NCBI GenBank assembly: GCA_963737155.1
Contig: CAVTRN010000002.1
Location: 1,568,001 to 1,632,000, forward strand
Reading direction: 5' to 3'
Length of the DNA stretch: 64,000 bases
Origin: Nitrospirota bacterium
GTDB lineage: Bacteria; Nitrospirota; UBA9217
How positions within the stretch are numbered: position 1 is the first letter of the stretch; each line of letters starts with the position of its first letter. Both the position numbers and the translations under genes were made by a program. Positions 1 through 64,000 of the stretch are shown here, piece after piece. The notes under the pieces were generated by a model, which worked only from the letters and a program-made list of their open reading frames with translations, did no database searches and was not told where the DNA came from.

Positions 1-160
1 ATTTATTGAGGCCGCAAACGCTAAAGCAAGAAATGTAATTCGCCGCGCATACGGTTATCGAGACAATGCCTATCTAGATTTGAAGATCATTCAGGCCTGC
101 ACTCCCTGGATGAATCGATTCCATCCGTGGTCTTTTACCCACAGAAGGGTGCCATGAGCC
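1..160 (+). mobile_element. 3' end of an ISL3-family insertion sequence (transposase C-terminus, truncated by window edge)
   Basis: Frame 2 reads FIEAANAKARNVIRRAYGYRDNAYLDLKIIQ..., stop at 155-157; this resembles the ISL3 C-terminal 'E..N.K.K.I.RRAYG(F/Y)R' motif. Ends in GAGCC (ISL3-type terminus) followed by AT-rich DNA. Confidence 0.7.
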
Positions 161-202
161 GATTTTAATATAATAAAGCGAGAAAAACCGAGGAGATACT
201 CT

Positions 203-352
203 ATGTCCGAAATGCGCGAGCAAAAAAAGGACATTGAGGCGTTCAGCAACGGCGTTTTCGACATTGCCAAAAAACCAGGCAGCAACTATATGAACGCTGA
301 TGCATTTCGTAGCGTTCGCGATTCCCTTCCTGTCCGTTGGTTTGAGCACTGA
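203..352 (+). pseudogene. possible TMEM175/DUF1211-family remnant
   Basis: RBS AGGAG at 191-195; MSEMREQKKDIEAFSNGVFDIA resembles the TMEM175 signature R(I/L)EAFSDGVFAIA, then the similarity breaks off. Confidence 0.3.
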
Positions 353-807
353 AGTTTGCCTTTACCTGGCAGTGTTCATCAGGTTCAAGGGCTAGCCGTC
401 GCGGCATTGACCTTCGTTGCTGTGCGTGGTCCTTTCCCTATCGTTTGCATCTTAGGGTAAGCGATGCTATAATTTTATCATTTAATCAAGCATTGCTGGA
501 AAAAACGCTGCATCAGTCGTCAGGAAGGTGCTGTAACTTGTCATTGAAGGGAAATCACTCTTGAAGCCGCAACCAGTCTCCATGTGGGCGAGAAAATCGT
601 GGAGGCCTTACGCCAGCGAATTATAAAGAAAATCAAATACACATGATAGCTGCTGATGGGGCTGATCTGAAGTGAGTTTAATGCACAAAAAATCACTTTG
701 AATTTGTCTGATAAAGGAGGATCTCTTTGAAGACATCTTGATCGGCCCAAAACATAACAACTGGGTACGGATGAGGGAAAGTTGACAGCTAAAGGAGGCA
801 GTATTCT

Positions 808-1164
808 ATGAAAATTATTAACATATTGTTTTTTCTGAGTTTAGCATTGACATCAGTATTAGCTAGTTTTAATGCCTATGCCACTGATCAACAAATTTGT
901 CATTCTGGATCAAACGTTTTACTCTATGACAACGGATCACTGAAAGCTTGCCAACTCGAACATGATTACGAAGCGAATGGCATCCAATGTAAAGGTAATG
1001 GTTCTGTTAGTTTTTATAACAATGGCAACTTAGAATCTTGTGTGCTCTCTACGTCGGTTACCATAGACGGGAATAACTGTAGGAAAGATGGTCTAATTTC
1101 TTTCTACATCGATGGCAAACTGAAATCATGCATGAAACCAGATAGTAACTATTCAGTTCCCTAA
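808..1164 (+). CDS. secreted Cys-repeat hypothetical protein
   Basis: RBS GGAGG, signal peptide, three ~30-aa repeats C-x8-Y-x-(N/D)G-x-L-x-x-C. Confidence 0.7.
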   Translation: MKIINILFFLSLALTSVLASFNAYATDQQICHSGSNVLLYDNGSLKACQLEHDYEANGIQCKGNGSVSFYNNGNLESCVLSTSVTIDGNNCRKDGLISFYIDGKLKSCMKPDSNYSVP

Positions 1165-1529
1165 TAAGCGTGTGAGATAATCTTGCTGAATCCGGAAGAC
1201 CCTCCTTGCTTAATGATCGTGAGTCACTTGCAAGAAGCTAACGCTTTCCGGGTGTTTTTTCAACGTATTTCAGCCCATAGTATCGTGCCAATAGGCAACC
1301 TTATCAAGTCTCACCGGTTAATGGGTATATTATGATTGGCAATGCAGTGTTGCAGATGTTTCTCTCAAAAAAAACTATCATCTATGGAAGTTATAAAGAA
1401 GGATAGATGAGAGTGCAAAACATACCAGATTTATATGGTAGCCGGCAGGCGAATTGGCCCGTCCTATACCAGAACCCATGATAACGACACAACGGGAGGC
1501 TGGTATCGGAAGTTGCCAAGCATGCAACG

Positions 1530-1786
1530 CGAAGCTTATCTGGGCCATCCGTGAGGCGCTGGCATCGCAGGCCGACACAGCCATTGTTCCTGTGCAAGAC
1601 CTTCTGGAGCTGGGGTCGGAGGCGCGAATGAATTTTCCCGGAATTGCGAAAGGAAACTGGCAATGGCGCCTGAAGGATGGCGCACTGACCCAGGAACTCG
1701 CGCAAAGACTGCGAAGCATAGCTGTAACGTATGGGCGCCTGAGGAGTGGTGATGCCCCGTCAGACTCCTCGGTGTCGGGAAGATGA
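1530..1786 (+). pseudogene. malQ: 4-alpha-glucanotransferase (GH77) C-terminal fragment
   Basis: AIVPVQDLLELGSEARMNFPG...GNWQWRL is the MalQ C-terminal signature; the N-terminal ~400 aa are absent. Confidence 0.85.
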
Positions 1787-1897
1787 CTCGACGCCACAGA
1801 TCGCGAAGAGGGCCTAGACAGGATGCTGAACTTATCGGCCTGGGAAGACTTTTTTGTTTAATCAGCATACGCTAGGTCTGATAGAAATGATTAAACT

Positions 1898-3740
1898 TTG
1901 GAGGGTCAAATGGAAGAAAAAACTCGCGCAATGGCAAAACATTCGGGCATGGGGGCCACTCCCACTGCAGAGGGTGTGACCTTTCGCGTATGGGCGCCTC
2001 ATGCCGAAAAAGTTTACGTGACCGGCACCTTCAATGGACTGGAACGAGACCTCGACACCTCTGGTGAGCGAGCAGAACGGTTACTGGTCGATTGATGTGC
2101 CAAAGGCAAAAAAAGGAGACGAGTACCGATATCTGATTCACGCCCCTGCTGATTGGAATCTCCCGCCTCTCTCTCGCATTGATCCTTATGCCAGAAAGGT
2201 GACGAACTCAGCGGGCAATGGAATTATCTATGATCCTCAAGCCTTCGACTGGGGTGATGATAACTTTCACATGGCCACGGGGAATGAGCTTGTCATTTAC
2301 GAGATGCATATCGGCACCTTTAACGTTAAAGAGAAGGGACACATGGGCACGTTCGATAGTGCCATTGAAAAATTGCCTTATCTTCAAGAACTGGGTATCA
2401 ATGCCGTCGAAGTGATGCCGATCGCGGAGTTTGCAGGCGATTTTTCGTGGGGGTACAATCCGGCTCATCCCTTTGCTGTCGAAAGCATTTACGGTGGACC
2501 GGATGCCTTTAAGCTCTTTGTTAAAGCAGCCCACGAGCATGGTATCGCTGTCATCGTAGATGTCGTTTACAACCACTTTGGCCCGTCTGATCTTGATTTG
2601 TGGCAGTTTGACGGGTGGAGCGAAAATGGGAAAGGGGGAATCTACTTTTACAATGATCACCGCTCGCAAACACCCTGGGGCGAGACGCGCCCCGATTATG
2701 GCCGGGGCGAAGTGCGCCAATATCTGCGCGATAACGCACTGATGTGGTTCGAGGAGTACCACGCCGACGGCTTACGCTGGGACATGATAACCTATATCAA
2801 AAGTATTGACGGTAATGACGAAAATCCGGCCAATGACATTCCCGAAGGCTGGAGCTTGATGCAGTGGATCAATGAGGAAATCCAACAACGGTTTCCCGGC
2901 AAGATCAGCATCGCCGAAAGCATGCAGAATAACGCCTGGGTCACCAAAGATGTCGGAGCGGGCGGCGCAGGCTTCAATGCGCAATGGGATGCCGAATTTG
3001 TTCATCCCGTTCGCCAGGCCGTTATTGCTCGTGATGATACCTCCCGCGATCTGGGGGCAGTCAGTAAAGCTATTGAGCATCGCTACGATTTAGATGTCTT
3101 TCGGCGGATCATTTATACCGAGTCGCACGACGAGGTCGCTAATGGCCGGGCCCGCGTGCCGGAGGAGATCTGGCCGGGAAAGGTGGACAGCTGGTTTTCC
3201 AAGAAACGCTCCACGTTGGGCGGTGCTCTTGTTCTAACTTCGCCCGGTATCCCGATGATTTTTGAAGGGCAGGAGTTGCTGGAAGATCGCTGGTTCCAGG
3301 ATAAAGTCCCGATCGATTGGTCCCGGGCTGAGGGACGAACACGGTATTCTCAGCATGTACCGGGATCTGATCGCCCTGCGGCGCAATCTGTCGGGTGTGA
3401 CGCGGGGGTTGTGCGGTCAAAATATCCATATCTATCATTTTGACGATGGAGCCAAGACTCATCGCTTTCCATCGCTGGGACAAACAAGGCCCAACCGATA
3501 GCGTCGTTGTGGTGGTTAATATGATGAATCAATAACCGCGATGGTTATCTCATCGGTTTTCCACGGGCCGGATTGTGGAAAACGCGATTTAACAGTGACT
3601 CATATAACTACGGCCCAAATTTTGCAAATCATCCCACCCCTGATGTCGAGGCCCATGAGGAAAAAATCGATGGGCTGCCCTGCTCCGGCAAAATCAGTAT
3701 CGGGCCATACACGGTGGTAATCTTTTCACAGGATGCATAA
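1898..3740 (+). pseudogene. GH13 alpha-glucan enzyme with CBM48 (branching enzyme/TreZ-like), frameshifted
   Basis: FRVWAPHA, VIYEMHIGTF, WGYNP, VDVVYNH, DGLRWD and ESHDEV motifs; single-base insertions near 2037, 3333, 3457 and 3533; stop at 3738-3740. Confidence 0.85.
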
Positions 3741-3784
3741 GATGATCGCCACTTCAGGTGGCAGAAGGCGATGACGGTGGCCAA

Positions 3785-4300
3785 ATGAAAAGAGCGATCC
3801 CCATCACGACCTTGTTTCTGGATAGCGGCGATGCCCTGCTCACCGATGTGTATGATCATCATGCCTGCAAGCGGGCGGGGATGAACTTCAAGATGGAGTT
3901 GGCCGAAATTTAGGCTCGGCATTACCTGACCTTCGAAGCCTATGAGGAAGGAAAAATCACGCTGGGAAAATATTTAGGTCTGGTGGTATTCACCAAAAGC
4001 AAGCGTTCACCCGGTCTCGGTTTTGGCGTTTCATGTTCGCCCAATAGAAACCATACCACGAGATGATCGAGTTGGTCCGCCCGCTTAAGACACAGTATAG
4101 ATTGAAGCTTGTCGTGGTCAGAAACGAAGCAACGGAGCTTAATATGTACCGGATTCGAAAGTTGAAGCTTGATGTATTTGTGGATTTATTCATTTCCTCG
4201 ATGTTCGTCCAGATCGCGGAAGGTTAGGGGATTCGTAGCATTCTTCACATGGATTACCGGTCAACGTGCGTGGAACTGACTTCGTTCGGATTGCAGAATA
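3785..4300 (+). pseudogene. HAD-family phosphatase pseudogene
   Basis: MKRAIPITTLFLDSGDALLTD resembles HAD motif I (LFLDIGGVLLT); in-frame stops and an internal deletion. Confidence 0.6.
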
Positions 4301-4744
4301 ACAAAAGAGTCGTCCATGAAACCAGCTAACTCACACATTCTGACGATCAATGGCGGTTCGTTGACGCGCTGTCTGCGGTCTTGATTTCTACTCATGCCTC
4401 TCAACAATGTCTGAGTTAGCAAAAAAATGGTTACTGGAGCACTAGGCAATGTACTCCAAGTAAATACCAACGGCTACGTCTAAGCCAATTAGACAGCCAT
4501 TCAAGGGGAAACAAACCAGAAAAAAAGGCTCAGAAGCATTCCTAATAGGCTGGGTGCACAGAGATTTTACAAACTTCATTAGTAGATGACAAAGAATGCT
4601 GTGCCTTCGCACCCGAATAAGACCGATAAGCAAGATCTAAAGGTTATTGCCGATAAATATACGCTTGGCTACGCCTTTCATACATCAAAACCAACCAGCC
4701 TCAGCCTGTAGAAATGATCGGCGTATGTAATCACAAAAGGCCTG

Positions 4745-5230
4745 ATGGAGGCACAAGGCATGCGGTTGCCCGTTTTTCAAGGGATCCTCCCCGTAAAAGG
4801 ATCTCAGGTGCTCAAAGATATCATTGCCGGTCTTACGCTTGCTGCCCTCGCCATTCCTCAGGTGATGGGCTACACAAAAATTGCAGGTACCCCGGTGATC
4901 ACGGGCCTCTACACCATCCTCATCCCAACGGTCCTTTTCGCCTTTTTCGGCTCATCCCGGCACCTTGTCGTTGGTGCCGACTCTGCCACAGCGGCCATTC
5001 TCTCAGGTGCTCTAACCGGGATGGCCGTGTCCGGGTCAGCAGAGTGGCTTGCGCTGGCAGAAGTTCTCGCGGCTCTGTCGGCTGTTTTCCTGATCATTGC
5101 CTGTATCATTCGACTGGGGTTCCTTTCGGATTTTCTGTCGCGAACTGTGCTCGTCGGGTTTCTGTCAGGCGTAGGCGTCCAAGTTGCTCTCGGTGAGATA
5201 TCGAGTATGTTAGGGCTTCCTGGAGGCGAT
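4745..5230 (+). pseudogene. SulP-family anion permease, N-terminal fragment
   Basis: DIIAGLTLAALAIPQVMGY...GLYT...FGSSRHLVVG...LGFLSDFLSRTVLVGF; only ~160 aa, no STAS domain. Confidence 0.85.
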
Positions 5231-5250
5231 ACGGCACAGAGCGTCAAAAA

Positions 5251-5316
5251 GCAGGAGAGGTTGCCGGCAGCGTCGAGGGCGTCAAAGAGGTGAAAAAAGA
5301 CCTGATTATAAAATGA
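5251..5316 (+). pseudogene. BON-domain protein C-terminal remnant
   Basis: Alternate frame AGEVAGSVEGVKEVKKDLIIK* matches the BON C-terminal 'A..VA..V.GV..V.N.L' pattern. Confidence 0.55.
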
Positions 5317-5434
5317 GTGTGTTACCTCATGTGATATGACGACCAGCTCCGGCATGTTTTATCGATTCTGTCAAACGATATAAACGACGTTGGCTAACGC
5401 TACTGCCAGCCATTGTCAAAGAAGGGAGGATGTT

Positions 5435-5584
5435 GTGTTGTGGACGATTGCTGTGGTACTGATACTCATCTGGATGTTAGGGATGGTGAGCAGTTACACG
5501 ATGGGAGGGTTCATCCATATTTTGCTTGTGATCGCAATTGTTGTGGTATTGATTAGGATCATCCGGGGACAAAAAATCATGTAG
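5435..5584 (+). CDS. small membrane protein, lmo0937/DUF5670 family
   Basis: RBS GGAGG; (M)LWTIAVVLILIWMLGMVSSYTMGGFIHILLVIAIVVVLIRII is the family pattern. Confidence 0.85.
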   Translation: MLWTIAVVLILIWMLGMVSSYTMGGFIHILLVIAIVVVLIRIIRGQKIM

Positions 5585-5634
5585 TTCATGGGAGACCTGA
5601 GACATATAGACGAACAACCTTCGCTGAGAATGAT

Positions 5635-5937
5635 CTCAAGAGGTCGCCGCGATTGTTCCTCAGACCACGCAGGGTCATCCAAGGTATGCCGTGTCACCCA
5701 TTTATACAGCCACGGTTTAGTTTTCCCCAGTGAAGCGCATATGCTTTGGGGACTTCACCTGTGAGATACCGCTGTACTGCTAATGCCCGTAGCTTCTGAA
5801 GCTTCTTTTTCATGAACACCTCCTTAAAAGATTAGGTGTCCATGATAAAGCAGTTTGTGGCTATTCGATTGTCAAAGAACGAAAGTAAACGATGTCCTGA
5901 ACGGAAAATTAGTAAACGATGTCTTGAACGTTGTCAC
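5635..5937 (-). mobile_element. IS481-like element remnant (left end plus transposase N-terminal HTH)
   Basis: Minus strand MKKKLQKLRALAVQRYLTGE..ICASLGKTKPWLYKWV (frameshifted); tandem GTAAACGATGTC(C/T)TGAACG subterminal repeats at ~5885-5930; homologous to 16480-16647. Confidence 0.65.
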
Positions 5938-6389
5938 CTAATGTTTAAATATCCCTACGGTCAGAAATATATTGAACAGGTTCTCTCAAGTAGGCAGGCA
6001 ATTACTCACAGGTTTGTTCATGGTGAAAAAGGCTGGTATCTGAATTCATCTATTGATATCCTCAAAAGGGAAGCAGTTACGGAGAAACCACAAGGGATAG
6101 GATGAATTGGTGTAGATGCGAACGATAAAAAGATTGCTGTTTCCGGAGAATCAGGGCGCGACCACCTGACGTTAACCGGCGGTAGCACTGTTCGACAGCT
6201 GTCATAGTTATTATAAATAAAATACTATTAGGAATGGTAAATCATGAATCCAGCCTTTCTTGGTGCATTTGGCGACTTTGCGCGAAAATCGGTCTTGATT
6301 CGAAAACTTGACTCAAAACTAAAGATCTTGGTTTGTAAAGTGCTTAATGACTTCGCAGGAACTTCGTTTTTCAGAAGGAGACCTCGAAT

Positions 6390-9300
6390 TTGAAGATAAG
6401 CAGCAACATCATTCTTGAAAAACTATCCCTTTTGTGGGCGAGGTTTCGCGGAAACAGCCGGACACAAAAAAGCGCTGACACCGAGCCACCGCTTCGATCA
6501 GAACTGTTCAGCAGCGATCAGATGGAACAGCATGGCAAGACCCTGGCGGGTTCGCATACGTTGGGTCCGGGACGTGCGCGCGATCGCCTTCTGACGCGGC
6601 TGGATGAGAATGAAGGCGTGCTGCTTGGGGTCCGCAACCTGCTGACGGAGGCTATTAAAGCTACCCGTCGTATTACGCCGGCCGGGGAATGGCTGCTTGA
6701 TAACTTCTATCTTATTGAAGAGCAGATTCGCACGGCCAGAAGACATTTGCCAAAGGGGTACAGCCGGGAACTTCCGCGACTGCTGAATGGCTCATCGGCT
6801 GGTCTTCCGCGCGTGTATGACATTGCGCTGGAGATTATCTCACATGGCGATGGGCGGGTAGATCCGAAGGGCCTCAGCAGTTTCGTGGCAGCCTACCAGA
6901 CAGTCACTACCCTGAAGCTAGGTGAATTATGGGCAATCCCCATCATGTTGCGCCTGGCACTGATTGAGAATCTCCGACGAGTTGCAGCCCGGATTGCCAC
7001 TGACAGGACAGACCGAAACCATGCCGATTATTGGGCGGACCAGATGACGGAGGTTGCCGGGAAGGACCCGAAAAGCCTCATTTTAGTGATCGCGGACATG
7101 GCGCGATCGGAACCACCCATGGTGAGTTCGTTTGTTGCGGAACTTACGCGCCGATTGCAGGGACAGGGCCCTGCTCTTGCAATGCCGCTTACCTGGATTG
7201 AGCAGCGGCTTTTCGAATATGGCCTGACGATCAAGCAGTTGGTGCAGTTGGAGAACCAGAAACAGGCCGCTGATCAGGTTTCGATGAGCAACAGCATTGG
7301 CAGCCTCCGTTTCCTGGACGCGATGGATTGGCGTGCGTTCGTGGAGACGATGAGCGTCGTCGAGCGGACACTGCGTGATGACACGGACGGAGTTTACGGG
7401 AATATGGATTTCACCACCCGTGACCGCTACCGCCACGTCGTGGAAAAGATAGCGAAGAGCAGCCGACTGTCCGAGAGCGAGGTGGCGCGCGAGGCGATTC
7501 AGCTTGCCCGTGTGAGCGCCGCCAGAAATGGCAGCGATGATCGCTCGGCGCATGTCGGCTTTTACCTGATAGACAAGGGACTGGCGCAGCTTGAGCAGCT
7601 TGCAGAAGTGCGCTTGTCTGTCTCTGAGGCCCTTCGAAAGTTGGGCTCACGGGTTCCTCTGCAGCTGTACATAGGCACGATCATGCTGATGACAGCGATC
7701 TTCACCGGGAGTTTACTGGCTAAGGCGCATGCCAATGGTTTATCTGGCTGGGCACTCGGACTGATCGGCACTCTCTCGCTTCTGTGCGCAAGTCAATTGG
7801 CAATAGCGCTGGTAAACTGGTTGGCGACATTACTCGCGACGCCGCACCCGCTGCCGCGAATGGACTTCTCCAAGGGAATTCCTCCGGAATTGCGAACTCT
7901 GGTAGTGGTCCCGACCATGCTTATAAGCACTCAGAATATAGAGGATCTGATCGAGGCGCTTGAAGTCCGGTTCCTTGCAAATCGGGACGACAGCCTGCAC
8001 TTCGCCCTGCTGACTGATTTTCGGGACGCGCGCGAGAAAATGCTACCGGAGGACGAACCGCTGTTGCGGCTGGCCCGGCAGCGGATCGAAGAGCTGAATG
8101 AAAAGTACAAGAGTTTAACAAACGACGCTTTCTTCCTTTTCCATCGTCCGCGCCGATTGAATTTGCAGGATAAGATTTGGATGGGGTACGAACGCAAGCG
8201 AGGGAAGCTTGCGGAATTAAATTCCCTTCTGCGCAGAGGGGCAAAGGGTGTCTCGAGGGAGCACTTTTCGCTCATTGTGGGTGAAACGGGCGTCTTATCG
8301 AACGTGAAGTATGTGATCACCCTTGACACGGATACTCAACTACCCCGCGAGTCGGCGTGGCAGTTTGTGGGAGCTATGGCGCACCCGCTGAATCGTGCGC
8401 AGTACGACAAAGACAAACAACGTGTGGTCGCCGGATACGGTATCCTCCAGCCACGCTTGGCCGTGAGCCTGCCGGGTACGAACCGGTCGCGGTATGCTCG
8501 AATGTGCGGGAGTGAGCCTGGCATCGACCCGTATACGCGCGTTGTCTCCGATGTCTATCAGGATCTGTTCCGTGAAGGCTCGTTCATCGGCAAGGGAATC
8601 TATGATGTTGATGCGTTCGAACAGGCGCTGGATGGGCGCTTCCCCGAGAACCGCATCCTCAGCCACGATCTTATCGAAGGGTGCTACGCGCGGGCAGGAC
8701 TGTTGAGCGATGTGCAATTATACGAAGAATACCCCTCTTGCTACAGCGCAGACGTAAGCCGCCGGCATCGCTGGATCCGCGGAGATTGGCAGCTTGTGCG
8801 ATGGCTGCTGCCGCGCGTGCCGGGCCTTGATGCGCGCTTTCAGAAAAATCCTCTCTCGTTCCTGTCCCAATGGAAGATCCTTGACAACCTCAGACGTAGT
8901 CTCGTGTCACCGGCGTTGACACTGCTGTTGCTGCTGGGCTGGATGGTCTTGTCATCGGTATGGATCTGGACCCTGTCGGTGATCGGCATCATCCTGGTTC
9001 CTTCTTTGATTGCCTCTGTCCTGGATGTGTTTCAGAAGCCGGGCGATGTGCTTCTCGGTCAGCACCTTGCTGTCTCGGCGCGTTCTATGCGCAGGCGTTT
9101 CGCTCAAGCCGCTTTTTCTCTCGTCTGCCTGCCTTATGAGGCGTTTTACAGTCTAGATGCGATTGTGCGCACCACGTGGCGGATGCTGGTAACGCACAGG
9201 CGACTGCTTGAATGGAATCCGTCGGGCGACCCTGGACGTAATAGCTGTATGGGTTTCGTTGCCGCTTGTCGGACCATGTGGATCGCCCCGGTCATCGCCA

Positions 9301-12300
9301 CTTCCACGGTGATCTACCTGGCGCTTTCGGGGTCGGCTGATATAGTAGTAGCCGGGCCTCTACTGGGTCTCTGGTTTATCTCCCCCGTTATCGCGTGGTG
9401 GATCAGCCAGCCACTCCCTCGAAGCGGAGCAAGGCTGTCTGCTGACCAGGCCCTTTTTCTCCGGAAACTTTCCCGAAAGACCTGGGCGTTTTTCGAGACC
9501 TTCGTCGGCCCGGAAGATCACTGGTTGCCGCCTGATAACTATCAGGAGCATCCCATTGCCGCGGTTGCACATCGCACGTCGCCGACCAACATGGGAATTT
9601 CGCTGCTCGCGAATTTATCCGCATATGATTTCGGATACATTTCAACCGGACAACTCATCGAGCGTACAACGAATGCTTTCCACACCATGGGGGCGTTGGA
9701 ACGACACCGAGGCCACTTCTTCAACTGGTACGATACGCAATCTCTGAAACCTTTGCTGCCCACCTACATTTCGGCGGTGGACAGTGGAAACCTTGCGGGT
9801 CATTTGCTGACATTGCGGCCGGGTCTGCTCGCACTTCCCGATCAAAAAATCCTGGGACCGAGATTGTTTGACGGCCTCAGCGATACCCTCATGATTCTCA
9901 TGGGGATTCTCTCGGATGCTGCAGAAGAAACCGCTCCGGGAGTATATGCTCCTACGGGGCTCGATCTCCTTCAGAAGGATCTGGAGTCCGCGTACAATTC
10001 CCCGCCAACTACGCTTATGGCAGTGCGGTTGTGTCTTGATCAACTAACAAACTCTGCCGAGGAGGTGGTCGCCAGTTTCAATACCCTTGATACCTATGGC
10101 GCTGGCCTTGATAATCAGGCTGCATGGTGGGCGCGTGCCTTTAGCCGGCAATGCCAGGCCGCCCTCGATGAGCTTTCCCTTTTCTTCCCTTCGACGGTTC
10201 TCGGTACTGACAAGATACCGACATTGCGCGAACTGGCAGGACTTGGCAACCAACGCGCCCTATCGATGATCCTGGCCATCGAACAACTTGCGTTGCAATC
10301 AGTTGAACTCAGCCGTATGGAATATGACTTCCTGTTTGACCAGGAGCGCCATCTATTGACCATCGGGTACAACGTGGAGGAACACCGGCGGGACGCGAGT
10401 TATTACGATTTACTTGCTTCGGAAGCAAGACTGTACAGTTTCGTGGCGATTGCGCAGGGACAACTGCCGCAAGAGAGCTGGTTCACCCTGGGGCGCCTGC
10501 TCACCACCGCCGGCGGAGAGCCGATCCTCCTTTCGTGGGGCGGATCGATGTTCGAGTACCTGATGCCGCTTCTGGTGATGCCGACGTATGAAAACACGCT
10601 GCTCGATCAGACCTATAGGGCGGTTGTGGCCACGCAGATAGAATACGGAAAGAAGCGCGGGGTACCGTGGGGCATTTCGGAATCGGGCTACAATTCGTTC
10701 GATGTCCGTCTTAACTACCAGTACCGGGCATTCGGCGTGCCCGGTCTGGGGCTCCGACGCGGCCTCGCCGGGGATCTGGTAATTGCGCCGTATGCTTCGG
10801 CGCTTGCGCTGATGGTGGCACCTGAGGAAGCGTGTCTCAACCTCGAGCGACTCTCCGCTGCAGGGTTTGAAGGAAAATACGGCTTCTATGAAGCGATCGA
10901 TTACACACCTTCGCGTCTCCCGCGTGGACAATCGAGCGCCGTGGTCCGGTCCTTCATGGCGCATCATCAGGGTATGAGCCTGCTCTCGCTGGCCTATCTG
11001 CTTCTGGACCGTCCGATGCAGAAGCGATTCGAGGCGGAGCCGGTGTTCCAGGCAACCATGCTGCTGCTCCAGGAGCGGGTGCCGAAGGCCACGGCGTTTT
11101 ATTCACACATTGCCGAGCTCTCCGACGTACAGGGGGCTTCGAGCGTCACGGAGACGCCGATGCGCGTTTTCAGCAGCCCGGATACGCCGATACCTGAAGT
11201 GCAGTTGTTGTCCAACGGAAGATACCACGTGATGATCACGAATGCGGGGGGCGGCTACAGTCGCTGGAAGGACATCGCCGTGACACGCTGGCGCGAAGAC
11301 AGCACCCGCGACAACTGGGGGACGTTCTGTTATCTCCGCGAAGTGGCGAGCGGAGAGTTCTGGTCAACCGCATATCAGCCGACGCTCAAAAGACCTGCCA
11401 ATCAATCGAATAACTACGAAGTGACTTTCTCGGAGGCGAAAGCGGAGTTTCGCTGCCGGAACCACGACTTTGACGCACATACCGAAATCGCTGTATCACC
11501 CGAGGATGATATTGAACTGCGCCGGATCACCATCACGAATCGCGCCCGGATACGCAGGACGATTGATGTCACGAGTTACGCGGAAGTGGTTCTCGCACCG
11601 CCTGCCTCTGATGCGCTGCATCCGGCGTTCAGCAATCTCTTTGTTCAGACCGAGATCGTCCGCCAGCAGCGAGCGATCCTTTGTAATCGCCGACCCCGCT
11701 CTCAGGGCGAGCAGCAACCGTGGCTATTCCATCTCATGGCCGTGCATGGGGTGGAGATTGGAGAAGTCTCCTATGAGACGGACCGCATGCAGTTCATCGG
11801 CCGTGGAAATACGACCGTTGATCCACAAGCGATGAGGGGGGTAGCTGGTTTTTTTACGGGGGCGCTCTCGGATAGCCAGGGCTCAGTGCTCGATCCGATT
11901 GTTTCTGTACGATATAGGATAACTCTCGACCCGGAAGAATCGGCAACGATCAATATTGTCACCGGCATCGGCGAAACCCGCGACGTGTGCTTGGGCCTTG
12001 TGGAGAAATACCAGGACCGGCATATCGCGGATCGTGTCTTTGAGTTGGCGTGGACACATAGCCAGGTGCTCCTGCGGCAGCTCAATGCCACAGAGGCCGA
12101 CGCACAACTCTATGGACAACTTGCCGGCTCGGTGATCTACGCCAATTCTTCACTGCGCGCCGGGCCAGGCGTCATCATCAACAACCGCCGGGGGCAATCC
12201 GGTCTCTGGGGCTACTCCATTTCAGGCGATTTGCCGATTGTGCTGCTGCAGATTGAAGATCCGGCCAATATCGACCTGGTGCGCCAACTCGTACAGGCCT

Positions 12301-15101
12301 ACGCATACTGGCGTCTAAAAGGATTGGCGGTGGACCTGGTGATCTGGAATGAAGATCACGCCGGTTACCGGCAACTTCTGCAAGATCAGATCATGGGGCT
12401 CATTGCTTTAGGCGTCGAAACCAACGTGACCGATCAACCAGGCCGTATTTTTGTAAGACCTGCGGACCAGATTTCGAACGAGGACCGCATCCTGCTCCAA
12501 ACCGTTGCTCGCGCCATCATCACCGACAGCCGGGGAACGCTGGCGGAGCAGATCATTCGTCATAATCCCGGGAAAGTATCTGTACCGCTCCTTACCTTGA
12601 CCCGAACCCACCTTTCCGAACCCCCTGCAATTGCCGCCATGCCTCGCCTTGATCTGACGTACTACAACGGGCTAGGCGGATTCACCGCGGATAGGCGCGA
12701 GTACGTCGTTACGACCGCGCACGGGCAGGTGACGCCGGCGCCATGGGTGAATGTGCTGGCAAACCCGCATTTCGGGACCGTCATTTCAGAGAGTGGACCT
12801 ACCTATACCTGGAGCGAGAATGCCCATGAGTTCCGCCTCACTCCCTGGGAGAACGATCCTGTTTGCGATTCGAGCGGAGAGGCTTTTTATATCCGTGATG
12901 AAGAGCGCGGCCACTTCTGGTCCCCCACGCCGCTGCCCAGCCGCGGGGCGACGCCTTACATCACCCGGCACGGCTTCGGTTACAGCGTCTTTGAGCACAC
13001 GGAGCGCGGCATCCGCTCAGAGATGTGGGTTTACGTGGCCGTGGATGCACCGATCAAGTTCACGGTGCTGAAAGTGCGAAACGAGTCTGGGAGACCGCGC
13101 CGGCTCTCCGCCACCGGATACGCGGAATGGGTGCTGGGAGACCTGCGGCCAAAAACGACAATGCATGTAATCACCGAACTTGATCCCAACAGCGGTGCAA
13201 TCTTTGCGCGAAACTCCTACAACACGGAGTTCGTTGACCGAGTTGCCTTCTTCGATGTGGACGATGCGCCCCGAAGTGTGAGCGGTGACAGGACTGAGTT
13301 CCTCGGGCGCAATGGCACGCTCCGGAATCCCGTGGCGCTGACCCGGTTGCGCCTCTCCGGCGGGGTAGGGACCGCTTTGGATCCCTGCGCCGCTATCCAG
13401 GTCCCCTTCGAGCTGGCCGATGGGCAAGAGCGCGAGATCATCTTCAGGCTCGGCGCAGGGCGGGATGTTAATGACGCCGGCAAATTGGTGCGTCGTTTTC
13501 GAGGAGCAGTTGCAGCGCGCGACGCGCTCGAAGCGGTGTGGCAGTACTGGAATAACACGCTTGGCGCGGTGCAAGTGGAAACACCCGACCCGTCCGTCAA
13601 TATCCTGGCCAATGGCTGGCTCTTGTACCAAACTCTCGCGTGCCGTCTTTGGGCCCGCAGCGGATACTACCAGTCGGGCGGCGCCTTTGGTTTCCGCGAC
13701 CAGTTGCAGGACGTGATGGCACTCATCCACGCAGAACCGGGCCTCGTGCGCGAACATCTCCTCCTGTGCGCGGCCCATCAGTTCAAGGAGGGTGATGTCC
13801 AGCATTGGTGGCATCCTCCGTCAGGCCGGGGCGTGCGTACACACTGTTCGGACGATTTCCTCTGGTTGCCGCTTGCTGCCTCCCGCTACGTTCTGAACAC
13901 CGGAGACACCGGGGTATTGGATGAGTACGTTCACTTCATCGAGGGCCGCCCCGTAAACACGGACGAGGACTCGTATTACGATCTTCCCCACACGTCTGAA
14001 GAAACAGCTAGTCTGTATGATCACTGTGTGCGGGCCATTCTGAAGGGCCTCAGCCGAGGCGAGCACGGCTTGCCGCTCATCGGCTCGGGTGACTGGAACG
14101 ACGGCATGAACCTGGTGGGCCAGCACGGCAAAGGTGAAAGCGTCTGGCTCGGATTTTTTCTTTATGAGGTGCTTGTGCGATTTTCAGAGATCGCGCGCCT
14201 GCATAGCGATCCGTCATTCGCCGACCGCTGCCGGGAGGAAGCCGATCATTTGCGCATGAAAATCGAGGAGCATGGCTGGGACGGCGAGTGGTACCGGCGC
14301 GCATATTTTGACGACGGTTCTCCGCTGGGTTCGGCAAGTAATCCCGAATGCCGTATTGATTCCATATCGCAAAGCTGGTCTGTTCTCTCCGGCGCCGGGG
14401 ATGCGGAACGCTCCCGCATGGCAATGGAAGCTGTGGATAAACTTCTTGTTCGACGGGACCGCAACTTGATCCAGCTTCTGGATCCGCCGTTCGACAAATC
14501 GGATTTGAATCCAGGCTATATCAAAGGCTACGTTCCCGGTGTAAGAGAGAACGGCGGGCAGTATACGCATGCCGCAGTCTGGACCGCGATGGCTTTTGCA
14601 GCTTTGGGCGACTGCAGATGCGCATGGGACCTTCTGACAATGATCAACCCGATAAACCATGCGAGATCGCCCGAAGAAATCGCGATCTACAAGGGAGAAC
14701 CATACGTAGCCGCCGCCGACGTCTATGCGGTTTCTCCGCACATCGGGCAAGGCGGATGGACCTGGTACACGGGGTCGGCCGGGTGGATGTACCGGCTTAT
14801 TTTGGAATCACTTCTGGGGCTGCGGCTCGAAACGGACAAGCTGCGCTTTGAGCCGTGCTTGCCAGCGGAGTGGAATTCGTTTACAATACACTATAGGTAC
14901 CGGGAAACCATCTACCATGTCACCGTCCTGCAAACGCACGACAACAGCGCGTCCAGTGTGATTGTCGATGGCGCCCTGCAGAGCGACAAGATTATTTCCC
15001 TTGTTGACGACCGTAGGGAACACACGGTCGAGGTGAGAATGCCTGGCCCGGATAAAACGAAGAAAAATACTGTGATAATAAAAGAGGGCACTATACTATG
15101 A
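6390..15101 (+). CDS. ndvB: cyclic beta-1,2-glucan synthase (Cgs/NdvB/ChvB; GT84 plus GH94-like domains)
   Basis: 2903 aa; [38 protein letters not shown], central TM block, [11 protein letters not shown], and C-terminal phosphorylase motifs [38 protein letters not shown]. Confidence 0.95.
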
Positions 15102-15970
15102 GACCTGTTCCAACAATTAAGAAAGCGATAGTTGCTGTAGCCGGCGCCGGGACAAGATTCCTTCCGGCAACAAAGACCATGCCCAAAGAGATGTTGCCGA
15201 TTGTGGATAAGCCGATTATTCAGCTCGTCGTAGAGGAGTTGGTGGAGGCCGGGATACATGATATAATTTTAGTCACAAAATGGGATAAGAAAACCTTGGA
15301 AGACCACTTCGATCATAACTGGGCACTAGCAAATGAATTAAGGGAAGCGGGAAAGTTGCAACAGCTCGAGGAGGTTAGACGAATTTCCGAGATGGCTAAT
15401 TTCGTCTATATCAGACAAAAGGGGCCTTATGGCAACGGGACTCCGGTACTGTCTGCCGCGAGTCTGGTGTACAACGAACCGTTTATATATGTTTGGGGTG
15501 ATGATCTTGTACGCTCGAAGATATCCTTTACCAAGCAGATGATAGAGGATTATCAGCGGCATGGCCACCTGATGATCGGGGTGCAGAAAGTCGAAAGAGA
15601 TATGGTGAACCGCTACGGGATTGTAAAGCTGCGTCCTAACTCTTCGGAAATCGAAAATATTATAGAAAAACCGTCCATCGATGAGGCACCCTCTCAATTG
15701 GCTGATTTCGGGCGGATGATTTTGAATCAGGATATTGTCGATATCCTAAGAGAGATTCCGCTCGGCAAAGATAATGAGCTTTGGATCGTCGATGCAATAC
15801 GTCGATACGTGGAACGCGGGGGGATCTTCCTGGCCAAAGAGGTAGATAATGGACAATGGCTGACTACCGGAGATCCATTGAATTACCTGAAGGCGGTCAT
15901 AATATACGCGCTAGACAGGGAGGATATCGGGAGCGACCTGAAGGAATTCCTGAAAAATACGGCATGCTGA
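15098..15970 (+). CDS. galU: UTP--glucose-1-phosphate uridylyltransferase
   Basis: [32 protein letters not shown]; ATGA overlap with the cgs stop. Confidence 0.9.
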
Positions 15971-16189
15971 AATCATTGGAAAGGCTACCTCGCTCTTTCC
16001 TTGCGGATCACTTAATCTCAAACTAGCTACAGCGTTTCCTCACCATGTCGATCGCGTCGAGATTATGGCTGGCAACACCAGAGGAAGCACACAAAGGGAG
16101 ATAAAGGCGGCAAAAAGGACAAAGACAAAAACTAGATACAGAAGATGGGCATACAGTCATATGATTTAAAAGAGAAGAAAGCCAAACAA

Positions 16190-16647
16190 CCCGAAAGTGC
16201 ATAATACGTCAGGTTGGGGAAGAGCATCGGAAACTGGGAATACTTCTTGCCCTTCGGTATATATCTTCCGATTCGCCGGTGGGCCAATTCATGGCGATGC
16301 AAAATGCGACCAATGGCACGAATGCAGGGCAGCGGCTGAATGTTCATGTCCTACATCTCCCATTGGATGGCTTGACTTCCGCAGAAGAGCCCCTTGTTGT
16401 ACAGGTTCAATCGTACCAACAGCGACGAGATTTGCCAAGTGATAAACAAATGCTCTCCGGGTCTTCTCCGGCAAGATGCCTTTGGACTGCTGATGCTCGT
16501 ACCTGCTGAAGCTTCTGTTTTATGAACACCTCCTAAAAATTGGATGGTGTTCATGATAGTACACTGTATGGCTACTCGATTGTCAAAGAGCGTTTGTGAA
16601 CGATATCGTGGCACAAAAAATTGTGCACGATGTCCTGGCATTTAACA
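16190..16647 (-). mobile_element. IS481-like element remnant (left end with TGT terminus, degraded transposase 5' part)
   Basis: Minus strand starts TGTTAAATGCCAGGACATCGTGCACA with repeated subterminal motif; degraded reading QKLQQVRASAVQRHLAGEDPESICLSLGKS...QAIQWEM*DMNIQPLP..RILHRHEL..RRIGRYIPKGKKY. Confidence 0.7.
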
Positions 16648-16712
16648 ATGAAGATTTGAGAAATTGAATCTTCAACTATTTAACGAATGATACATGATAG
16701 CGGGAAGAACAC

Positions 16713-19700
16713 GTGGCTAAAAAAAATTCACCAGATGGACGTTCATCAAGGGCTGCCAAAAAAGGTTTAAAGGTCAAAAAGAGCCCATTGCCTGCAAAAC
16801 CAGTAAGAGCCAGGCCATCAGGATCTTCTTCCAAACTCACACCCAGCTTGGCAATCGAGAGTCAGCATGCTGAACAAGACCGCTCGAAGGAAAAGTCCTT
16901 TCCCCTTGTCGGGATCGGCGCCTCTGCGGGAGGGCTGGAAGCATTTACGAAGCTTCTTAAAACTCTTCCGCCTGATACAGGCATGGCTTTTGTGCTCGTT
17001 CAACACCTGGCCCCCACAAAAGACAGTATTTTGACCGAGCTCCTTTCAAAAGCCACTTCCATGTCAGTTCTTGAGGTGCAGGACGGCATGTTGGTGGAAC
17101 CCGACCATGTCTATGTTATTCCGCCAAATAAGCTCATGGCTGTTTACCACGGCAAACTCCTGCTTCAGCCGCGTGCCGAACCTCATACCCAGCATATGCC
17201 TGTTGATTCTTTTTTCCGTTCCCTTGCCGAAGACCAGGCGCAGAATGCCGTTGGCATCATCCTTTCCGGGACCGGCTCCGATGGTTCTCTGGGGATCCGG
17301 GCCATAAAAGCTGAAGGCGGGATCGTTTTTGCCCAGGACGAAAAATCGGCAAAATACGATGGTATGCCCAAAAGCGCCGTTGCGACCGGCTCCGTTGATT
17401 ATATCCTGCCTCCTGAAGAGATAGCTGCTGAGCTGGCGAGGATCAGCCGCCGTCTCTTCGTGATTCTTCACGCCTCCCTGAAGACAGGACCGCTGGTTCC
17501 GGCGGATGATCTGAATAGAATATTCATGCTGATCAGGACGGCTACGGGCGTTGATTTTACCTATTACAAGCAGGCAACCATAGTGCGCAGGATTCATCGG
17601 CGCATGCTCCTGCACAAGATGGATGCTTTGGAACAATACGTCCGCTATTTGCAGGAGACCCCCCCGGAAGTCGGCATTCTGTACCAGGACATCCTCATCA
17701 ACGTCACTTCCTTTTTCAGGGAACCGGAGACTTTCAATACATTGAAGAATGTGGTGTTCCCACGCATTCTGGAAAACAGATCGTCCGATACGCCCCTGCG
17801 AATATGGATCCCCGGATGCTCTACAGGAGAGGAGGCGTACTCTTTTGCAATGTGTTTCTCGGAATTCTGCGACGAACGGGGAGTTTCCTACCCGGTCCAA
17901 TTCTTTGCATCCGACATCGACGAGACGGCGATTGAAAAAGCCCGCCAGGGTCTTTATCCGGACAATATCGTGCAGGATGTATCTCCTGAACGGCTCAGTC
18001 GTTACTTTACCAGGACGGAACACGGATATCAGATCAACAAGGCTATCCGGGAGCAATGCGTATTCGCCAGACAGAACCTTATCAAGGACCCGCCGTTCTC
18101 CAAGATGGACCTGATAAGCTGCAGGAACCTGATGATCTATTTCGGCTCAATGCTGCAGAAAAAAGTGCTCCCGATCCTGCACTATGCCCTCAATCCTTCG
18201 GGTTATCTCATGCTTGGGAAGTCTGAGTCCATCGGCGAGTTTGCGAATCTTTTTTCTTTGGTCGACAAAAACGGCAGGATCTATTCCAAAAAGACATCAT
18301 CGTCGGAACTGCGCTTCGACGGGGAGCGGGTTCATGTGAGAGAAATTGCCTACAAGAAGGAAAAAAAGGTGGAAGAGCATGCCACAGGCGGGACTGACAT
18401 CCAGAAGGAAGCCGACAGCATCATTCTGGACAGATACAGTCCCGCGGGACTGGTCATTAATGAGGAGATGGATATTATTCAATTCCGCGGGAATGTCAGC
18501 CCCTATCTGAAACCCCAGCCCGGCAAGGCAAGCCTCAATCTCATGAAGATGGCGGGTGAAAGCCTCGCCTTGGAGCTGCGAGTTCTGATCCGCCAAGTCC
18601 ACGGAAAAGACGTTGCCGTCAGAAAAGATGGAATAAAGGTCAGGCATAACAATATCGTTACCACGATGAATATCGAAGTGATTGCGTTTAAGCCCCGGGG
18701 CTCTCAGGAGCGTCTATTTCTTGTCATATTTGAGGATACTGCAACGCCGACAGTGCGGGACTCGAAAACGCGGGGGAAAGCACCGGTAAAGACGAAAGGC
18801 CGGCCTGAGGAGGACCAGGTTGCGGTTGCGGAGCGCGAGCTTGCTGCCACACAACAGCATCTGAAGTCGATCATTACGGAACATGAGGCATCTACCGAGG
18901 AACTCAAAGCGCTCAATGAAGAAGTGCAGTCCAGCAACGAGGAGCTGCAGAGCATCAACGAGGAGCTTGAAACGTCCAAGGAAGAGCTTCAATCCACGAA
19001 CGAAGAGCTGAGCACCGTGAATGATGAACTGCGCAGCCGCAACGAAGAAATAATGCAGAGCAACAGCGACATACTTAATGTTTTAAGCGGTATCGATATC
19101 CCGATTTTGTTAGTCGGAAATAAAATGCAGATCAGGCGTTTCAATCCTGCAGCAGCCAAGGCGCTCAACCTTATTGCCAGCGATATCGGGCGGCCAATAT
19201 TCGATATCAGGACTAATATCAACGTTCCGGACCTCGAAACGTTGATTCATGATGTGATCGACTCCCTGACGATCAGGGAAAAGGAGGTCCAGGACACGCA
19301 GGGCCGTTGGTACTCCATGACGATACGGCCGTACAAGACCGTTGACAACAGAATCGACGGCGCACTCGTGACCTTCGAAGACATCAACGACCTGAAACAG
19401 GGCATGCTGCGCATCAAAGATGCCCGCGATTACGCCGAGGCGATCGTCGAGACCGTACGCGAACCTCTTATCATACTGAGCAAAGACATGCGGGTGATTA
19501 CCGCAAACCGAGCGTATTATAGGAACTTCGAAGTAACGCCGGATGCTACAGAGAACAAGTCCTTCTACGACCTGCAAAACGGCGTCTGGAATATTCCGAG
19601 GCTTCGGGAACTGCTTGATGATATTCTTGTGCAGAATACCGTCTTTAATGATTTTGAGGTCGCATACGAGGCCGCAGGCGTCGTTACCAGGTTCCTGCTT

Positions 19701-21392
19701 ATCAATGCGCGAATCGTGATTTCGAAAGATCCCGATGCCCATTTGATTCTCCTTGCCATTGAAGACGTCACCAGGCGCAGGCAGGCCGAGGACGCGCTTC
19801 GGGAAAGCGGAAAGCGGTATCGCTCTTTGTTCGAGAACATGCTCAGCGGTTTTGCTTACTGCAAAATGCTTTTCGAGGATGGCCGGCCGGAGGACTTCAC
19901 CTATCTTGAGGTAAAGAGCGCTTTCGAAAAGCTGACGGGGCTGAAGAACGTTGCCGGGAAAAAGGTCAGCGAAGTAATTCCCGGCATAAGGGAGTCTAAT
20001 CCCGTTTTGTTCGAGATTTGCGGTAGGGTTGCGCTGACCGGCAAACCGGAGAGCTTCGAGCTCTATCTGGAGCCCCTGGCAGCATGGTTTATCATATCGG
20101 TCTACAGTACGGAACAAGGATATTTTGTCGTAGTGTTCGAAAACATCACCGAGCACAAGCGGGCTGAGAGTAGTACCCAAGCTAGGCTCCGGATGCTGTC
20201 AATGGCCGCGTCCTCCTCCGTGTTCCGGGATGAAATTCTTCAGAAGATGCTCGACGAGATCGAAAAGCAGACGGGCAGTACGATTGGTTTTTACCATTTT
20301 TTGGATGCTGACCAGGAAACACTCTCTCTTCAGGCTTGGTCTACTGATACACTGCGGAACATGTGCACCGCGGAAGGCAGAGGCAGTCATTACAATATCT
20401 CCCAGGCGGGCGTGTGGGCGGATTGCGTTCGCGAGCGGGGTCCAGTCATCCATAACGACTATGCTTCTCTGGCGAACCGCAAGGGATTGCCGCCAGGGCA
20501 TGCCGCGGTTCAACGGGAAATGGTCGTGCCCATTCTGCGGGGCGGCCGGATTACGGCGATCATCGGCGTCGGAAACAAGCCGACCGACTATAATGCTGCC
20601 GACGTTGAAATCGCCCAGTCTCTGGGACAGCTTTCCTGGGAAATTTTCGAACGCACACGGGCCGTGGAGGAGCTTCAAGCAACGCATGCCGAAATTGAGC
20701 TGCGGTCGCAGGAGCTCGCGGCGACTAACCAGGAACTGGAAGCCTTCAGCTATTCCGTGTCCCACGACCTGCGCGGCCCTCTGCACAGGATATTGGGGTT
20801 CACCGACCTCATGCTCGAAGGCTATGCGGACAAACTTGACGACGAAGGAAAAAATCATCTTGACCGTGTAATAAAGAACGCAAAAAAGATGAACCAGATC
20901 ATGGACGACCTCCTGCATCTTTCGCGGCTTTCACGACTTGAGATGCAGCGACAGGACATCGACCTGAGCAAAATTGGGGTGTCGGTTGTGAAGGAGCTTC
21001 GCGAGGCGCAGCCGGACCGCAGTGCCGTTGTCGATATTAAAGAAGGCATTACAGCGTTTGCCGATGCAAAGTTGATCGAGGTTGCACTTTCAAATCTGCT
21101 TGGCAACGCATGGAAGTTCACCTCGAAAACAGAAAATGCCCACATCGAATTCGGAACGTTCGAACGGGACGGAAAGACCGTCTATTATGTGAAGGACAAT
21201 GGAGCTGGCTTCGATCAAAGTTTCTCCGAAAAGCTGTTTTTGCCCTTCCAGCGCCTACACGCGGATCAGGAGTTCGGGGGAACGGGGATCGGCCTGGCAA
21301 TCGTCGAGCGGGTGATCCGCCGGCACGGCGGCAAGATATGGGCTGAGGGCGAGCCGGGAAAGGGAGCAATGTTTTCCTTTACGTTGCAGTAA
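16713..21392 (+). CDS. CheB methylesterase/CheR methyltransferase fusion with PAS, GAF and histidine kinase domains
   Basis: CheB GIGASAGG/VQHL/ILSGTGSDG; CheR INVTSFFRE, GCSTGEEAYS, ISCRNLMIYF; EELQS repeat coiled coil; PAS domains; GAF; HisKA FSYSVSHDLRGPL; HATPase NLLGNAWKF, DNGAGF, GTGIGL. Confidence 0.92.
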   Translation: MAKKNSPDGRSSRAAKKGLKVKKSPLPAKPVRARPSGSSSKLTPSLAIESQHAEQDRSKEKSFPLVGIGASAGGLEAFTKLLKTLPPDTGMAFVLVQHLAPTKDSILTELLSKATSMSVLEVQDGMLVEPDHVYVIPPNKLMAVYHGKLLLQPRAEPHTQHMPVDSFFRSLAEDQAQNAVGIILSGTGSDGSLGIRAIKAEGGIVFAQDEKSAKYDGMPKSAVATGSVDYILPPEEIAAELARISRRLFVILHASLKTGPLVPADDLNRIFMLIRTATGVDFTYYKQATIVRRIHRRMLLHKMDALEQYVRYLQETPPEVGILYQDILINVTSFFREPETFNTLKNVVFPRILENRSSDTPLRIWIPGCSTGEEAYSFAMCFSEFCDERGVSYPVQFFASDIDETAIEKARQGLYPDNIVQDVSPERLSRYFTRTEHGYQINKAIREQCVFARQNLIKDPPFSKMDLISCRNLMIYFGSMLQKKVLPILHYALNPSGYLMLGKSESIGEFANLFSLVDKNGRIYSKKTSSSELRFDGERVHVREIAYKKEKKVEEHATGGTDIQKEADSIILDRYSPAGLVINEEMDIIQFRGNVSPYLKPQPGKASLNLMKMAGESLALELRVLIRQVHGKDVAVRKDGIKVRHNNIVTTMNIEVIAFKPRGSQERLFLVIFEDTATPTVRDSKTRGKAPVKTKGRPEEDQVAVAERELAATQQHLKSIITEHEASTEELKALNEEVQSSNEELQSINEELETSKEELQSTNEELSTVNDELRSRNEEIMQSNSDILNVLSGIDIPILLVGNKMQIRRFNPAAAKALNLIASDIGRPIFDIRTNINVPDLETLIHDVIDSLTIREKEVQDTQGRWYSMTIRPYKTVDNRIDGALVTFEDINDLKQGMLRIKDARDYAEAIVETVREPLIILSKDMRVITANRAYYRNFEVTPDATENKSFYDLQNGVWNIPRLRELLDDILVQNTVFNDFEVAYEAAGVVTRFLLINARIVISKDPDAHLILLAIEDVTRRRQAEDALRESGKRYRSLFENMLSGFAYCKMLFEDGRPEDFTYLEVKSAFEKLTGLKNVAGKKVSEVIPGIRESNPVLFEICGRVALTGKPESFELYLEPLAAWFIISVYSTEQGYFVVVFENITEHKRAESSTQARLRMLSMAASSSVFRDEILQKMLDEIEKQTGSTIGFYHFLDADQETLSLQAWSTDTLRNMCTAEGRGSHYNISQAGVWADCVRERGPVIHNDYASLANRKGLPPGHAAVQREMVVPILRGGRITAIIGVGNKPTDYNAADVEIAQSLGQLSWEIFERTRAVEELQATHAEIELRSQELAATNQELEAFSYSVSHDLRGPLHRILGFTDLMLEGYADKLDDEGKNHLDRVIKNAKKMNQIMDDLLHLSRLSRLEMQRQDIDLSKIGVSVVKELREAQPDRSAVVDIKEGITAFADAKLIEVALSNLLGNAWKFTSKTENAHIEFGTFERDGKTVYYVKDNGAGFDQSFSEKLFLPFQRLHADQEFGGTGIGLAIVERVIRRHGGKIWAEGEPGKGAMFSFTLQ

Positions 21393-21479
21393 ACATTGTT
21401 TCAGGTTTGTAGTTTATGGGATACGAAACTTGGTTTAAGGTTTAAGATTTGCGCCGATCTGATGTTGATTTTTGAACAT

Positions 21480-21773
21480 CTACAGGTGGAGCACGATTTC
21501 ACCGGAAACTATCGTGCAGCGGGAGGGGTAAAGAGCCACCGAAAAAGTTGGATAGGAAAATGTTGCCGTGGGGAACGGTTCGTGAATCATCACCTCAATC
21601 CCCAATTCCTCCCTTACTTCACGCTTCAGGCATTCCGAAGCAGTTTCGCCCTCATTAATCTTTCCGCCGGGAAACTCCCATTTTAAAGGCAGGCTCATGT
21701 GCTCGCTCCTTTGAACTGCGAGGACTTTTCCGTTTTGCTCAATTATGGCGCAGGCCACACGTAAGGATTTTAT
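21480..21773 (-). pseudogene. MutT/NudG-like Nudix hydrolase, probably truncated
   Basis: Nudix box KWEFPGGKINEGETASECLKREVREELG; stops early after IVLHL, and the apparent start position is ATA. Confidence 0.7.
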
Positions 21774-21925
21774 GTTTTCCTGGAAGAACAGGATTCCGCT
21801 TTCGCTAAATAGCGATCGCCTATGCCTCGCTTTTTTTAAAGGTCCTTGAATGGTTAATGTTGCCTCAACCGGGCATTGCGAATCAAAAAAGCTCCGGACG
21901 GTTGGCTGGCGGATGGGGTTCCAGC

Positions 21926-22504
21926 TTAGTGATCCTGTGCCTTGCCCGCGGCGAAAGCCTTCCGGTTTACTTCGAGAACCTCTATCGGAACATTGTTCAC
22001 AATGGCATCGGTGATGACCGATTCTTTCAGGGGAAGATACTTCAAAGCAGCGCCCAGAAGCACGAGATTGAGCGTGCGTTTATCTCCCACACCGATGGCG
22101 AGCTGTGTACCGTCAAAGGACATCACGGTCCTCATGCGGCTCCTGATCACTTCATTGACGTCCGCAGGATATTTTTCCGCGGCAATGGAAACACCGATCG
22201 TGCCGATCGCCCGCGTGTTGTATATGACTGCGCCGTCATCCTTCAGACAATGAAGATACCGGGCTGTTTCGAGCGGCTCGAACCCAATCAGCAGGTCCGC
22301 CTCGCCTTCGTTCACAAGGGGCGAGTAGACCTTGTCTCCGAATCGTACCTGCGAAAGCACGCTGCCGCCGCGCTGAGCCATACCGTGCACTTCGCTCTGC
22401 TTCACATCGAGGCCTTCAAGGAGCGCCGCCTCGGCGATTATCTTGCTCGTCAACAGTACACCCTGTCCGCCGACGCCGCTGATCAGTATATTGAAAACAT
22501 CCAC
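21926..22504 (-). CDS. iorB: indolepyruvate:ferredoxin oxidoreductase beta subunit
   Basis: ILISGVGGQGVLL, SEVHGMAQRGGSV, NRKAFAAG. Confidence 0.92.
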   Translation of the reverse strand: MDVFNILISGVGGQGVLLTSKIIAEAALLEGLDVKQSEVHGMAQRGGSVLSQVRFGDKVYSPLVNEGEADLLIGFEPLETARYLHCLKDDGAVIYNTRAIGTIGVSIAAEKYPADVNEVIRSRMRTVMSFDGTQLAIGVGDKRTLNLVLLGAALKYLPLKESVITDAIVNNVPIEVLEVNRKAFAAGKAQDH

Positions 22505-22654
22505 GTCTCTTCTCTCAATTCAGTGATAAGCCGCAACTTTTATGAAATGCGCGCTGAAAAAGGTTGGGACGAGTAGCAAGGAAATCTAGCAGCTTTGGCA
22601 CATGCCGTTTTCAATGTTTCTTCTCCCTGCTCTAGGCTTTTTGCTACTAGCTTT

Positions 22655-24403
22655 CTACTCCTCGGTCTTCATGCACCCAGTAGTGCAGAGTTGTGAACAG
22701 ATCCCGCAGCCGCTGCAAAGGAGCGAATCGATTTCTACGTACCCCATCTTCCCTTCTGAAATGAAGGACAGAGCGATACATCCCGCCTTGAGGCAGAGCA
22801 TGCAGCCCTTGCAGTCCTTTTTTTCAACAGCGTACGCTTTCTTCGAAACACGGTATCGTAGTACGCAGGGCTGGTTCGAAATAAGCACCGATGGCCCCGC
22901 CACCGCAAGCTCCTCGCTTATGATATTTTCAAGTTCTTTAATTTTGTAGGTATCGATTTCACGCACTCGCCGGACACCGATTGCCTGGCAGAGCTTTGCG
23001 ATATCGAGGCGCGGTGCCTCTCGTCCCTTTGCTGTTCTGCCTGTTCCGGCGTGCTCCTGCCCGCCGGTCATGCCCGTAGTAGCGTTGTGCATAATAATCA
23101 CGACGGCGTCGCCGCCGTTATAAACCATGTTCGCCAGGCCCGTGATGCCGGAGTGCAGGAAGGTGGAGTCTCCAATCACAGCCACGGGTTTCTGGCGAGT
23201 GCCCTGGAGAGCAAGACCCCTGGCCATACCATGCGCGGCGGATATGCTGGCACCCATACAGATGCAGGTATGCATAGCGGAAAAAGGCGGGAGAGCGCCC
23301 AGCGTATAGCACCCGATGTCGCCAGACACATAGACCTTGAGCCTTGCGAGTACGGTGTACAGGCCCCGGTGAGAACACCCGGGGCAGAACGTGGGTGGAC
23401 GCACGAGCAGCCCACCCACAGGTTCCTTCGCCGGCAGCACGCTGCCCGAAACCTTCTCGCGAATCAGGCGCTGATTGAATTCTCCGCACAACGGCAGCTT
23501 GTTCTTACCAATATGGACCGTAATGCCCAGTGCCTTGATCTGCTCCTCGAGAAAGGGGTCAAGCTCTTCCACCACGACAAGCCTGGCCACCGAGGCAGCG
23601 AATTTTGCAATTAGCTTGTCCGGAAGCGGGAAGGTCATACCGAGCTTGAGCACCGCTGCCTTCGGGAAGGCTTCACGCACGTACTGGAATGATATCCCGG
23701 AGGTGATAAAACCTACATCCCGGTCGCCGTCAATGATCTGATGCAGCGCTGAGGTCTCAGCCCACTCCTTGAGGCGGAGGATACGTTCCTCGACCACTAC
23801 ATGCCGCTTTTTGGCGTTGCTCGGAAGCATCACATATTTGCCGAAGTCGCAGGCAAGACCGCGGCCTGCCGGTAACTCGGGAGTTACCATTTCCACCACG
23901 CTCTTGCAGTGAGAGATTCTGGTCGTCGTGCGCAGGATAACCGGCGTGTCAAAGGACTCGGACAGTTCGAAAGCGGTCTTAATAAACTGCTTTGCCTCAG
24001 CGGAGTCCGACGGTTCGAGGCAGGGTATTTTGCCGAGCCGTGCAAAGTGGCGCGTATCCTGTTCGTTCTGGGAGCTGAACATCCCCGGGTCGTCGGCTGC
24101 CATGAGCACCAATCCCGCGTTGACGCCCGTATATGCCACGGTCATGAGCGGATCGGAAGCCACATTCACGCCCACATGCTTCATGCACGCCATCGAGCGA
24201 ACGCCGGAGAGGCTGCCGCCGATTGCCACTTCCATGGCCACCTTCTCGTTCACGGACCACTCGGCATGGATGTCCTTGACTTCTGAAAGTATTTCGAGCA
24301 CCTCGGTGCTCGGTGTGCCGGGATACGCCGTTGCGAGTCTGCCCCCCGCTTCGAGGAAACCCCGGGCGATTGCTTCGTTACCGGAAAGAATTGCTTTTTC
24401 CAA
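22655..24403 (-). CDS. iorA: indolepyruvate:ferredoxin oxidoreductase alpha subunit
   Basis: LSGNEAIARG, YPGTPSTE, NEKVA, MKHVGVNVASD, CPGCSHR, GDIGCY, GDSTFLHSG, C-terminal 2x[4Fe-4S] Cys motifs; likely TTG start at 24403 behind GGGAG. Confidence 0.93.
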   Translation of the reverse strand: MEKAILSGNEAIARGFLEAGGRLATAYPGTPSTEVLEILSEVKDIHAEWSVNEKVAMEVAIGGSLSGVRSMACMKHVGVNVASDPLMTVAYTGVNAGLVLMAADDPGMFSSQNEQDTRHFARLGKIPCLEPSDSAEAKQFIKTAFELSESFDTPVILRTTTRISHCKSVVEMVTPELPAGRGLACDFGKYVMLPSNAKKRHVVVEERILRLKEWAETSALHQIIDGDRDVGFITSGISFQYVREAFPKAAVLKLGMTFPLPDKLIAKFAASVARLVVVEELDPFLEEQIKALGITVHIGKNKLPLCGEFNQRLIREKVSGSVLPAKEPVGGLLVRPPTFCPGCSHRGLYTVLARLKVYVSGDIGCYTLGALPPFSAMHTCICMGASISAAHGMARGLALQGTRQKPVAVIGDSTFLHSGITGLANMVYNGGDAVVIIMHNATTGMTGGQEHAGTGRTAKGREAPRLDIAKLCQAIGVRRVREIDTYKIKELENIISEELAVAGPSVLISNQPCVLRYRVSKKAYAVEKKDCKGCMLCLKAGCIALSFISEGKMGYVEIDSLLCSGCGICSQLCTTGCMKTEE

Positions 24404-24523
24404 AATCACTCCCAAACTGAAAGATGTATCATACTGGACATGGAAAAACAAAAGTTGAGATATAATGGTTGATGCTGTTCCCCTACCTCTTACTAATTGA
24501 CCCTTTTGCTATTTTTCCTTGTT

Positions 24524-25867
24524 TTACTTGAGTCGGTTGTCGATAACGCGCTTGGACTTGCCTTCACTGCGCTGAATGGAATTCGGTGGCCTGAGTGATA
24601 CCTCGGTGTTCACGCCGATAATATCCTTAATGTTTTTCTGGATCTCGCGCTTGAGATGGATGAGATCCTCTTCCTCCTGGGCAAAGGCTTTCAAGTCAGT
24701 AGACAACACCTTCGTTGCCATTTCATCCATAAACTTCGGCGTCACTTCCACATGAACATTCATCTCGTCGAGGCGGCCTTTTCGAGTCACCTCGATGACA
24801 TAGTGCGGCGCCACCTCCTCTGAGCGGAGCAGCACCGATTCAACCTGCGATGGGAACACATTCACACCGCGGATAATGAGCATGTCGTCGGCCCGTCCAC
24901 GCACCCGTTTCATACGCACCAAGGTTCTACCGCAGATGCAGGGTTCGGGGTCCAGACTCGTGATGTCGCCGGTACGGTAGCGGATGAGCGGCATAGCTTC
25001 CCGGGACATGCTCGTTATCACGAGCTCGCCTTCCTGGCCGTACGGCAGCCGATCGCCCGTCTCGGGGCTGACAATCTCGGGATAGAAGTGGTCCTCGTTA
25101 AAATGCAGACCGTTCTGCGCCTCGATGCATTCAGACGATACGCCCGGCCCGATGATTTCCGAGAGACCATAGATGTCGATGGCCTTGATCCGCAGCCGTT
25201 CTTCAACTTCGTGCCGCATCTCATCGGTCCAAGGCTCGGCGCCGAAGAGGCCGACACGTAGCTTGATCGTATCAAGGTTGATTTTCATTTCGCAGGCGAC
25301 ATCATAAATATAAAGAGCGAAAGACGGAGTTGAGCAGATCACCGTGCTCCCGAAGTCCTGAAGCAGCAGAATCTGTTTTTGCGTATTCCCGCCGGAAATC
25401 GGGATGACCGATGCGCCCACTCGCTCTGCGCCATAGTGTGCGCCGAGACCGCCGGTGAACAGACCGTATCCGTATGCGTTCTGGACCACGTCCTTTTTCG
25501 TAACACCGGCAGAGGTAAAGGTTCGGGCCATTACAGCAGCCCAAAGGTTGATGTCATTCCGATTGTAGGCAACCACGGTGGGTTTGCCAGTCGTGCCAGA
25601 TGAGGCATGGATTCGCACGATGTTTTCAAGGGGCTCGGCAAAAAGACCGTAGGGGTAGTTGTCACGCAAATCAGATTTCTTCGTGAAGGGTAGCTTTGTG
25701 ACGTCTTCAATACCACTGATGTCCGAGGGTTTTACGTTCTTTTCGTCGAACTTCTTTTTGTAAAAGGGCACGAGGGAATAGACCCGCACGCAAACATTCT
25801 TCAAGCGTTCACCCTGCAGCTTGCTTAAGTCTTGTCGTGACAGGGATTCTTCTGGACTCCAGGGCAT
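24524..25867 (-). CDS. paaK: phenylacetate--CoA ligase
   Basis: [52 protein letters not shown]. Confidence 0.92.
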
Positions 25868-26000
25868 ACGCGTCTCCTCAGGGCAAGGATTCGACCGGGA
25901 AAGGTTGTTAATTCATTGAGAAGCGCCGGTTATTATAAAACAGTATGCATTGTTTTGTAAATAAAATTCATATTATCTCTTGAGCGGGAATGCAAGATTT

Positions 26001-26009
26001 TGCTATAAT
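26001..26009 (+). promoter_or_regulatory. extended -10 sigma70-type promoter element upstream of paaI
   Basis: TGCTATAAT about 37 nt upstream of the paaI start. Confidence 0.4.
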
Positions 26010-26045
26010 GTTGGCACATTGTATAAGCAAGGGAAAGAATGATCT

Positions 26046-26451
26046 ATGGATACTATGAAGAAATTTGTTGATGCGGACAATTTTGCAAAACTTGTCGGTG
26101 TGGAGATCCTTGAATATTCCCCCGGAAAGGCAAAGGCCTGGATGATGCTTCAACAGCATCACCTAAACAGCGCCGGCACTGGCCATGGGGGGCATTTTCT
26201 CGCTTGCCGACGCGGTCTTCTCCGTGGCTTCAAACTCCCACGGTACCCTCGCTATGGCGATCAACGTGGGTATTTCGTTCTTCAAAGCAATGAAGAGCGG
26301 GGTCCTCGTCGCTGAAGGCTGGGAAGTGTCATTCAACCCCAAGCTAGCCACCTACCTGATTGATGTGAAGGATGATGCCGGCAATGCAGTCGCCCTGTTC
26401 TAAGGCACGGTATATCGGAAGAAGGATACAATCGCCGATATCTTAAAATGA
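26046..26451 (+). pseudogene. paaI: PaaI-family hotdog thioesterase pseudogene
   Basis: HLNSAGTGHGG then frameshift (~26191) to IFSLADAVFSVASNS; in-frame TAA at 26401. Confidence 0.8.
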
Positions 26452-26525
26452 TATCGCCATCGCAAAACTGACATGGATAAGACATCATTATGGCCAATAG
26501 AACAGGGGGCAAGCTTGAACATATT

Positions 26526-26583
26526 GTAGCTCGTCGGGTTCATGACCTCAAGGTCGTAAGTTCAAATTCAGCCCCCACTACCA
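26526..26583 (+). pseudogene. degenerate tRNA-fMet (CAT) partial copy, att-like scar
   Basis: GTAGCTCGTCGGGTTCATGACCTCAAGGTCGTAAGTTCAAATTCAGCCCCCACTACCA aligns with initiator tRNA from D-loop to CCA; the 5' acceptor strand is missing and stems are mismatched. Confidence 0.75.
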
Positions 26584-26593
26584 AATTTAGCAA

Positions 26594-26619
26594 GGGGTTA
26601 CAGCATTTGCCGTAACCCC
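26594..26619 (+). terminator. stem-loop downstream of the tRNA-fMet remnant
   Basis: GGGGTTAC...GTAACCCC inverted repeat. Confidence 0.5.
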
Positions 26620-26749
26620 CGGTATGAATAAAAAGCATAACGAGGTGAAACTCAGGTCGCCCTATGGGCTTCCTCCGGCTCACCTGCTCTTTTTAAAATA
26701 ACCAAAAGTGGGATGATTGCCCCATATCGTCTCAAATATCAATCGCTCA

Positions 26750-26795
26750 GGGTGGTCAAAATTCGGTTATCGCAGGTGGTCAATTTTCGGTGGCT
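26750..26795. repeat. tandem GGTGGTCAA(A/T)(A/T)TTCGGT motifs, IS21-family end-like
   Basis: Two near-identical 17-mers 24 bp apart, resembling IS21 subterminal repeats; no istA/istB present. Confidence 0.4.
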
Positions 26796-27257
26796 TTTTC
26801 GAATTATGTCTATACACGCTTTCTCTGGCGATAAGGAAGGAAGCAAGGATGCAGAAGCACTCTTCGTTAAGGTTGCCAGAGGAAATGGTATGGACAACAC
26901 CGACCTCGACACTTGCATTGAAGAGGGGCTGTTCGAGGAAGGTGACTATCAGATTTTCTTTGTTCAATCTGAGGATTAATAGCTCCTCATTTACTTAGTA
27001 CCTGTCTTATTCACTATATTACGCCCTATTATTTTGCGTTCCCATACTCTACCTTTAGTTGGAGTGCCGGTTCTTCTGGCAAAAAATTGTTTACCAGCAG
27101 ATAAACCGCTTGCTCTTTTCCTGTTCCATGAAAAGCCAAATTTAGCGCCCATATTATACCCCGCTTTCCTCGCTTTTCTAAACTTACTTAAATTATATCA
27201 GAATTGGAAAGGGGCTAGAGGGAACGGTTTGCAAAAGTTTTCATTACCTCCCCTGAG

Positions 27258-27415
27258 CGTCGCCCGAACACCGGGAATGCTTTCGGACGAGTGGATGCTC
27301 ATTGGGAGAGGAGGACACCGGTTTTGGCGGACGCATCGATCTCCTGGCCATTGCACCTGATGGTTCGCTTGTACTTATTGAACTAAAGCGCGACCGTACG
27401 CCACGCGAAGTAGCC
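27258..27415 (+). pseudogene. NucS/EndoMS-like PD-(D/E)XK nuclease fragment
   Basis: LSDEWMLIGR/EDTGFGGRIDLLAIAPDGSLVLIELKRDRTPREV (frameshifted). Confidence 0.65.
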
Positions 27416-27610
27416 CAACCCCAAAATCATCGGGAGCACGGCCTTTATAACAGAAATCACTTCGTCATGAAGTAGCCCGCTCGTTTCACGCAATAACAAT
27501 GTACGTACGGGGCAGACAGTCCACCAAGACTGAGTGAATTACCCCGCAGCAAGCTGCGGGGCATCGGAACTTGAAACCTTAAAAAAGCACAACAAAGAAG
27601 CTGAAGACTT

Positions 27611-27629
27611 ATCCTGGCTTCGCCAGGAT
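27611..27629 (+). terminator. stem-loop immediately 5' of the group IIC intron insertion site
   Basis: ATCCTGGC-TTC-GCCAGGAT perfect 8-bp stem followed by GTCCTTTTCATC. Confidence 0.65.
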
Positions 27630-27641
27630 GTCCTTTTCATC

Positions 27642-28331
27642 GTATGCCAGGCATGACGCATTGTATTTTTAGTACGGGCCGATCAGATATGGTGTCTGAA
27701 CGGTGACTCGGAGGTGCAAGTCCTCTACGGGCCTTGATGGAAGGAACCGTTAGCCGAACAGCAAGGGTGTCCGGGGCGACCCGGAATCTGAAGGAAGCTG
27801 TAAGCAAAGTCCCGGCCTGACGAACAGAAACCGCATATGAGGCAGCCACATCTGGGCGAGAGGGCGATAATACTCAAAGCCCGATAACCATCCAGAAGGT
27901 GTGGAAGTAGATGCGGCGGGTATATGGGATGAAGGTCATGCGTCTTACCCTGGGAGATCTATCGATTTGCCTTGTGCTATCGATGCCGTAAGGTGTTGAG
28001 ATGAATCGACAGAAGTCAGCAGAGGCGGTAGTAGTCCAGCAACCAACTGGATGAAGCGCCGAACATGGTAGGCTGGGAAGGTGCCGAAGCCCCGACGAAC
28101 GAAGGAGACGCACACAAGAAGGCTGAGATGCCGGAGGACTCCCGGATGGTAGCGGGCGGAACCCGTCAGAGTACGGAGAGGGAGCGCCAAGCGTTCGCGG
28201 CGACAGAGGAGAACACTAAACCGCAAGTCGTAAAACTTGGACTTGATTAGTCTACCATGAACCGCCGTATACGGAACCGTACGTACGGTGGTGTGGGAGG
28301 ACGGCGGGGGCGACCCCGCCTCCTACCCGAT
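27642..28331 (+). ncRNA. group II intron, class IIC, ORF-less (IEP deleted)
   Basis: 5' GTATGCCAGGCATGACGCA pairs with TGCGTCTTACCCTGG (~27939); domain V GAACCGCCGTATACGGAACCGTACGTACGGTGGTGTGGGAGG (CGC triad); domain VI ending CCTCCTACCCGAT; only a 61-codon IEP remnant in domain IV. Confidence 0.9.
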
Positions 28332-28627
28332 CCAGCAGCAAGCTGCTGGGTATTTCAGGACTGTTTTATAAACATTATCGCGTTACCAAGCAATTGCGCT
28401 GCGATACAACTTTCATCGTAGATATGCCCTTCCTGTCTCCTTTTATCCCTTTGTTGTTCTGTTTTCTTGTAGTTTGTTCCTGTTTCCCTGGAACGGGTGG
28501 TATACTTTTAGTTACGAATATGTTTTGGCAGCTGGCCAGACATGGCAGGTTTAAAAGCATGCCTGAAAGTATGAAGTAGTTCTCTCAACCCTTTCGAATA
28601 CAGTGACGGAAGAAAGGAGTAACGATC

Positions 28628-29155
28628 ATGAAAGAAGAACTAACAGATAGGAAAGGCTCGATTCTGATGCCGGTTCTGGCAGGCAGTGTCCTAGGGGCCG
28701 GGTTAGCGCTCTTGCTGGCGCCGAAATCGGGAAGCGAGACCAGGAAAGACCTGAAGCGGTTCGCCGATCGGTTCTCACAGGCCATTGAGATAGGCAAGGA
28801 CCTCTATGGAGAAAGCAGAATGTTTGTGAACAAAGCCGTGGAAGCCGGCAAGAAGGCCTATGTGGAGGAAAAGCCCCTAGATCTCTCTAACAACAAGGGG
28901 CGCACACTCCTGATCCCGATCCTGTCGAGCGGTATCATCGGGGCAGGCATTGCGCTTCTACTGACGCCGAAATCGGGAAGCGAGACAAGGGAGAACCTGA
29001 AGCGGTTCGCATCGAGCACACGGGAGCAGGTTGTTTCCGCCATTGACAAGGGCAAGGATCTCTACGAGGCAGGCAAAGGAGCGATAACGGAGGCCGTGAA
29101 AGTTGGCAAGAAAGCGTACGGCGAAAGTAAAGGGGAGCTTGGGGAGGCGGTGTAA
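28628..29155 (+). CDS. YtxH-domain protein (two tandem YtxH units)
   Basis: GAGLALLLAPKSGSETRKDL and GAGIALLLTPKSGSETRENL; RBS AAGGAG. Confidence 0.85.
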   Translation: MKEELTDRKGSILMPVLAGSVLGAGLALLLAPKSGSETRKDLKRFADRFSQAIEIGKDLYGESRMFVNKAVEAGKKAYVEEKPLDLSNNKGRTLLIPILSSGIIGAGIALLLTPKSGSETRENLKRFASSTREQVVSAIDKGKDLYEAGKGAITEAVKVGKKAYGESKGELGEAV

Positions 29156-29727
29156 CAACAGATGGTTTGAGAGCGCTTTCAGGGGGTGAGACTTGTGTTC
29201 CCGGTTCAGCAAGCGGCCATAAACCGGCTTTCCAGTCAGCGAGGCGACGAGCATTTGTTCCGGTGCCTCTTGTTGTCTCTCCCAGGGGCGCAGCGTTTTC
29301 AGGGAACAGCGTTTCACTGGATGCAAGCTTCTCGATTTCTCAATGGCAATTTACGTAAAACAACTTAGGAAACAACGTTATAGTTATATATCGATAGACG
29401 TTAAAGAAGGTTCATTCGTGTTTAAGTTGAAAGCCTGGGATTAAGTAACCCTCAGTGCGGAGGGATAAGTGCTGTTTGCTCAAGGAGCAGATCCAGTCGA
29501 TTTTTATTACGCACAATCATATGACTCACGTGATAGTTTGGAATAGCAAGTAGTTCTACGATGGTATGGAGCTGCATCGGATTTTCTTTCTGGTTTGGTT
29601 TTATTGGGGAACATAACTTTACCAGAATCGGTTAATCCGATGCTCTTTTTTGCAGCACTACGCCGTTTTCAACTTTTCTACGAAAAGACCAATATTTTTT
29701 TACGGTTCATAGTAAAGGAGGCACGAC

Positions 29728-30149
29728 ATGGTCCAAAAAGCAAGCACGAAGCTGGCAGAGATGATGAACCAGGCTCTCGCTGCTGAACTGCAGGCGATCA
29801 TTCAGTACCAGTGGCATCACATCATGGTAAAAGGGATGCATTCAGCCGAGCTGTCCGAAGTTCTCAAAAAAGCATCTATGGTGGAAATGAGGCACGCTGA
29901 ACAGGTCGCCGAACGACTTGATATTTCGACGTCGCACCAACGATCAAGCCCAACCCTATAGCTGTGGGCGGCGATGCGCCAACGATGATCAAGGCTGATA
30001 TCAAAGCGGAGTTAGAGGCTATCATGCTGTACAAGACTATAATCAGTCAGGCGGCCTCTGAGAGGGACGAAACGACCAGGCTCCTTTTTGAGGAGATCCT
30101 TTCCGAGGAAGAAGACCATCATGATACATTTTCGACACTGCTAGGATAG
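29728..30149 (+). pseudogene. bacterioferritin/ferritin-like di-iron protein, single frameshift
   Basis: ELQAIIQY, EMRHAE / ELEAIMLY, EEEDHHD motifs split by a 1-nt deletion near 29922. Confidence 0.8.
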
Positions 30150-30187
30150 CTGAGCGGTTTCTTGAAGTGGAAACAACTTTGATAATA
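30111..30187 (+). repeat. imperfect direct repeat, copy 1 (ferritin 3' end plus downstream)
   Basis: GAAGACCATCATGATACATTTTCGACACTG...TTCTTGAAGTGGAAACAACTTTG matches 31675-31750. Confidence 0.85.
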
Positions 30188-30434
30188 ACTAATGATTGTA
30201 ACTCGAATAAAAGTAGGAAAAAATATGAATGGTAAACAACTTTATCCAGATGCAACACCAGAAATCTCTGAAAAGAGAGCTGCCCTTGCTCCTGAAATAA
30301 CAGAAGCATTCCACAACTTCAGCAAAGCAGTTTTTAAAGAAGGTGCGCTTCCTGAAAAAACAAAACAGCTTATTGCAGTGGCAGTAGCGCATGTAACTCA
30401 ATGCCCATATTGCATACGCGGACATACTGCACTA

Positions 30435-31544
30435 TACACAGCGCACTAATTAATTGCGCATAATTTACGGACAATATCGTTGCCCGATGTCCACACCCTG
30501 AATCTTGATTCCACTGACCGTACAACATCCTCAAGCGTCGGGAAGTATCGGTTATGCAAACAGAGCCTTCGCGTTAATTTCCATAACCGCTCAATAGGGT
30601 TTAGATCAGGGCTGTAAGGAGGCAGAAAATCCAACATGAATTGAGGCTCATGTTGGCTTCGCCAATCTGCATGGAGCTTGGCATGATGGTATTTGGCATT
30701 ATCTGTTATGACAACGACGCGACGACCGCTTCGGGAACTTATCCTCCGGAGATGTTTGAGAAATGTATGGAACGTCACGGCGTTAAACTTTTCCTCCTCT
30801 CTCTGAAAAGCCAATTTCCCGTCACGCAGACGGATAGCTCCAAAATAACCCACGCTCTTGCGAGTGGGATGGTGCAACAATACAGGGTCCTTCTGTTCGG
30901 GAGGTACCCACATCAGACAGCGTGATCCATATTGCTGAAAATGAACTTCATCAGTCGACCACAGATCGATTTTATTATCGGCTACGAGCCTTCTGAGTTT
31001 TTTTATATTCTTCCTGACGTTCGGGATCGGCCCGAGCAATCAGAGGACGCGGTTTACGCCGACGAAAACCAAAGGATTTAAACATGTATTGGCACTGCCG
31101 AACCCCTAATGTTATTCGATACCGCTTCTTAATGAAGGCGGCCAGCCCTTTGCCATCCCAGAGGCCACTGGCTATTCCTACAGACTCTGGCGGTTGCCGC
31201 AGTACCGTGTTGATTTCCTCCAACTGCTTATCGTTCAAGCGTCGGGGGCGGCCAGATCGTTCTCCTTCTACCAAGCCAGCCAGTCCTCTGTCTTCAAAGC
31301 GTCGGACCCAATATTCCACAGTTCGAGGCGAGTCACCCAGGAGATGGCTAACTTCCGGACAGCTCATTCCCTGGGCGACTAGCAATACGCCATGTAGTCG
31401 GTGGTCGTATCGTGACTCTTCCGAGCGACGGATTTCATCCTGTAATCCAAGAACAATGGTTGATGCATCGGTAATGGTCAATGGTTTCATGAATACAGGA
31501 TATCATATTTTTTATTAATACGCAATTACTTATTGCGCTATGTA
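30435..31544 (-). mobile_element. complete IS630-family element
   Basis: Imperfect terminal IRs TACACAGCGCACTAATTAATTGCG / TACATAGCGCAATAAGTAATTGCG; TA target duplication at 30433-34 and 31545-46. Confidence 0.93.
30446..31490 (-). CDS. IS630 transposase in two overlapping frames (HTH orfA 30975-31490, DDE orfB), probable programmed frameshift
   Basis: DEVHF, VITDNAKYH, FLPPYSPDLNPIERLW; A7 run at 30998-31004 in the overlap. Confidence 0.88.
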
Positions 31545-31674
31545 TAGCTATGAGAAAAGGATCCAGTAAAGAAGAAATCATGGAAGCCATTTGGGTGGCT
31601 TCTGAAATGCGGGCCGGAGCAGCTTATGCTCACGCTGCATTAGCAATAGATGAAATAGATAAAATAAAAACATA

Positions 31675-31750
31675 GAAGACCACCATGATACATTTGCGAC
31701 AATGCTTAGATAGTTGCTCAGTTCTTGAAGTGGAAACAACTTTGCTAATA
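31675..31750 (+). repeat. imperfect direct repeat, copy 2
   Basis: Encodes EDHHDTFATMLR*, versus ferritin EDHHDTFSTLLG*; shares TTCTTGAAGTGGAAACAACTTTG. Confidence 0.85.
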
Positions 31751-31875
31751 AATTTACAAATCAAATAAACAACGAATTTCGTTACCGCTAAGATGCAAGC
31801 GTTCCCGACTCTGCCGGAGCTCATACTAAATTAGATGCGTTGGAGAACCTTACATAGCCTGGCCGATGACGTGCG

Positions 31876-32787
31876 GTGATAAGAATGAGAAACACTTCGT
31901 CTTTGAAGACAGTGGCGATGACTAACGATAAGAAAATAATATTCTTATGCACGGAGGTCATGCTTGTTTTAGCACTCTGTTTTTGCAAACCGTCACAGGC
32001 CTTTTCCCAAAGCGCTCTTATAGAAAAAGGCAATCAGATATACAACACCAGGTGTGCCCCCTGCCATACCATCGGCGGCGGAAAGAAAGTCGGCCCGGAC
32101 CTCCAGGGGGTGACGCAAATCCGGCCGAAAAGCTGGCTAGAGTCATTTATTTCTAATCCCGGCAGCATGTTCAACGCGAACGAGCCGGTTGCTGCCGGAC
32201 TGTTGAAAGAATACAAGATAAAAATGCCGAATCTTGCATTATCCACTGATGATGTCAATGCAGTGATTGCATTTCTCGAAACCCAAAAAGTCACGACGTC
32301 TGCCCTGCCAGAGCCACTAGCGACGACGAAACCTCTGGCAGAAGCCCCTTCGGGAAATCCGGAAACCGGCAACGAGCTTTTTTTCGGGAGGATCGCTTTT
32401 AAAAACAATGGGCCCCCCTGCATGGCCTGTCACTCGGTAACGGGAATTCACATTCTGGGTGGCGGCAGCCTCGGCCCGGACCTTACAAGGGTATACGGGG
32501 TGTACGGGACCGGGATCGTCTCCGTGCTCACAGATATTCCGTTTCCTACTATGAGACCGCTCTTTGAAAACCATCCCCTCACGACCGGGGAAAAAAAAGA
32601 CATCGAGGCTTTTTTTGAAAAAAAATCCACGCTACAGCCCAAGAATTATATGTCACGGATCGTAGTGACAGCGATTACCGGATTCATCGTGTTGATGATC
32701 ATAACTATGCTTATAGGGAGGAACAGGCTCGTGACCGTGCGCAAGGCGCTCGTCGAGCGGACACACCAGGGAGGCAAGCAAAAATGA
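31876..32787 (+). CDS. membrane-anchored dihaem cytochrome c (NarC-like)
   Basis: Signal peptide, CAPCH and CMACH motifs each followed by GPDL, C-terminal TM helix; ATGA overlap with narG; the true start may be 31918. Confidence 0.88.
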
Positions 32788-35700
32788 GTTGGATCAAGGA
32801 CATTGTTGACCCCAAGGCGCGGAGTTGGGAAGAAATGTACCGGAACCGCTGGGAGTACGATAAGCGCGTACGCAGCACCCATGGCGTGAACTGCACGGGC
32901 GGCTGTTCCTGGGAAGTTTACGTGAAAGATGGGATCGTGACATGGGAGATGCAAGCTACCGATTACCCGCTCCTTGAACCCGGCCTCCCGCACTACGATC
33001 CGCGCGGCTGTCAGCGCGGGATCACCTTTTCCTGGTATGTCTACAGCCCTTTGCGGGTGAAGTATCCCTATATCCGAGGGGTCCTCGTAGATCTGTGGCG
33101 AAAGGCCCGAGCTGTTCATGCAGATCCTGTTGCGGCCTGGACTGCCGTTGTAGAGAATGAAGTTAGCAGGAAAAGCTACCAGCAGGCGAGGGGCAAAGGG
33201 GGACTGCGCCGGAGCACTTGGGACGAGGTCCTCGAGATCATTGCTGCATCCACGATTTATACGGCGAAAAAATACGGGCCCGACCGGGTCATCGGATTTT
33301 CTCCCATCCCCGCCATGTCCATGCTGAGCTATGCTGCGGGTACAAGGTTTCTCCAGCTCTTCGGCGGCGTGGCCCTGAGCTTCTACGATTGGTATGCCGA
33401 TTTCCCTCCCGCATCTCCCGAAGTGTGGGGCGAGAAAACGGACGTGGCCGAGAGCGCGGACTGGTACAACAGCAAATTTATCGTCACCATGGGTGCTAAC
33501 CTCAACATGACCCGAACGCCTGACGTGCATTTCGTTGCCGAAGCAAGAAACAACGGGACCAAGCTCACCGTGTGCTCGCCGGACTTCAGTCAGATCGCGA
33601 AATACGCCGACTGGTGGCTCCCGATCAACGCGGGCCAAGACGGCGCTTTCTGGATGGCGGTCAATCACGTGATCCTGAAGGAATTTCACGTTGACCACGA
33701 AGTGCCCTATTTTACCGATTATCTCAAGCGTTTCAACGACGCCCCCTTTCTGGTCGAGCTGGAAAAACACCAGGGGTCATACCGGGCAGGGAGGTTCCTG
33801 CGCGCCAATGCCGTAAGTTCTTACCATGACGCAGAACATGGCGATTGGAAGTTTCTCGTCTTCGACAGGAAATCAGACGAACCGCGCATGCCCCAAGGGA
33901 GCATGGGGTTCCGGTGGCAGGAGCGAAAGGGCCAGTGGAACCTCGAGATGAAGGATGGATCGGATGGATGCGCCATCGATCCACTCCTTACACTCCTCGA
34001 TACGCGCGACGGCGCGCTCCCGATGGTCTTTACGGAATTCGCAAGCAAAAGAAACTTCTCCCGGCAAGTGCCGGTACGGCATGTGCAGACGGACAAGGGA
34101 AGAACAGCTGTTACCACGGTCTTCGATCTTTTGATGGCGCAGCATGGAATCGGCCGCGGACTGGAAGGAGAATATCCGAAGAGCTATGACGATCAAGATG
34201 CGCCGTATACACCGGCCTGGCAGGAGCAGTATACCGGCATCGGCAGGGATACGGTGGTCCGCTTTGCCCGTGAATGGGCGCAGACCGCAGAGAAGACGAA
34301 GGGCAAGTGCATGGTCATTGTTGGCTCGGGTATCAACCACTGGTACCATGCGAACATTACTTACCGGACCGCGATCACGTCGCTCATCCTCTGCGGATGT
34401 GTTGGCGTGAACGGCGGTGGCTTGAACCACTACACGGGACAGGAAAAGCTCGCGCCCGAGGCGTCGTGGAAGAGCCTCGCCTTTGCCCTTGACTGGACGC
34501 ACGCTCCCCGGCTGGTGAATGCGCCGTCCTTTCATTATGTGCACTGCGACCAGTGGCGCTATGACGATTCGCAGCATGAGGGTGAAGTCCTGGGACTCCG
34601 GCATCCCATGGACATGCAGGTCAATGCGGTACGTCAGGGCTGGCTGCCTTTTTCCCCCCAGTTCGACCGCAATCCTATTGAGTTAGTGCGTGAGGCCGAA
34701 CAAGCCGGTGCAAAGAGTGAGACTGAAATCATCGACTGGCTCGTAAAGCAGCTGAAGGAAAAGAAAGTCCGGTTCGCCGTGGAAGACCCGGACGCTCCAG
34801 AGAACTGGCCGCGCGTCTGGCATATCTGGAGGGGTAATGCGCTCCTGACGAGTGCTAAGGGGCACGAATATTTTCTCCGCCATTATCTCGGCACGGACTC
34901 GAATGCGGTTGCCGATGAAGCAGGGAACGATACGACGAGCGAAGTAAAACGGGACTGTCCGGCCCCGACAGGAAAACTCGATCTCGTCGTGGACATCAAC
35001 TTTCGCATGGATTCCTCGGCCCTGTACTCGGACATCATTCTTCCGACTGCGACGTGGTATGAAAAGGACGATCTCAACACGACCGATCTCCACTCGTTTA
35101 TCCATCCTTTGTCCGAAGCGGTCCCCCCATGCTGGGAATCGAAGACCGACTGGGACATTTTCAAGGCTGTGGCGGAAAAGGTGAGTGAACTCGCACCAAT
35201 TCATTTTCCCGAACCCTTTCGGGATATCGTAGCTGTTCCGCTCGCGCATGATACGCCACAGGAAATATCCCAGCCCGAAGTCAAAGACTGGTATCGCAAT
35301 GAGTGCGAGCCGATACCGGGAAAGACCATGCCGCAATTTATTGTAGTCGAGCGCGATTATGTGAATCTCCACAACCGGTTCATCTCCTATGGACACCTTG
35401 AGCGGGACGAAGGTATGGCTGAACGGGGCATCCGGTGGGACATCAAGGACCTCTACGACGATTTCACGAAGGCAGCGCCGACAATCACCTGGAACGGAGA
35501 ACAATATCTTTCCCTTGCAAGCGCCCGGGAAGCGGCGAACGTGCTTCTTCATTTTGCGCCGGAGACGAATGGAGAGATCGCTTACCGCGGCTTCAAGGCG
35601 CTTGAGAAATCGGTCGGACTACCGCTTGCCGACCTTGCGGAAAACAATCGCGCTGTCCGGCGGAGTTTTGACGACTTGGTGGCCCAGCCCCGGAGAATAC

Positions 35701-36383
35701 TCACGAGCCCGGTCTGGACGGGCATCACGAATGAAGGGAGAGCTTATGCCTCTTTCTGTCTTAACGTTGAGCGTCTCGTGCCGTGGCGCACGCTTACGGG
35801 ACGGCAGCATTTTTATGTTGACCATGAGGGATACATCGACTTTGGTGAAAACCTTCCGGCTTTTAAATCGAAGATCGGACTTCAGGACACGCGCGATCTT
35901 ATAAAGAGCGCTCCATCGGATAAGGCCCTGGTCCTCAATTGCATCACGCCCCACGGGAAATGGCACATTCACAGTACCTATGCCGACAACCTGATCATGC
36001 TCACGCTCTCGCGCGGGGTTGAGCCCTTCTGGTTGAACCTCGAGGATGCAACGGAGATCGGAGTCAAGGACAATGACTGGATAGAGGTATACAACGATAA
36101 CGGTGTGATCGTGACCCGCGCGGCGGTAAGCGTTCGCGTACCTAGGGGAGTCGGAATCTTTTACCACGCTCCGGAGCGGACGATCTCGATCCCCAAATCT
36201 CCGACAAGAAACAACAAGCGCGGAGGCGGAACGAACAGTATCACGCGCATTCGGCTCAAACCCTCTCTCATGGTCGGCGCTTATGCGCAGCTTTCCTTTG
36301 CCTTCAATGCCTGGGGGCCTCCGGCCGGGGACCGGGACACGTACACAATCGTGCGCAAGCTGGAAGGGAAACCGGTATTTTAA
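32784..36383 (+). CDS. narG: respiratory nitrate reductase (or nitrite oxidoreductase) alpha subunit
   Basis: [37 protein letters not shown]; no Tat signal. Confidence 0.95.
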
Positions 36384-36428
36384 GAGCCAACAGCCTTTTC
36401 ACTAACAATGTCAGACAGGGAGTATCTT

Positions 36429-37916
36429 ATGAACATTCGTGCGCAGGTTTCAATGGTGTTTCACCTTGATAAATGCATTGGTTGTCACACCTGCAGCATC
36501 GCCTGCAAGAACATCTGGACGTCGCGCCGCGGAGCCGAATACATGTGGTGGAACAATGTGGAGACCAAGCCGGGAACGGGCTATCCCACGCTCTGGGAAG
36601 ACCAGGAAAAATACAGTGGCGGCTGGATTCGCGGAAAGGACAAGCCAAAACTCCGGCTCCAGGGCCGGGCAGCTGCGCTCGGCAACATTTTTTTTAATCC
36701 CCGCTTGCCGACTATGGATGACTATTACGAACCCTGGACCTATCGCTATGAAGAGCTGTTTAACGCGCCTCAGAGCAAAGATCAGCCCGTTGCCGCCCCT
36801 GTTTCACAGATGACGAATAAGCATATCGACATCGAGGCCGGCCCGAACTGGGACGACGACCTCGGGGGCTCGTCCATATACGCGGCGAACGATCCCAACT
36901 TCAAGGCCCTGACGGTCGAGGAGCGGAGGCAGGTCTTTGAGATTGAGCGCATGGTCATGTTCTATATGCCGCGCATCTGCAACCATTGCTTGAACCCCGG
37001 CTGCGTTGCAGCCTGTCCGTCGGGAGCTATCTACAAGCGGGGGGAGGACGGAATCGTGCTCGTGAGCCAGGAAAAATGCCGGGCTTGGCGCATGTGCATA
37101 TCCGGGTGCCCGTACAAGAAAACCTATTTCAACTGGAATGCGGGCAAGGCGGAAAAGTGCATCCTCTGCTATCCCCGACAGGAAACAGGCCAGGTGCCTG
37201 CGTGTTTCCATTCCTGCGTCGGCCGCATCCGCTATCTGGGGGTCGTGCTATATGACGCGGACCGGATCAGCGAGATGGCGAATTTGCCGGATAAAGACCT
37301 TGTTGAAGGCCAGCGGTTGCTGATCCTCGATCCTTTTGACAAAGAGGTCGTCAGAAAAGCGAAAGCGGACGGCATTCCTGACGCAGTGCTTGAAACGGCC
37401 CAAAAATCGCCGGTGTACTGGTTCGTGAAAAGATGGAAGCTGGCCCTGCCGCTCCATCCCGAGTTCCGGACCCTGCCCATGCTTTTTTACGTACCTTCGT
37501 TTACGCCGGTCATGGCTTCAGTCGCCAACGGGCTCTATGAGCTCAAGGAATCCCTCTTCGGCTCATACAACAGTTCCCGCGTATCGACCCGCTATCTTGC
37601 CTCGCTCTTTACTGCCGGAGACGAGGACGAGATCGTTCTCGTGAACAGGAAGCTCCTGGCTGTACGCATGTACAAACGGGCGGCGACTGTCAAAGACCTG
37701 GAACAAAATGAAGTGAAGAGAATCCTCGATGAGGCGCGGACAACGCCCGAAGAGGCGGAGGCGATCTATCAGCTGACTTCCCTGCCGTCTTTCAACGACC
37801 GGTTCGTGATACCGCCTTTCCTGCGCGAGCAGGCTGTTGAGTCTGTGCAGAAGCCTCAATCGCACAAGGAAGAGTCGGGCTTCGGATTCATACGTCCTCC
37901 GAAGCGCGGGTGGTAG
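36429..37916 (+). CDS. narH: nitrate reductase beta subunit
   Basis: LDKCIGCHTCSIACK, ICNHCLNPGCVAACPS, CRAWRMCISGCPY, KCILCYPR. Confidence 0.95.
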   Translation: MNIRAQVSMVFHLDKCIGCHTCSIACKNIWTSRRGAEYMWWNNVETKPGTGYPTLWEDQEKYSGGWIRGKDKPKLRLQGRAAALGNIFFNPRLPTMDDYYEPWTYRYEELFNAPQSKDQPVAAPVSQMTNKHIDIEAGPNWDDDLGGSSIYAANDPNFKALTVEERRQVFEIERMVMFYMPRICNHCLNPGCVAACPSGAIYKRGEDGIVLVSQEKCRAWRMCISGCPYKKTYFNWNAGKAEKCILCYPRQETGQVPACFHSCVGRIRYLGVVLYDADRISEMANLPDKDLVEGQRLLILDPFDKEVVRKAKADGIPDAVLETAQKSPVYWFVKRWKLALPLHPEFRTLPMLFYVPSFTPVMASVANGLYELKESLFGSYNSSRVSTRYLASLFTAGDEDEIVLVNRKLLAVRMYKRAATVKDLEQNEVKRILDEARTTPEEAEAIYQLTSLPSFNDRFVIPPFLREQAVESVQKPQSHKEESGFGFIRPPKRGW

Positions 37917-37919
37917 CTC

Positions 37920-38450
37920 ATGATGATGCAAATGAACAAGAATATATACAATTTGCTCGCCAAGGTCCTTGAATATCCCACTTCCGAGATTGCGGTTCAG
38001 GCTGAGACGTGCAGCAGCAGCCTTGGCATCGTTGGCAGCCAGGCGCAGAGGTACTTTTACGGGTTCAAAGAATTCTGCCGGAAAAATCCGATCAGCCGGC
38101 TCGAGGAACTGTACACCGACACCTTCGATCTTCAGGCCATCTGCTGCCCCTATGTGGGCTTTCATCTCTTCGGCGAGAACCGAGGTCGGGGCATGTTCAT
38201 GGTCAGGTTGAAGGAGCATTACCGCAAGGAAGGCTATCCTGCGAACGGAGAGCTTCCTGACCATATCAGCGTCATGCTCATGTACCTTTCGATTGCGGTT
38301 CGGAGCGACGAGACACGAGAGCTTGTAAACTTTTGCCTTATCCCTGCAGTGAAAAAAATGATTCCTTTGTTCAAGAGCAGCGAAAACGTCTACCAAGGGG
38401 TCCTGCAGGCAGCGCTCAGAGCGCTCGAAACGGAAAGTGATAGGTCATAG
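37920..38450 (+). CDS. narJ: nitrate reductase molybdenum cofactor assembly chaperone
   Basis: LEELYTDTFD, RGMFMVRLKEHY, ELPDHISVML. Confidence 0.88.
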   Translation: MMMQMNKNIYNLLAKVLEYPTSEIAVQAETCSSSLGIVGSQAQRYFYGFKEFCRKNPISRLEELYTDTFDLQAICCPYVGFHLFGENRGRGMFMVRLKEHYRKEGYPANGELPDHISVMLMYLSIAVRSDETRELVNFCLIPAVKKMIPLFKSSENVYQGVLQAALRALETESDRS

Positions 38451-38454
38451 CGGC

Positions 38455-39033
38455 ATGTCTGTGATGGAAGAATGCAGGCTCGAGTTCGAAAAACCGCTCG
38501 CAGAGTCCGTTCAAAGTTACGGGCACTTGTGCCCCGGACAGGTACTCGGAGTGAAGATGTCCCTTCGGGGCCTGCGCGATCGGCATTCAGGACCCAAAGT
38601 GCAGACAGCGGAAAGATTTCCTTGTCATCGTGGAAATGGACCGCTGCGTGCTCAACGCGGTGCAGTCCGTGACCGGCTGCAGCCCAGGCCGAAGAACGCT
38701 AAGGCTCATGGATTACGGCAAAATGGCAACGACCTTTGTGGACCTGAAAACGGGGCGGTCCGTTCCCGGGAACGGGCAAAAGGCTACTCGCTGGACATCG
38801 ATGACGTTTATGCTGCCCAGTGCGAAGCATACAAGGTCATGTCCGATGTAGAGCTGTTCGAAGTTACGAACGTCGAGGTTTTGCTGAGGGCCGAAGACAT
38901 GCAGGACAGGCCGCTCAGGCGCATCCGCTGCGACATCTGCGGAGAACTGGTACAGGACATGCGCGGGATCTACCGTGGGAGACAGGTGCTGTGCAAGCCC
39001 TGCGCAAATGGTGGGTATTACTTCACGAAGTGA
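38455..39033 (+). pseudogene. FmdE-family protein with C-terminal zinc finger; internal segment out of frame
   Basis: YGHLCPGQVLGVKM and CDICGE...CKPC in one frame; EMDRC..AVQSVTGCS.GRRTL..DYGKMA in another frame (38630 ORF). Confidence 0.75.
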
Positions 39034-39115
39034 TACCTGGAAATTGCGCGCAGGAAGAGGTCGTGGACGCGCGGGCTGTGGACGTCACTGGGTTTTAGAA
39101 GGGAAGGGGTCATTC

Positions 39116-39841
39116 ATGTCAGAGAGCATTTACTTCATAGTCTTTCCTTATATATCCGTTGTCCTTGCCGTCGGTGTCGGTCTATATCGCTATTTCACGA
39201 ACCGGTTCTCCTATTCGAGCATGTCCTCGCAGTTACTGGAAAACCGCGCGCTCTTCTGGGGATCGGTCTCATGGCATTACGGTATCGTGTTCATCCTCCT
39301 GGCACACGTGCAAGCAACCGTTTTTCCCCGTTCATGGGCCTCGCTGCACGCCAATCCATACAGTATGTTCGTTCTGGGTTTGATCGCACTGACTATGGGC
39401 GCATTCGCAACGATCGGGCTCATCATCCTCATTCTTCGCAGGATCATCGATCCGAAGGCGCGGGTCGTCACCACAGTCATGGACTGGATACTGCTCACGG
39501 ACCTCCTGCTCCAGATCACCGCAGGCCTTTACATCTCGCTGTTCTACCGTTGGGGATCCCTGTGGTATGTATATACTGCCACGCCCTGGCTCGCTTCACT
39601 CGCGACCCTCTCGCCAAGGATAGACCTCATCACTCCCTTACCGTGGATTGTACAATTCCACATGGTGAATGCTTTCGTGGTTATCGGCCTTTTTCCCTTC
39701 ACCCGGCTTGTGCATATTTTTACCGTGCCGCTTTCCTATTTGTGGAGACCGTATCAAGTGGCGATCTGGAACAATGATCGTGCGAGCATGAAAGATGAGA
39801 TGAAAATCGAAACGAAAGGTAATAATCGTGAAGTGGGTTGA
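39116..39841 (+). CDS. narI: nitrate reductase gamma subunit (cytochrome b)
   Basis: SSQLLE, haem His ligands WHYGI..LAHV and QFHMV..RLVHIF, YLWRPYQ. Confidence 0.93.
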   Translation: MSESIYFIVFPYISVVLAVGVGLYRYFTNRFSYSSMSSQLLENRALFWGSVSWHYGIVFILLAHVQATVFPRSWASLHANPYSMFVLGLIALTMGAFATIGLIILILRRIIDPKARVVTTVMDWILLTDLLLQITAGLYISLFYRWGSLWYVYTATPWLASLATLSPRIDLITPLPWIVQFHMVNAFVVIGLFPFTRLVHIFTVPLSYLWRPYQVAIWNNDRASMKDEMKIETKGNNREVG

Positions 39842-39965
39842 GGGTTGGTACATCTCATATGCATTACTCGGATTTGCCTCAGTCGGGCTGATGCTAATCT
39901 TATTGCCGCTTCTCGTTGGACGAACGAGCGGAGTCGTAAATAACCTCCATTATTTGCGGATATAA
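39828..39965 (+). pseudogene. possible MFS transporter N-terminal remnant
   Basis: VKWVEGWYISYALLGFASVGLMLILLPLLV, a single TM segment overlapping the narI end. Confidence 0.35.
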
Positions 39966-40180
39966 TTTAAACTAAGAGTGGAGAAAAAAGCCGCCGTACA
40001 AGACAAAAACAGAAAATCCATCGCTTGGCGCCTTCTTACGTGGCGGGAGTGAAAAAAAGATGCAATTTATGTACACATTTATTGTGGGGGACATAGGTGC
40101 CCTTAATGCTGTTAATGTGTATGCGGTTGAATGCTGATACTGCATGCAAAGGGTCAGATTTAAGATGACGAGAGGTGAAA

Positions 40181-41200
40181 ATGAAGATTGGGATGATAGG
40201 ACTAGGGCGAATGGGCGCAAATATGGTAAGGCGATTCATGAAAGGGGGGTATCAGTGCGTCGCGTATGACCTGAACCCCGACGCCGTGCGGGCACTCGAA
40301 CGCGAAGGCGCCGCAGGGGCCAAATCTATCGAAGAGTTCGTCTCCAGCCTTGTGAAGCCGCGGGTAGTCTGGTTGATGGTGCCAGCCGGCGTCGTAGATT
40401 CGATGATCAACACCATCATGCCACTTCTGGAGCACGACGACGTAGTGATCGACGGCGGCAACTCTTACTACCGAGATGACATTCGGCGGGCCGAAGAGCT
40501 GAAGAAACGGGGTATCCATTACGTGGACGTCGGAACGAGTGGCGGTGTCTGGGGATCGGAGAGAGGATATTGTTTGATGATCGGAGGAGAGAAGCAGACC
40601 GTAGAGAGTCTCGATCCGATATTTGCCACTTTGGCTCCCGGCCTCGGTGAAGCGCCACGCACGCCGGGCCGTGAAAATAACGTAGGCACAGCAGAGCGCG
40701 GATATCTCCACTGTGGCCCCAGTGGGGCTGGCCACTTCGTCAAAATGGTGCACAATGGGATCGAATACGGATTGATGGCTGCCTACGCCGAAGGTTTGAA
40801 TATCCTCCGGCACGCCAATATCGGAAAGCAGGGCCGGGAAAAGGATGCTGAGACGACGCCGCTCCGCAATCCAGAATACTATCAATATGATTTGAATCTT
40901 ACAGACATTACCGAACTGTGGCGGCGAGGCAGCGTTATTTCTTCATGGCTTCTCGACCTTAGTGCGATGGCGCTCCTGAATAGTCCCGAACTGAACGATT
41001 TCAAGGGTCGGGTGTCGGATTCGGGAGAGGGGCGTTGGACGATAATGGCTTCCATCGATGAGGGCGTTCCGGCTTACGTGCTCAGCGCTGCGCTTTATGA
41101 GCGTTTCAGTTCGCGGGGTGATGCTGACTTCTCCGACCGGCTGTTGTCCGCGATGCGGTATGAGTTCGGAGGACACGTGGAACGGGCTGCCAAAGGTTGA
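40181..41200 (+). CDS. gnd: 6-phosphogluconate dehydrogenase (decarboxylating, short type)
   Basis: [45 protein letters not shown]. Confidence 0.93.
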
Positions 41201-41331
41201 TTATTTATCCGGGGAAGGGAAATTAACAGGGAAAAGCGATGACGCTTTGGCCTGGAAAGCCCATCATTCAATACCTGGGTATCTCTTCATCAACTTAGCG
41301 AGTGCAACAGGGAAATCAGGGAGGGAAGACA

Positions 41332-43176
41332 ATGGTTAACGAAGAATTGACGGGCAAGGTGAAGGAATTAGCCACTCTGATTCGTTACTATATTCTTATC
41401 ATGACCACAGAGGCCGGTTCAGGCCATCCAACCTCGTCACTCTCAGCCACAGAGTTGATGGCCTGCCTTTTTTTTGGCGGCATTTTCAGATTCGATGCAG
41501 ACCATCCCAAATTCAACAATAATGACCGCTTAATATTTTCTAAGGGTCATGCATCCCCACTCCTCTATGCACTATGGGCTGCTGCCGGGAAGCTGACGGA
41601 AAAGGACCTGATGACCTACAGAAAATTTGGTAGTCCTCTGGAAGGACATCCGAGCATTGTCTTTCCCTATGTTGAAGCCGCAACAGGCTCTCTCGGGCAG
41701 GGTCTTTCCATCGGCGTGGGAATGGCTTTGAATGCAAAGTACCTAGATCAGCTCCCCTATAGGACCTATGTCCTCCTTGGGGACAGCGAAATGGCCGAAG
41801 GCTCCCAGTGGGAATCCATGCAGATTGCAGCCCATTACAAGTTAAACAACCTTGTCGGCATTCTCGATGTGAATCGGTTGGGGCAGCGTGGAGAAACAAT
41901 GTACGGCTGGGACCTCGATGCTTACCAAAAAAGGATTTCCTCTTTCGGATGGAAAACGATGCTCTTCGACGGTCATTCCATCTCCGAAGTGCTCACTGCG
42001 TACGAAGAAGCACTTCACGCCGACGATCAGCCGGTAATGTTGATCGGGAAAACGATTAAAGGGAAAGGAGTCTCTTTCATTGAGAACAAAAATGGCTGGC
42101 ATGGAAAAACCCTTACCAGAGAGGAATGTGACCGGGCGCTCAAGGAATTAGGAGAGATTGATAAATCAGTTCGAGGAAAAATATCCCTTCCAAAGGATCT
42201 GAAACAAAAAGAAAAGCCTGCCAAAAAGCCGTTTAAAAAAGTCGATTATCCGGTGGATAAGCCTGTTGCCACCCGGAAGGCCTATGGTAATGCACTGGTG
42301 AGAATTTATCCACAATTTCCCGATATGGTAAGCTTGGACGGTGAGGTGAGCAATTCAACCTATGCGGCGATATTCAAAGAGGCTTACCCGGAACGATTTT
42401 TTGAGATGTACATTGCCGAACAGAATATGATAGGAGCGGCACTAGGACTGTCTTGCCGGGGCAAAATTCCTTTCGTCTCCACGTTTGCATCATTTTTTTC
42501 ACGGGCTTTCGATCAAATCAGGATGAGCCAGTACTCTGATCCGAACATCAAATTTGTCGGATCGCATGCAGGGGTGTCGATTGGGGAAGATGGGCCTTCT
42601 CAGATGGGTCTCGAAGACATTGCCATGTTCAGAACGATTTCAAATAGTGTTGTCTTCTATCCATCGGATGCGGTATCTGCTGAAAAGTTAATCGAAGAAT
42701 CGGCAAAGCATTATGGCATTGTTTACATTCGTACCACAAGAAAAGAGACTCCTATCCTCTATAATCAGGAAGAGCAGTTTAAAGTTGGGGGAAGTAAAGT
42801 TTTAAGAAAGAGCGAGAAAGACAGTGTCACCGTTATCGCGGCAGGCATTACGCTTCACGAAGCACTGGATGCTTATGAGGTATTAAAAAAAGAAGGGGTT
42901 TACATCCGTGTTATCGATCTTTACAGCGTAAAACCGATTGATGAGACAACCCTGCGCGAGGCTGCAAGCGCTACTAAGTTGATCATCACTGTGGAAGATC
43001 ATTATGCCGAAGGAGGGCTTGGAGAAGCCGTGAAAAGTGCCATGGTCTCTTATCCCATCCCTGTCTATTCTTTATCAGTCAAAAGGAAACCGAAAAGCGG
43101 CAAACCCCAGGAACTCCTCGACTATGAGGAAATCTCTTGGACGGCCATTATTAAAAAGGTGAAAGAGCTTCTCTAA
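41332..43176 (+). CDS. tkt: transketolase
   Basis: [43 protein letters not shown]. Confidence 0.93.
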
Positions 43177-43223
43177 GGTCAAAGGTTTCATCAAAAGATA
43201 GCGACGAAATATGGAGGTTGAAA

Positions 43224-44618
43224 ATGACAGCTCCCAATTCGGACGCGTTTGTATTCTTCGGCGCGACCGGTGACCTGGCGTATAAGCAGATATTTCCTGC
43301 ACTTCAGGCGATGATCCAGCACGGCCATCTCGACGTTCCTGTTATCGGTGTGTCGAAGTCAGGCTGGGATATCAAAAAATTTAAAGAACGCGCCAGGGAT
43401 AGTCTCAAAAAGCACGGCGGTGTGAATGCAAAGGCGTTTGTAAAGCTCTGCTCGCTGTTGAAATATATTGACGGCGATTATCATGACGACGCGACTTATG
43501 AGATGTTGCGCAAGGCGCTCAGAAATACCAAGCGGCCCCTGCACTACTTGGCAATCCCGCCAAGTATGTTCGCCACCGTGGTCGAAGGACTCGCGAGGTC
43601 GCGCTGCGCGCAAAACGCCCGCGTCGTTGTCGAGAAGCCGTTCGGGCGCGACCTCGCTTCGGCCCGAGAGTTGAACAAAATCATCACGTCGGTATTCCCC
43701 GAATCGGCGATCTTCCGGATAGACCATTTCCTCGGGAAGGAGGCGATTATGAATATCCTTTATTTTCGCTTCGCCAATTCGTTCCTGGAGCCGATCTGGA
43801 ACCGCAACTGCGTGGCCAGCGTCCAGATCACATTGTCCGAGGATTTCGGCGTGGAGGATCGCGGCGCGTTTTACGAAACTGCCGGCTGCCTGCGCGACGT
43901 CATTCAGAACCACCTTTTCCAGATCGTCGCGCTGCTTGCGATGGAACCGCCTGCCTATAGGGGCTATGAAGCCGTACAGAACGAGAAATGCAAGGTCTTT
44001 CAAGCCATGCGCCCTCTGAAGCCAGACGACCTGGTGCGCGGCCAGTATGCCGGCTACCGAAAGGAGCCGAGCGTGGCGAAGCGCTCCGACGTCGAGACTT
44101 TTTGCGCGCTGAGGCTTTTCATCGACTCGTGGCGCTGGGAGGGTGTACCGTGGTACTTGCGCTCCGGCAAGTTTCTGGCTGAAACGGCGGCCGAGGTCCT
44201 GGTGGAACTGAAGCCGCCGCCGCAGAGGTTGTTTGCCGACTCAGCGCCGACGACCGGGCGGGCTAACTATCTGCGCTTTCGGCTGTCTCCCAGCACCGCC
44301 ATCGCTATCGCCGCTCGCGTCATGCGCGCAGGAAAGGAGTTTATCGGCGACCAGCGAGAGCTCTACTTGGTTGAAGAACAATCGGGAGAGGAAGCGCCTT
44401 ATGAGCGGCTTTTAGGAGATGCCATGGCTGGCGACGGAGCGCTTTTTACCCGTGAAGACGCGGTTGAGGCCGCCTGGGCGGTGGTCGACCCGGTCCTTAA
44501 GACCCACCACCGGGCTCATCCCTATAAGCGGGGCAGCTGGGGACCGAAAGAGGCTGGTGCACTCATCGCGACAGATGGCGGCTGGCATAATCCAAAACCA
44601 GAGAAAGCGGCCGAATGA
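43224..44618 (+). CDS. zwf: glucose-6-phosphate 1-dehydrogenase
   Basis: [34 protein letters not shown]. Confidence 0.95.
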
Positions 44619-44664
44619 AATCACCTGGCACTGTTAAGCCCGACCAAGTGCAATAGGAGGAATC

Positions 44665-45774
44665 ATGAAAGCGACGAAACAACTGCATGATCTCGGTCAG
44701 AGCCTTTGGCTCGATAACATTACCCGCGGACTTCTAACAAAGGGTACTCTTCGCCGTTATATCGATGAACTTTCGGTGACGGGACTTACCTCTAACCCCA
44801 CGATCTATGACCATGCCGTTAAAAATACCGACTTCTACGACGAGGCCATCCGTCAAAAGGTGCGTGAGGGGAAGTCGGGGGAAGATCTATTTTTCGAACT
44901 TGCCTTGGAGGATCTGACCAAAGCTGCCGATCTCTTTCGGCCTATCTACGATGCAACTGATGGAGTTGACGGCTGGGTGTCCTTAGAGGTGTCACCGCTT
45001 CTTGCAAACGATAGGGCCAGCACGATTAAAGAAGCGATTGATCTTCACGGCAGAGCACAACGACCCAATCTCTTCATCAAAATTCCCGGCACCAGGGAAG
45101 GGGTTCCGGCAATTGAGGAGACGATCTTCAGGGGCGTGCCGATAAATGTTACGCTCTTGTTCTCACGGGAGCAGTACGTTGCCGCAGCCGAAGCATACAT
45201 GCGTGGAATCGAGCGGAGGATCGCAACCGGTCTCAGTCCGAAAGTCAGCTCAGTGGCATCGCTTTTCGTCAGCCGCTGGGACAAAGCGGTCGCGGAAAAG
45301 GTGCCAAAGGAGCTTCAGAACCGTCTCGGCATCGCCATTGCCAAACGGACCTACAAGGCCTACCGGGACCTGCTTGCCTCGCGTCGGTGGCGGAAACTTG
45401 ACGAAGCAGGAGCGCAGCCGCAGCGCCTCCTCTGGGCCAGCACCGGAACAAAAGACCCTAAGGCCTCAGATGTCTTTTACATCGAGGCTCTCGCGGCCCC
45501 GGACACCATCAACACGATCCCAACGGAGACATTGCTCGCCTTCTCCGATCACGGCAAAGTGGATAGCATGCTGCCGGTTGATGGCGGCGATGCTGAAGAG
45601 ATGCTCGCAGGATTCACGCAGGCAGGTGTGGACAATGCGGCGCTCGCCGTTGAGCTCCAGCGCGAGGGAACCTTATCTTTCGACAAATCATGGAACGAGC
45701 TGCTCGCTTCCATCTCGTCAAAGTACGACGTCCCCGGAAAAAAGACAACCCAAACAGGAGAAAAACGATTATGA
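44665..45774 (+). CDS. tal: transaldolase
   Basis: [43 protein letters not shown]. Confidence 0.93.
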
Positions 45775-47426
45775 CATCGAGCGTAACACCCAAGACGCAC
45801 CCACTGAGGGAGCGGCCGTCATGGAAACGTCTTGAAGAGCATTATCAGGAGGTTCGCACTGTGCATCTGCGGTCCCTTTTCGCCCGCGATCCGCAACGCG
45901 GCGAGCGCCTTGTGGCGGAAGGCGCCGGAATGTATCTCGATTTTTCGAAGAATCGCATCACCGATGAGACGATCCAGCTGCTTGTCAAGCTTGCCGAGGA
46001 ATGCGGCCTCCGAGAGAACATCGATGCCATGTTCCACGGCAAAAAAATCAATATCACGGAGAATCGAGCTGTTCTTCACATAGCATTGCGGGCGCCCAAG
46101 AGCGAACATATTATAGTCGATGGCATAGATGTTGTGCCAGAGGTACATGCTGTTCTCGACAGGATGGCCGCATTCTCAGATCAGGTTCGCAGCGGCCAGT
46201 GGCGTGGGTACAGTGGAAAGCCCATCAGGAACATTATTAACATTGGCATCGGAGGGTCCGATCTTGGGCCTGTCATGGCTTACGAGGCGCTCAAGCACTA
46301 CAGCAAGCGGGATATGACCTTCCGTTTCATTTCGAACGTGGATGGGACGGATTTTGAGGAGGCTACGCGCGATCTCAACCAGGAGGAGACGCTGTTCATC
46401 ATTTCTTCGAAGACCTTCACGACCCTCGAGACGATGACCAATGCCCATACCGCGCGCGCGTGGTCGCTGAAAGCGCTGCATTCCGAAAAGTCCGTAGCCC
46501 GACACTTCGTTGCCGTCTCGACGAACGTAGAAGAGGTAGCGAAGTTCGGCATCGACACGGAGAACATGTTCGGTTTCTGGGACTGGGTTGGCGGCCGCTA
46601 CTCGATGGACTCCGCCATCGGCCTTTCGACCATGATTGCCGTCGGACCTGAGAATTTCCATGCGATGCTCGCCGGTTTCCATTCGATGGACGAGCACTTC
46701 CGCACTGCTCCGTTCGATAGGAACCTGCCGGCGCTCATGGGGCTCCTGTTGGTATGGTACAACAACTTCTTCGGCGCGCAGACAGTGGCCGTCTTGCCTT
46801 ACGACCAGTACCTCAAACGCTTTCCCGCCTATCTTCAGCAGTTGACCATGGAGAGCAATGGAAAGCATGTTACGCTTGACGGCGTGCGTATAAATTACGA
46901 GGCCGGACCTATTTTCTGGGGCGAACCGGGCACCAACGGCCAGCATTCGTTCTACCAGCTTATCCACCAAGGGACCAAACTAATTCCCTGCGATTTTATC
47001 GGGTTCTGTAAGACATTGAACCCATTGGGCCGTCATCATGATCTGCTTATTGCAAACGTCTTCGCGCAGACAGAAGCATTGGCTTTCGGCAAGACAGAGG
47101 ATGAAGTTAAGGCAGAGGGGATATCGGACTGGCTCGTACCGCACCGAACCTTTGAGGGTAACCGCCCATCGAACACGATCCTGGGCGAAGAGCTGACTCC
47201 GCAAACGCTCGGCAAGTTAGTGGCCCTTTATGAGCACAGTGTTTTCACTCAAGGGACGATCTGGCACATTGATTCATTCGACCAGTGGGGAGTCGAGCTG
47301 GGAAAGGTGCTTGCAACGCGGATCATTCCTGAACTGGAAAGCGGCAACGAGCCGCAGCTCAAGCACGACAGTTCAACCAACGCGCTCATTCGGCGCTACC
47401 GCCGGCTCAAGAAAGATCGCCTATGA
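45771..47426 (+). CDS. pgi: glucose-6-phosphate isomerase
   Basis: [46 protein letters not shown]; ATGA overlap with tal. Confidence 0.95.
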
Positions 47427-47532
47427 ACGTTGACCACGAGTTAGCACCGCCATCTTGCCAGGCCAACTCCGCCTTGATCTTAATTGCCACCAGTTGCCTG
47501 CCAACGAGCGTTGTCCATGTTGGGAGGGACCT

Positions 47533-48033
47533 ATGATTGATCCGGCGACAGCATTCCCAGGAACGCGCAAACGCATCGGGATCGCCGCCGATCATGGAGG
47601 ATTCGAATTAAAGGAGCAGTTGGCGAAAATATTGCGCGAGACCGGTTACGAAGCCGTTGACTTTGGCGCTCGCCAGCTAAAGCCGGACGACGACTATCCC
47701 GATTTTGTTGTGCCCCTGGCCCGAGCTATCGCGAGTGGGGAGGTCATTCGCGGTGTGGCCATTTGCGGCAGCGGCGTGGGGGCCTGCATAGTCGCCAATA
47801 AGGTGCCGGGCGTGCGGGCATGTTTGATTCATGAGACGTTTTCCGCCCGGCAAGGCGTGGAAGACGACGATATGAACATGATTTCTCTTGGCGGGCGCGT
47901 GGTCGGACTAAAATTCGCTTGGGACCTGGTTAAAACATTTCTCGATGCGCAATTCAGCGGAGCCGTGCGACATCGCCGACGTCTAGCCAAGATCGCGGGG
48001 TTGGAAAATGAGAAAATAGGAACCCGTCAATGA
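47533..48033 (+). CDS. rpiB: ribose-5-phosphate isomerase B
   Basis: IAADHGGFELK, DYPD, CGSGVG, ANKVPGVRA, RHRRRL. Confidence 0.92.
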   Translation: MIDPATAFPGTRKRIGIAADHGGFELKEQLAKILRETGYEAVDFGARQLKPDDDYPDFVVPLARAIASGEVIRGVAICGSGVGACIVANKVPGVRACLIHETFSARQGVEDDDMNMISLGGRVVGLKFAWDLVKTFLDAQFSGAVRHRRRLAKIAGLENEKIGTRQ

Positions 48034-48283
48034 ACGCCTGTGGCCACAAAATCCTCAGATGGCATCAAAGAAAAAGTTCTGGCTCGTTGACCAATCTAGC
48101 CGGGGTACAAAATCACGGGTCGGTGCCGTATCCATTTGGACGATTTTGTCAAAGTATAGCCCGCACTCGATACGGCCGTAAAAGCGACCTTGGAATCGCA
48201 ACGATTACTGAAAGTAAAGTTTGCTAGCCTGGAAATGCAGCGAATGTGATGACAATATCAAAATAGTTTCTGAGGATATGACC

Positions 48284-49639
48284 ATGAAAACCAGTCCATT
48301 GGCGGGCAAACTCGCAGAGCCATCGATACTGGCCAGCGTGCCCAAGCTTGTCACGGCCTACTACAATGAAGTGCCCGTTCTCGAGGTCGCTGGGTACCAC
48401 GTCGTGTTTGGCACCTCAGGGCATCGCGGTTCTTCCTTCGAAAAAACTTTCAACGAGTGGCACATCCTTGACATCGATCAGGCCATTTGTCTGTACCGCA
48501 AACAGAATAAGATAGATGCCCCCCTCTTCCTCGAAATAGACACGCACGCGCTCTCCATCCCGGCATTTTCCAGCGCACTTGAGGTCCTGGCGGCCAACAA
48601 AATGGATGTCATGATAGCGGAAGGGGATGAATATACGCCGACCCAGGTAGTCTCCCACGCGATTCGCACTTACAATCATGGTCGCAGGACAGGACTTGCC
48701 GGCGGCATCGTGATCACCTCCTCGCATAACCCGCCCGACAACGGCGGCTTTAAATACAACCCTCCGAACGGCGGGCCCGCTGAACCTCAGGTTACGAGTT
48801 AGATCGAGGCGAAGGCGAATGAGTTAATGAAGGACAGTCTGACGGGTGTGAAAAGGATTCCTTTCGAGAAAGCGCTTCGCGCAGACACAACACACCGTTA
48901 TGACTACCTCAATGCTTATGTAAACAATCTGGGTAATGTGATCGACATGGAGGCCATTCGCGACGCGAAGATTAGCATGGGCGTAGACTCGCTCGGCGGA
49001 GCCGGAGTTCACTACTGGGGACCCATTACCGAGCGTTACGGCTTGAATCTCACGGTCGTTAATAACACCATCGATCCGACGTTTCGTTTCATGACGACTG
49101 ATTGGGACGGCAAGATCCGAATGGATCCCTCCTCACCCTATGCGATGCAGCGATTGATTGGCCTGAAGGACCGTTTCGACATCGCCTTCGCCAGCGACAC
49201 CGATGTCGATAGGCACGGGATCGTCACCAGGAGTACGGGTCTGCTTCCGTCCAGCGCGGATGGGGCGCGACCCCGGTGAGATCTACCGTGAGTTCACCAG
49301 CAAATTCGGCGAGTCTGTCTAAGACCGGGTCGAGGCACCGTCCACTCCGGAGCAAAACCTGTTGTCGAAACTCTCACCCAAACAGGTTAAGCTCGCCGAA
49401 CTGGCGGGCGAGAAGATCCAGTCTGTTCTCTCCCACGCGCCGGGCAAAGACGCTTCCATCGGCGGGTTGAAGGTACTAGCCGAAAGCGGATGGTTCGTGG
49501 CGCGTCCTTCAGGGACCGAGAGTATTTAAAAGATCTATGCAGAAAGCTTTCGAGGAATCGATCATCTGCGCCGTATCCTGGCGGAAGCGCAGACGATCGT
49601 CAACGATGCATTAGCCGCGGCGCCACAGCTGCAAAATAA
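48284..49639 (+). pseudogene. pgm: phosphoglucomutase pseudogene
   Basis: FGTSGHRG, TSSHNPP, DTDVDRHG, ARPSGTE motifs; TAG at 48800, a large internal deletion near 49260 and further stops. Confidence 0.9.
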
Positions 49640-49660
49640 AAAACATTTGGAGGGAAAACC

Positions 49661-50176
49661 ATGAAAAAGCAAAAAGGGACAGCCACAAATTTAGAAACCT
49701 TGATGGACATGCTGGCAAACAAGGACGGCGTGATCCGACAGAAAGCACGGGAAGCGTTGGTAGCTTTGGGCAAGCCCGCCGTATCTTCCCTCACCCAAGC
49801 GTTGCAGAATTCCAAACTGGATCAAGTTCGCTGGGAAGCAGCCAAAGCGCTCGGAAGTATCAGCGATACCCGATCAATGCCATCGTTGGTGAAAGCACTC
49901 GAAGATGGCAACCCCGACGTGGCATGGGCGGCTGCAGACGCATTGAAAACTTTCCAAAAGGGCGCCTGGCCACCATTATTACAGGCGTTGATCAAAGGTG
50001 AGTCGGATTCCGTAGGATTGCGCAAGGGGGTGCACCGTGTTTTGGTGGGCCAGAAAGAGGATGGTTTCAACGATCTTCTTGCAAAACTCCTACAGGCTTT
50101 AGAATCCAGCTCCGCTCCGGAATCGTCGGCAGTTGCTGCCCATGAAATTCTTAAAAGAATGAAGGCAAATGCATGA
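49661..50176 (+). CDS. HEAT/PBS-lyase repeat protein
   Basis: RQKAREALVALG, VRWEAAKALG, VAWAAADAL repeats; RBS GGAGG. Confidence 0.8.
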   Translation: MKKQKGTATNLETLMDMLANKDGVIRQKAREALVALGKPAVSSLTQALQNSKLDQVRWEAAKALGSISDTRSMPSLVKALEDGNPDVAWAAADALKTFQKGAWPPLLQALIKGESDSVGLRKGVHRVLVGQKEDGFNDLLAKLLQALESSSAPESSAVAAHEILKRMKANA

Positions 50177-50239
50177 ACACTAATTCACGCGCCAGCAGCA
50201 GCCAGGGATTTCATTCAAACCAAAATTGAAGGAAAAACT

Positions 50240-50404
50240 ATGAACAATAAAAAAAGAGTGAGCGGTCCGATCTACGCTTTATTCCCCGCCGAAGTCGAGG
50301 GATTCGATTCCCTTGCCGAGTTGGCGCTGGACATGTACTGGTATTGGAATCATTCTGCCGACGAACTATGGAAACAGCTTGATCCCGCACTGTGGGAACT
50401 CACC
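50240..50404 (+). pseudogene. glgP: alpha-glucan (glycogen) phosphorylase N-terminal fragment
   Basis: LAELALDMYWYWNH..DELWKQLDPALWELT, then abrupt switch to AT-rich DNA. Confidence 0.8.
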
Positions 50405-50544
50405 TATCTATTCGTTCCTCTATGTCGGATATTAAAAGTAAGTAGTTTTATGTGATATCTTTCTTGGTGTTAGTCGAAAGTGGGGCGAGTATAGGACAGG
50501 CTAGAAAGATTTTCAAGGAGCGTGAAAATTTCTAATCATTTTCA

Positions 50545-50586
50545 AATACAGTCAAAAGCAGTAAAACAGCATAAAAAGTATCCAGC
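50545..50586 (+). repeat. 42-bp direct repeat, copy 1
   Basis: AATACAGTCAAAAGCAGTAAAACAGCATAAAAAGTATCCAGC; 41/42 identical to 51753-51794. Confidence 0.92.
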
Positions 50587-50640
50587 AAAAATACGGCTTA
50601 ACAGACGGTTAAAAAGAAACTAAAAAAAGGGATAAGGATT

Positions 50641-51738
50641 ATGATTAATAAATGCTTTTCCCGTACTATTATTTATTTACTATTTATCATGGTTGCATTG
50701 ATTCGCATAGTCGCTGCAGGAGATGAACCACCATTGAAGGCATCTGAACAATGGAGAAAAGATTTGGAACGACTGGTTATACTCTCCAGAATTGTTGCTG
50801 ATAAACCTTCTTTGCTAAGTCAAAAGCCTTCAACTCAACAAATTCCTGACTTAGCGGCCGAACCCTTTTGTTGTTTATCGCCTGATTTGAGTGAATGCTT
50901 ATTATCCCAAATATCTATTGTGCTCTTGCAAATAACAACAGATACTACAAATATATTCGGTGCAACACAAGGAGCAGCGGTTAAAATAACCTTTGGTAGG
51001 GCAACAGATGTATGGACTGAAAAAGACATTTCAAATAATTGGGATACCCTGCAGAAATGGACAAATGTATTGGGTCCAGCGGCCGTAGTTGTAGGCGCAT
51101 TACTGATATCTCAGCATAGAGAAGGCAGTGCTTATCGTTTGGGAGAAGAGATTGTTGGAAGCGGCGCTGCATTGATAATAGTAGGTGATTTGGGTACGTT
51201 AGGCCAACTGTTTGGTGGCGTCAGTTCTAAACAGAGAGCAAAGGCTGCAATAAGAACGATTAATACATTGCAAGATATTGAAACGTCAAGGCAAACATAC
51301 GAAGACTCGCAACTTATTTATGGTTTTTTAGATAATTATAGTAATAAATCTAAAAAGCTTTTAAATACAATATTATCTTTATCAAACGATGCTAAAGCCT
51401 TAAGTAGTGTAGCTCCTTCTCCCGATAAATCGAAGAGGATTGTGGAGCTATGTGATAAAACGAGAGAGGTAGTAAGTGACTTTAAAGAGACTGCCGGCTT
51501 TACAGAAGATTATGCAAATCAACTACTGATTCTTTATAAAAAATACCATGACGAAGTTTCTTCACCTGAAGATAAGTCAAAAATTGAGGATGCACTGCAA
51601 AGCGTGAATAATTTTAATGCTAAATATGATGAGGTAATTGTTCCTTATTTGCAAAGCGTACCTGAAGTAATTGAAGCAATGCAAAATATAAAGGCAGCTT
51701 TCATCGCAAACAGCATTGCTGATAAACATTACTTCTAA
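50641..51738 (+). CDS. AT-rich hypothetical secreted alpha-helical protein
   Basis: 365-aa ORF with signal peptide, two central Gly/Ala-rich hydrophobic segments and long amphipathic helices. Confidence 0.8.
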   Translation: MINKCFSRTIIYLLFIMVALIRIVAAGDEPPLKASEQWRKDLERLVILSRIVADKPSLLSQKPSTQQIPDLAAEPFCCLSPDLSECLLSQISIVLLQITTDTTNIFGATQGAAVKITFGRATDVWTEKDISNNWDTLQKWTNVLGPAAVVVGALLISQHREGSAYRLGEEIVGSGAALIIVGDLGTLGQLFGGVSSKQRAKAAIRTINTLQDIETSRQTYEDSQLIYGFLDNYSNKSKKLLNTILSLSNDAKALSSVAPSPDKSKRIVELCDKTREVVSDFKETAGFTEDYANQLLILYKKYHDEVSSPEDKSKIEDALQSVNNFNAKYDEVIVPYLQSVPEVIEAMQNIKAAFIANSIADKHYF

Positions 51739-51752
51739 CCGTTTTCTAACGT

Positions 51753-51794
51753 AATACTGTCAAAAGCAGTAAAACAGCATAAAAAGTATCCAGC
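51753..51794 (+). repeat. 42-bp direct repeat, copy 2
   Basis: AATACTGTCAAAAGCAGTAAAACAGCATAAAAAGTATCCAGC. Confidence 0.92.
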
Positions 51795-51959
51795 TATAAA
51801 ATCACTTAACAAAGCGTTTTCTGAATGTTATTTTACATTGTTTGACGATGATATGCGGATTTGATCAACTCACTGACTGAAGGTCAAAGAATACATTAAC
51901 GAGGGGTTACGGAGAACATCCGTAGCCCTTTATTTTTTTCATGTTGTCGTGCGGAAAGT

Positions 51960-52697
51960 TGGGCGAGTCGTTCAGCGCATTCGTATTGTCGGGGCGCTAA
52001 CGAATCTGGGGTATACGGTTAGTGATCAGACGGTGGGAAACATCTTAAAACGGCACGACCTGGCGTCCGCCCCGGAGCGGAAGAAGACGACAACTTGGAA
52101 AGGGGTTTATCCGCACCCATTGGGACTTACTTCCGGCAACTGATTATTTCACCGCGGAAGTGTGGACCGCTTGCGGCTTGACAACCTATTACATCCTCTT
52201 TTTCATCCGGCTCAGTACGAGAGAAACCCATGTGGCTGGTATATCACCACACCCAAATCAAGGCTGGATGACACAGATTGCCCGGAATATTACTGTGGAT
52301 GGGGCTTTCTCGCTCCAGGACAATCGTTGATCCACGACCGGAATGGGAAGTTTTGCGTATCCTTTCAGAAGACACTTGAAGGAGGAGGAGTCAGAAGCAT
52401 CACCCTTCCTCCCCGTAGCCCGAATTTAAATGCTTACGTGGAAAGATGGGTAAAATCGGTCAAGGAGGGGTGTTTGTCAAACGTAATTCTCTTCGAAGAA
52501 AGAGCTCTTCGGCGCGCGATAGCAGAGTATGTCGAGCACTACTATCAGGAGCGCAACCACCAGGGAAGAGGCAATGTATTGTTTTTCCTTCTCCACGATC
52601 GGGACAAAAGCACGATCATCCTATTCAATGTCGAGAGAGGCTCGGTGGGCTGCTTAAATATTACGACCAGAAGGCCGCATGAGTTTTTTACCATACG
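51960..52697 (+). mobile_element. degraded rve/integrase-core transposase (IS481/IS3-like) with right end
   Basis: RIVGALTNLG..VSDQTVGNIL, LIHDRNGKF, PPRSPNLNAYVERWVKSVK, HYYQERNHQG; several frameshifts. Confidence 0.8.
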
Positions 52698-52764
52698 GGC
52701 ACCTCTTGATAATAAAGCTAAAAAATGCTATTATTATTGCAATTGTTGAGAAAGGAGATAACTC

Positions 52765-52986
52765 ATGAGAGTTAAAGACCTTCGCGAAATCTCTACCCTG
52801 AGCACACCTGAGAAGATCTTGTTGGTCGAAGATCTTTGGGACAACATCTCTTCGGACGAATCTTCCGTTATTGTGCCGGAGAGTCACAAGGGCGAACTGG
52901 ATAAACGGTTCAAGCAGTATCAATCTGCGCCTGGCACCCTCCTGTCTCTTGATGACCTTAGAGCAAGAATAGAAAACAGAAAATGA
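52765..52986 (+). CDS. addiction module antitoxin component (TIGR02574-like)
   Basis: LSTPEKILLVEDLWDNI...HKGELDKR; RBS AAGGAG; overlaps the toxin start. Confidence 0.85.
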   Translation: MRVKDLREISTLSTPEKILLVEDLWDNISSDESSVIVPESHKGELDKRFKQYQSAPGTLLSLDDLRARIENRK

Positions 52987-53294
52987 AGTATAGTCTTAGT
53001 TTTCTGCCTGAAGTCGAGGATGATGTTATCAGCGGCTTTTCGTGGTATGAAGCGAAATCGCCGGGACTTGGCGAAGAGTTTCTTCGAATGTTTTATGCGT
53101 GCGCCAGTGATATTCCCCGTAACCCCTTCCTTTACCAAAAAATTCATAACGATTTCAGACGTTGTTTGCTCAGGCGCTTTCCTTACGCCATCTATTTCAT
53201 AATTAACAACGATCATATTATCATAACTGGCCTATTCCACTGTGCGCGTGATCCCTGCGCTGTTGAATCAAAGATGCGGATTCGAAAAGAGTGA
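52983..53294 (+). CDS. RelE/ParE-family toxin
   Basis: WYEAKSPGLGEEF, RRCLLRRFPYAIYF, LFHCARDP. Confidence 0.88.
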   Translation: MKYSLSFLPEVEDDVISGFSWYEAKSPGLGEEFLRMFYACASDIPRNPFLYQKIHNDFRRCLLRRFPYAIYFIINNDHIIITGLFHCARDPCAVESKMRIRKE

Positions 53295-53694
53295 ATCAAG
53301 AACAAATCGCTTACAACGATTGCTTCGCGGCGAGTGCAATATTGCTGGTATCGAAATTAGCACTATGTTTTAGGCAGAATTCACATTAGCGGATTATCAA
53401 GTTTCAGGATGAATTTTTGTAAAATTCACTGTTTAACAAGCTTTATTAGCACTATAGTTTTGTTTTATTTGGATTCATTGTTGCCCATACGGAATCAGGC
53501 GGATTTATGTCGGTCCAAGCGGACGGAATGCAGTGATAATCGCTCATTTTGTCATTGAAGCTTACCCGGTATTCTCCCCAGTTCAGCTTATGGACGATGA
53601 GGGTATATTCTCTATTTATCAGAGGATGTAAGGGATGGGTAATACGGATAGTTTGTTCTTATCGCTTGGATTAGGTACAGTAGAAAACCCATGA

Positions 53695-53965
53695 GAATGT
53701 TTATGCCGAAAGATGTGTAAGATCTGTCAAGGAAGAGTGCCTGTCAAACGTAATTCTCTTTGGAGAAAGAGCTCTTCGGCGCGCGATAGCAGAGTATATC
53801 GAGCACTACCATCAGGAGCGCAATCACCAGGGAAGAGGCAATGTATTGCTTTTCCCTTCTCCACGATCGGGACAAAAGCACGATTATCCTATTCAATGTC
53901 GAGAAAGGCTTGGTGGGCTACTTAAATATTACTACTAGAGGCCGCATGAGTTTTTTTACCATACG
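53695..53965 (+). mobile_element. second copy of the rve-transposase 3' end
   Basis: Highly similar to 52430-52697, same orientation, both ending TTTTTACCATACG. Confidence 0.85.
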
Positions 53966-54107
53966 ACGTTGTTTCCTACTGTGCTTTATTTTAAAAACAA
54001 TAGGGAACCTTCGACCTGTGCTGTAGACAGGTTACGTGTTTCAGTAAATCAAACTCAGAAACGATGTCCCCGTTTTTCCATCCTCATTCAGACGGCGAAA
54101 ACCCCTG

Positions 54108-54521
54108 TTAGGGACAATCTCCAATCTTCTTCCCCTTCATGTTCATTGCAGAATGGCTCTTGTTCGCATCTAACTGCATAGTCATGACAGACTCGTAGGA
54201 GTCCCCCGAAAACACGGTTTCGCCGCTGAACATGCCAGCATTCTTGCCAGTGCATTTCGTCTTCCAACTCACCTTGTTGCCGGACTTCTTGAAATCGATT
54301 ATGGTACAGTTCTTGTCTCTGTTGATCATATTCTTTTGATCTTTGACTTCTTCTTTCGTGTAGCAGTGTTTGATTGTAGTCGGGGGCATCTCCATTGGCA
54401 TGCCCGGCATTTCCATTTTAGTTGTAATCTCCCACATTCCCTCCCGGATGCCATCGGCAGCCAGAATCGTAGTAGGCAGAGAAACCAAGACGAAAACTGC
54501 AAACATATGTTTCAATTTCAT
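54108..54521 (-). CDS. DUF3617-like exported protein
   Basis: Signal peptide, GMWEITTKMEMPGMP, four Cys, terminal GKKIGDCP; RBS GGAGG. Confidence 0.8.
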   Translation of the reverse strand: MKLKHMFAVFVLVSLPTTILAADGIREGMWEITTKMEMPGMPMEMPPTTIKHCYTKEEVKDQKNMINRDKNCTIIDFKKSGNKVSWKTKCTGKNAGMFSGETVFSGDSYESVMTMQLDANKSHSAMNMKGKKIGDCP

Positions 54522-54796
54522 AATTACTACCCTCCTTTTGTCTGTGATCAATTTTGATAGTTTACGGCTCCCCAGCCCTAACAAATGACCACATAAAGCA
54601 GTTGTGATTGCAATTCTCAGTTGTTTTCTATTATATCTAACCAGTTATCAGATAAAGAGGCAACTGCCTTGATAATCACGAATAAACGATACTCTGCCGG
54701 TAATTGATGTAAAGCCGGAGCAAATGCCGCAGGTGAAGCCCGTCGTATGATTTTTTTGTGTTATATCGTTGAAGTTCTAAAAATGGAATGCTTGCG

Positions 54797-54818
54797 ACCG
54801 TTACAAAAACCGTTACAA
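54797..54818. repeat. tandem ACCGTTACAA decamers, integrase arm-site-like
   Basis: Exact 10-bp direct repeat about 80 bp from the tRNA-Sec break point. Confidence 0.5.
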
Positions 54819-54899
54819 TTTTGGTTTTTGAGGGGAAAAGTCAAAAGTTAAGTATATGATAATTTATGTTAATATTGCAATTTTTAAGATTTTAAACAG

Positions 54900-54943
54900 C
54901 GGATTTGAAGTCCGGGACGGGCACCAGCTCCGTAACCTCTCCC
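54900..54943 (-). tRNA. selC: tRNA-Sec (UCA) 5' half only
   Basis: Minus strand GGGAGAGG-TT-ACGGAGC-TGGT-GCCCGT-CCCGGA-CTTCAAA-TCCG: long D stem with 4-nt loop and UCA anticodon; no variable arm, T arm or 3' acceptor strand. Confidence 0.75.
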
Positions 54944-55461
54944 TTGTTTATTGCGTATTGCCAAACTATTAAGTAAAAACTATCAGGACACCGAGAACAT
55001 GAATAACTGCAACAGCAATGTGTACCGCACCTGGTGTCCTTCACAAGAAATTGCTCACGCGGCTGCTGTAAGCTGAAGTTAATCGTATGTTTCTGAGTGC
55101 TTTTAAAGCCAAGAATTTCCGATCTACATGATATTCATTCACAGCCTCCATGCACATATGTATTAACATAATTTCGTGTCCAAGAAAACCGGGGCCGCTA
55201 TAAGCATAAGTCTGCTTGACCGGCTCAGAGTTTTTAACAGATAATTTATACACATTATACCATAATCGCCTATGCATAATTTATCGCTTTGTGTTCTCGG
55301 TTATGCTCCAGTTTTGCAGGGATACATAATGATACTTACTAAATTATTTCATTTTTGACGGCATCAACGCTTACATCACAATTATCACAATAGACAGATG
55401 TATTAGGAAATCTAGTAGACAAGTCATCATTACAATAATAAAACTATGCTAGAATAGAGCC

Positions 55462-57390
55462 ATGGACGCCATAAAAGACATGGGAAAACAGCTTAAAAGC
55501 CCACAAGGCCGGCTAATTTTAGCAATCATACTTTTTAGCGTGGCCTTTTACGTTTGGCAGCAATATACGATTCCTTCCGGTCCTGAGCGATTCACGATCT
55601 CCTACAGCCAATTTATGGATCAGCTTAACGTTGCAAATATAAAATCTGTATCCATCCAGAAACTGCAGGTGAATGGCGAATTCATAAAGAAAACGGATCT
55701 CACCCCCACCGGCTTGACAAAACCTGTTGCGGTTCAGGAATTCGTGACTTACCTCCCGACCTTCCAGGGGCAAGACCTTTTGAAACAGCTAAGCGCGAAA
55801 AACGTTGCTATTAACATAGAACCACCGGAGGAGGGTTCGCCGATATGGGGTTTCGTACTGGGCATATTGCCTTGGGCTCTCATACTGGGGTTTTGGTTTT
55901 TCATGATGCGGCGCGCGCAGCAGATCCAGGGCGGAGCCGGCGGGCTTTTTACGTTTGGCCAGAGCAAAGCCAAACTTTATGACATCAAGCGTCCAAAAGT
56001 GACGTTTGAGGATGTTGCAGGGTTGGCCAATGTCAAGCAAGAGCTCAGGGAATCGATTGATTATCTGAAAGACCCGTCGAAGTATATAAAGATAGGCGCC
56101 AAGGTCCCCAAGGGCGTTTTGCTTATTGGTCCTCCGGGCACTGGGAAAACTCTTCTTGCCAGAGCCTCGGCGGGCGAAGCAGGGGTCCCGTTTTACAGCA
56201 TCAGTGCCTCGGAGTTTATCGAGATGTTTGTAGGCGTCGGCGCTTCCCGGGTCCGGGATATGTTTAAAAAAGCCCGCGATACCCATCCGAGCATCATTTT
56301 CATCGACGAAATTGATTCCGTCGGACGCACGCGGGGTGCAGGGTTTGGGGGAGGACATGATGAGCGTGAGCAGACGTTAAACCAGCTTCTGAGTGAAATG
56401 GATGGGTTCAACCCGCACGAGGAGGTCATCGTCATGGCTGCGACAAACAGGCCTGACGTTCTGGACCCCGCGCTTCTGAGGCCTGGCAGGTTCGACAAAC
56501 ATATTGTGGTAGACCGTCCGGGATGGAAAGAGCGCAAAGCCATTCTCGAAGTCCACGTGAAGGGCAAGGTCCTTGACGCCGACGTCAACCTCGATACCAT
56601 TGCCCGCGGAACGCCGGGCATGACCGGCGCGGATCTTGAGAACCTTGCGAACGAGGCGGCGCTCGTAGCGCTTAGGAAAAACGAAAGCATGATTCATATG
56701 AGAAACTTCGAGGAGGCTCGGGACAAAATTCTCATGGGCAGCGTGCGCGAGGAGACGATTACCGATGAGGAAAAGAAGATCACCGCATATCATGAAGCGG
56801 GGCACGCGCTCGTTGCTAGGAAATTGCCGGGTACGGACCCGATCTATAAGGTAAGCGTTATCCCAAGGGGCATGGCCATGGGCGTCACCCAACTCCTGCC
56901 GGAAGAGGATCGGCACTATTATCCCCGTACGTATTTAATGAACAAGCTGAGTGTCGCGCTCGGCGGCAGATGCGCCGAGAAGATTGTATTCAACGACGTG
57001 AGCAGTGGGGCCCAGAGCGATTTGAAGGAAGCAACATCGCTTGCAGAAAAGATGGTGGCCCAATGGGGCATGAGCGATAAAGTTGGACCAATGAACCTTG
57101 GCAGAGGGGAAGAGCACCCCTTCCTAGGACGGGAACTTGCGCAACCTAAGCGCTACAGCGATGAAATGGCCTGGATCATGGACCAGGAAATTCAGCGGCT
57201 GATTCACGAAGCCGAAAATAAGGCGATGGATATCCTCATGAAGAACAGGAATGTCCTCGAACCCCTTGCATTGGCACTCATGAAAGAAGAGGTCCTCGAC
57301 AGAACGGAAATCGAAAACATTATAAAGGAAACGCAGGAAAAGTCTGCTTCGGGAAAACCGGGGTCTGACCTGCTGATCGGTTCAAGCTAA
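55462..57390 (+). CDS. ftsH: ATP-dependent zinc metalloprotease FtsH
   Basis: Two TM segments, [40 protein letters not shown]. Confidence 0.96.
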
Positions 57391-57769
57391 CAGAAGTTCT
57401 GGCGTGGTTGCATACATTCAACGGATTGGGAGCGTTCAAAACACCCTGCTCACGAAATAAACAGAAACCTTTATTCCTCAGTGATAAATTGTCTGGATAG
57501 AAAAGCTCATGGGAATTAACTAGCTCAACCGAGACCTGGGTTTCACCAATTCAGAAACTATCCAAAAAAAACACTTAGAATTTAATATTTACAACTGGAA
57601 GAAGGGATGCGGATCAAGATGAGTTGGATAGAATCAAACTCTCAAAACAATATCGACCAGGCATGCTATCCGTGATTACCAGGCAGAAAAAAAAGGGTAT
57701 TCGTAACGTAGTGTGGATTCCCTCTGGTTTAATGCCCTGTGCACATCGTGGCAAAATCGTAAAATAGTG

Positions 57770-57798
57770 TTGAAATTCACAAATTGACAATGTATACT
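57770..57798 (+). promoter_or_regulatory. sigma70-type promoter inside the ISL3 left end
   Basis: TTGAAA-N17-TATACT, 30 nt upstream of the MNT start. Confidence 0.55.
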
Positions 57799-57827
57799 CA
57801 AATCGTAATCTAGTGTGGGAGGCACTT

Positions 57828-58133
57828 ATGTTAAAAACTAATATTCAAATCCCGATGATAAAAATCGAAGAGTTCTGCCTCAAATGGAAAATCAAGGAAT
57901 TTTCTTTGTTCGGTTCGGTACTCACGGAAGATTTTCGTCCCGACAGCGACGTGGATGTGCTGGTGACGTTCGAGCGGGGTGGCAGTATTACGTTTGACAA
58001 TCGCGTGGACATGCTGGACGAGCTGAAGGCAATATTTGGAAGAGAAGTTGACCTTGTCGAGAAAAAGGCCATCAGCAATCCTTTCCGCAGGCACTCGATC
58101 CTCACGACAAAGGAGGTCCTGTATGCGGCCTAA
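57828..58133 (+). CDS. minimal nucleotidyltransferase (MntA-like antitoxin)
   Basis: LFGSVLTEDFRPDSDVDVLV (GSX10DXD), FGREVDLV; RBS GGAGG. Confidence 0.9.
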   Translation: MLKTNIQIPMIKIEEFCLKWKIKEFSLFGSVLTEDFRPDSDVDVLVTFERGGSITFDNRVDMLDELKAIFGREVDLVEKKAISNPFRRHSILTTKEVLYAA

Positions 58134-58485
58134 TGAACGGGATGCCGCATATCTCCTGGACATGCTTCAGGCAGCAGAGAAGGTCCGCCGTTTTGTTAAC
58201 GGGATAAAACAGGAGGAGTTTGCTGAAAACGGGGTGCTACGTGATGCCATCGAACGCAATATCGAGATCATCGGAGAGGCCGCTCGCAAAGTGACGGAGG
58301 CGTTTAAAAAGCATCATCCTGAAATTCCTTGGCGCAAGATAATTGCCCAGCGCAACGTGCTAGTTCACGAGTACGATAAGATTGGTGTGGATGAAATGTG
58401 GAGTGTGGTGACGTTTCATGTACCAAACCTGATAGAGAATCTTGCGCCGTTGATACCTCCCACGCCGCCGGAGGTCGAATCCTAA
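58123..58485 (+). CDS. HEPN/DUF86 RNase toxin (HepT-like)
   Basis: YLLDML, IEIIGEAA, PEIPW, RNVLVHEY (RX4HXY). Confidence 0.9.
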   Translation: MRPNERDAAYLLDMLQAAEKVRRFVNGIKQEEFAENGVLRDAIERNIEIIGEAARKVTEAFKKHHPEIPWRKIIAQRNVLVHEYDKIGVDEMWSVVTFHVPNLIENLAPLIPPTPPEVES

Positions 58486-59795
58486 TGCCTATCAATATTC
58501 TCAATCTAAACGCCTATGAGATCATAAATTTCAAAGAAACAGAGCATGATTATCATATATATGCGAGGACCAAGGTACCGTCAACCATATGCCCTCACTG
58601 CGGATCAAATAATGTCGTAGGGCATGGGTCCGATGACATCACTGTAAAAGATATGACGATACATGGCAAGCGAGTAGGCGTGTATATCGGCGTACGTAGG
58701 TATAAATGCCGGGGCTGCGGTAAAACCTTTACTGAAGCACTGCCTCATATAAATAGCAAAAGACTAATGACAGATCGACTTGTTCAATATGTCGGCGGCC
58801 AGGCACTTAGCCGTACTTTCACAAGCATAGCAGATGAGATTGGAGTCGCAGAAGGTACTATACGGAACATTTTTCGTGACTATGTGAACGAACTTGAAAA
58901 AACAGTCCGATTCGAGATACCACAGTGGATGGGTATCGATGAGATTCATATTATTAAGAAACCCAGAGCTGTCATCAGCAATATCGAGAACAACACAATC
59001 GTAAATATCTTACCTGATCGGAATAAAAAGACTGTCATCAAATATCTAAACGGTCTTGATGGTAAAGATCGTGTTCGATATGTCGCAATGGATATGTGGA
59101 AGCCCTATCGAGATGCTGTCAATACAGTATTCCCAGACGCTACCATAGTCATAGACAAGTTTCATGTTGTCAGAATGGCAAACGAGGCGGTTGAAAAAGT
59201 GCGTAAATCAATTCGGCAATCTCTCACGTCAGCCCAACGTCGAACACTCATGCACGATCGATTCGTCTTGTTGAAGAGACAAAAAGACTTGTCTGCAAAA
59301 GAAATACTTATACTAGCGACATGGTTCGCCAATTATCAGGATATTAAAGAGGTTTACGAGGTTAAAGAGCAATTCTTCAATATATGGGATGCAAAAGACA
59401 AAAACGAAGCGCTTGGCTTATATAACGGATGGCAGCAGAGCATACCTCAAAATCTTCTCGAAGCCTACCATCCATTAATTACTGCAACAGAAAACTGGCA
59501 GGAGGAAATTTTTGCGTACTTTGATCATAAAATCACGAACGCTTATACCGAGTCTCTCAACAATTTAATAAGGGTCATGAATCGATTGGGCCGTGGTTAT
59601 TCCTTTGACGCCCTTAGAGCAAAAATTCTCTTCACAGAATCTATGCACAAGATTAAAAGATCTGCGTTTAAAAAATGGCCAGCAGATAACTTAATGTGTT
59701 TCCGGACGGAATCCACATTGGACAATCAGCCGGAAATTAATTACGGGGTGGATATATCCACACTAACAGAACTGATTGAGTCCGGAGCCTTTTGA
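58485..59795 (+). CDS. ISL3-family transposase
   Basis: CPHCG...RYKCRGC zinc finger, MGIDE, VAMDMWKPY, IDKFHVV, TNAYTESLN; TAATG coupling to the HEPN stop. Confidence 0.93.
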   Translation: MPINILNLNAYEIINFKETEHDYHIYARTKVPSTICPHCGSNNVVGHGSDDITVKDMTIHGKRVGVYIGVRRYKCRGCGKTFTEALPHINSKRLMTDRLVQYVGGQALSRTFTSIADEIGVAEGTIRNIFRDYVNELEKTVRFEIPQWMGIDEIHIIKKPRAVISNIENNTIVNILPDRNKKTVIKYLNGLDGKDRVRYVAMDMWKPYRDAVNTVFPDATIVIDKFHVVRMANEAVEKVRKSIRQSLTSAQRRTLMHDRFVLLKRQKDLSAKEILILATWFANYQDIKEVYEVKEQFFNIWDAKDKNEALGLYNGWQQSIPQNLLEAYHPLITATENWQEEIFAYFDHKITNAYTESLNNLIRVMNRLGRGYSFDALRAKILFTESMHKIKRSAFKKWPADNLMCFRTESTLDNQPEINYGVDISTLTELIESGAF

Positions 59796-60062
59796 CCTCC
59801 CACCCACACCAAATTACGAATACCCAAAAAAAATAGGACACAGCAATGATTCACCGGAAATTGTGGGTCTACTCTCTTTAAATACAGAACAATTAAAGAT
59901 AGATAATTTAATAAACATCCACAGCTGCATTGGAGAAAGGCTAACAATTATTGACTATACAAAGGAGGGATTACTTGCTTTTGACTTTATTCTACAATGT
60001 GGAAGCCCATGCTGAAACCGGAAAAACGGTTTTTCACGGGTACATCGGCTGCTTTATGACGC

Positions 60063-60275
60063 TTATTTTAAGGCCTTATCACTATGTCTTCGCTCTATAT
60101 TTTTTGGTTTTGGAGGAGAGTCTGTTGCCATTGATCGCATAGGATCAATCCCCACACGTATCCATTTGCCACGCCGTCGAAAGGCTGCGAAAGGGTAAGT
60201 CGCTACAAGTTCATCAAAACGAGCAGCCTCTATAAAACCATGACTTTGGTTTTCGAAAATGACATGGATTAACAT
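60063..60275 (-). CDS. small GSU3473-like protein
   Basis: MLIHVIF...FRRRGKWIRVGIDPMR...ERR; RBS AAGGAGG. Confidence 0.65.
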   Translation of the reverse strand: MLIHVIFENQSHGFIEAARFDELVATYPFAAFRRRGKWIRVGIDPMRSMATDSPPKPKNIERRHSDKALK

Positions 60276-60974
60276 AGAAAGCCCTCCTTTTTTAGAAAAA
60301 TAAAATCCTTCAAGGCCAAATGTGAATATTAACACAAAACATCTTTCATACTAAATACGTAGGCGGTACGATATCACTTATAAATATAAGTATAATAACA
60401 TCTCTGCTTTTTGTCAAACCCGGCACCGGAAATCGTGCTCGACGCTCATCAGCAGAATCTGTGGTTGAAAAAAACATTTAAGGAAAAGTCTTGTATTTCG
60501 GGCATAGCCATTATGCTGATTAAAAGTTGTATTACGCCACGTTTGCCATGGCAATCTACATTTCACCGTCGCATACAATTTAGATGACAAACCTGACGGT
60601 GACATAGATCACACAATTCTACAGTGATGAGATCTGGTAGCCGTCCGAAATAATAAACAAATACTGATTCGTTATTTAAAAAAACATCCACGGAATTTGC
60701 CGAGGAGTCCAAGGTGTTTGACTCCCCTCAATCTACAACCTTCAAGCACCTCAACATGGTTTTAGATATAACGATCGAACATGACAGTATGATACAACTT
60801 TAGCTCCTTACCATGGATTAATAGTTCCAATTTAGATTCTGAATATAGTAAGTCGCCTATAAAGTAAAAAACCACCTGTCAACTTGAATGCGATATAGAA
60901 TCTTATTTTCCCAAAGATTTGAAAGTCTTCATTTCGTTCAGCACGCAGCTTTGAAATCGCTTTTCAACAGTCTG

Positions 60975-61373
60975 CTATATCCCATTAGACTTCAAAACAG
61001 CAATTCCTGCAGTTAGTAGTGCAAGCCAGAGGATAAAATCGAATATCATTGCCTCTGAGTCGAGCCTGTTATTTTGACTGACCACGGCCTGCCGCAGCGG
61101 AGCCGATGACCTGACTGTAAGGATTGTGGACGCTGTAAAAATACCTCCGAATATGATCAGCAGCAGGATCGGCAGAAAGGACGATTTTTGTCCAGCCGCA
61201 AGGACTGGAATCAGCCACTCATCCACACCTAACGCTAGCACCACGAGCGCGACAAAAAAACCAATAAATGTCATGCCCTCCTTGTTCTGCGGGATATGCG
61301 CTGAAATAAGCGCAGTGAAAACCATAGAAATTGTGAGAGCAAACAGTAAATACAAAAGTATCATTAAACTCAC
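60975..61373 (-). CDS. hypothetical membrane protein (4 TM)
   Basis: 132-aa hydrophobic ORF downstream of the antiporter. Confidence 0.6.
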   Translation of the reverse strand: MSLMILLYLLFALTISMVFTALISAHIPQNKEGMTFIGFFVALVVLALGVDEWLIPVLAAGQKSSFLPILLLIIFGGIFTASTILTVRSSAPLRQAVVSQNNRLDSEAMIFDFILWLALLTAGIAVLKSNGI

Positions 61374-61535
61374 CTCGATTCAATAACTGGCAGGCTAACG
61401 TACCTTCATTCTGCCATTTCAAGAATCACGTTGACCATCCCTGTTTATATTTTAGCACTAGTTGTGCGCGTTATTTCGTTTGTCCTGAGTCAACAGATTA
61501 TAAAGAGAGAGTCTACATGCGAGAATATATATAAT

Positions 61536-63518
61536 TTACTGAACTTTTCGTGTCAAAAGTTTAACTGCCTCGTCCAGGTCGCGGTGCGCTCCGATGAGCA
61601 CCACAATGTCGCCGGGCTGGAGCATGATATTCGGTTCCGGGTTCGTAGTTGCTTCCCCGTCCCGAGCTATAGCGATAACCGTGGCCCCCGAAATTTTTCG
61701 AATGTCCAGATCGCGAAGAGTCTTCCCTACTGCAAGAGAGTCTGATTCAATCTGAATGTGGTCTACCGTTGCACCGGCAAGAAGAGTGGCTACATGGCCA
61801 AGATGCTCCTGGTCCAGCGAAAGTCCGCGCAGCATCTTGTAGCCGCCGAACCTAATGAGCTGGATCTGGTTTGCGATGATATTGCTTGGAACATGATACT
61901 CGTGCAGCACCCGTGAAAATATTTCGATGGACGTTTCAAACTCCTCAGGGATAACCTGGTTTGCGCCGAGACGTATTAGCTCATCCACTTCAGCGGCATA
62001 GCGGGTCCTGATCAGGATGAAGATCGCAGGGTTGAGTAGGCGCGCTAAGCGAATAGACATCCGTGTCGCTGCATGGTCCGAGATCGCAAAGACGATGACT
62101 TTGGCGCAGTCTACTCCCGCCCGCTTCAGCACGTCCTGTCGCGTGATATCGCCGTAGATGATAGGTTCTCCTTCCTCACGTGCTTTGCGAATTGTGTCCG
62201 CGTTGACTTCAAGAACCACATAGGGGATATGAGTCGCTCTGAGTGTTTTTGAGAGGTTTCTTCCATTCAGCCCGTATCCCGCAATAACCGTGTGGCCGTT
62301 AAGGCCGCAAATGTTGACGTCGTCCCGGTCATCGTCGGCCAGTCCAGTCCATCGTGTCGTGATCCATGGCGCGACCTGGATAAGGAAAGGAGACGCGAGC
62401 ATGCTCAGGATCGATGTATTGACAAACATTTGAAAAACATTCGCGTCTATCAGGCCCTGGTTATGGCCCTGCTGGGCGAGGAGAAAGGAAAATTCCCCGA
62501 TCTGTGCAAGGCCTAATCCCGCGAGCAGTGAGCTCCTAAGTGGATATCGCAGCAGTGCCGCTGTGGCGGCTACCAGCCCTGTTTTCATGACGATCAAGAG
62601 GAGTGCCATCGTGACGAGTATCAACCAGTGAACGCGGAAGTAGGCGGTGTGCAACAACATGCCGACAGAGATGAAAAAAATGCTGGCAAAATAATCCCGA
62701 AAAGGTGTGATCTCAGAGACAATGTGGTGGCTGTACTCCGATTCGGAAATGATGATTCCGGCGAGAAAAGCGCCGAGGGCCAGAGACAGACCTAGACTGT
62801 AGGTGACCCAGGCCGTGCCTAGACAGAGCAGCACCACGAGCAGAAAAAACATCTCACGGTTCCTGAGTCGGATGACCTGGTGAAGAAGGTACGGCACCAC
62901 CTCACGGGCAGCTAAATAAACGCCGATAAGCCCCAAGATGGCCTTCCCCAGAGAAATAAAAACCGAAAGGGGCGTAACGACGCCTGCTGCGCTCGCCTGG
63001 CTAAGCACCGGGAGCATGAGCATCATAGGTACGACGGCGATATCCTGGAACAGAAGGATACCGGTGCCCAGCTTGCCGTGGGCCGTATCAAGTTCGGAGC
63101 GATCTGAATACATCTTGAGCACAATGGCCGTGCTGCTCAACGATGCAAGGAATCCGAAGAAGATTGCCTGGGGCAAAGGATAACGTAGCGTTGTAGCTAT
63201 GCCGGCGACTACCGCGATCGTAAGCAACACCTGCGTCGTGCCTCCAATAAAAAACTGGCGGCTCGATTTCAGGATGTCCTCGATGGAAAACTCCAGTCCC
63301 ACGGCAAAAAGGAGCAAAACAACGCCGATGTCGGCAAGACGCTGGACAACCCGCATCTCGGTGATCACAGAAGCGCCGTAAGGCCCGATCAGCACACCTG
63401 TAATCAGGAATCCTACAAGGGCCGGCAATTTTGCCCGGTGAAATAGGTAGGTGATCGGAAGTGATACGGCAAGCAGAATGATCAGTTCGCGCAATACGGT
63501 GATTTCATGGTCCTGCAT
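61536..63518 (-). CDS. CPA2/Kef-type K+/H+ antiporter with TrkA-N and TrkA-C domains
   Basis: GVVLLLFAVGLE, LSSTAIV, ILLFQD, LAQIGEFSF, AGYGLNG, YGDIT, RCK-C tail. Confidence 0.92.
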   Translation of the reverse strand: MQDHEITVLRELIILLAVSLPITYLFHRAKLPALVGFLITGVLIGPYGASVITEMRVVQRLADIGVVLLLFAVGLEFSIEDILKSSRQFFIGGTTQVLLTIAVVAGIATTLRYPLPQAIFFGFLASLSSTAIVLKMYSDRSELDTAHGKLGTGILLFQDIAVVPMMLMLPVLSQASAAGVVTPLSVFISLGKAILGLIGVYLAAREVVPYLLHQVIRLRNREMFFLLVVLLCLGTAWVTYSLGLSLALGAFLAGIIISESEYSHHIVSEITPFRDYFASIFFISVGMLLHTAYFRVHWLILVTMALLLIVMKTGLVAATAALLRYPLRSSLLAGLGLAQIGEFSFLLAQQGHNQGLIDANVFQMFVNTSILSMLASPFLIQVAPWITTRWTGLADDDRDDVNICGLNGHTVIAGYGLNGRNLSKTLRATHIPYVVLEVNADTIRKAREEGEPIIYGDITRQDVLKRAGVDCAKVIVFAISDHAATRMSIRLARLLNPAIFILIRTRYAAEVDELIRLGANQVIPEEFETSIEIFSRVLHEYHVPSNIIANQIQLIRFGGYKMLRGLSLDQEHLGHVATLLAGATVDHIQIESDSLAVGKTLRDLDIRKISGATVIAIARDGEATTNPEPNIMLQPGDIVVLIGAHRDLDEAVKLLTRKVQ

Positions 63519-64000
63519 GGGTGATATGATACCATACTTTTGTTAACATGGCATTACCGAATCCGGGCAATCTGGAACCAAACATCGAAAAATCGCCGAT
63601 CGACGGCTGCTTTCCTTTATATTTATGCCAATACTGTGCTGCAAATGCCGTCGAAATATCCAAGGGATTAGCGAGTTATGCAGGTGAGAGGTATCGTAAA
63701 GAAATGGCATAAACATATCTAGTTCGACAAAGACGAAGGAATATCCCAATGTTTCTTTTCCATGAGGGTAAATTTTGCTTTCACTTCACGGATCAAGGCG
63801 GGAGACACGGTGGCCGATGTATGCGCGACGCTGGTGTGGTTGCTTCACTGCTCACAGCGCAGTTCCTTTTTATGATACATGTTTGGTTATGCGACGAAAG
63901 AAAGTTACAAGATGTTTATGAAGGCTGAATATCGTTAAGGCTGAAAAGGCAAAGTCTACCTCGCTTATTTATTCACAGAGAGGCGCTGGTACTAAAATGT

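Follow-up and report, generated by a model that had tools for sequence, protein, structure and literature searches.

An ORF-less class C group II intron behind the terminator-like hairpin of an IS200-derived mini-element

The window, the whole 64,000-nt stretch of Nitrospirota DNA analysed here, contains two mobile elements nested one inside the other. A 690-nt group II intron without an intact open reading frame (ORF) for its intron-encoded protein (IEP) occupies 27642-28331 on the plus strand and interrupts a 150-bp mini-element that runs from AGTGAATTA to CTGTTTTATAAA. With the intron, the mini-element spans 27533-28372, an 840-bp composite. A sequence-only reading had described this nesting; the mini-element runs 14 nt beyond the end given there. 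The features are as follows, in window coordinates.

27533-27641, plus strand: left 109 bp of the mini-element (IS right-end side), 99% identical to positions 52-160 of the intact-copy query.
27542-27561, no strand assigned: subterminal palindrome CCCCGCAGC-AA-GCTGCGGGG, the end hairpin, found 27 times in exact form in the genome and flanked by mini-element sequence in 22 of these cases.
27611-27629, plus strand: inner 8-bp hairpin ATCCTGGC-TTC-GCCAGGAT, a perfect stem and intrinsic-terminator mimic (sequence reading; terminator scan).
27630-27641, plus strand: T-rich tail GTCCTTTTCATC, 12 nt, the last 3-5 nt being the putative IBS1 at the 5' exon end (sequence reading).
27642-28331, plus strand: ORF-less group II intron of class C (IIC), 690 nt (Rfam matches, second copy with 1/690 mismatch, relatives, consensus fold).
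27866-27870, plus strand: EBS1 candidate GAUAA, in the loop of a GAG..CUC hairpin of domain 1 (suggested by loop/exon comparison among relatives).
28065-28250, plus strand: 61-codon remnant of the IEP leader in domain 4, the sole ORF there, with the reverse-transcriptase (RT) and maturase domains deleted.
28262-28291, plus strand: domain 5, 30 nt; its triad position reads CGC against AGC in the Rfam consensus (Rfam alignment).
28295-28328, plus strand: domain 6, in which the bulged A at 28325 is the candidate branch point (Rfam alignment and sequence reading).
28332-28349, plus strand: second palindrome CCAGCAGC-AA-GCTGCTGG, within the right 41 bp of the mini-element.
28332-28372, plus strand: right 41 bp of the mini-element (IS left end), 100% identical to positions 161-201 of the intact-copy query, its terminal 23 nt ending in TTTTATAAA.

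Three Rfam families matched the intron above their gathering scores in a scan of the whole window: RF02001 (group-II-D1D4-3) at 27770-27944 with 145.7 bits, RF01998 (group-II-D1D4-1) at 27977-28059 with 64.1 bits, and RF00029 (Intron_gpII, domains 5 and 6) at 28260-28331 with 46.3 bits (gathering score 40). The intron reads GTATG at its 5' end (27642) and ..CCCGAT at its 3' end (28331). A second copy in the same genome, at C1:364819-365508, differs at one of 690 bases (window 28074) and lies at an unrelated site, where the flanks diverge from those of the window copy exactly at both intron ends. This divergence, together with 30 uninterrupted copies of the host site, fixes the intron boundaries at 27642 and 28331. 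An alignment of eight members of the lineage folds into a consensus with 123 predicted pairs. Compensatory changes occur at 33 of them, so that the ribozyme part has stayed under constraint. The closing helix of domain 1 is kept in this alignment (columns 7-10/311-314 and 14-18/302-306), and the Rfam scan and the consensus fold agree that domains 1-3, 5 and 6 of the window intron are intact. An intron of about 690 nt with its domain 1 closing helix, domain 5 and domain 6 had been read from the letters alone, and the covariance models and the fold bear this out.

Marks of class C are a CGC triad in a shortened domain 5, a short IBS1 and the lack of an EBS2. In the window intron, the distal helix of domain 5 is four positions shorter than the Rfam consensus, and we take this shortening and the CGC at the triad position to be class C marks. 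The same helix covaries with the copies in the related genomes G011 and G014. The 30-mer of domain 5 is widespread, with identical sequence in at least 120 DNA stretches from many phyla, including Bacillaceae, lactobacilli, Pseudomonas and many metagenome-assembled genomes. In domain 6, A28325 is unpaired in the Rfam alignment. By the IEP of its nearest full-length relative, its domain 5 and its hairpin-following insertion sites, the intron is assigned to class C. The deviation of its 5' end, GUAUG, from GUGYG is real, as previously noted, and is a trait of the ORF-less lineage.

The RT gene of the intron is lost. The 61-codon ORF in domain 4 had no Pfam domain in a Pfam search, and its origin was visible from a full-length relative, L069, in the congener G014. 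This relative is a 1884-nt intron lying after a terminator, with a 528-codon ORF that carries RVT_1 and GIIM domains, and it is 76-77% identical in nucleotides to the window intron over intron positions 65-586. Residues 47-109 of its IEP match window positions 28050-28238 with 63% identity (E 1.6e-15, tblastn against this genome). Because the match of L069 to solved class C RTs starts only at residues 106-109, the 61-codon ORF corresponds to the leader that precedes the RT, and the earlier description of an RT ORF cut down to a 61-codon remnant stands. The IEP of L069 scored 415 bits on TIGR04416. Against solved structures its best match was the GsI-IIC RT (6AR1, 502 bits), with 366 bits for the 7UIM maturase and far lower scores for LtrA (140 bits) and the 6ME0 maturase (117 bits). 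The 5' end of L069 is GUGCG, unlike the GUAUG of the ORF-less lineage.

The mini-element is multicopy. Besides the interrupted copy in the window, the genome holds 21 intact copies of 97.5-100% identity and four diverged ones of 80-92%. The left boundary AGTGAATTA is common to the 22 copies with variable flanks, and the right boundary is likewise common. Apart from one A on the left, these flanks vary among the 22 copies, and neither a target duplication nor a terminal inverted repeat was found in them. The palindrome about 100 bp upstream, CCCCGCAGC-AA-GCTGCGGGG, which had been described as a mirror of the restored one, is present as such at 27542-27561, and the palindrome search pattern matched five times in the window, where chance would give 0.04 matches. 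At 30 of the 31 genomic copies of the insertion site, CCTTTTCATC is joined directly to CCAGCAGC, which is exactly the empty junction that had been predicted; the remaining one is occupied. The ninth base pair of the palindrome is present in all 30 empty copies, so that removal of the intron does restore a 9-bp palindrome, also as foreseen. With these 30 copies, the site can be compared exactly before and after the insertion. Related mini-elements were found by similarity search in several relatives of the genus, among them a 93% relative in G011. The exact 33-mer of the mini-element site had no match in the other genomes in a scan of their contigs.

The parent of the mini-element is an insertion sequence (IS) of about 615 bp, present in nine copies and sharing both ends with it (the right 75 nt are 88% identical, the left 34-42 nt 85-91%). 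Its sole gene encodes a Y1 transposase, TnpA, of 140-147 amino acids, on the strand opposite to the intron. The 147-amino-acid frame is intact in seven of the nine copies. TnpA matched PF01797 at the nine IS loci with up to 157.6 bits and the IS200 equivalog model NF033573 (transpos_IS200) with 165.5 bits against a cut-off of 55, and HVH and a tyrosine are visible in the 140-amino-acid ORF. An alignment of the nine IS copies with one mini-element copy showed subterminal hairpins and no terminal inverted repeats at the IS ends. The end hairpin CCCCGCAGC-AA-GCTGCGGGG recurs in the IS200 copies with one stem mismatch. In the orientation of the IS, its left end carries the end hairpin and then a second hairpin just upstream of tnpA; read on the other strand, this second hairpin is the one at 27611-27629, followed by GTCCTTTTCATC. 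The IS200 copies keep this inner stem through a compensatory change (GAC/GTC versus GGC/GCC). The mini-element retains both IS ends but lacks a transposase gene, and it is multicopy; it is therefore a non-autonomous IS200 derivative, the kind of IS200/IS605 host that had been proposed. Miniature palindrome-ended derivatives of IS200 go by the names PATE and MITE. The shared ends and the 97.5-100% identity of the copies suggest that it is moved in trans by the IS200 TnpA. Two other identities for the palindromes were considered and rejected. Against a reading as REP sequences of a RAYT system, TnpA scores 165.5 bits on the IS200 model and 45.4 on the REP-associated model (cut-off 80). As CRISPR repeats they do not fit either, being paired inside a 150-bp unit that is dispersed over both contigs.

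The structural target of class C introns is the intrinsic terminator. We compared 19 insertion sites of the lineage from seven genomes. Nine come from G011 and five from this genome, while G003, G010, G001, G027 and G014 contribute one apiece. At every one of the 19, the intron follows a stem of at least 6 bp at a distance of 0-13 nt. In 17 cases the stem belongs to an unrelated hairpin with a T-rich tail, in one (G027) the intron follows domain 6 of another intron copy, and only one, the window copy, lies in the mini-element. The other full copy in this genome, on C1, follows an unrelated terminator. None of the 14 insertion sites in the six other genomes lies in such a mini-element, though several of these genomes hold related ones. 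At the window site, the intron starts 12 nt past the perfect 8-bp inner stem, just as first read, and so falls inside the range of the other sites; the hairpin at 27611-27629 was independently flagged as terminator-like by the terminator scan.

Pairing with the exon was considered for a loop in domain 1. At the candidate EBS1 loop, the G011 introns have AUAAA and 5' exons that mostly end in UUUAU; G001 has GAAAA and an exon ending in UUUUC. In this genome, GAUAA faces UUGUU at the C1 site with five pairs, two of them wobble, and only 3 bp (AUC/GAU) at the window site, while the G003 copy does not fit the pairing. An EBS1-IBS1 pairing of the GAUAA loop looks plausible on this comparison of loops and exon ends.

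ORF-less forms of the intron occur across the genus. G003 holds a 690-nt copy that is 91% identical to the window intron, and shorter forms of 644, 647 and 599 nt are found in G010, G001 and G027, respectively. In G011, eight copies of 641-643 nt, 99.7-100% identical to one another, lie at eight different terminators, and a ninth is cut inside domain 5. The leader remnant is absent from the shorter forms, so that loss of the ORF, or its further trimming, took place more than once. ORF-less IIC introns are a persistent multi-copy lineage in the genus, including genomes without a detectable helper enzyme.

Such an enzyme was sought in this genome (G000; 100% complete, two contigs) with PF00078, PF08388, TIGR04416 and a class C IEP as queries, and no intact group II RT was found. 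A single RT gene is present, interrupted by an insert of about 330 bp, and its intron is of another class (D1D4-6); the remaining matches are three fragments with stop codons and two leader remnants. G011 (90% complete, 20 contigs) gave no match in three RT searches (IEP protein, PF00078 and TIGR04416), and G027 (98% complete) gave none above the cut-off of any RT model. Group II RTs are present in three of the six genomes with ORF-less members, namely G003, G010 and G001. The sequence-only reading held that both elements depend on factors acting in trans, and this agrees with the genome, in which a transposase is present and an intact group II RT was not found. A trans-acting RT is thus assumed here and not found, because this genome holds no intact one. 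A single base separates the two copies, so movement of the ORF-less form must be recent. Failure to find an RT in assemblies built from metagenomes says little about whether the cell lacks one, as binning often misses plasmids and phages. Our main reading is that an unseen helper enzyme acts in trans, and we put this ahead of a protein-free route.

The host is likely an uncultured member of the Nitrospirota: the best 27 matches of the protein of a neighbouring gene, at 82-92% amino-acid identity, all carry the label of Nitrospirota metagenome-assembled genomes. The sequencing runs that hold the region are soil metagenomes, in the form of contigs, and the contigs of four runs were compared with window positions 27000-29000; RNA runs shared only a small part of the sequence words of the region. 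One 829-nt contig (X2) links the unique upstream flank to the intron and represents the occupied state. A single contig joint skips 27642-28331 with 30 nt on its shorter side, which makes it indistinguishable from the 21 intact copies of the mini-element; it is therefore uninformative on an empty allele at this locus.

Taken together, the nesting is very probably a chance event, in which an ORF-less class C intron hit the terminator-like hairpin of a mini-element derived from IS200. The 150-bp non-autonomous derivative sits in an intergenic stretch and would be moved by the Y1 TnpA of its nine full-length relatives. The intron would have arrived later, in the strand opposite to the sense of the parent transposase. 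On the intron strand, the inner 8-bp hairpin and its TTTT-rich tail resemble an intrinsic terminator, and the short IBS1 (..AUC) may pair with the EBS1 loop (GAU..). Insertion would have taken place in two steps, reverse splicing and then reverse transcription by an RT acting in trans. The two elements are nested because a hairpin shape is used by both kinds, and the nesting is incidental because other intron copies follow unrelated terminators. It is an accident of terminator mimicry, and neither a homing preference nor a partnership. It had been argued beforehand that the nesting would be incidental if the palindromic element had no further copies and the other introns lay after unrelated terminators. 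Our results split this pair, in that other copies of the element do exist and the other introns do follow unrelated terminators.

The proposal that the mini-element is the preferred target of the lineage, with the intron as cargo of a mini-transposon, has in its favour that both transposon ends are intact around the intron, so that TnpA could in principle move the 840-bp composite, and that 31 identical target sites are on offer in the genome. However, only one site of the 31 is occupied, the composite has no second copy in the genome, and 18 of the 19 lineage insertions lie elsewhere, including nine of nine in G011 despite its 93% mini-element relative. The claim of a preferred target thus falls, and we regard homing of this kind as very unlikely. 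It is hardly credible that the two intron copies arose by duplication or recombination of DNA and that the intron is a dead relic. The present lack of an RT in this genome would suit a relic, but identity between the copies ends exactly at both intron ends with unrelated flanks beyond, both sites obey the class C hairpin rule, and domains 1-3, 5 and 6 have stayed intact.

A route by RNA only deserves more discussion. Here the ribozyme, like HYER, would cut or reverse-splice into single-stranded DNA hairpins, and host polymerase or repair would fix the copy. Several observations point this way: the near-identical pair of copies in G000 without an intact RT, the eight copies of G011 at eight terminators with no RT match, and G027, nearly complete and also without an RT match above cut-off. 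The ORF-less form also persists across species (690 nt in G003 and 599-647 nt in G011, G010, G001 and G027), with the ribozyme fold kept through compensatory changes. PMC12990946 and PMC11754743 use the name HYER for ORF-less IIC introns that hydrolyse DNA without a protein. On the other side, an RT missing from a metagenome-derived assembly is not one missing from the cell, and group II RTs occur in three of the six genomes with ORF-less members. In the account given by the relevant part of PMC11754743, moreover, full DNA integration without protein has been shown for one organellar IIB intron only. We consider the RNA-only route improbable. It is likewise improbable that the GUAUG-marked ORF-less lineage keeps colonising terminator hairpins even where the genome has no RT. 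Were the absence of the RT real, these ribozymes would be able to spread without any protein of their own. Chance insertion into a terminator-like hairpin, with a helper RT supplied in trans, is the explanation we carry forward.

Both partners have known counterparts. On the side of the transposon, IS200 is the match, with a Y1 HUH TnpA as the sole gene of the parent IS and subterminal hairpins; the 150-bp derivative keeps only the ends. For the intron, the counterparts are class C introns that have kept their ORF, namely GsI-IIC (6AR1), the E. rectale intron (7UIM), and B.h.I1 and O.i.I1, the last two named in PMC4424553 and PMC4748821. They likewise lie a few nucleotides past an intrinsic-terminator hairpin and use a short IBS1. 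They differ from the window intron in that its RT/maturase gene is deleted and its 5' end is GUAUG instead of GUGYG. ORF-less introns are rare in bacteria and are nearly always accompanied by a related IEP-encoding intron in the genome, according to the pertinent part of a 2015 review (PMC4424553). The IEP of a related co-resident intron may act on them in trans, as portions of PMC4424553 and PMC3245105 put it, and trans-mobilised ORF-less copies are documented for a cyanobacterium in the corresponding part of PMC2882425. The closest parallel to the window intron by description is HYER, the ORF-less IIC introns that hydrolyse DNA and RNA without a protein (Liu et al., Science 2024, as relayed in parts of PMC12990946 and PMC11754743). 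HYER introns are class C ribozymes of about 0.6-0.7 kb with no protein-coding region and a short target-recognition sequence (HYER1 has 637 nt, against 690 here). The window intron differs, in this comparison of descriptions only, by its 61-codon IEP leader and its GUAUG start. The genomes of this genus would be useful material for the question of how HYER-type ribozymes move.

Introns inside another mobile element, or targeted to a DNA hairpin of one, are also known. RmInt1 reportedly homes into the insertion sequence ISRm2011-2, and IStrons are group I introns fused to an IS605-type element. IIC-attC introns insert into the attC hairpins of integrons, as laid out in part of PMC3001079. An IS200/605 element next to an intron-bearing cassette array, a case of adjacency and not of nesting, appears in the portion of PMC7923331 that concerns it. 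The nesting in the window is like RmInt1, the IIC-attC introns and IStrons in that an intron lies inside another mobile element or is targeted to a DNA hairpin of one. It is unlike them in that no preference for the host element was seen (one of 31 sites, one of 19 insertions) and the two elements are not fused into one unit. The case is a further example of kinds already described, and its nesting reveals no principle beyond them. It is a clean natural example of class C introns choosing their targets by shape, in which a hairpin followed by a T-run is hit like a real terminator.

The only group II reverse transcriptase (RT) gene of the Nitrospirota genome (G000) lies inside an intron matching RF02005 (D1D4-6), the Rfam model for domains 1-4 of a class other than that of the window intron. 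The gene is interrupted between RT motifs by an insert whose ends are inverted repeats and which is probably another miniature transposon. The insert and further intron-like pieces of this genome are located as follows:

G000:C1:831942-832293 (locus L016, about 1897-2247), insert of ~330 bp splitting the RT gene
G000:C2:2019803, C2:1696248, C1:1327189 and C2:1404197, additional matches to the domain 5/6 model
G000:C2:2144173-2144321 (locus L005, 1463-1726), isolated leader-remnant fragment

Of the four additional domain 5/6 matches, three exceed the gathering score. The 3-kb loci surrounding all four yielded no match to a D1-D4 model, and no RT lies close by; these matches may represent further ORF-less introns or pieces of introns. 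The isolated fragment corresponds to intron positions 420-568, with 79% identity to the domain 4 leader remnant, and no ribozyme parts were found around it. Adjoining this fragment is a 469-aa ORF.

Two copies in other genomes carrying the same intron lineage are also of note:

G027:C158 (locus L072, 1-726), 599-nt ORF-less intron abutting domains 5 and 6
G011:C2:132300-133354 (locus L201), minus strand, ninth G011 intron copy, domain 5 interrupted

In G027, the ORF-less intron starts immediately behind another copy's domains 5 and 6, reflecting either tandem insertion behind domain 6 or a repeat collapsed in assembly. Domain 5 of the G011 copy is broken by an unrelated insert, and its junction letters recur as loose ends at window position 28289 in contigs of two metagenome runs.

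Genome-wide, G000 holds 22 Y1 TnpA and 24 TnpB-like matches, and therefore several IS200/IS605 families plus derivatives. The palindrome core CCCCGCAGC-AA-GCTGCGGGG is also found with other flanks (143 matches with at most 3 mismatches).

Two further features lie elsewhere in the window:

window 27302-27475, plus strand, 57-codon remnant
window 30446-31490, minus strand, two ORFs (197 and 171 aa) that overlap

Judged by eye, each of the overlapping ORFs resembles one half of an IS630-type transposase. The 57-codon remnant stops ~60 bp upstream of the mini-element, and its motif, ..IDLLA..DGSLVLIELKR.., resembles that of PD-(D/E)XK nucleases.

Follow-up and report, generated by a model that had tools for sequence, protein, structure and literature searches.

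A 2.1-kb ISL3-family transporter insertion sequence carrying a putative MntA/HepT toxin-antitoxin pair in an exchangeable cargo slot

Organization of the element

The locus described here lies in a window of 64,000 nucleotides (the whole stretch of DNA that was analysed) from a Nitrospirota bacterium, and its features are listed in Table 1. It is an insertion sequence (IS) located at an intergenic site about 300 bp downstream of the ftsH gene. Inside the terminal inverted repeats (IRs) only three genes are found, none of which matches a Tn3 or resolvase family: a minimal nucleotidyltransferase (MNT) gene similar to mntA, a HEPN gene similar to hepT, and the transposase gene tnp. The left and right repeats, IRL and IRR, are identical at 19 of 22 positions (86%); the preliminary description had their length right, and its count of 18 identities has to be corrected. 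The A8 duplication that it placed around the element is seen on both flanks.

Table 1. Features of the element and its borders (window coordinates)
Feature	Position	Strand	Size and remarks
Left target-site duplication, A8	57687-57694		8 bp; outside the element
Element proper	57695-59825		2,131 bp; 22-bp IRs; A8 on both flanks
IRL, left terminal inverted repeat	57695-57716	+	22 bp; 19/22 match to IRR
Internal copy 2 of IR core	57757-57772	+	element position 63; candidate transposase-binding site
Sigma-70-like promoter, TTGAAA-17-TATACT	57770-57798	+	predicted; position conserved across the ISL3 lineage whatever the cargo
Internal copy 3 of IR core	57803-57822	+	element position 109
RBS GGGAGG of first cargo gene (mnt)	57817-57822		reached by copy 3 of IR core
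mntA-like minimal nucleotidyltransferase, putative antitoxin	57828-58133	+	101 aa; GSX10DXD intact
hepT-like HEPN RNase, putative toxin	58123-58485	+	120 aa; RX4HXY intact
GGAGG site inside hepT	58470-58474		10 nt upstream of tnp ATG
ISL3-family DDE transposase (tnp)	58485-59795	+	436 aa; zinc ribbon, HTH, DDE domain
IRR, right terminal inverted repeat	59804-59825	-	22 bp
Right target-site duplication, A8	59826-59833		8 bp; outside the element

The two proteins of the putative toxin-antitoxin (TA) pair reach the Pfam cut-offs, the MNT with PF01909 and PF18765 and HepT with PF01934, and both are under the NCBIfam equivalog cut-offs for MntA and HepT (54.6 and 36.5 bits, respectively, versus 60). 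In sequence searches of the PDB the MNT matched 1wot and 3nyb only, and HepT had no match at E 0.01. The transposase matches PF01610, PF14690 and PF13542, with an NF033550 score of 302.6 bits versus a cut-off of 180. Its residues D152, D224 and E356, which we take to be the DDE triad, are invariant in an alignment of three sequences. The motifs GSX10DXD and RX4HXY, as defined in PMC11586414 (excerpt), are found intact as G29-S30-X10-D41-X-D43 in the MNT and as R77-X4-H82-X-Y84 in HepT. The catalytic motifs had been described earlier as intact; this is confirmed for MNT and HepT, and in the transposase the triad positions do not vary in the alignment.

The three genes are closely packed. An overlap of 11 nt between mnt and hepT, and an overlap of the hepT stop with the tnp start, had both been reported and are confirmed; in the latter case the final base of the stop codon TAA (58483-58485) is the first base of the ATG of tnp (58485-58487), and this is the one base shared.

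Mobility and placement within ISL3

The genome contains the full element three times, and every copy is flanked by an exact 8-bp duplication of its own. The window copy (C2:1625695-1627825) has the A8 duplication, a second copy (C1:1562714-1564844) matches it at all 2,131 positions, and a third (C1:135348-137478) has two differences from the window copy. The A8 duplication alone could be due to chance, but this is countered by the two further copies, in which the duplications, TTATTATT and TCTAAAAT, are exact and differ from each other. All 2,131 bp of the element move together, the duplications generated on insertion are 8 bp long and AT-rich, and the element has recently been copied to three sites of the genome. 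A search for the empty site in 40 relatives, with the DNA of positions 57000-60500 as query, matched ftsH and a downstream segment and gave no orthologous empty junction; the three distinct duplications serve in its place.

Four public soil metagenomes were compared with the element region. The best-matching sample may be the source sample itself and was excluded from the independent evidence. One contig from another sample, about 98% identical, extends over mnt and hepT into the beginning of tnp, and continuations of the right end lead into two new flanks in two soil samples and into the flank of the third copy in another. The earlier claim that the TA pair is enclosed by the IRs and moves along with the transposase is thus borne out by the three genomic copies and by the spanning contig. 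The fosB ISL3-like transposon forms circles (PMC5559704, excerpt). Circle joints were found in none of the four soil contig sets, whose low-depth contigs are too thin to show absence, and no fusion promoter was evident when the IRR-IRL junction was inspected by eye. The IR pattern matched 3 of 64 genomes of the family, the source genome included, and in the metagenome scan one 1.4-kb contig, with a right end 76% identical and no cargo visible.

The spanning soil contig has 23 differences from the window. In mnt and hepT together, 10 of the changed codons are synonymous and 6 are non-synonymous, which gives a pN/pS of 0.17 (binomial p 0.0006, window versus this one isoform contig). For the same contig pair, the value for hepT alone is 0.18, and mnt alone is not significant (p 0.12). 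This comparison, of one sequence pair and 16 codons, suggests that the toxin is maintained by selection.

The genome contains ten TA-bearing loci of this lineage, when transposase-less cassettes are included. In addition to the three copies, two relatives with exact 8-bp duplications are present. One, of 3,305 bp, carries a Gp49/HTH_37 pair together with a MucR-like gene; the other, of 2,177 bp, has a RelE/Phd pair on the strand opposite to tnp, and the gene into which it is inserted is presumably ParE-like. The other loci are a 780-bp transposase-less cassette with a decayed mnt-hepT pair, a left-end remnant with a broken hepT, a 1,083-bp transposase-less cassette with an intact AbrB/PIN pair, and two remnants in which Gp49/HTH and RelE/HTH pairs lie beside a right end. 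In two sister genomes the IRs of the window element are found around AbrB/PIN in cassettes of about 740-750 bp, one of which has a stop codon in the toxin. Related TA copies are decayed (frameshifted or truncated) in the source genome and in a sister genome.

The element shows the features of the ISL3 family, namely a zinc-ribbon/HTH DDE transposase, an AT-rich 8-bp duplication and 22-bp IRs beginning with GG, the terminal IRs of ISL3 being about 15-40 bp long. Its passenger genes lie inside the IRs and move with the element, as in a transporter IS (tIS). Among the named elements encountered in the plasmid collection, the transposases nearest to that of the window element are those of ISPpu12 (41% identity), ISSm4 (38%) and ISKpn25 (34.5%). 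The 1,068 plasmid matches to the transposase all fall short of 60% protein identity, a search of 5,426 E. coli genomes gave two partial DNA matches only (66%), and the identity to the other full-length ISL3 transposases of the genome is 21-25%. The grouping with the ISPpu12/ISKpn25 branch is based on these identities (34-41% to the named elements) and on a quick tree whose deep branching is unsure. Within ISL3, the element belongs to the ISPpu12/ISPst2/ISSm4/ISKpn25 branch, as a transporter IS that is autonomous and has recently been active.

The left end and the cargo slot

Relatives were surveyed at 88 loci (80 genome loci and 8 phylum loci). An IR pair delimits 37 of them, and the other 51, which lie on short contigs or have decayed ends, were left out for want of a confident IR pair. 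An exact 8-bp duplication is found in 28 of the 37. The interval from IRL to tnp is 586-5,324 bp in all 37 delimited genome relatives, and in none of them does IRL lie next to tnp, in agreement with the earlier placement of the TA pair inside the left IR. Cargo is present in 37/37 genome relatives and in 24/24 genuine viral-contig relatives (414-5,324 bp over the two groups). The coupling of cargo to tnp, which had seemed peculiar to this element, is found elsewhere: in the annotated records cargo and tnp overlap in ISSm4 and are separated by 4 nt in ISKpn25 and by 21 nt in ISPpu12, and the gap is within 12 nt in 18 of the 31 relatives scored, six of the 37 having no ATG start. Neither passengers nor tnp coupling are new for ISL3.

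In a scan of positions 57380-60000 the promoter of Table 1 is the single plus-strand sigma-70-like site; the scan gave seven sites in total versus 6.3 in shuffles and is by itself not significant. Its -35 box starts in the last three bases of IR-core copy 2 and its -10 box ends four nt ahead of copy 3. The first of these internal repeats, at position 63, is present in 31/37 delimited relatives and the second, at position 109, in 27/37 (maximum 3 for each in 200 shuffles), and both are present in 24/37 (shuffle maximum 0); at the right ends, used as a control, the numbers are 2 and 3 of 37. Of 42 left ends, 21 have a sigma-70 match whose -35 box falls within positions 60-90, in most cases at 75-76 (shuffle mean 1.46, maximum 6), and such a match occurs alike with Fic, restriction-modification (RM), VapD, PIN, DhiA-like and MNT/HEPN cargo. 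In the left end of ISKpn25, the -35 box TTGACA lies at position 76, and a -10 box, the third repeat and GGAGG are also present. The platform shared across the lineage occupies the left 133 bp and consists of IRL, two internal IR-core repeats, -35 and -10 boxes between them, and the RBS; the cargo slot and then tnp come next.

Since the same layout stands beside unrelated cargo and in ISKpn25, the predicted promoter belongs to the left end of the IS and did not arrive with the TA pair. Inside hepT no promoter-like site was found even at a lax threshold, in accordance with the earlier statement that tnp has no promoter of its own, and this makes a single transcript over mntA, hepT and tnp likely. 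The internal repeats copy that part of the IR which transposases usually bind. Through this likeness, from which their candidacy as binding sites solely derives, autorepression by the transposase is the simplest reading, and the transposase appears a likelier repressor of the promoter than the MNT.

The preliminary description had instead proposed that transposase expression follows TA autoregulation, that is, that MntA or the MntA-HepT complex acts on the promoter at 57770 and the element is self-addictive. The single predicted promoter, the coupled genes, the purifying selection on hepT and two palindromes of 9 bp each in the promoter (at 57771 and 57783) are consistent with such control. 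Moreover, the MntA of Shewanella binds its own promoter and represses it about 1.6-fold, and the pair stabilises a plasmid (PMC4621449, excerpt). However, the IS left end includes this promoter as a conserved feature, bracketed by IR-core repeats and independent of the cargo (Fic, RM, VapD, DhiA-like and others, and that of ISKpn25); the MNT of 101 residues has no separate DNA-binding domain by Pfam; and the decayed sister cassette lacks the second palindrome. The existence of decayed TA copies, the expected complementation of the three copies in trans, and the sister element of the same genome with RelE/Phd on the strand opposite to tnp also argue against it. We therefore regard this model as improbable; the regulatory direction is probably the reverse, and control by the MNT on top of that by the transposase is possible by analogy with Shewanella.

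The cargo of the 37 relatives was classified by Pfam. MNT/HEPN-type cargo is found in 8/37, including one relative in which only HepT was detected and one truncated pair. Together with DUF2442/DhiA-like (3), AbiEii (3), DUF433/PIN (1) and RM (4) cargo, a strict count gives TA, restriction or abortive-infection genes in 19/37. A broad count adds Fic (6, mostly with weak scores), VapD-like (2), DUF6036 (1) and Abi_2 (1), and gives 29/37; the remaining cargo is metal resistance (2/37) and other or unknown (6/37). Several of these labels are backed by NCBIfam and PADLOC. Compared with outside flanks of equal length, which are available for 34 elements (3/37 had no flank), the cargo has such families in 16/34 versus 2/34 (strict) and 26/34 versus 4/34 (broad). 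The Fisher p-values of 2e-4 and 1e-7, respectively, overstate the contrast, because the elements are kin and the ORFs of cargo and flanks were not filtered identically; the counts likewise overstate independence.

The spectrum is different on viral contigs, where 25 of 47 loci have an IR pair and 24 are genuine; with one spurious locus (L166) and one duplicate (L140, of L040) excluded, 23 were scanned by Pfam. Their cargo is mostly phage-type or unknown (PAPS-reductase-like, YopX, Lar, methylases), with a TA family in 1/23, and this counts against a TA-specific slot. It also fits the alternative that the slot is a general position for useful cargo and the TA pair is kept mainly as a host defence against phage, with addiction and regulation as side effects. 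Such an explanation would account for the RM (4), AbiEii (3) and Abi_2/PD-T4-5-like (1) cargo of the bacterial relatives, for the type I RM genes of ISKpn25 and ISSm4, and for the match of the MNT to PDC-S09 of PADLOC (2.6e-26). However, PDC-S09 is a candidate system only, HepT has no match in the PADLOC search, and metal-resistance (2/37) and unknown cargo are also present. Defence as the main reason for keeping the pair seems unlikely to us, and a platform with an exchangeable slot is preferred.

The exchange of cargo is seen in a quick maximum-likelihood tree of 45 transposases, which has long outgroup branches. In a clade of six closely related transposases, which has 99% support, three accompany MNT-HepT, and the others go with an MNT paired with another HEPN family, with a type II RM system and with VapD. 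On the tree the MNT-HepT label changes six times, at least four of the changes being forced by well-supported branches, and its clustering is no greater than that of shuffled labels (134/500 as low). The cargo slot is exchangeable. The HepT of the window is 28-36% identical to other ISL3-linked HepTs and 41-52% identical to copies in genomes of the same family outside autonomous ISL3, which are the closest among the loci compared; these are situated between type III RM genes, beside groEL and inside an IS1595-type element. This difference in identity suggests that the TA pair was probably captured locally, from the gene pool of the host lineage.

Such a rapid turnover, and the frameshifted or truncated TA genes in transposase-less cassettes, might also be expected if the TA pair were a neutral hitch-hiker, a small two-gene operon that fits the slot and is tolerated until it decays. 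This is rendered very improbable by the pN/pS of hepT (0.18), by the excess of TA, RM and Abi families in the cargo over the matched flanks (26/34 versus 4/34), and by the presence of a TA pair in 3/3 distinct transposase-bearing elements of the branch in this genome.

Proposed mechanism and comparison with known systems

The reading that we prefer, with a probability of roughly 0.6, is that of a transporter IS with a left-end platform, an exchangeable slot, a transposase-repressed promoter and a captured TA pair. One transcript from the left-end promoter would cover mntA, hepT and tnp, and translation of tnp, coupled to the last cargo gene, would keep the transposase low. The transposase would bind the internal repeats and repress the promoter. 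On entry into a transposase-free cell, TA pair and transposase would rise together and later be damped. MntA neutralises HepT by AMPylation of the motif tyrosine, and in the present pair MntA would AMPylate HepT at Y84. The pair would have been captured into the slot from the gene pool of the host lineage and kept by purifying selection. Since the antitoxin works in trans, strict addiction would be limited to the last copy or to a carrier plasmid, and the existence of decayed copies indicates that TA modules can be lost.

It is important to compare this arrangement with the named relatives. ISKpn25 and ISSm4 have a cargo operon between IRL and tnp which ends at the tnp start, as here, and ISKpn25 (8,154 bp; size and ORF list in PMC8796155, excerpt) has an 8-bp duplication and the left-end layout of the window element. 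Their cargo is a 6-kb type I RM operon, whereas that of the window element is a 0.66-kb MNT/HepT pair. ISPst2, whose IRL begins with GGGTATCCGG and which has an 8-bp duplication (PMC6305408, excerpt), and ISPpu12 share the IR signature of the window element and carry their cargo upstream of tnp. Resistance or transport genes are the cargo of ISPpu12 and ISPst2 (metal/permease), of Tn7546 (mer, with an 8-bp duplication; PMC9782665, excerpt) and of the fosB element, and the excerpts report no TA cargo for them.

The transposase-less cassettes of the source and sister genomes, with IRs of the same family and 8-bp duplications, are similar to mobile insertion cassettes (MICs). MICs are non-autonomous cassettes bounded by IRs; those found here carry TA pairs (MNT/HepT, AbrB/PIN), while the window element itself is autonomous. 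The gene order of the pair, antitoxin first and overlapping, is that of the type VII HepT/MntA systems. Both motifs are present, but the scores are under the NCBIfam equivalog cut-offs, and the activity of the pair is putative.

In the open-access literature no description was found of a TA pair carried by an ISL3 element or of a repeat-bracketed ISL3 promoter, ISfinder and TnPedia being outside the scope of this search, nor was a TA enrichment of the ISL3 cargo spectrum found in print there. In the excerpt of PMC10214660 the sole mention is of a TA located "downstream of Tn3 and ISL3".

The element is a 2.1-kb, recently mobile and fully bounded TA carrier. Natural controls for it are available in close relatives of its transposase that accompany different cargo, and in the transposase-less cassettes. 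The arrival of small TA operons at so many dispersed positions in chromosomes is, to our knowledge, poorly explained, and the element may be one vehicle that spreads TA and restriction genes. A wider proposal, which we consider possible but rather doubtful, is that shuttling TA and defence modules is the dedicated role of this ISL3 lineage. In that case the transposase-repressed platform would tie TA output to transposition, with a "take me or die" burst in a naive cell, cassettes would be mobilised in trans, and the lineage would be a major undescribed route of chromosomal TA spread; "take me or die" would then operate at the scale of an IS and without a resolvase. The conserved left-end platform also predicts cargo expression in catalogued relatives such as ISKpn25.

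The nearest published concept is that of the TA pairs of Tn3 transposons, as far as the excerpt of Lima-Mendez et al. 2020 extends (PMC7157771). TA genes were found there in 39 of 190 elements, the families (ParE, Gp49/HTH_37, PIN, HEPN/MNT) being independently acquired. They adjoin the transposition genes, and read-through into the transposase, transposon promoters and a burst were proposed. Tn3 elements have a resolvase and a res site, whereas the window element is IS-sized and without resolvase, and unlike in the Tn3 systems the candidate repressor is the transposase itself. The hypothesis, formulated for Tn3, that the TA pair is part of the transposition module becomes testable here in the smallest possible system.

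Further cargo genes

At four loci, L093, L035, L047 and L097, the slot between the left inverted repeat and the transposase gene, where toxin-antitoxin (TA) genes usually sit, is occupied by gene pairs or short operons for which Pfam, NCBIfam and PADLOC give no informative match. These cargos may represent TA or defence modules that have yet to be described. The 296-residue cargo gene of the 3,305-bp relative is located between a Gp49/HTH_37 pair on one side and the transposase on the other.

Coordinates of the cargo genes, remnants and neighbouring features
Feature	Position	Description
Cargo gene, 296 aa	L016:6454-7344	ROS/MucR zinc finger, then long basic repetitive tail
Cargo without informative match	L093:5525-5987	
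ISL3 remnant	L188:250-1440 (G000 C2:880950-882140)	Internal deletion
MITE-like element, 304 bp	L187:104-407 (G000 C1:11103-11406)	Inverted repeats of the window element's ISL3 family and 8-bp duplication
mnt-hepT locus of G011	L023:2027-4870	Within IS1595-type element
TA-like pair	window 52765-53294	Distinct from the element's mnt-hepT
Neighbourhood of the second copy of the window element	L020:2166-3431	A further transposase-like gene is some 280 bp away from the copy

Remnants and gene-less elements

The ISL3 remnant on contig C2 of the genome holding the window (G000) retains a RelE/HTH pair bracketed by a direct repeat of approximately 35 bp from the 3' tail of the transposase. This arrangement may be a trace of the way in which TA pairs are acquired near the right end. 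The MITE-like element on contig C1 of the same genome is devoid of any gene.

TA-like genes beside mobile elements

The mnt-hepT pair of G011 is closely related to that of the window; an apparent decayed ISL3 left end, promoter included, is found upstream of it, and the locus adjoins a segment homologous to window 59943-60300. The separate pair in the window consists of a PF09720 addiction-module component and a weak ParE match, and is flanked on both sides by remnants of integrase-core-type transposases, one of them confirmed by Pfam.

Two ISL3-lineage elements, the 2,177-bp relative (L017) and that at L128, are placed in, or directly upstream of, other TA-like operons. The former splits a ParE-like gene, and the right end of the latter lies beside a probable addiction-module pair. 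These locations may reflect AT-rich targets or clustering.
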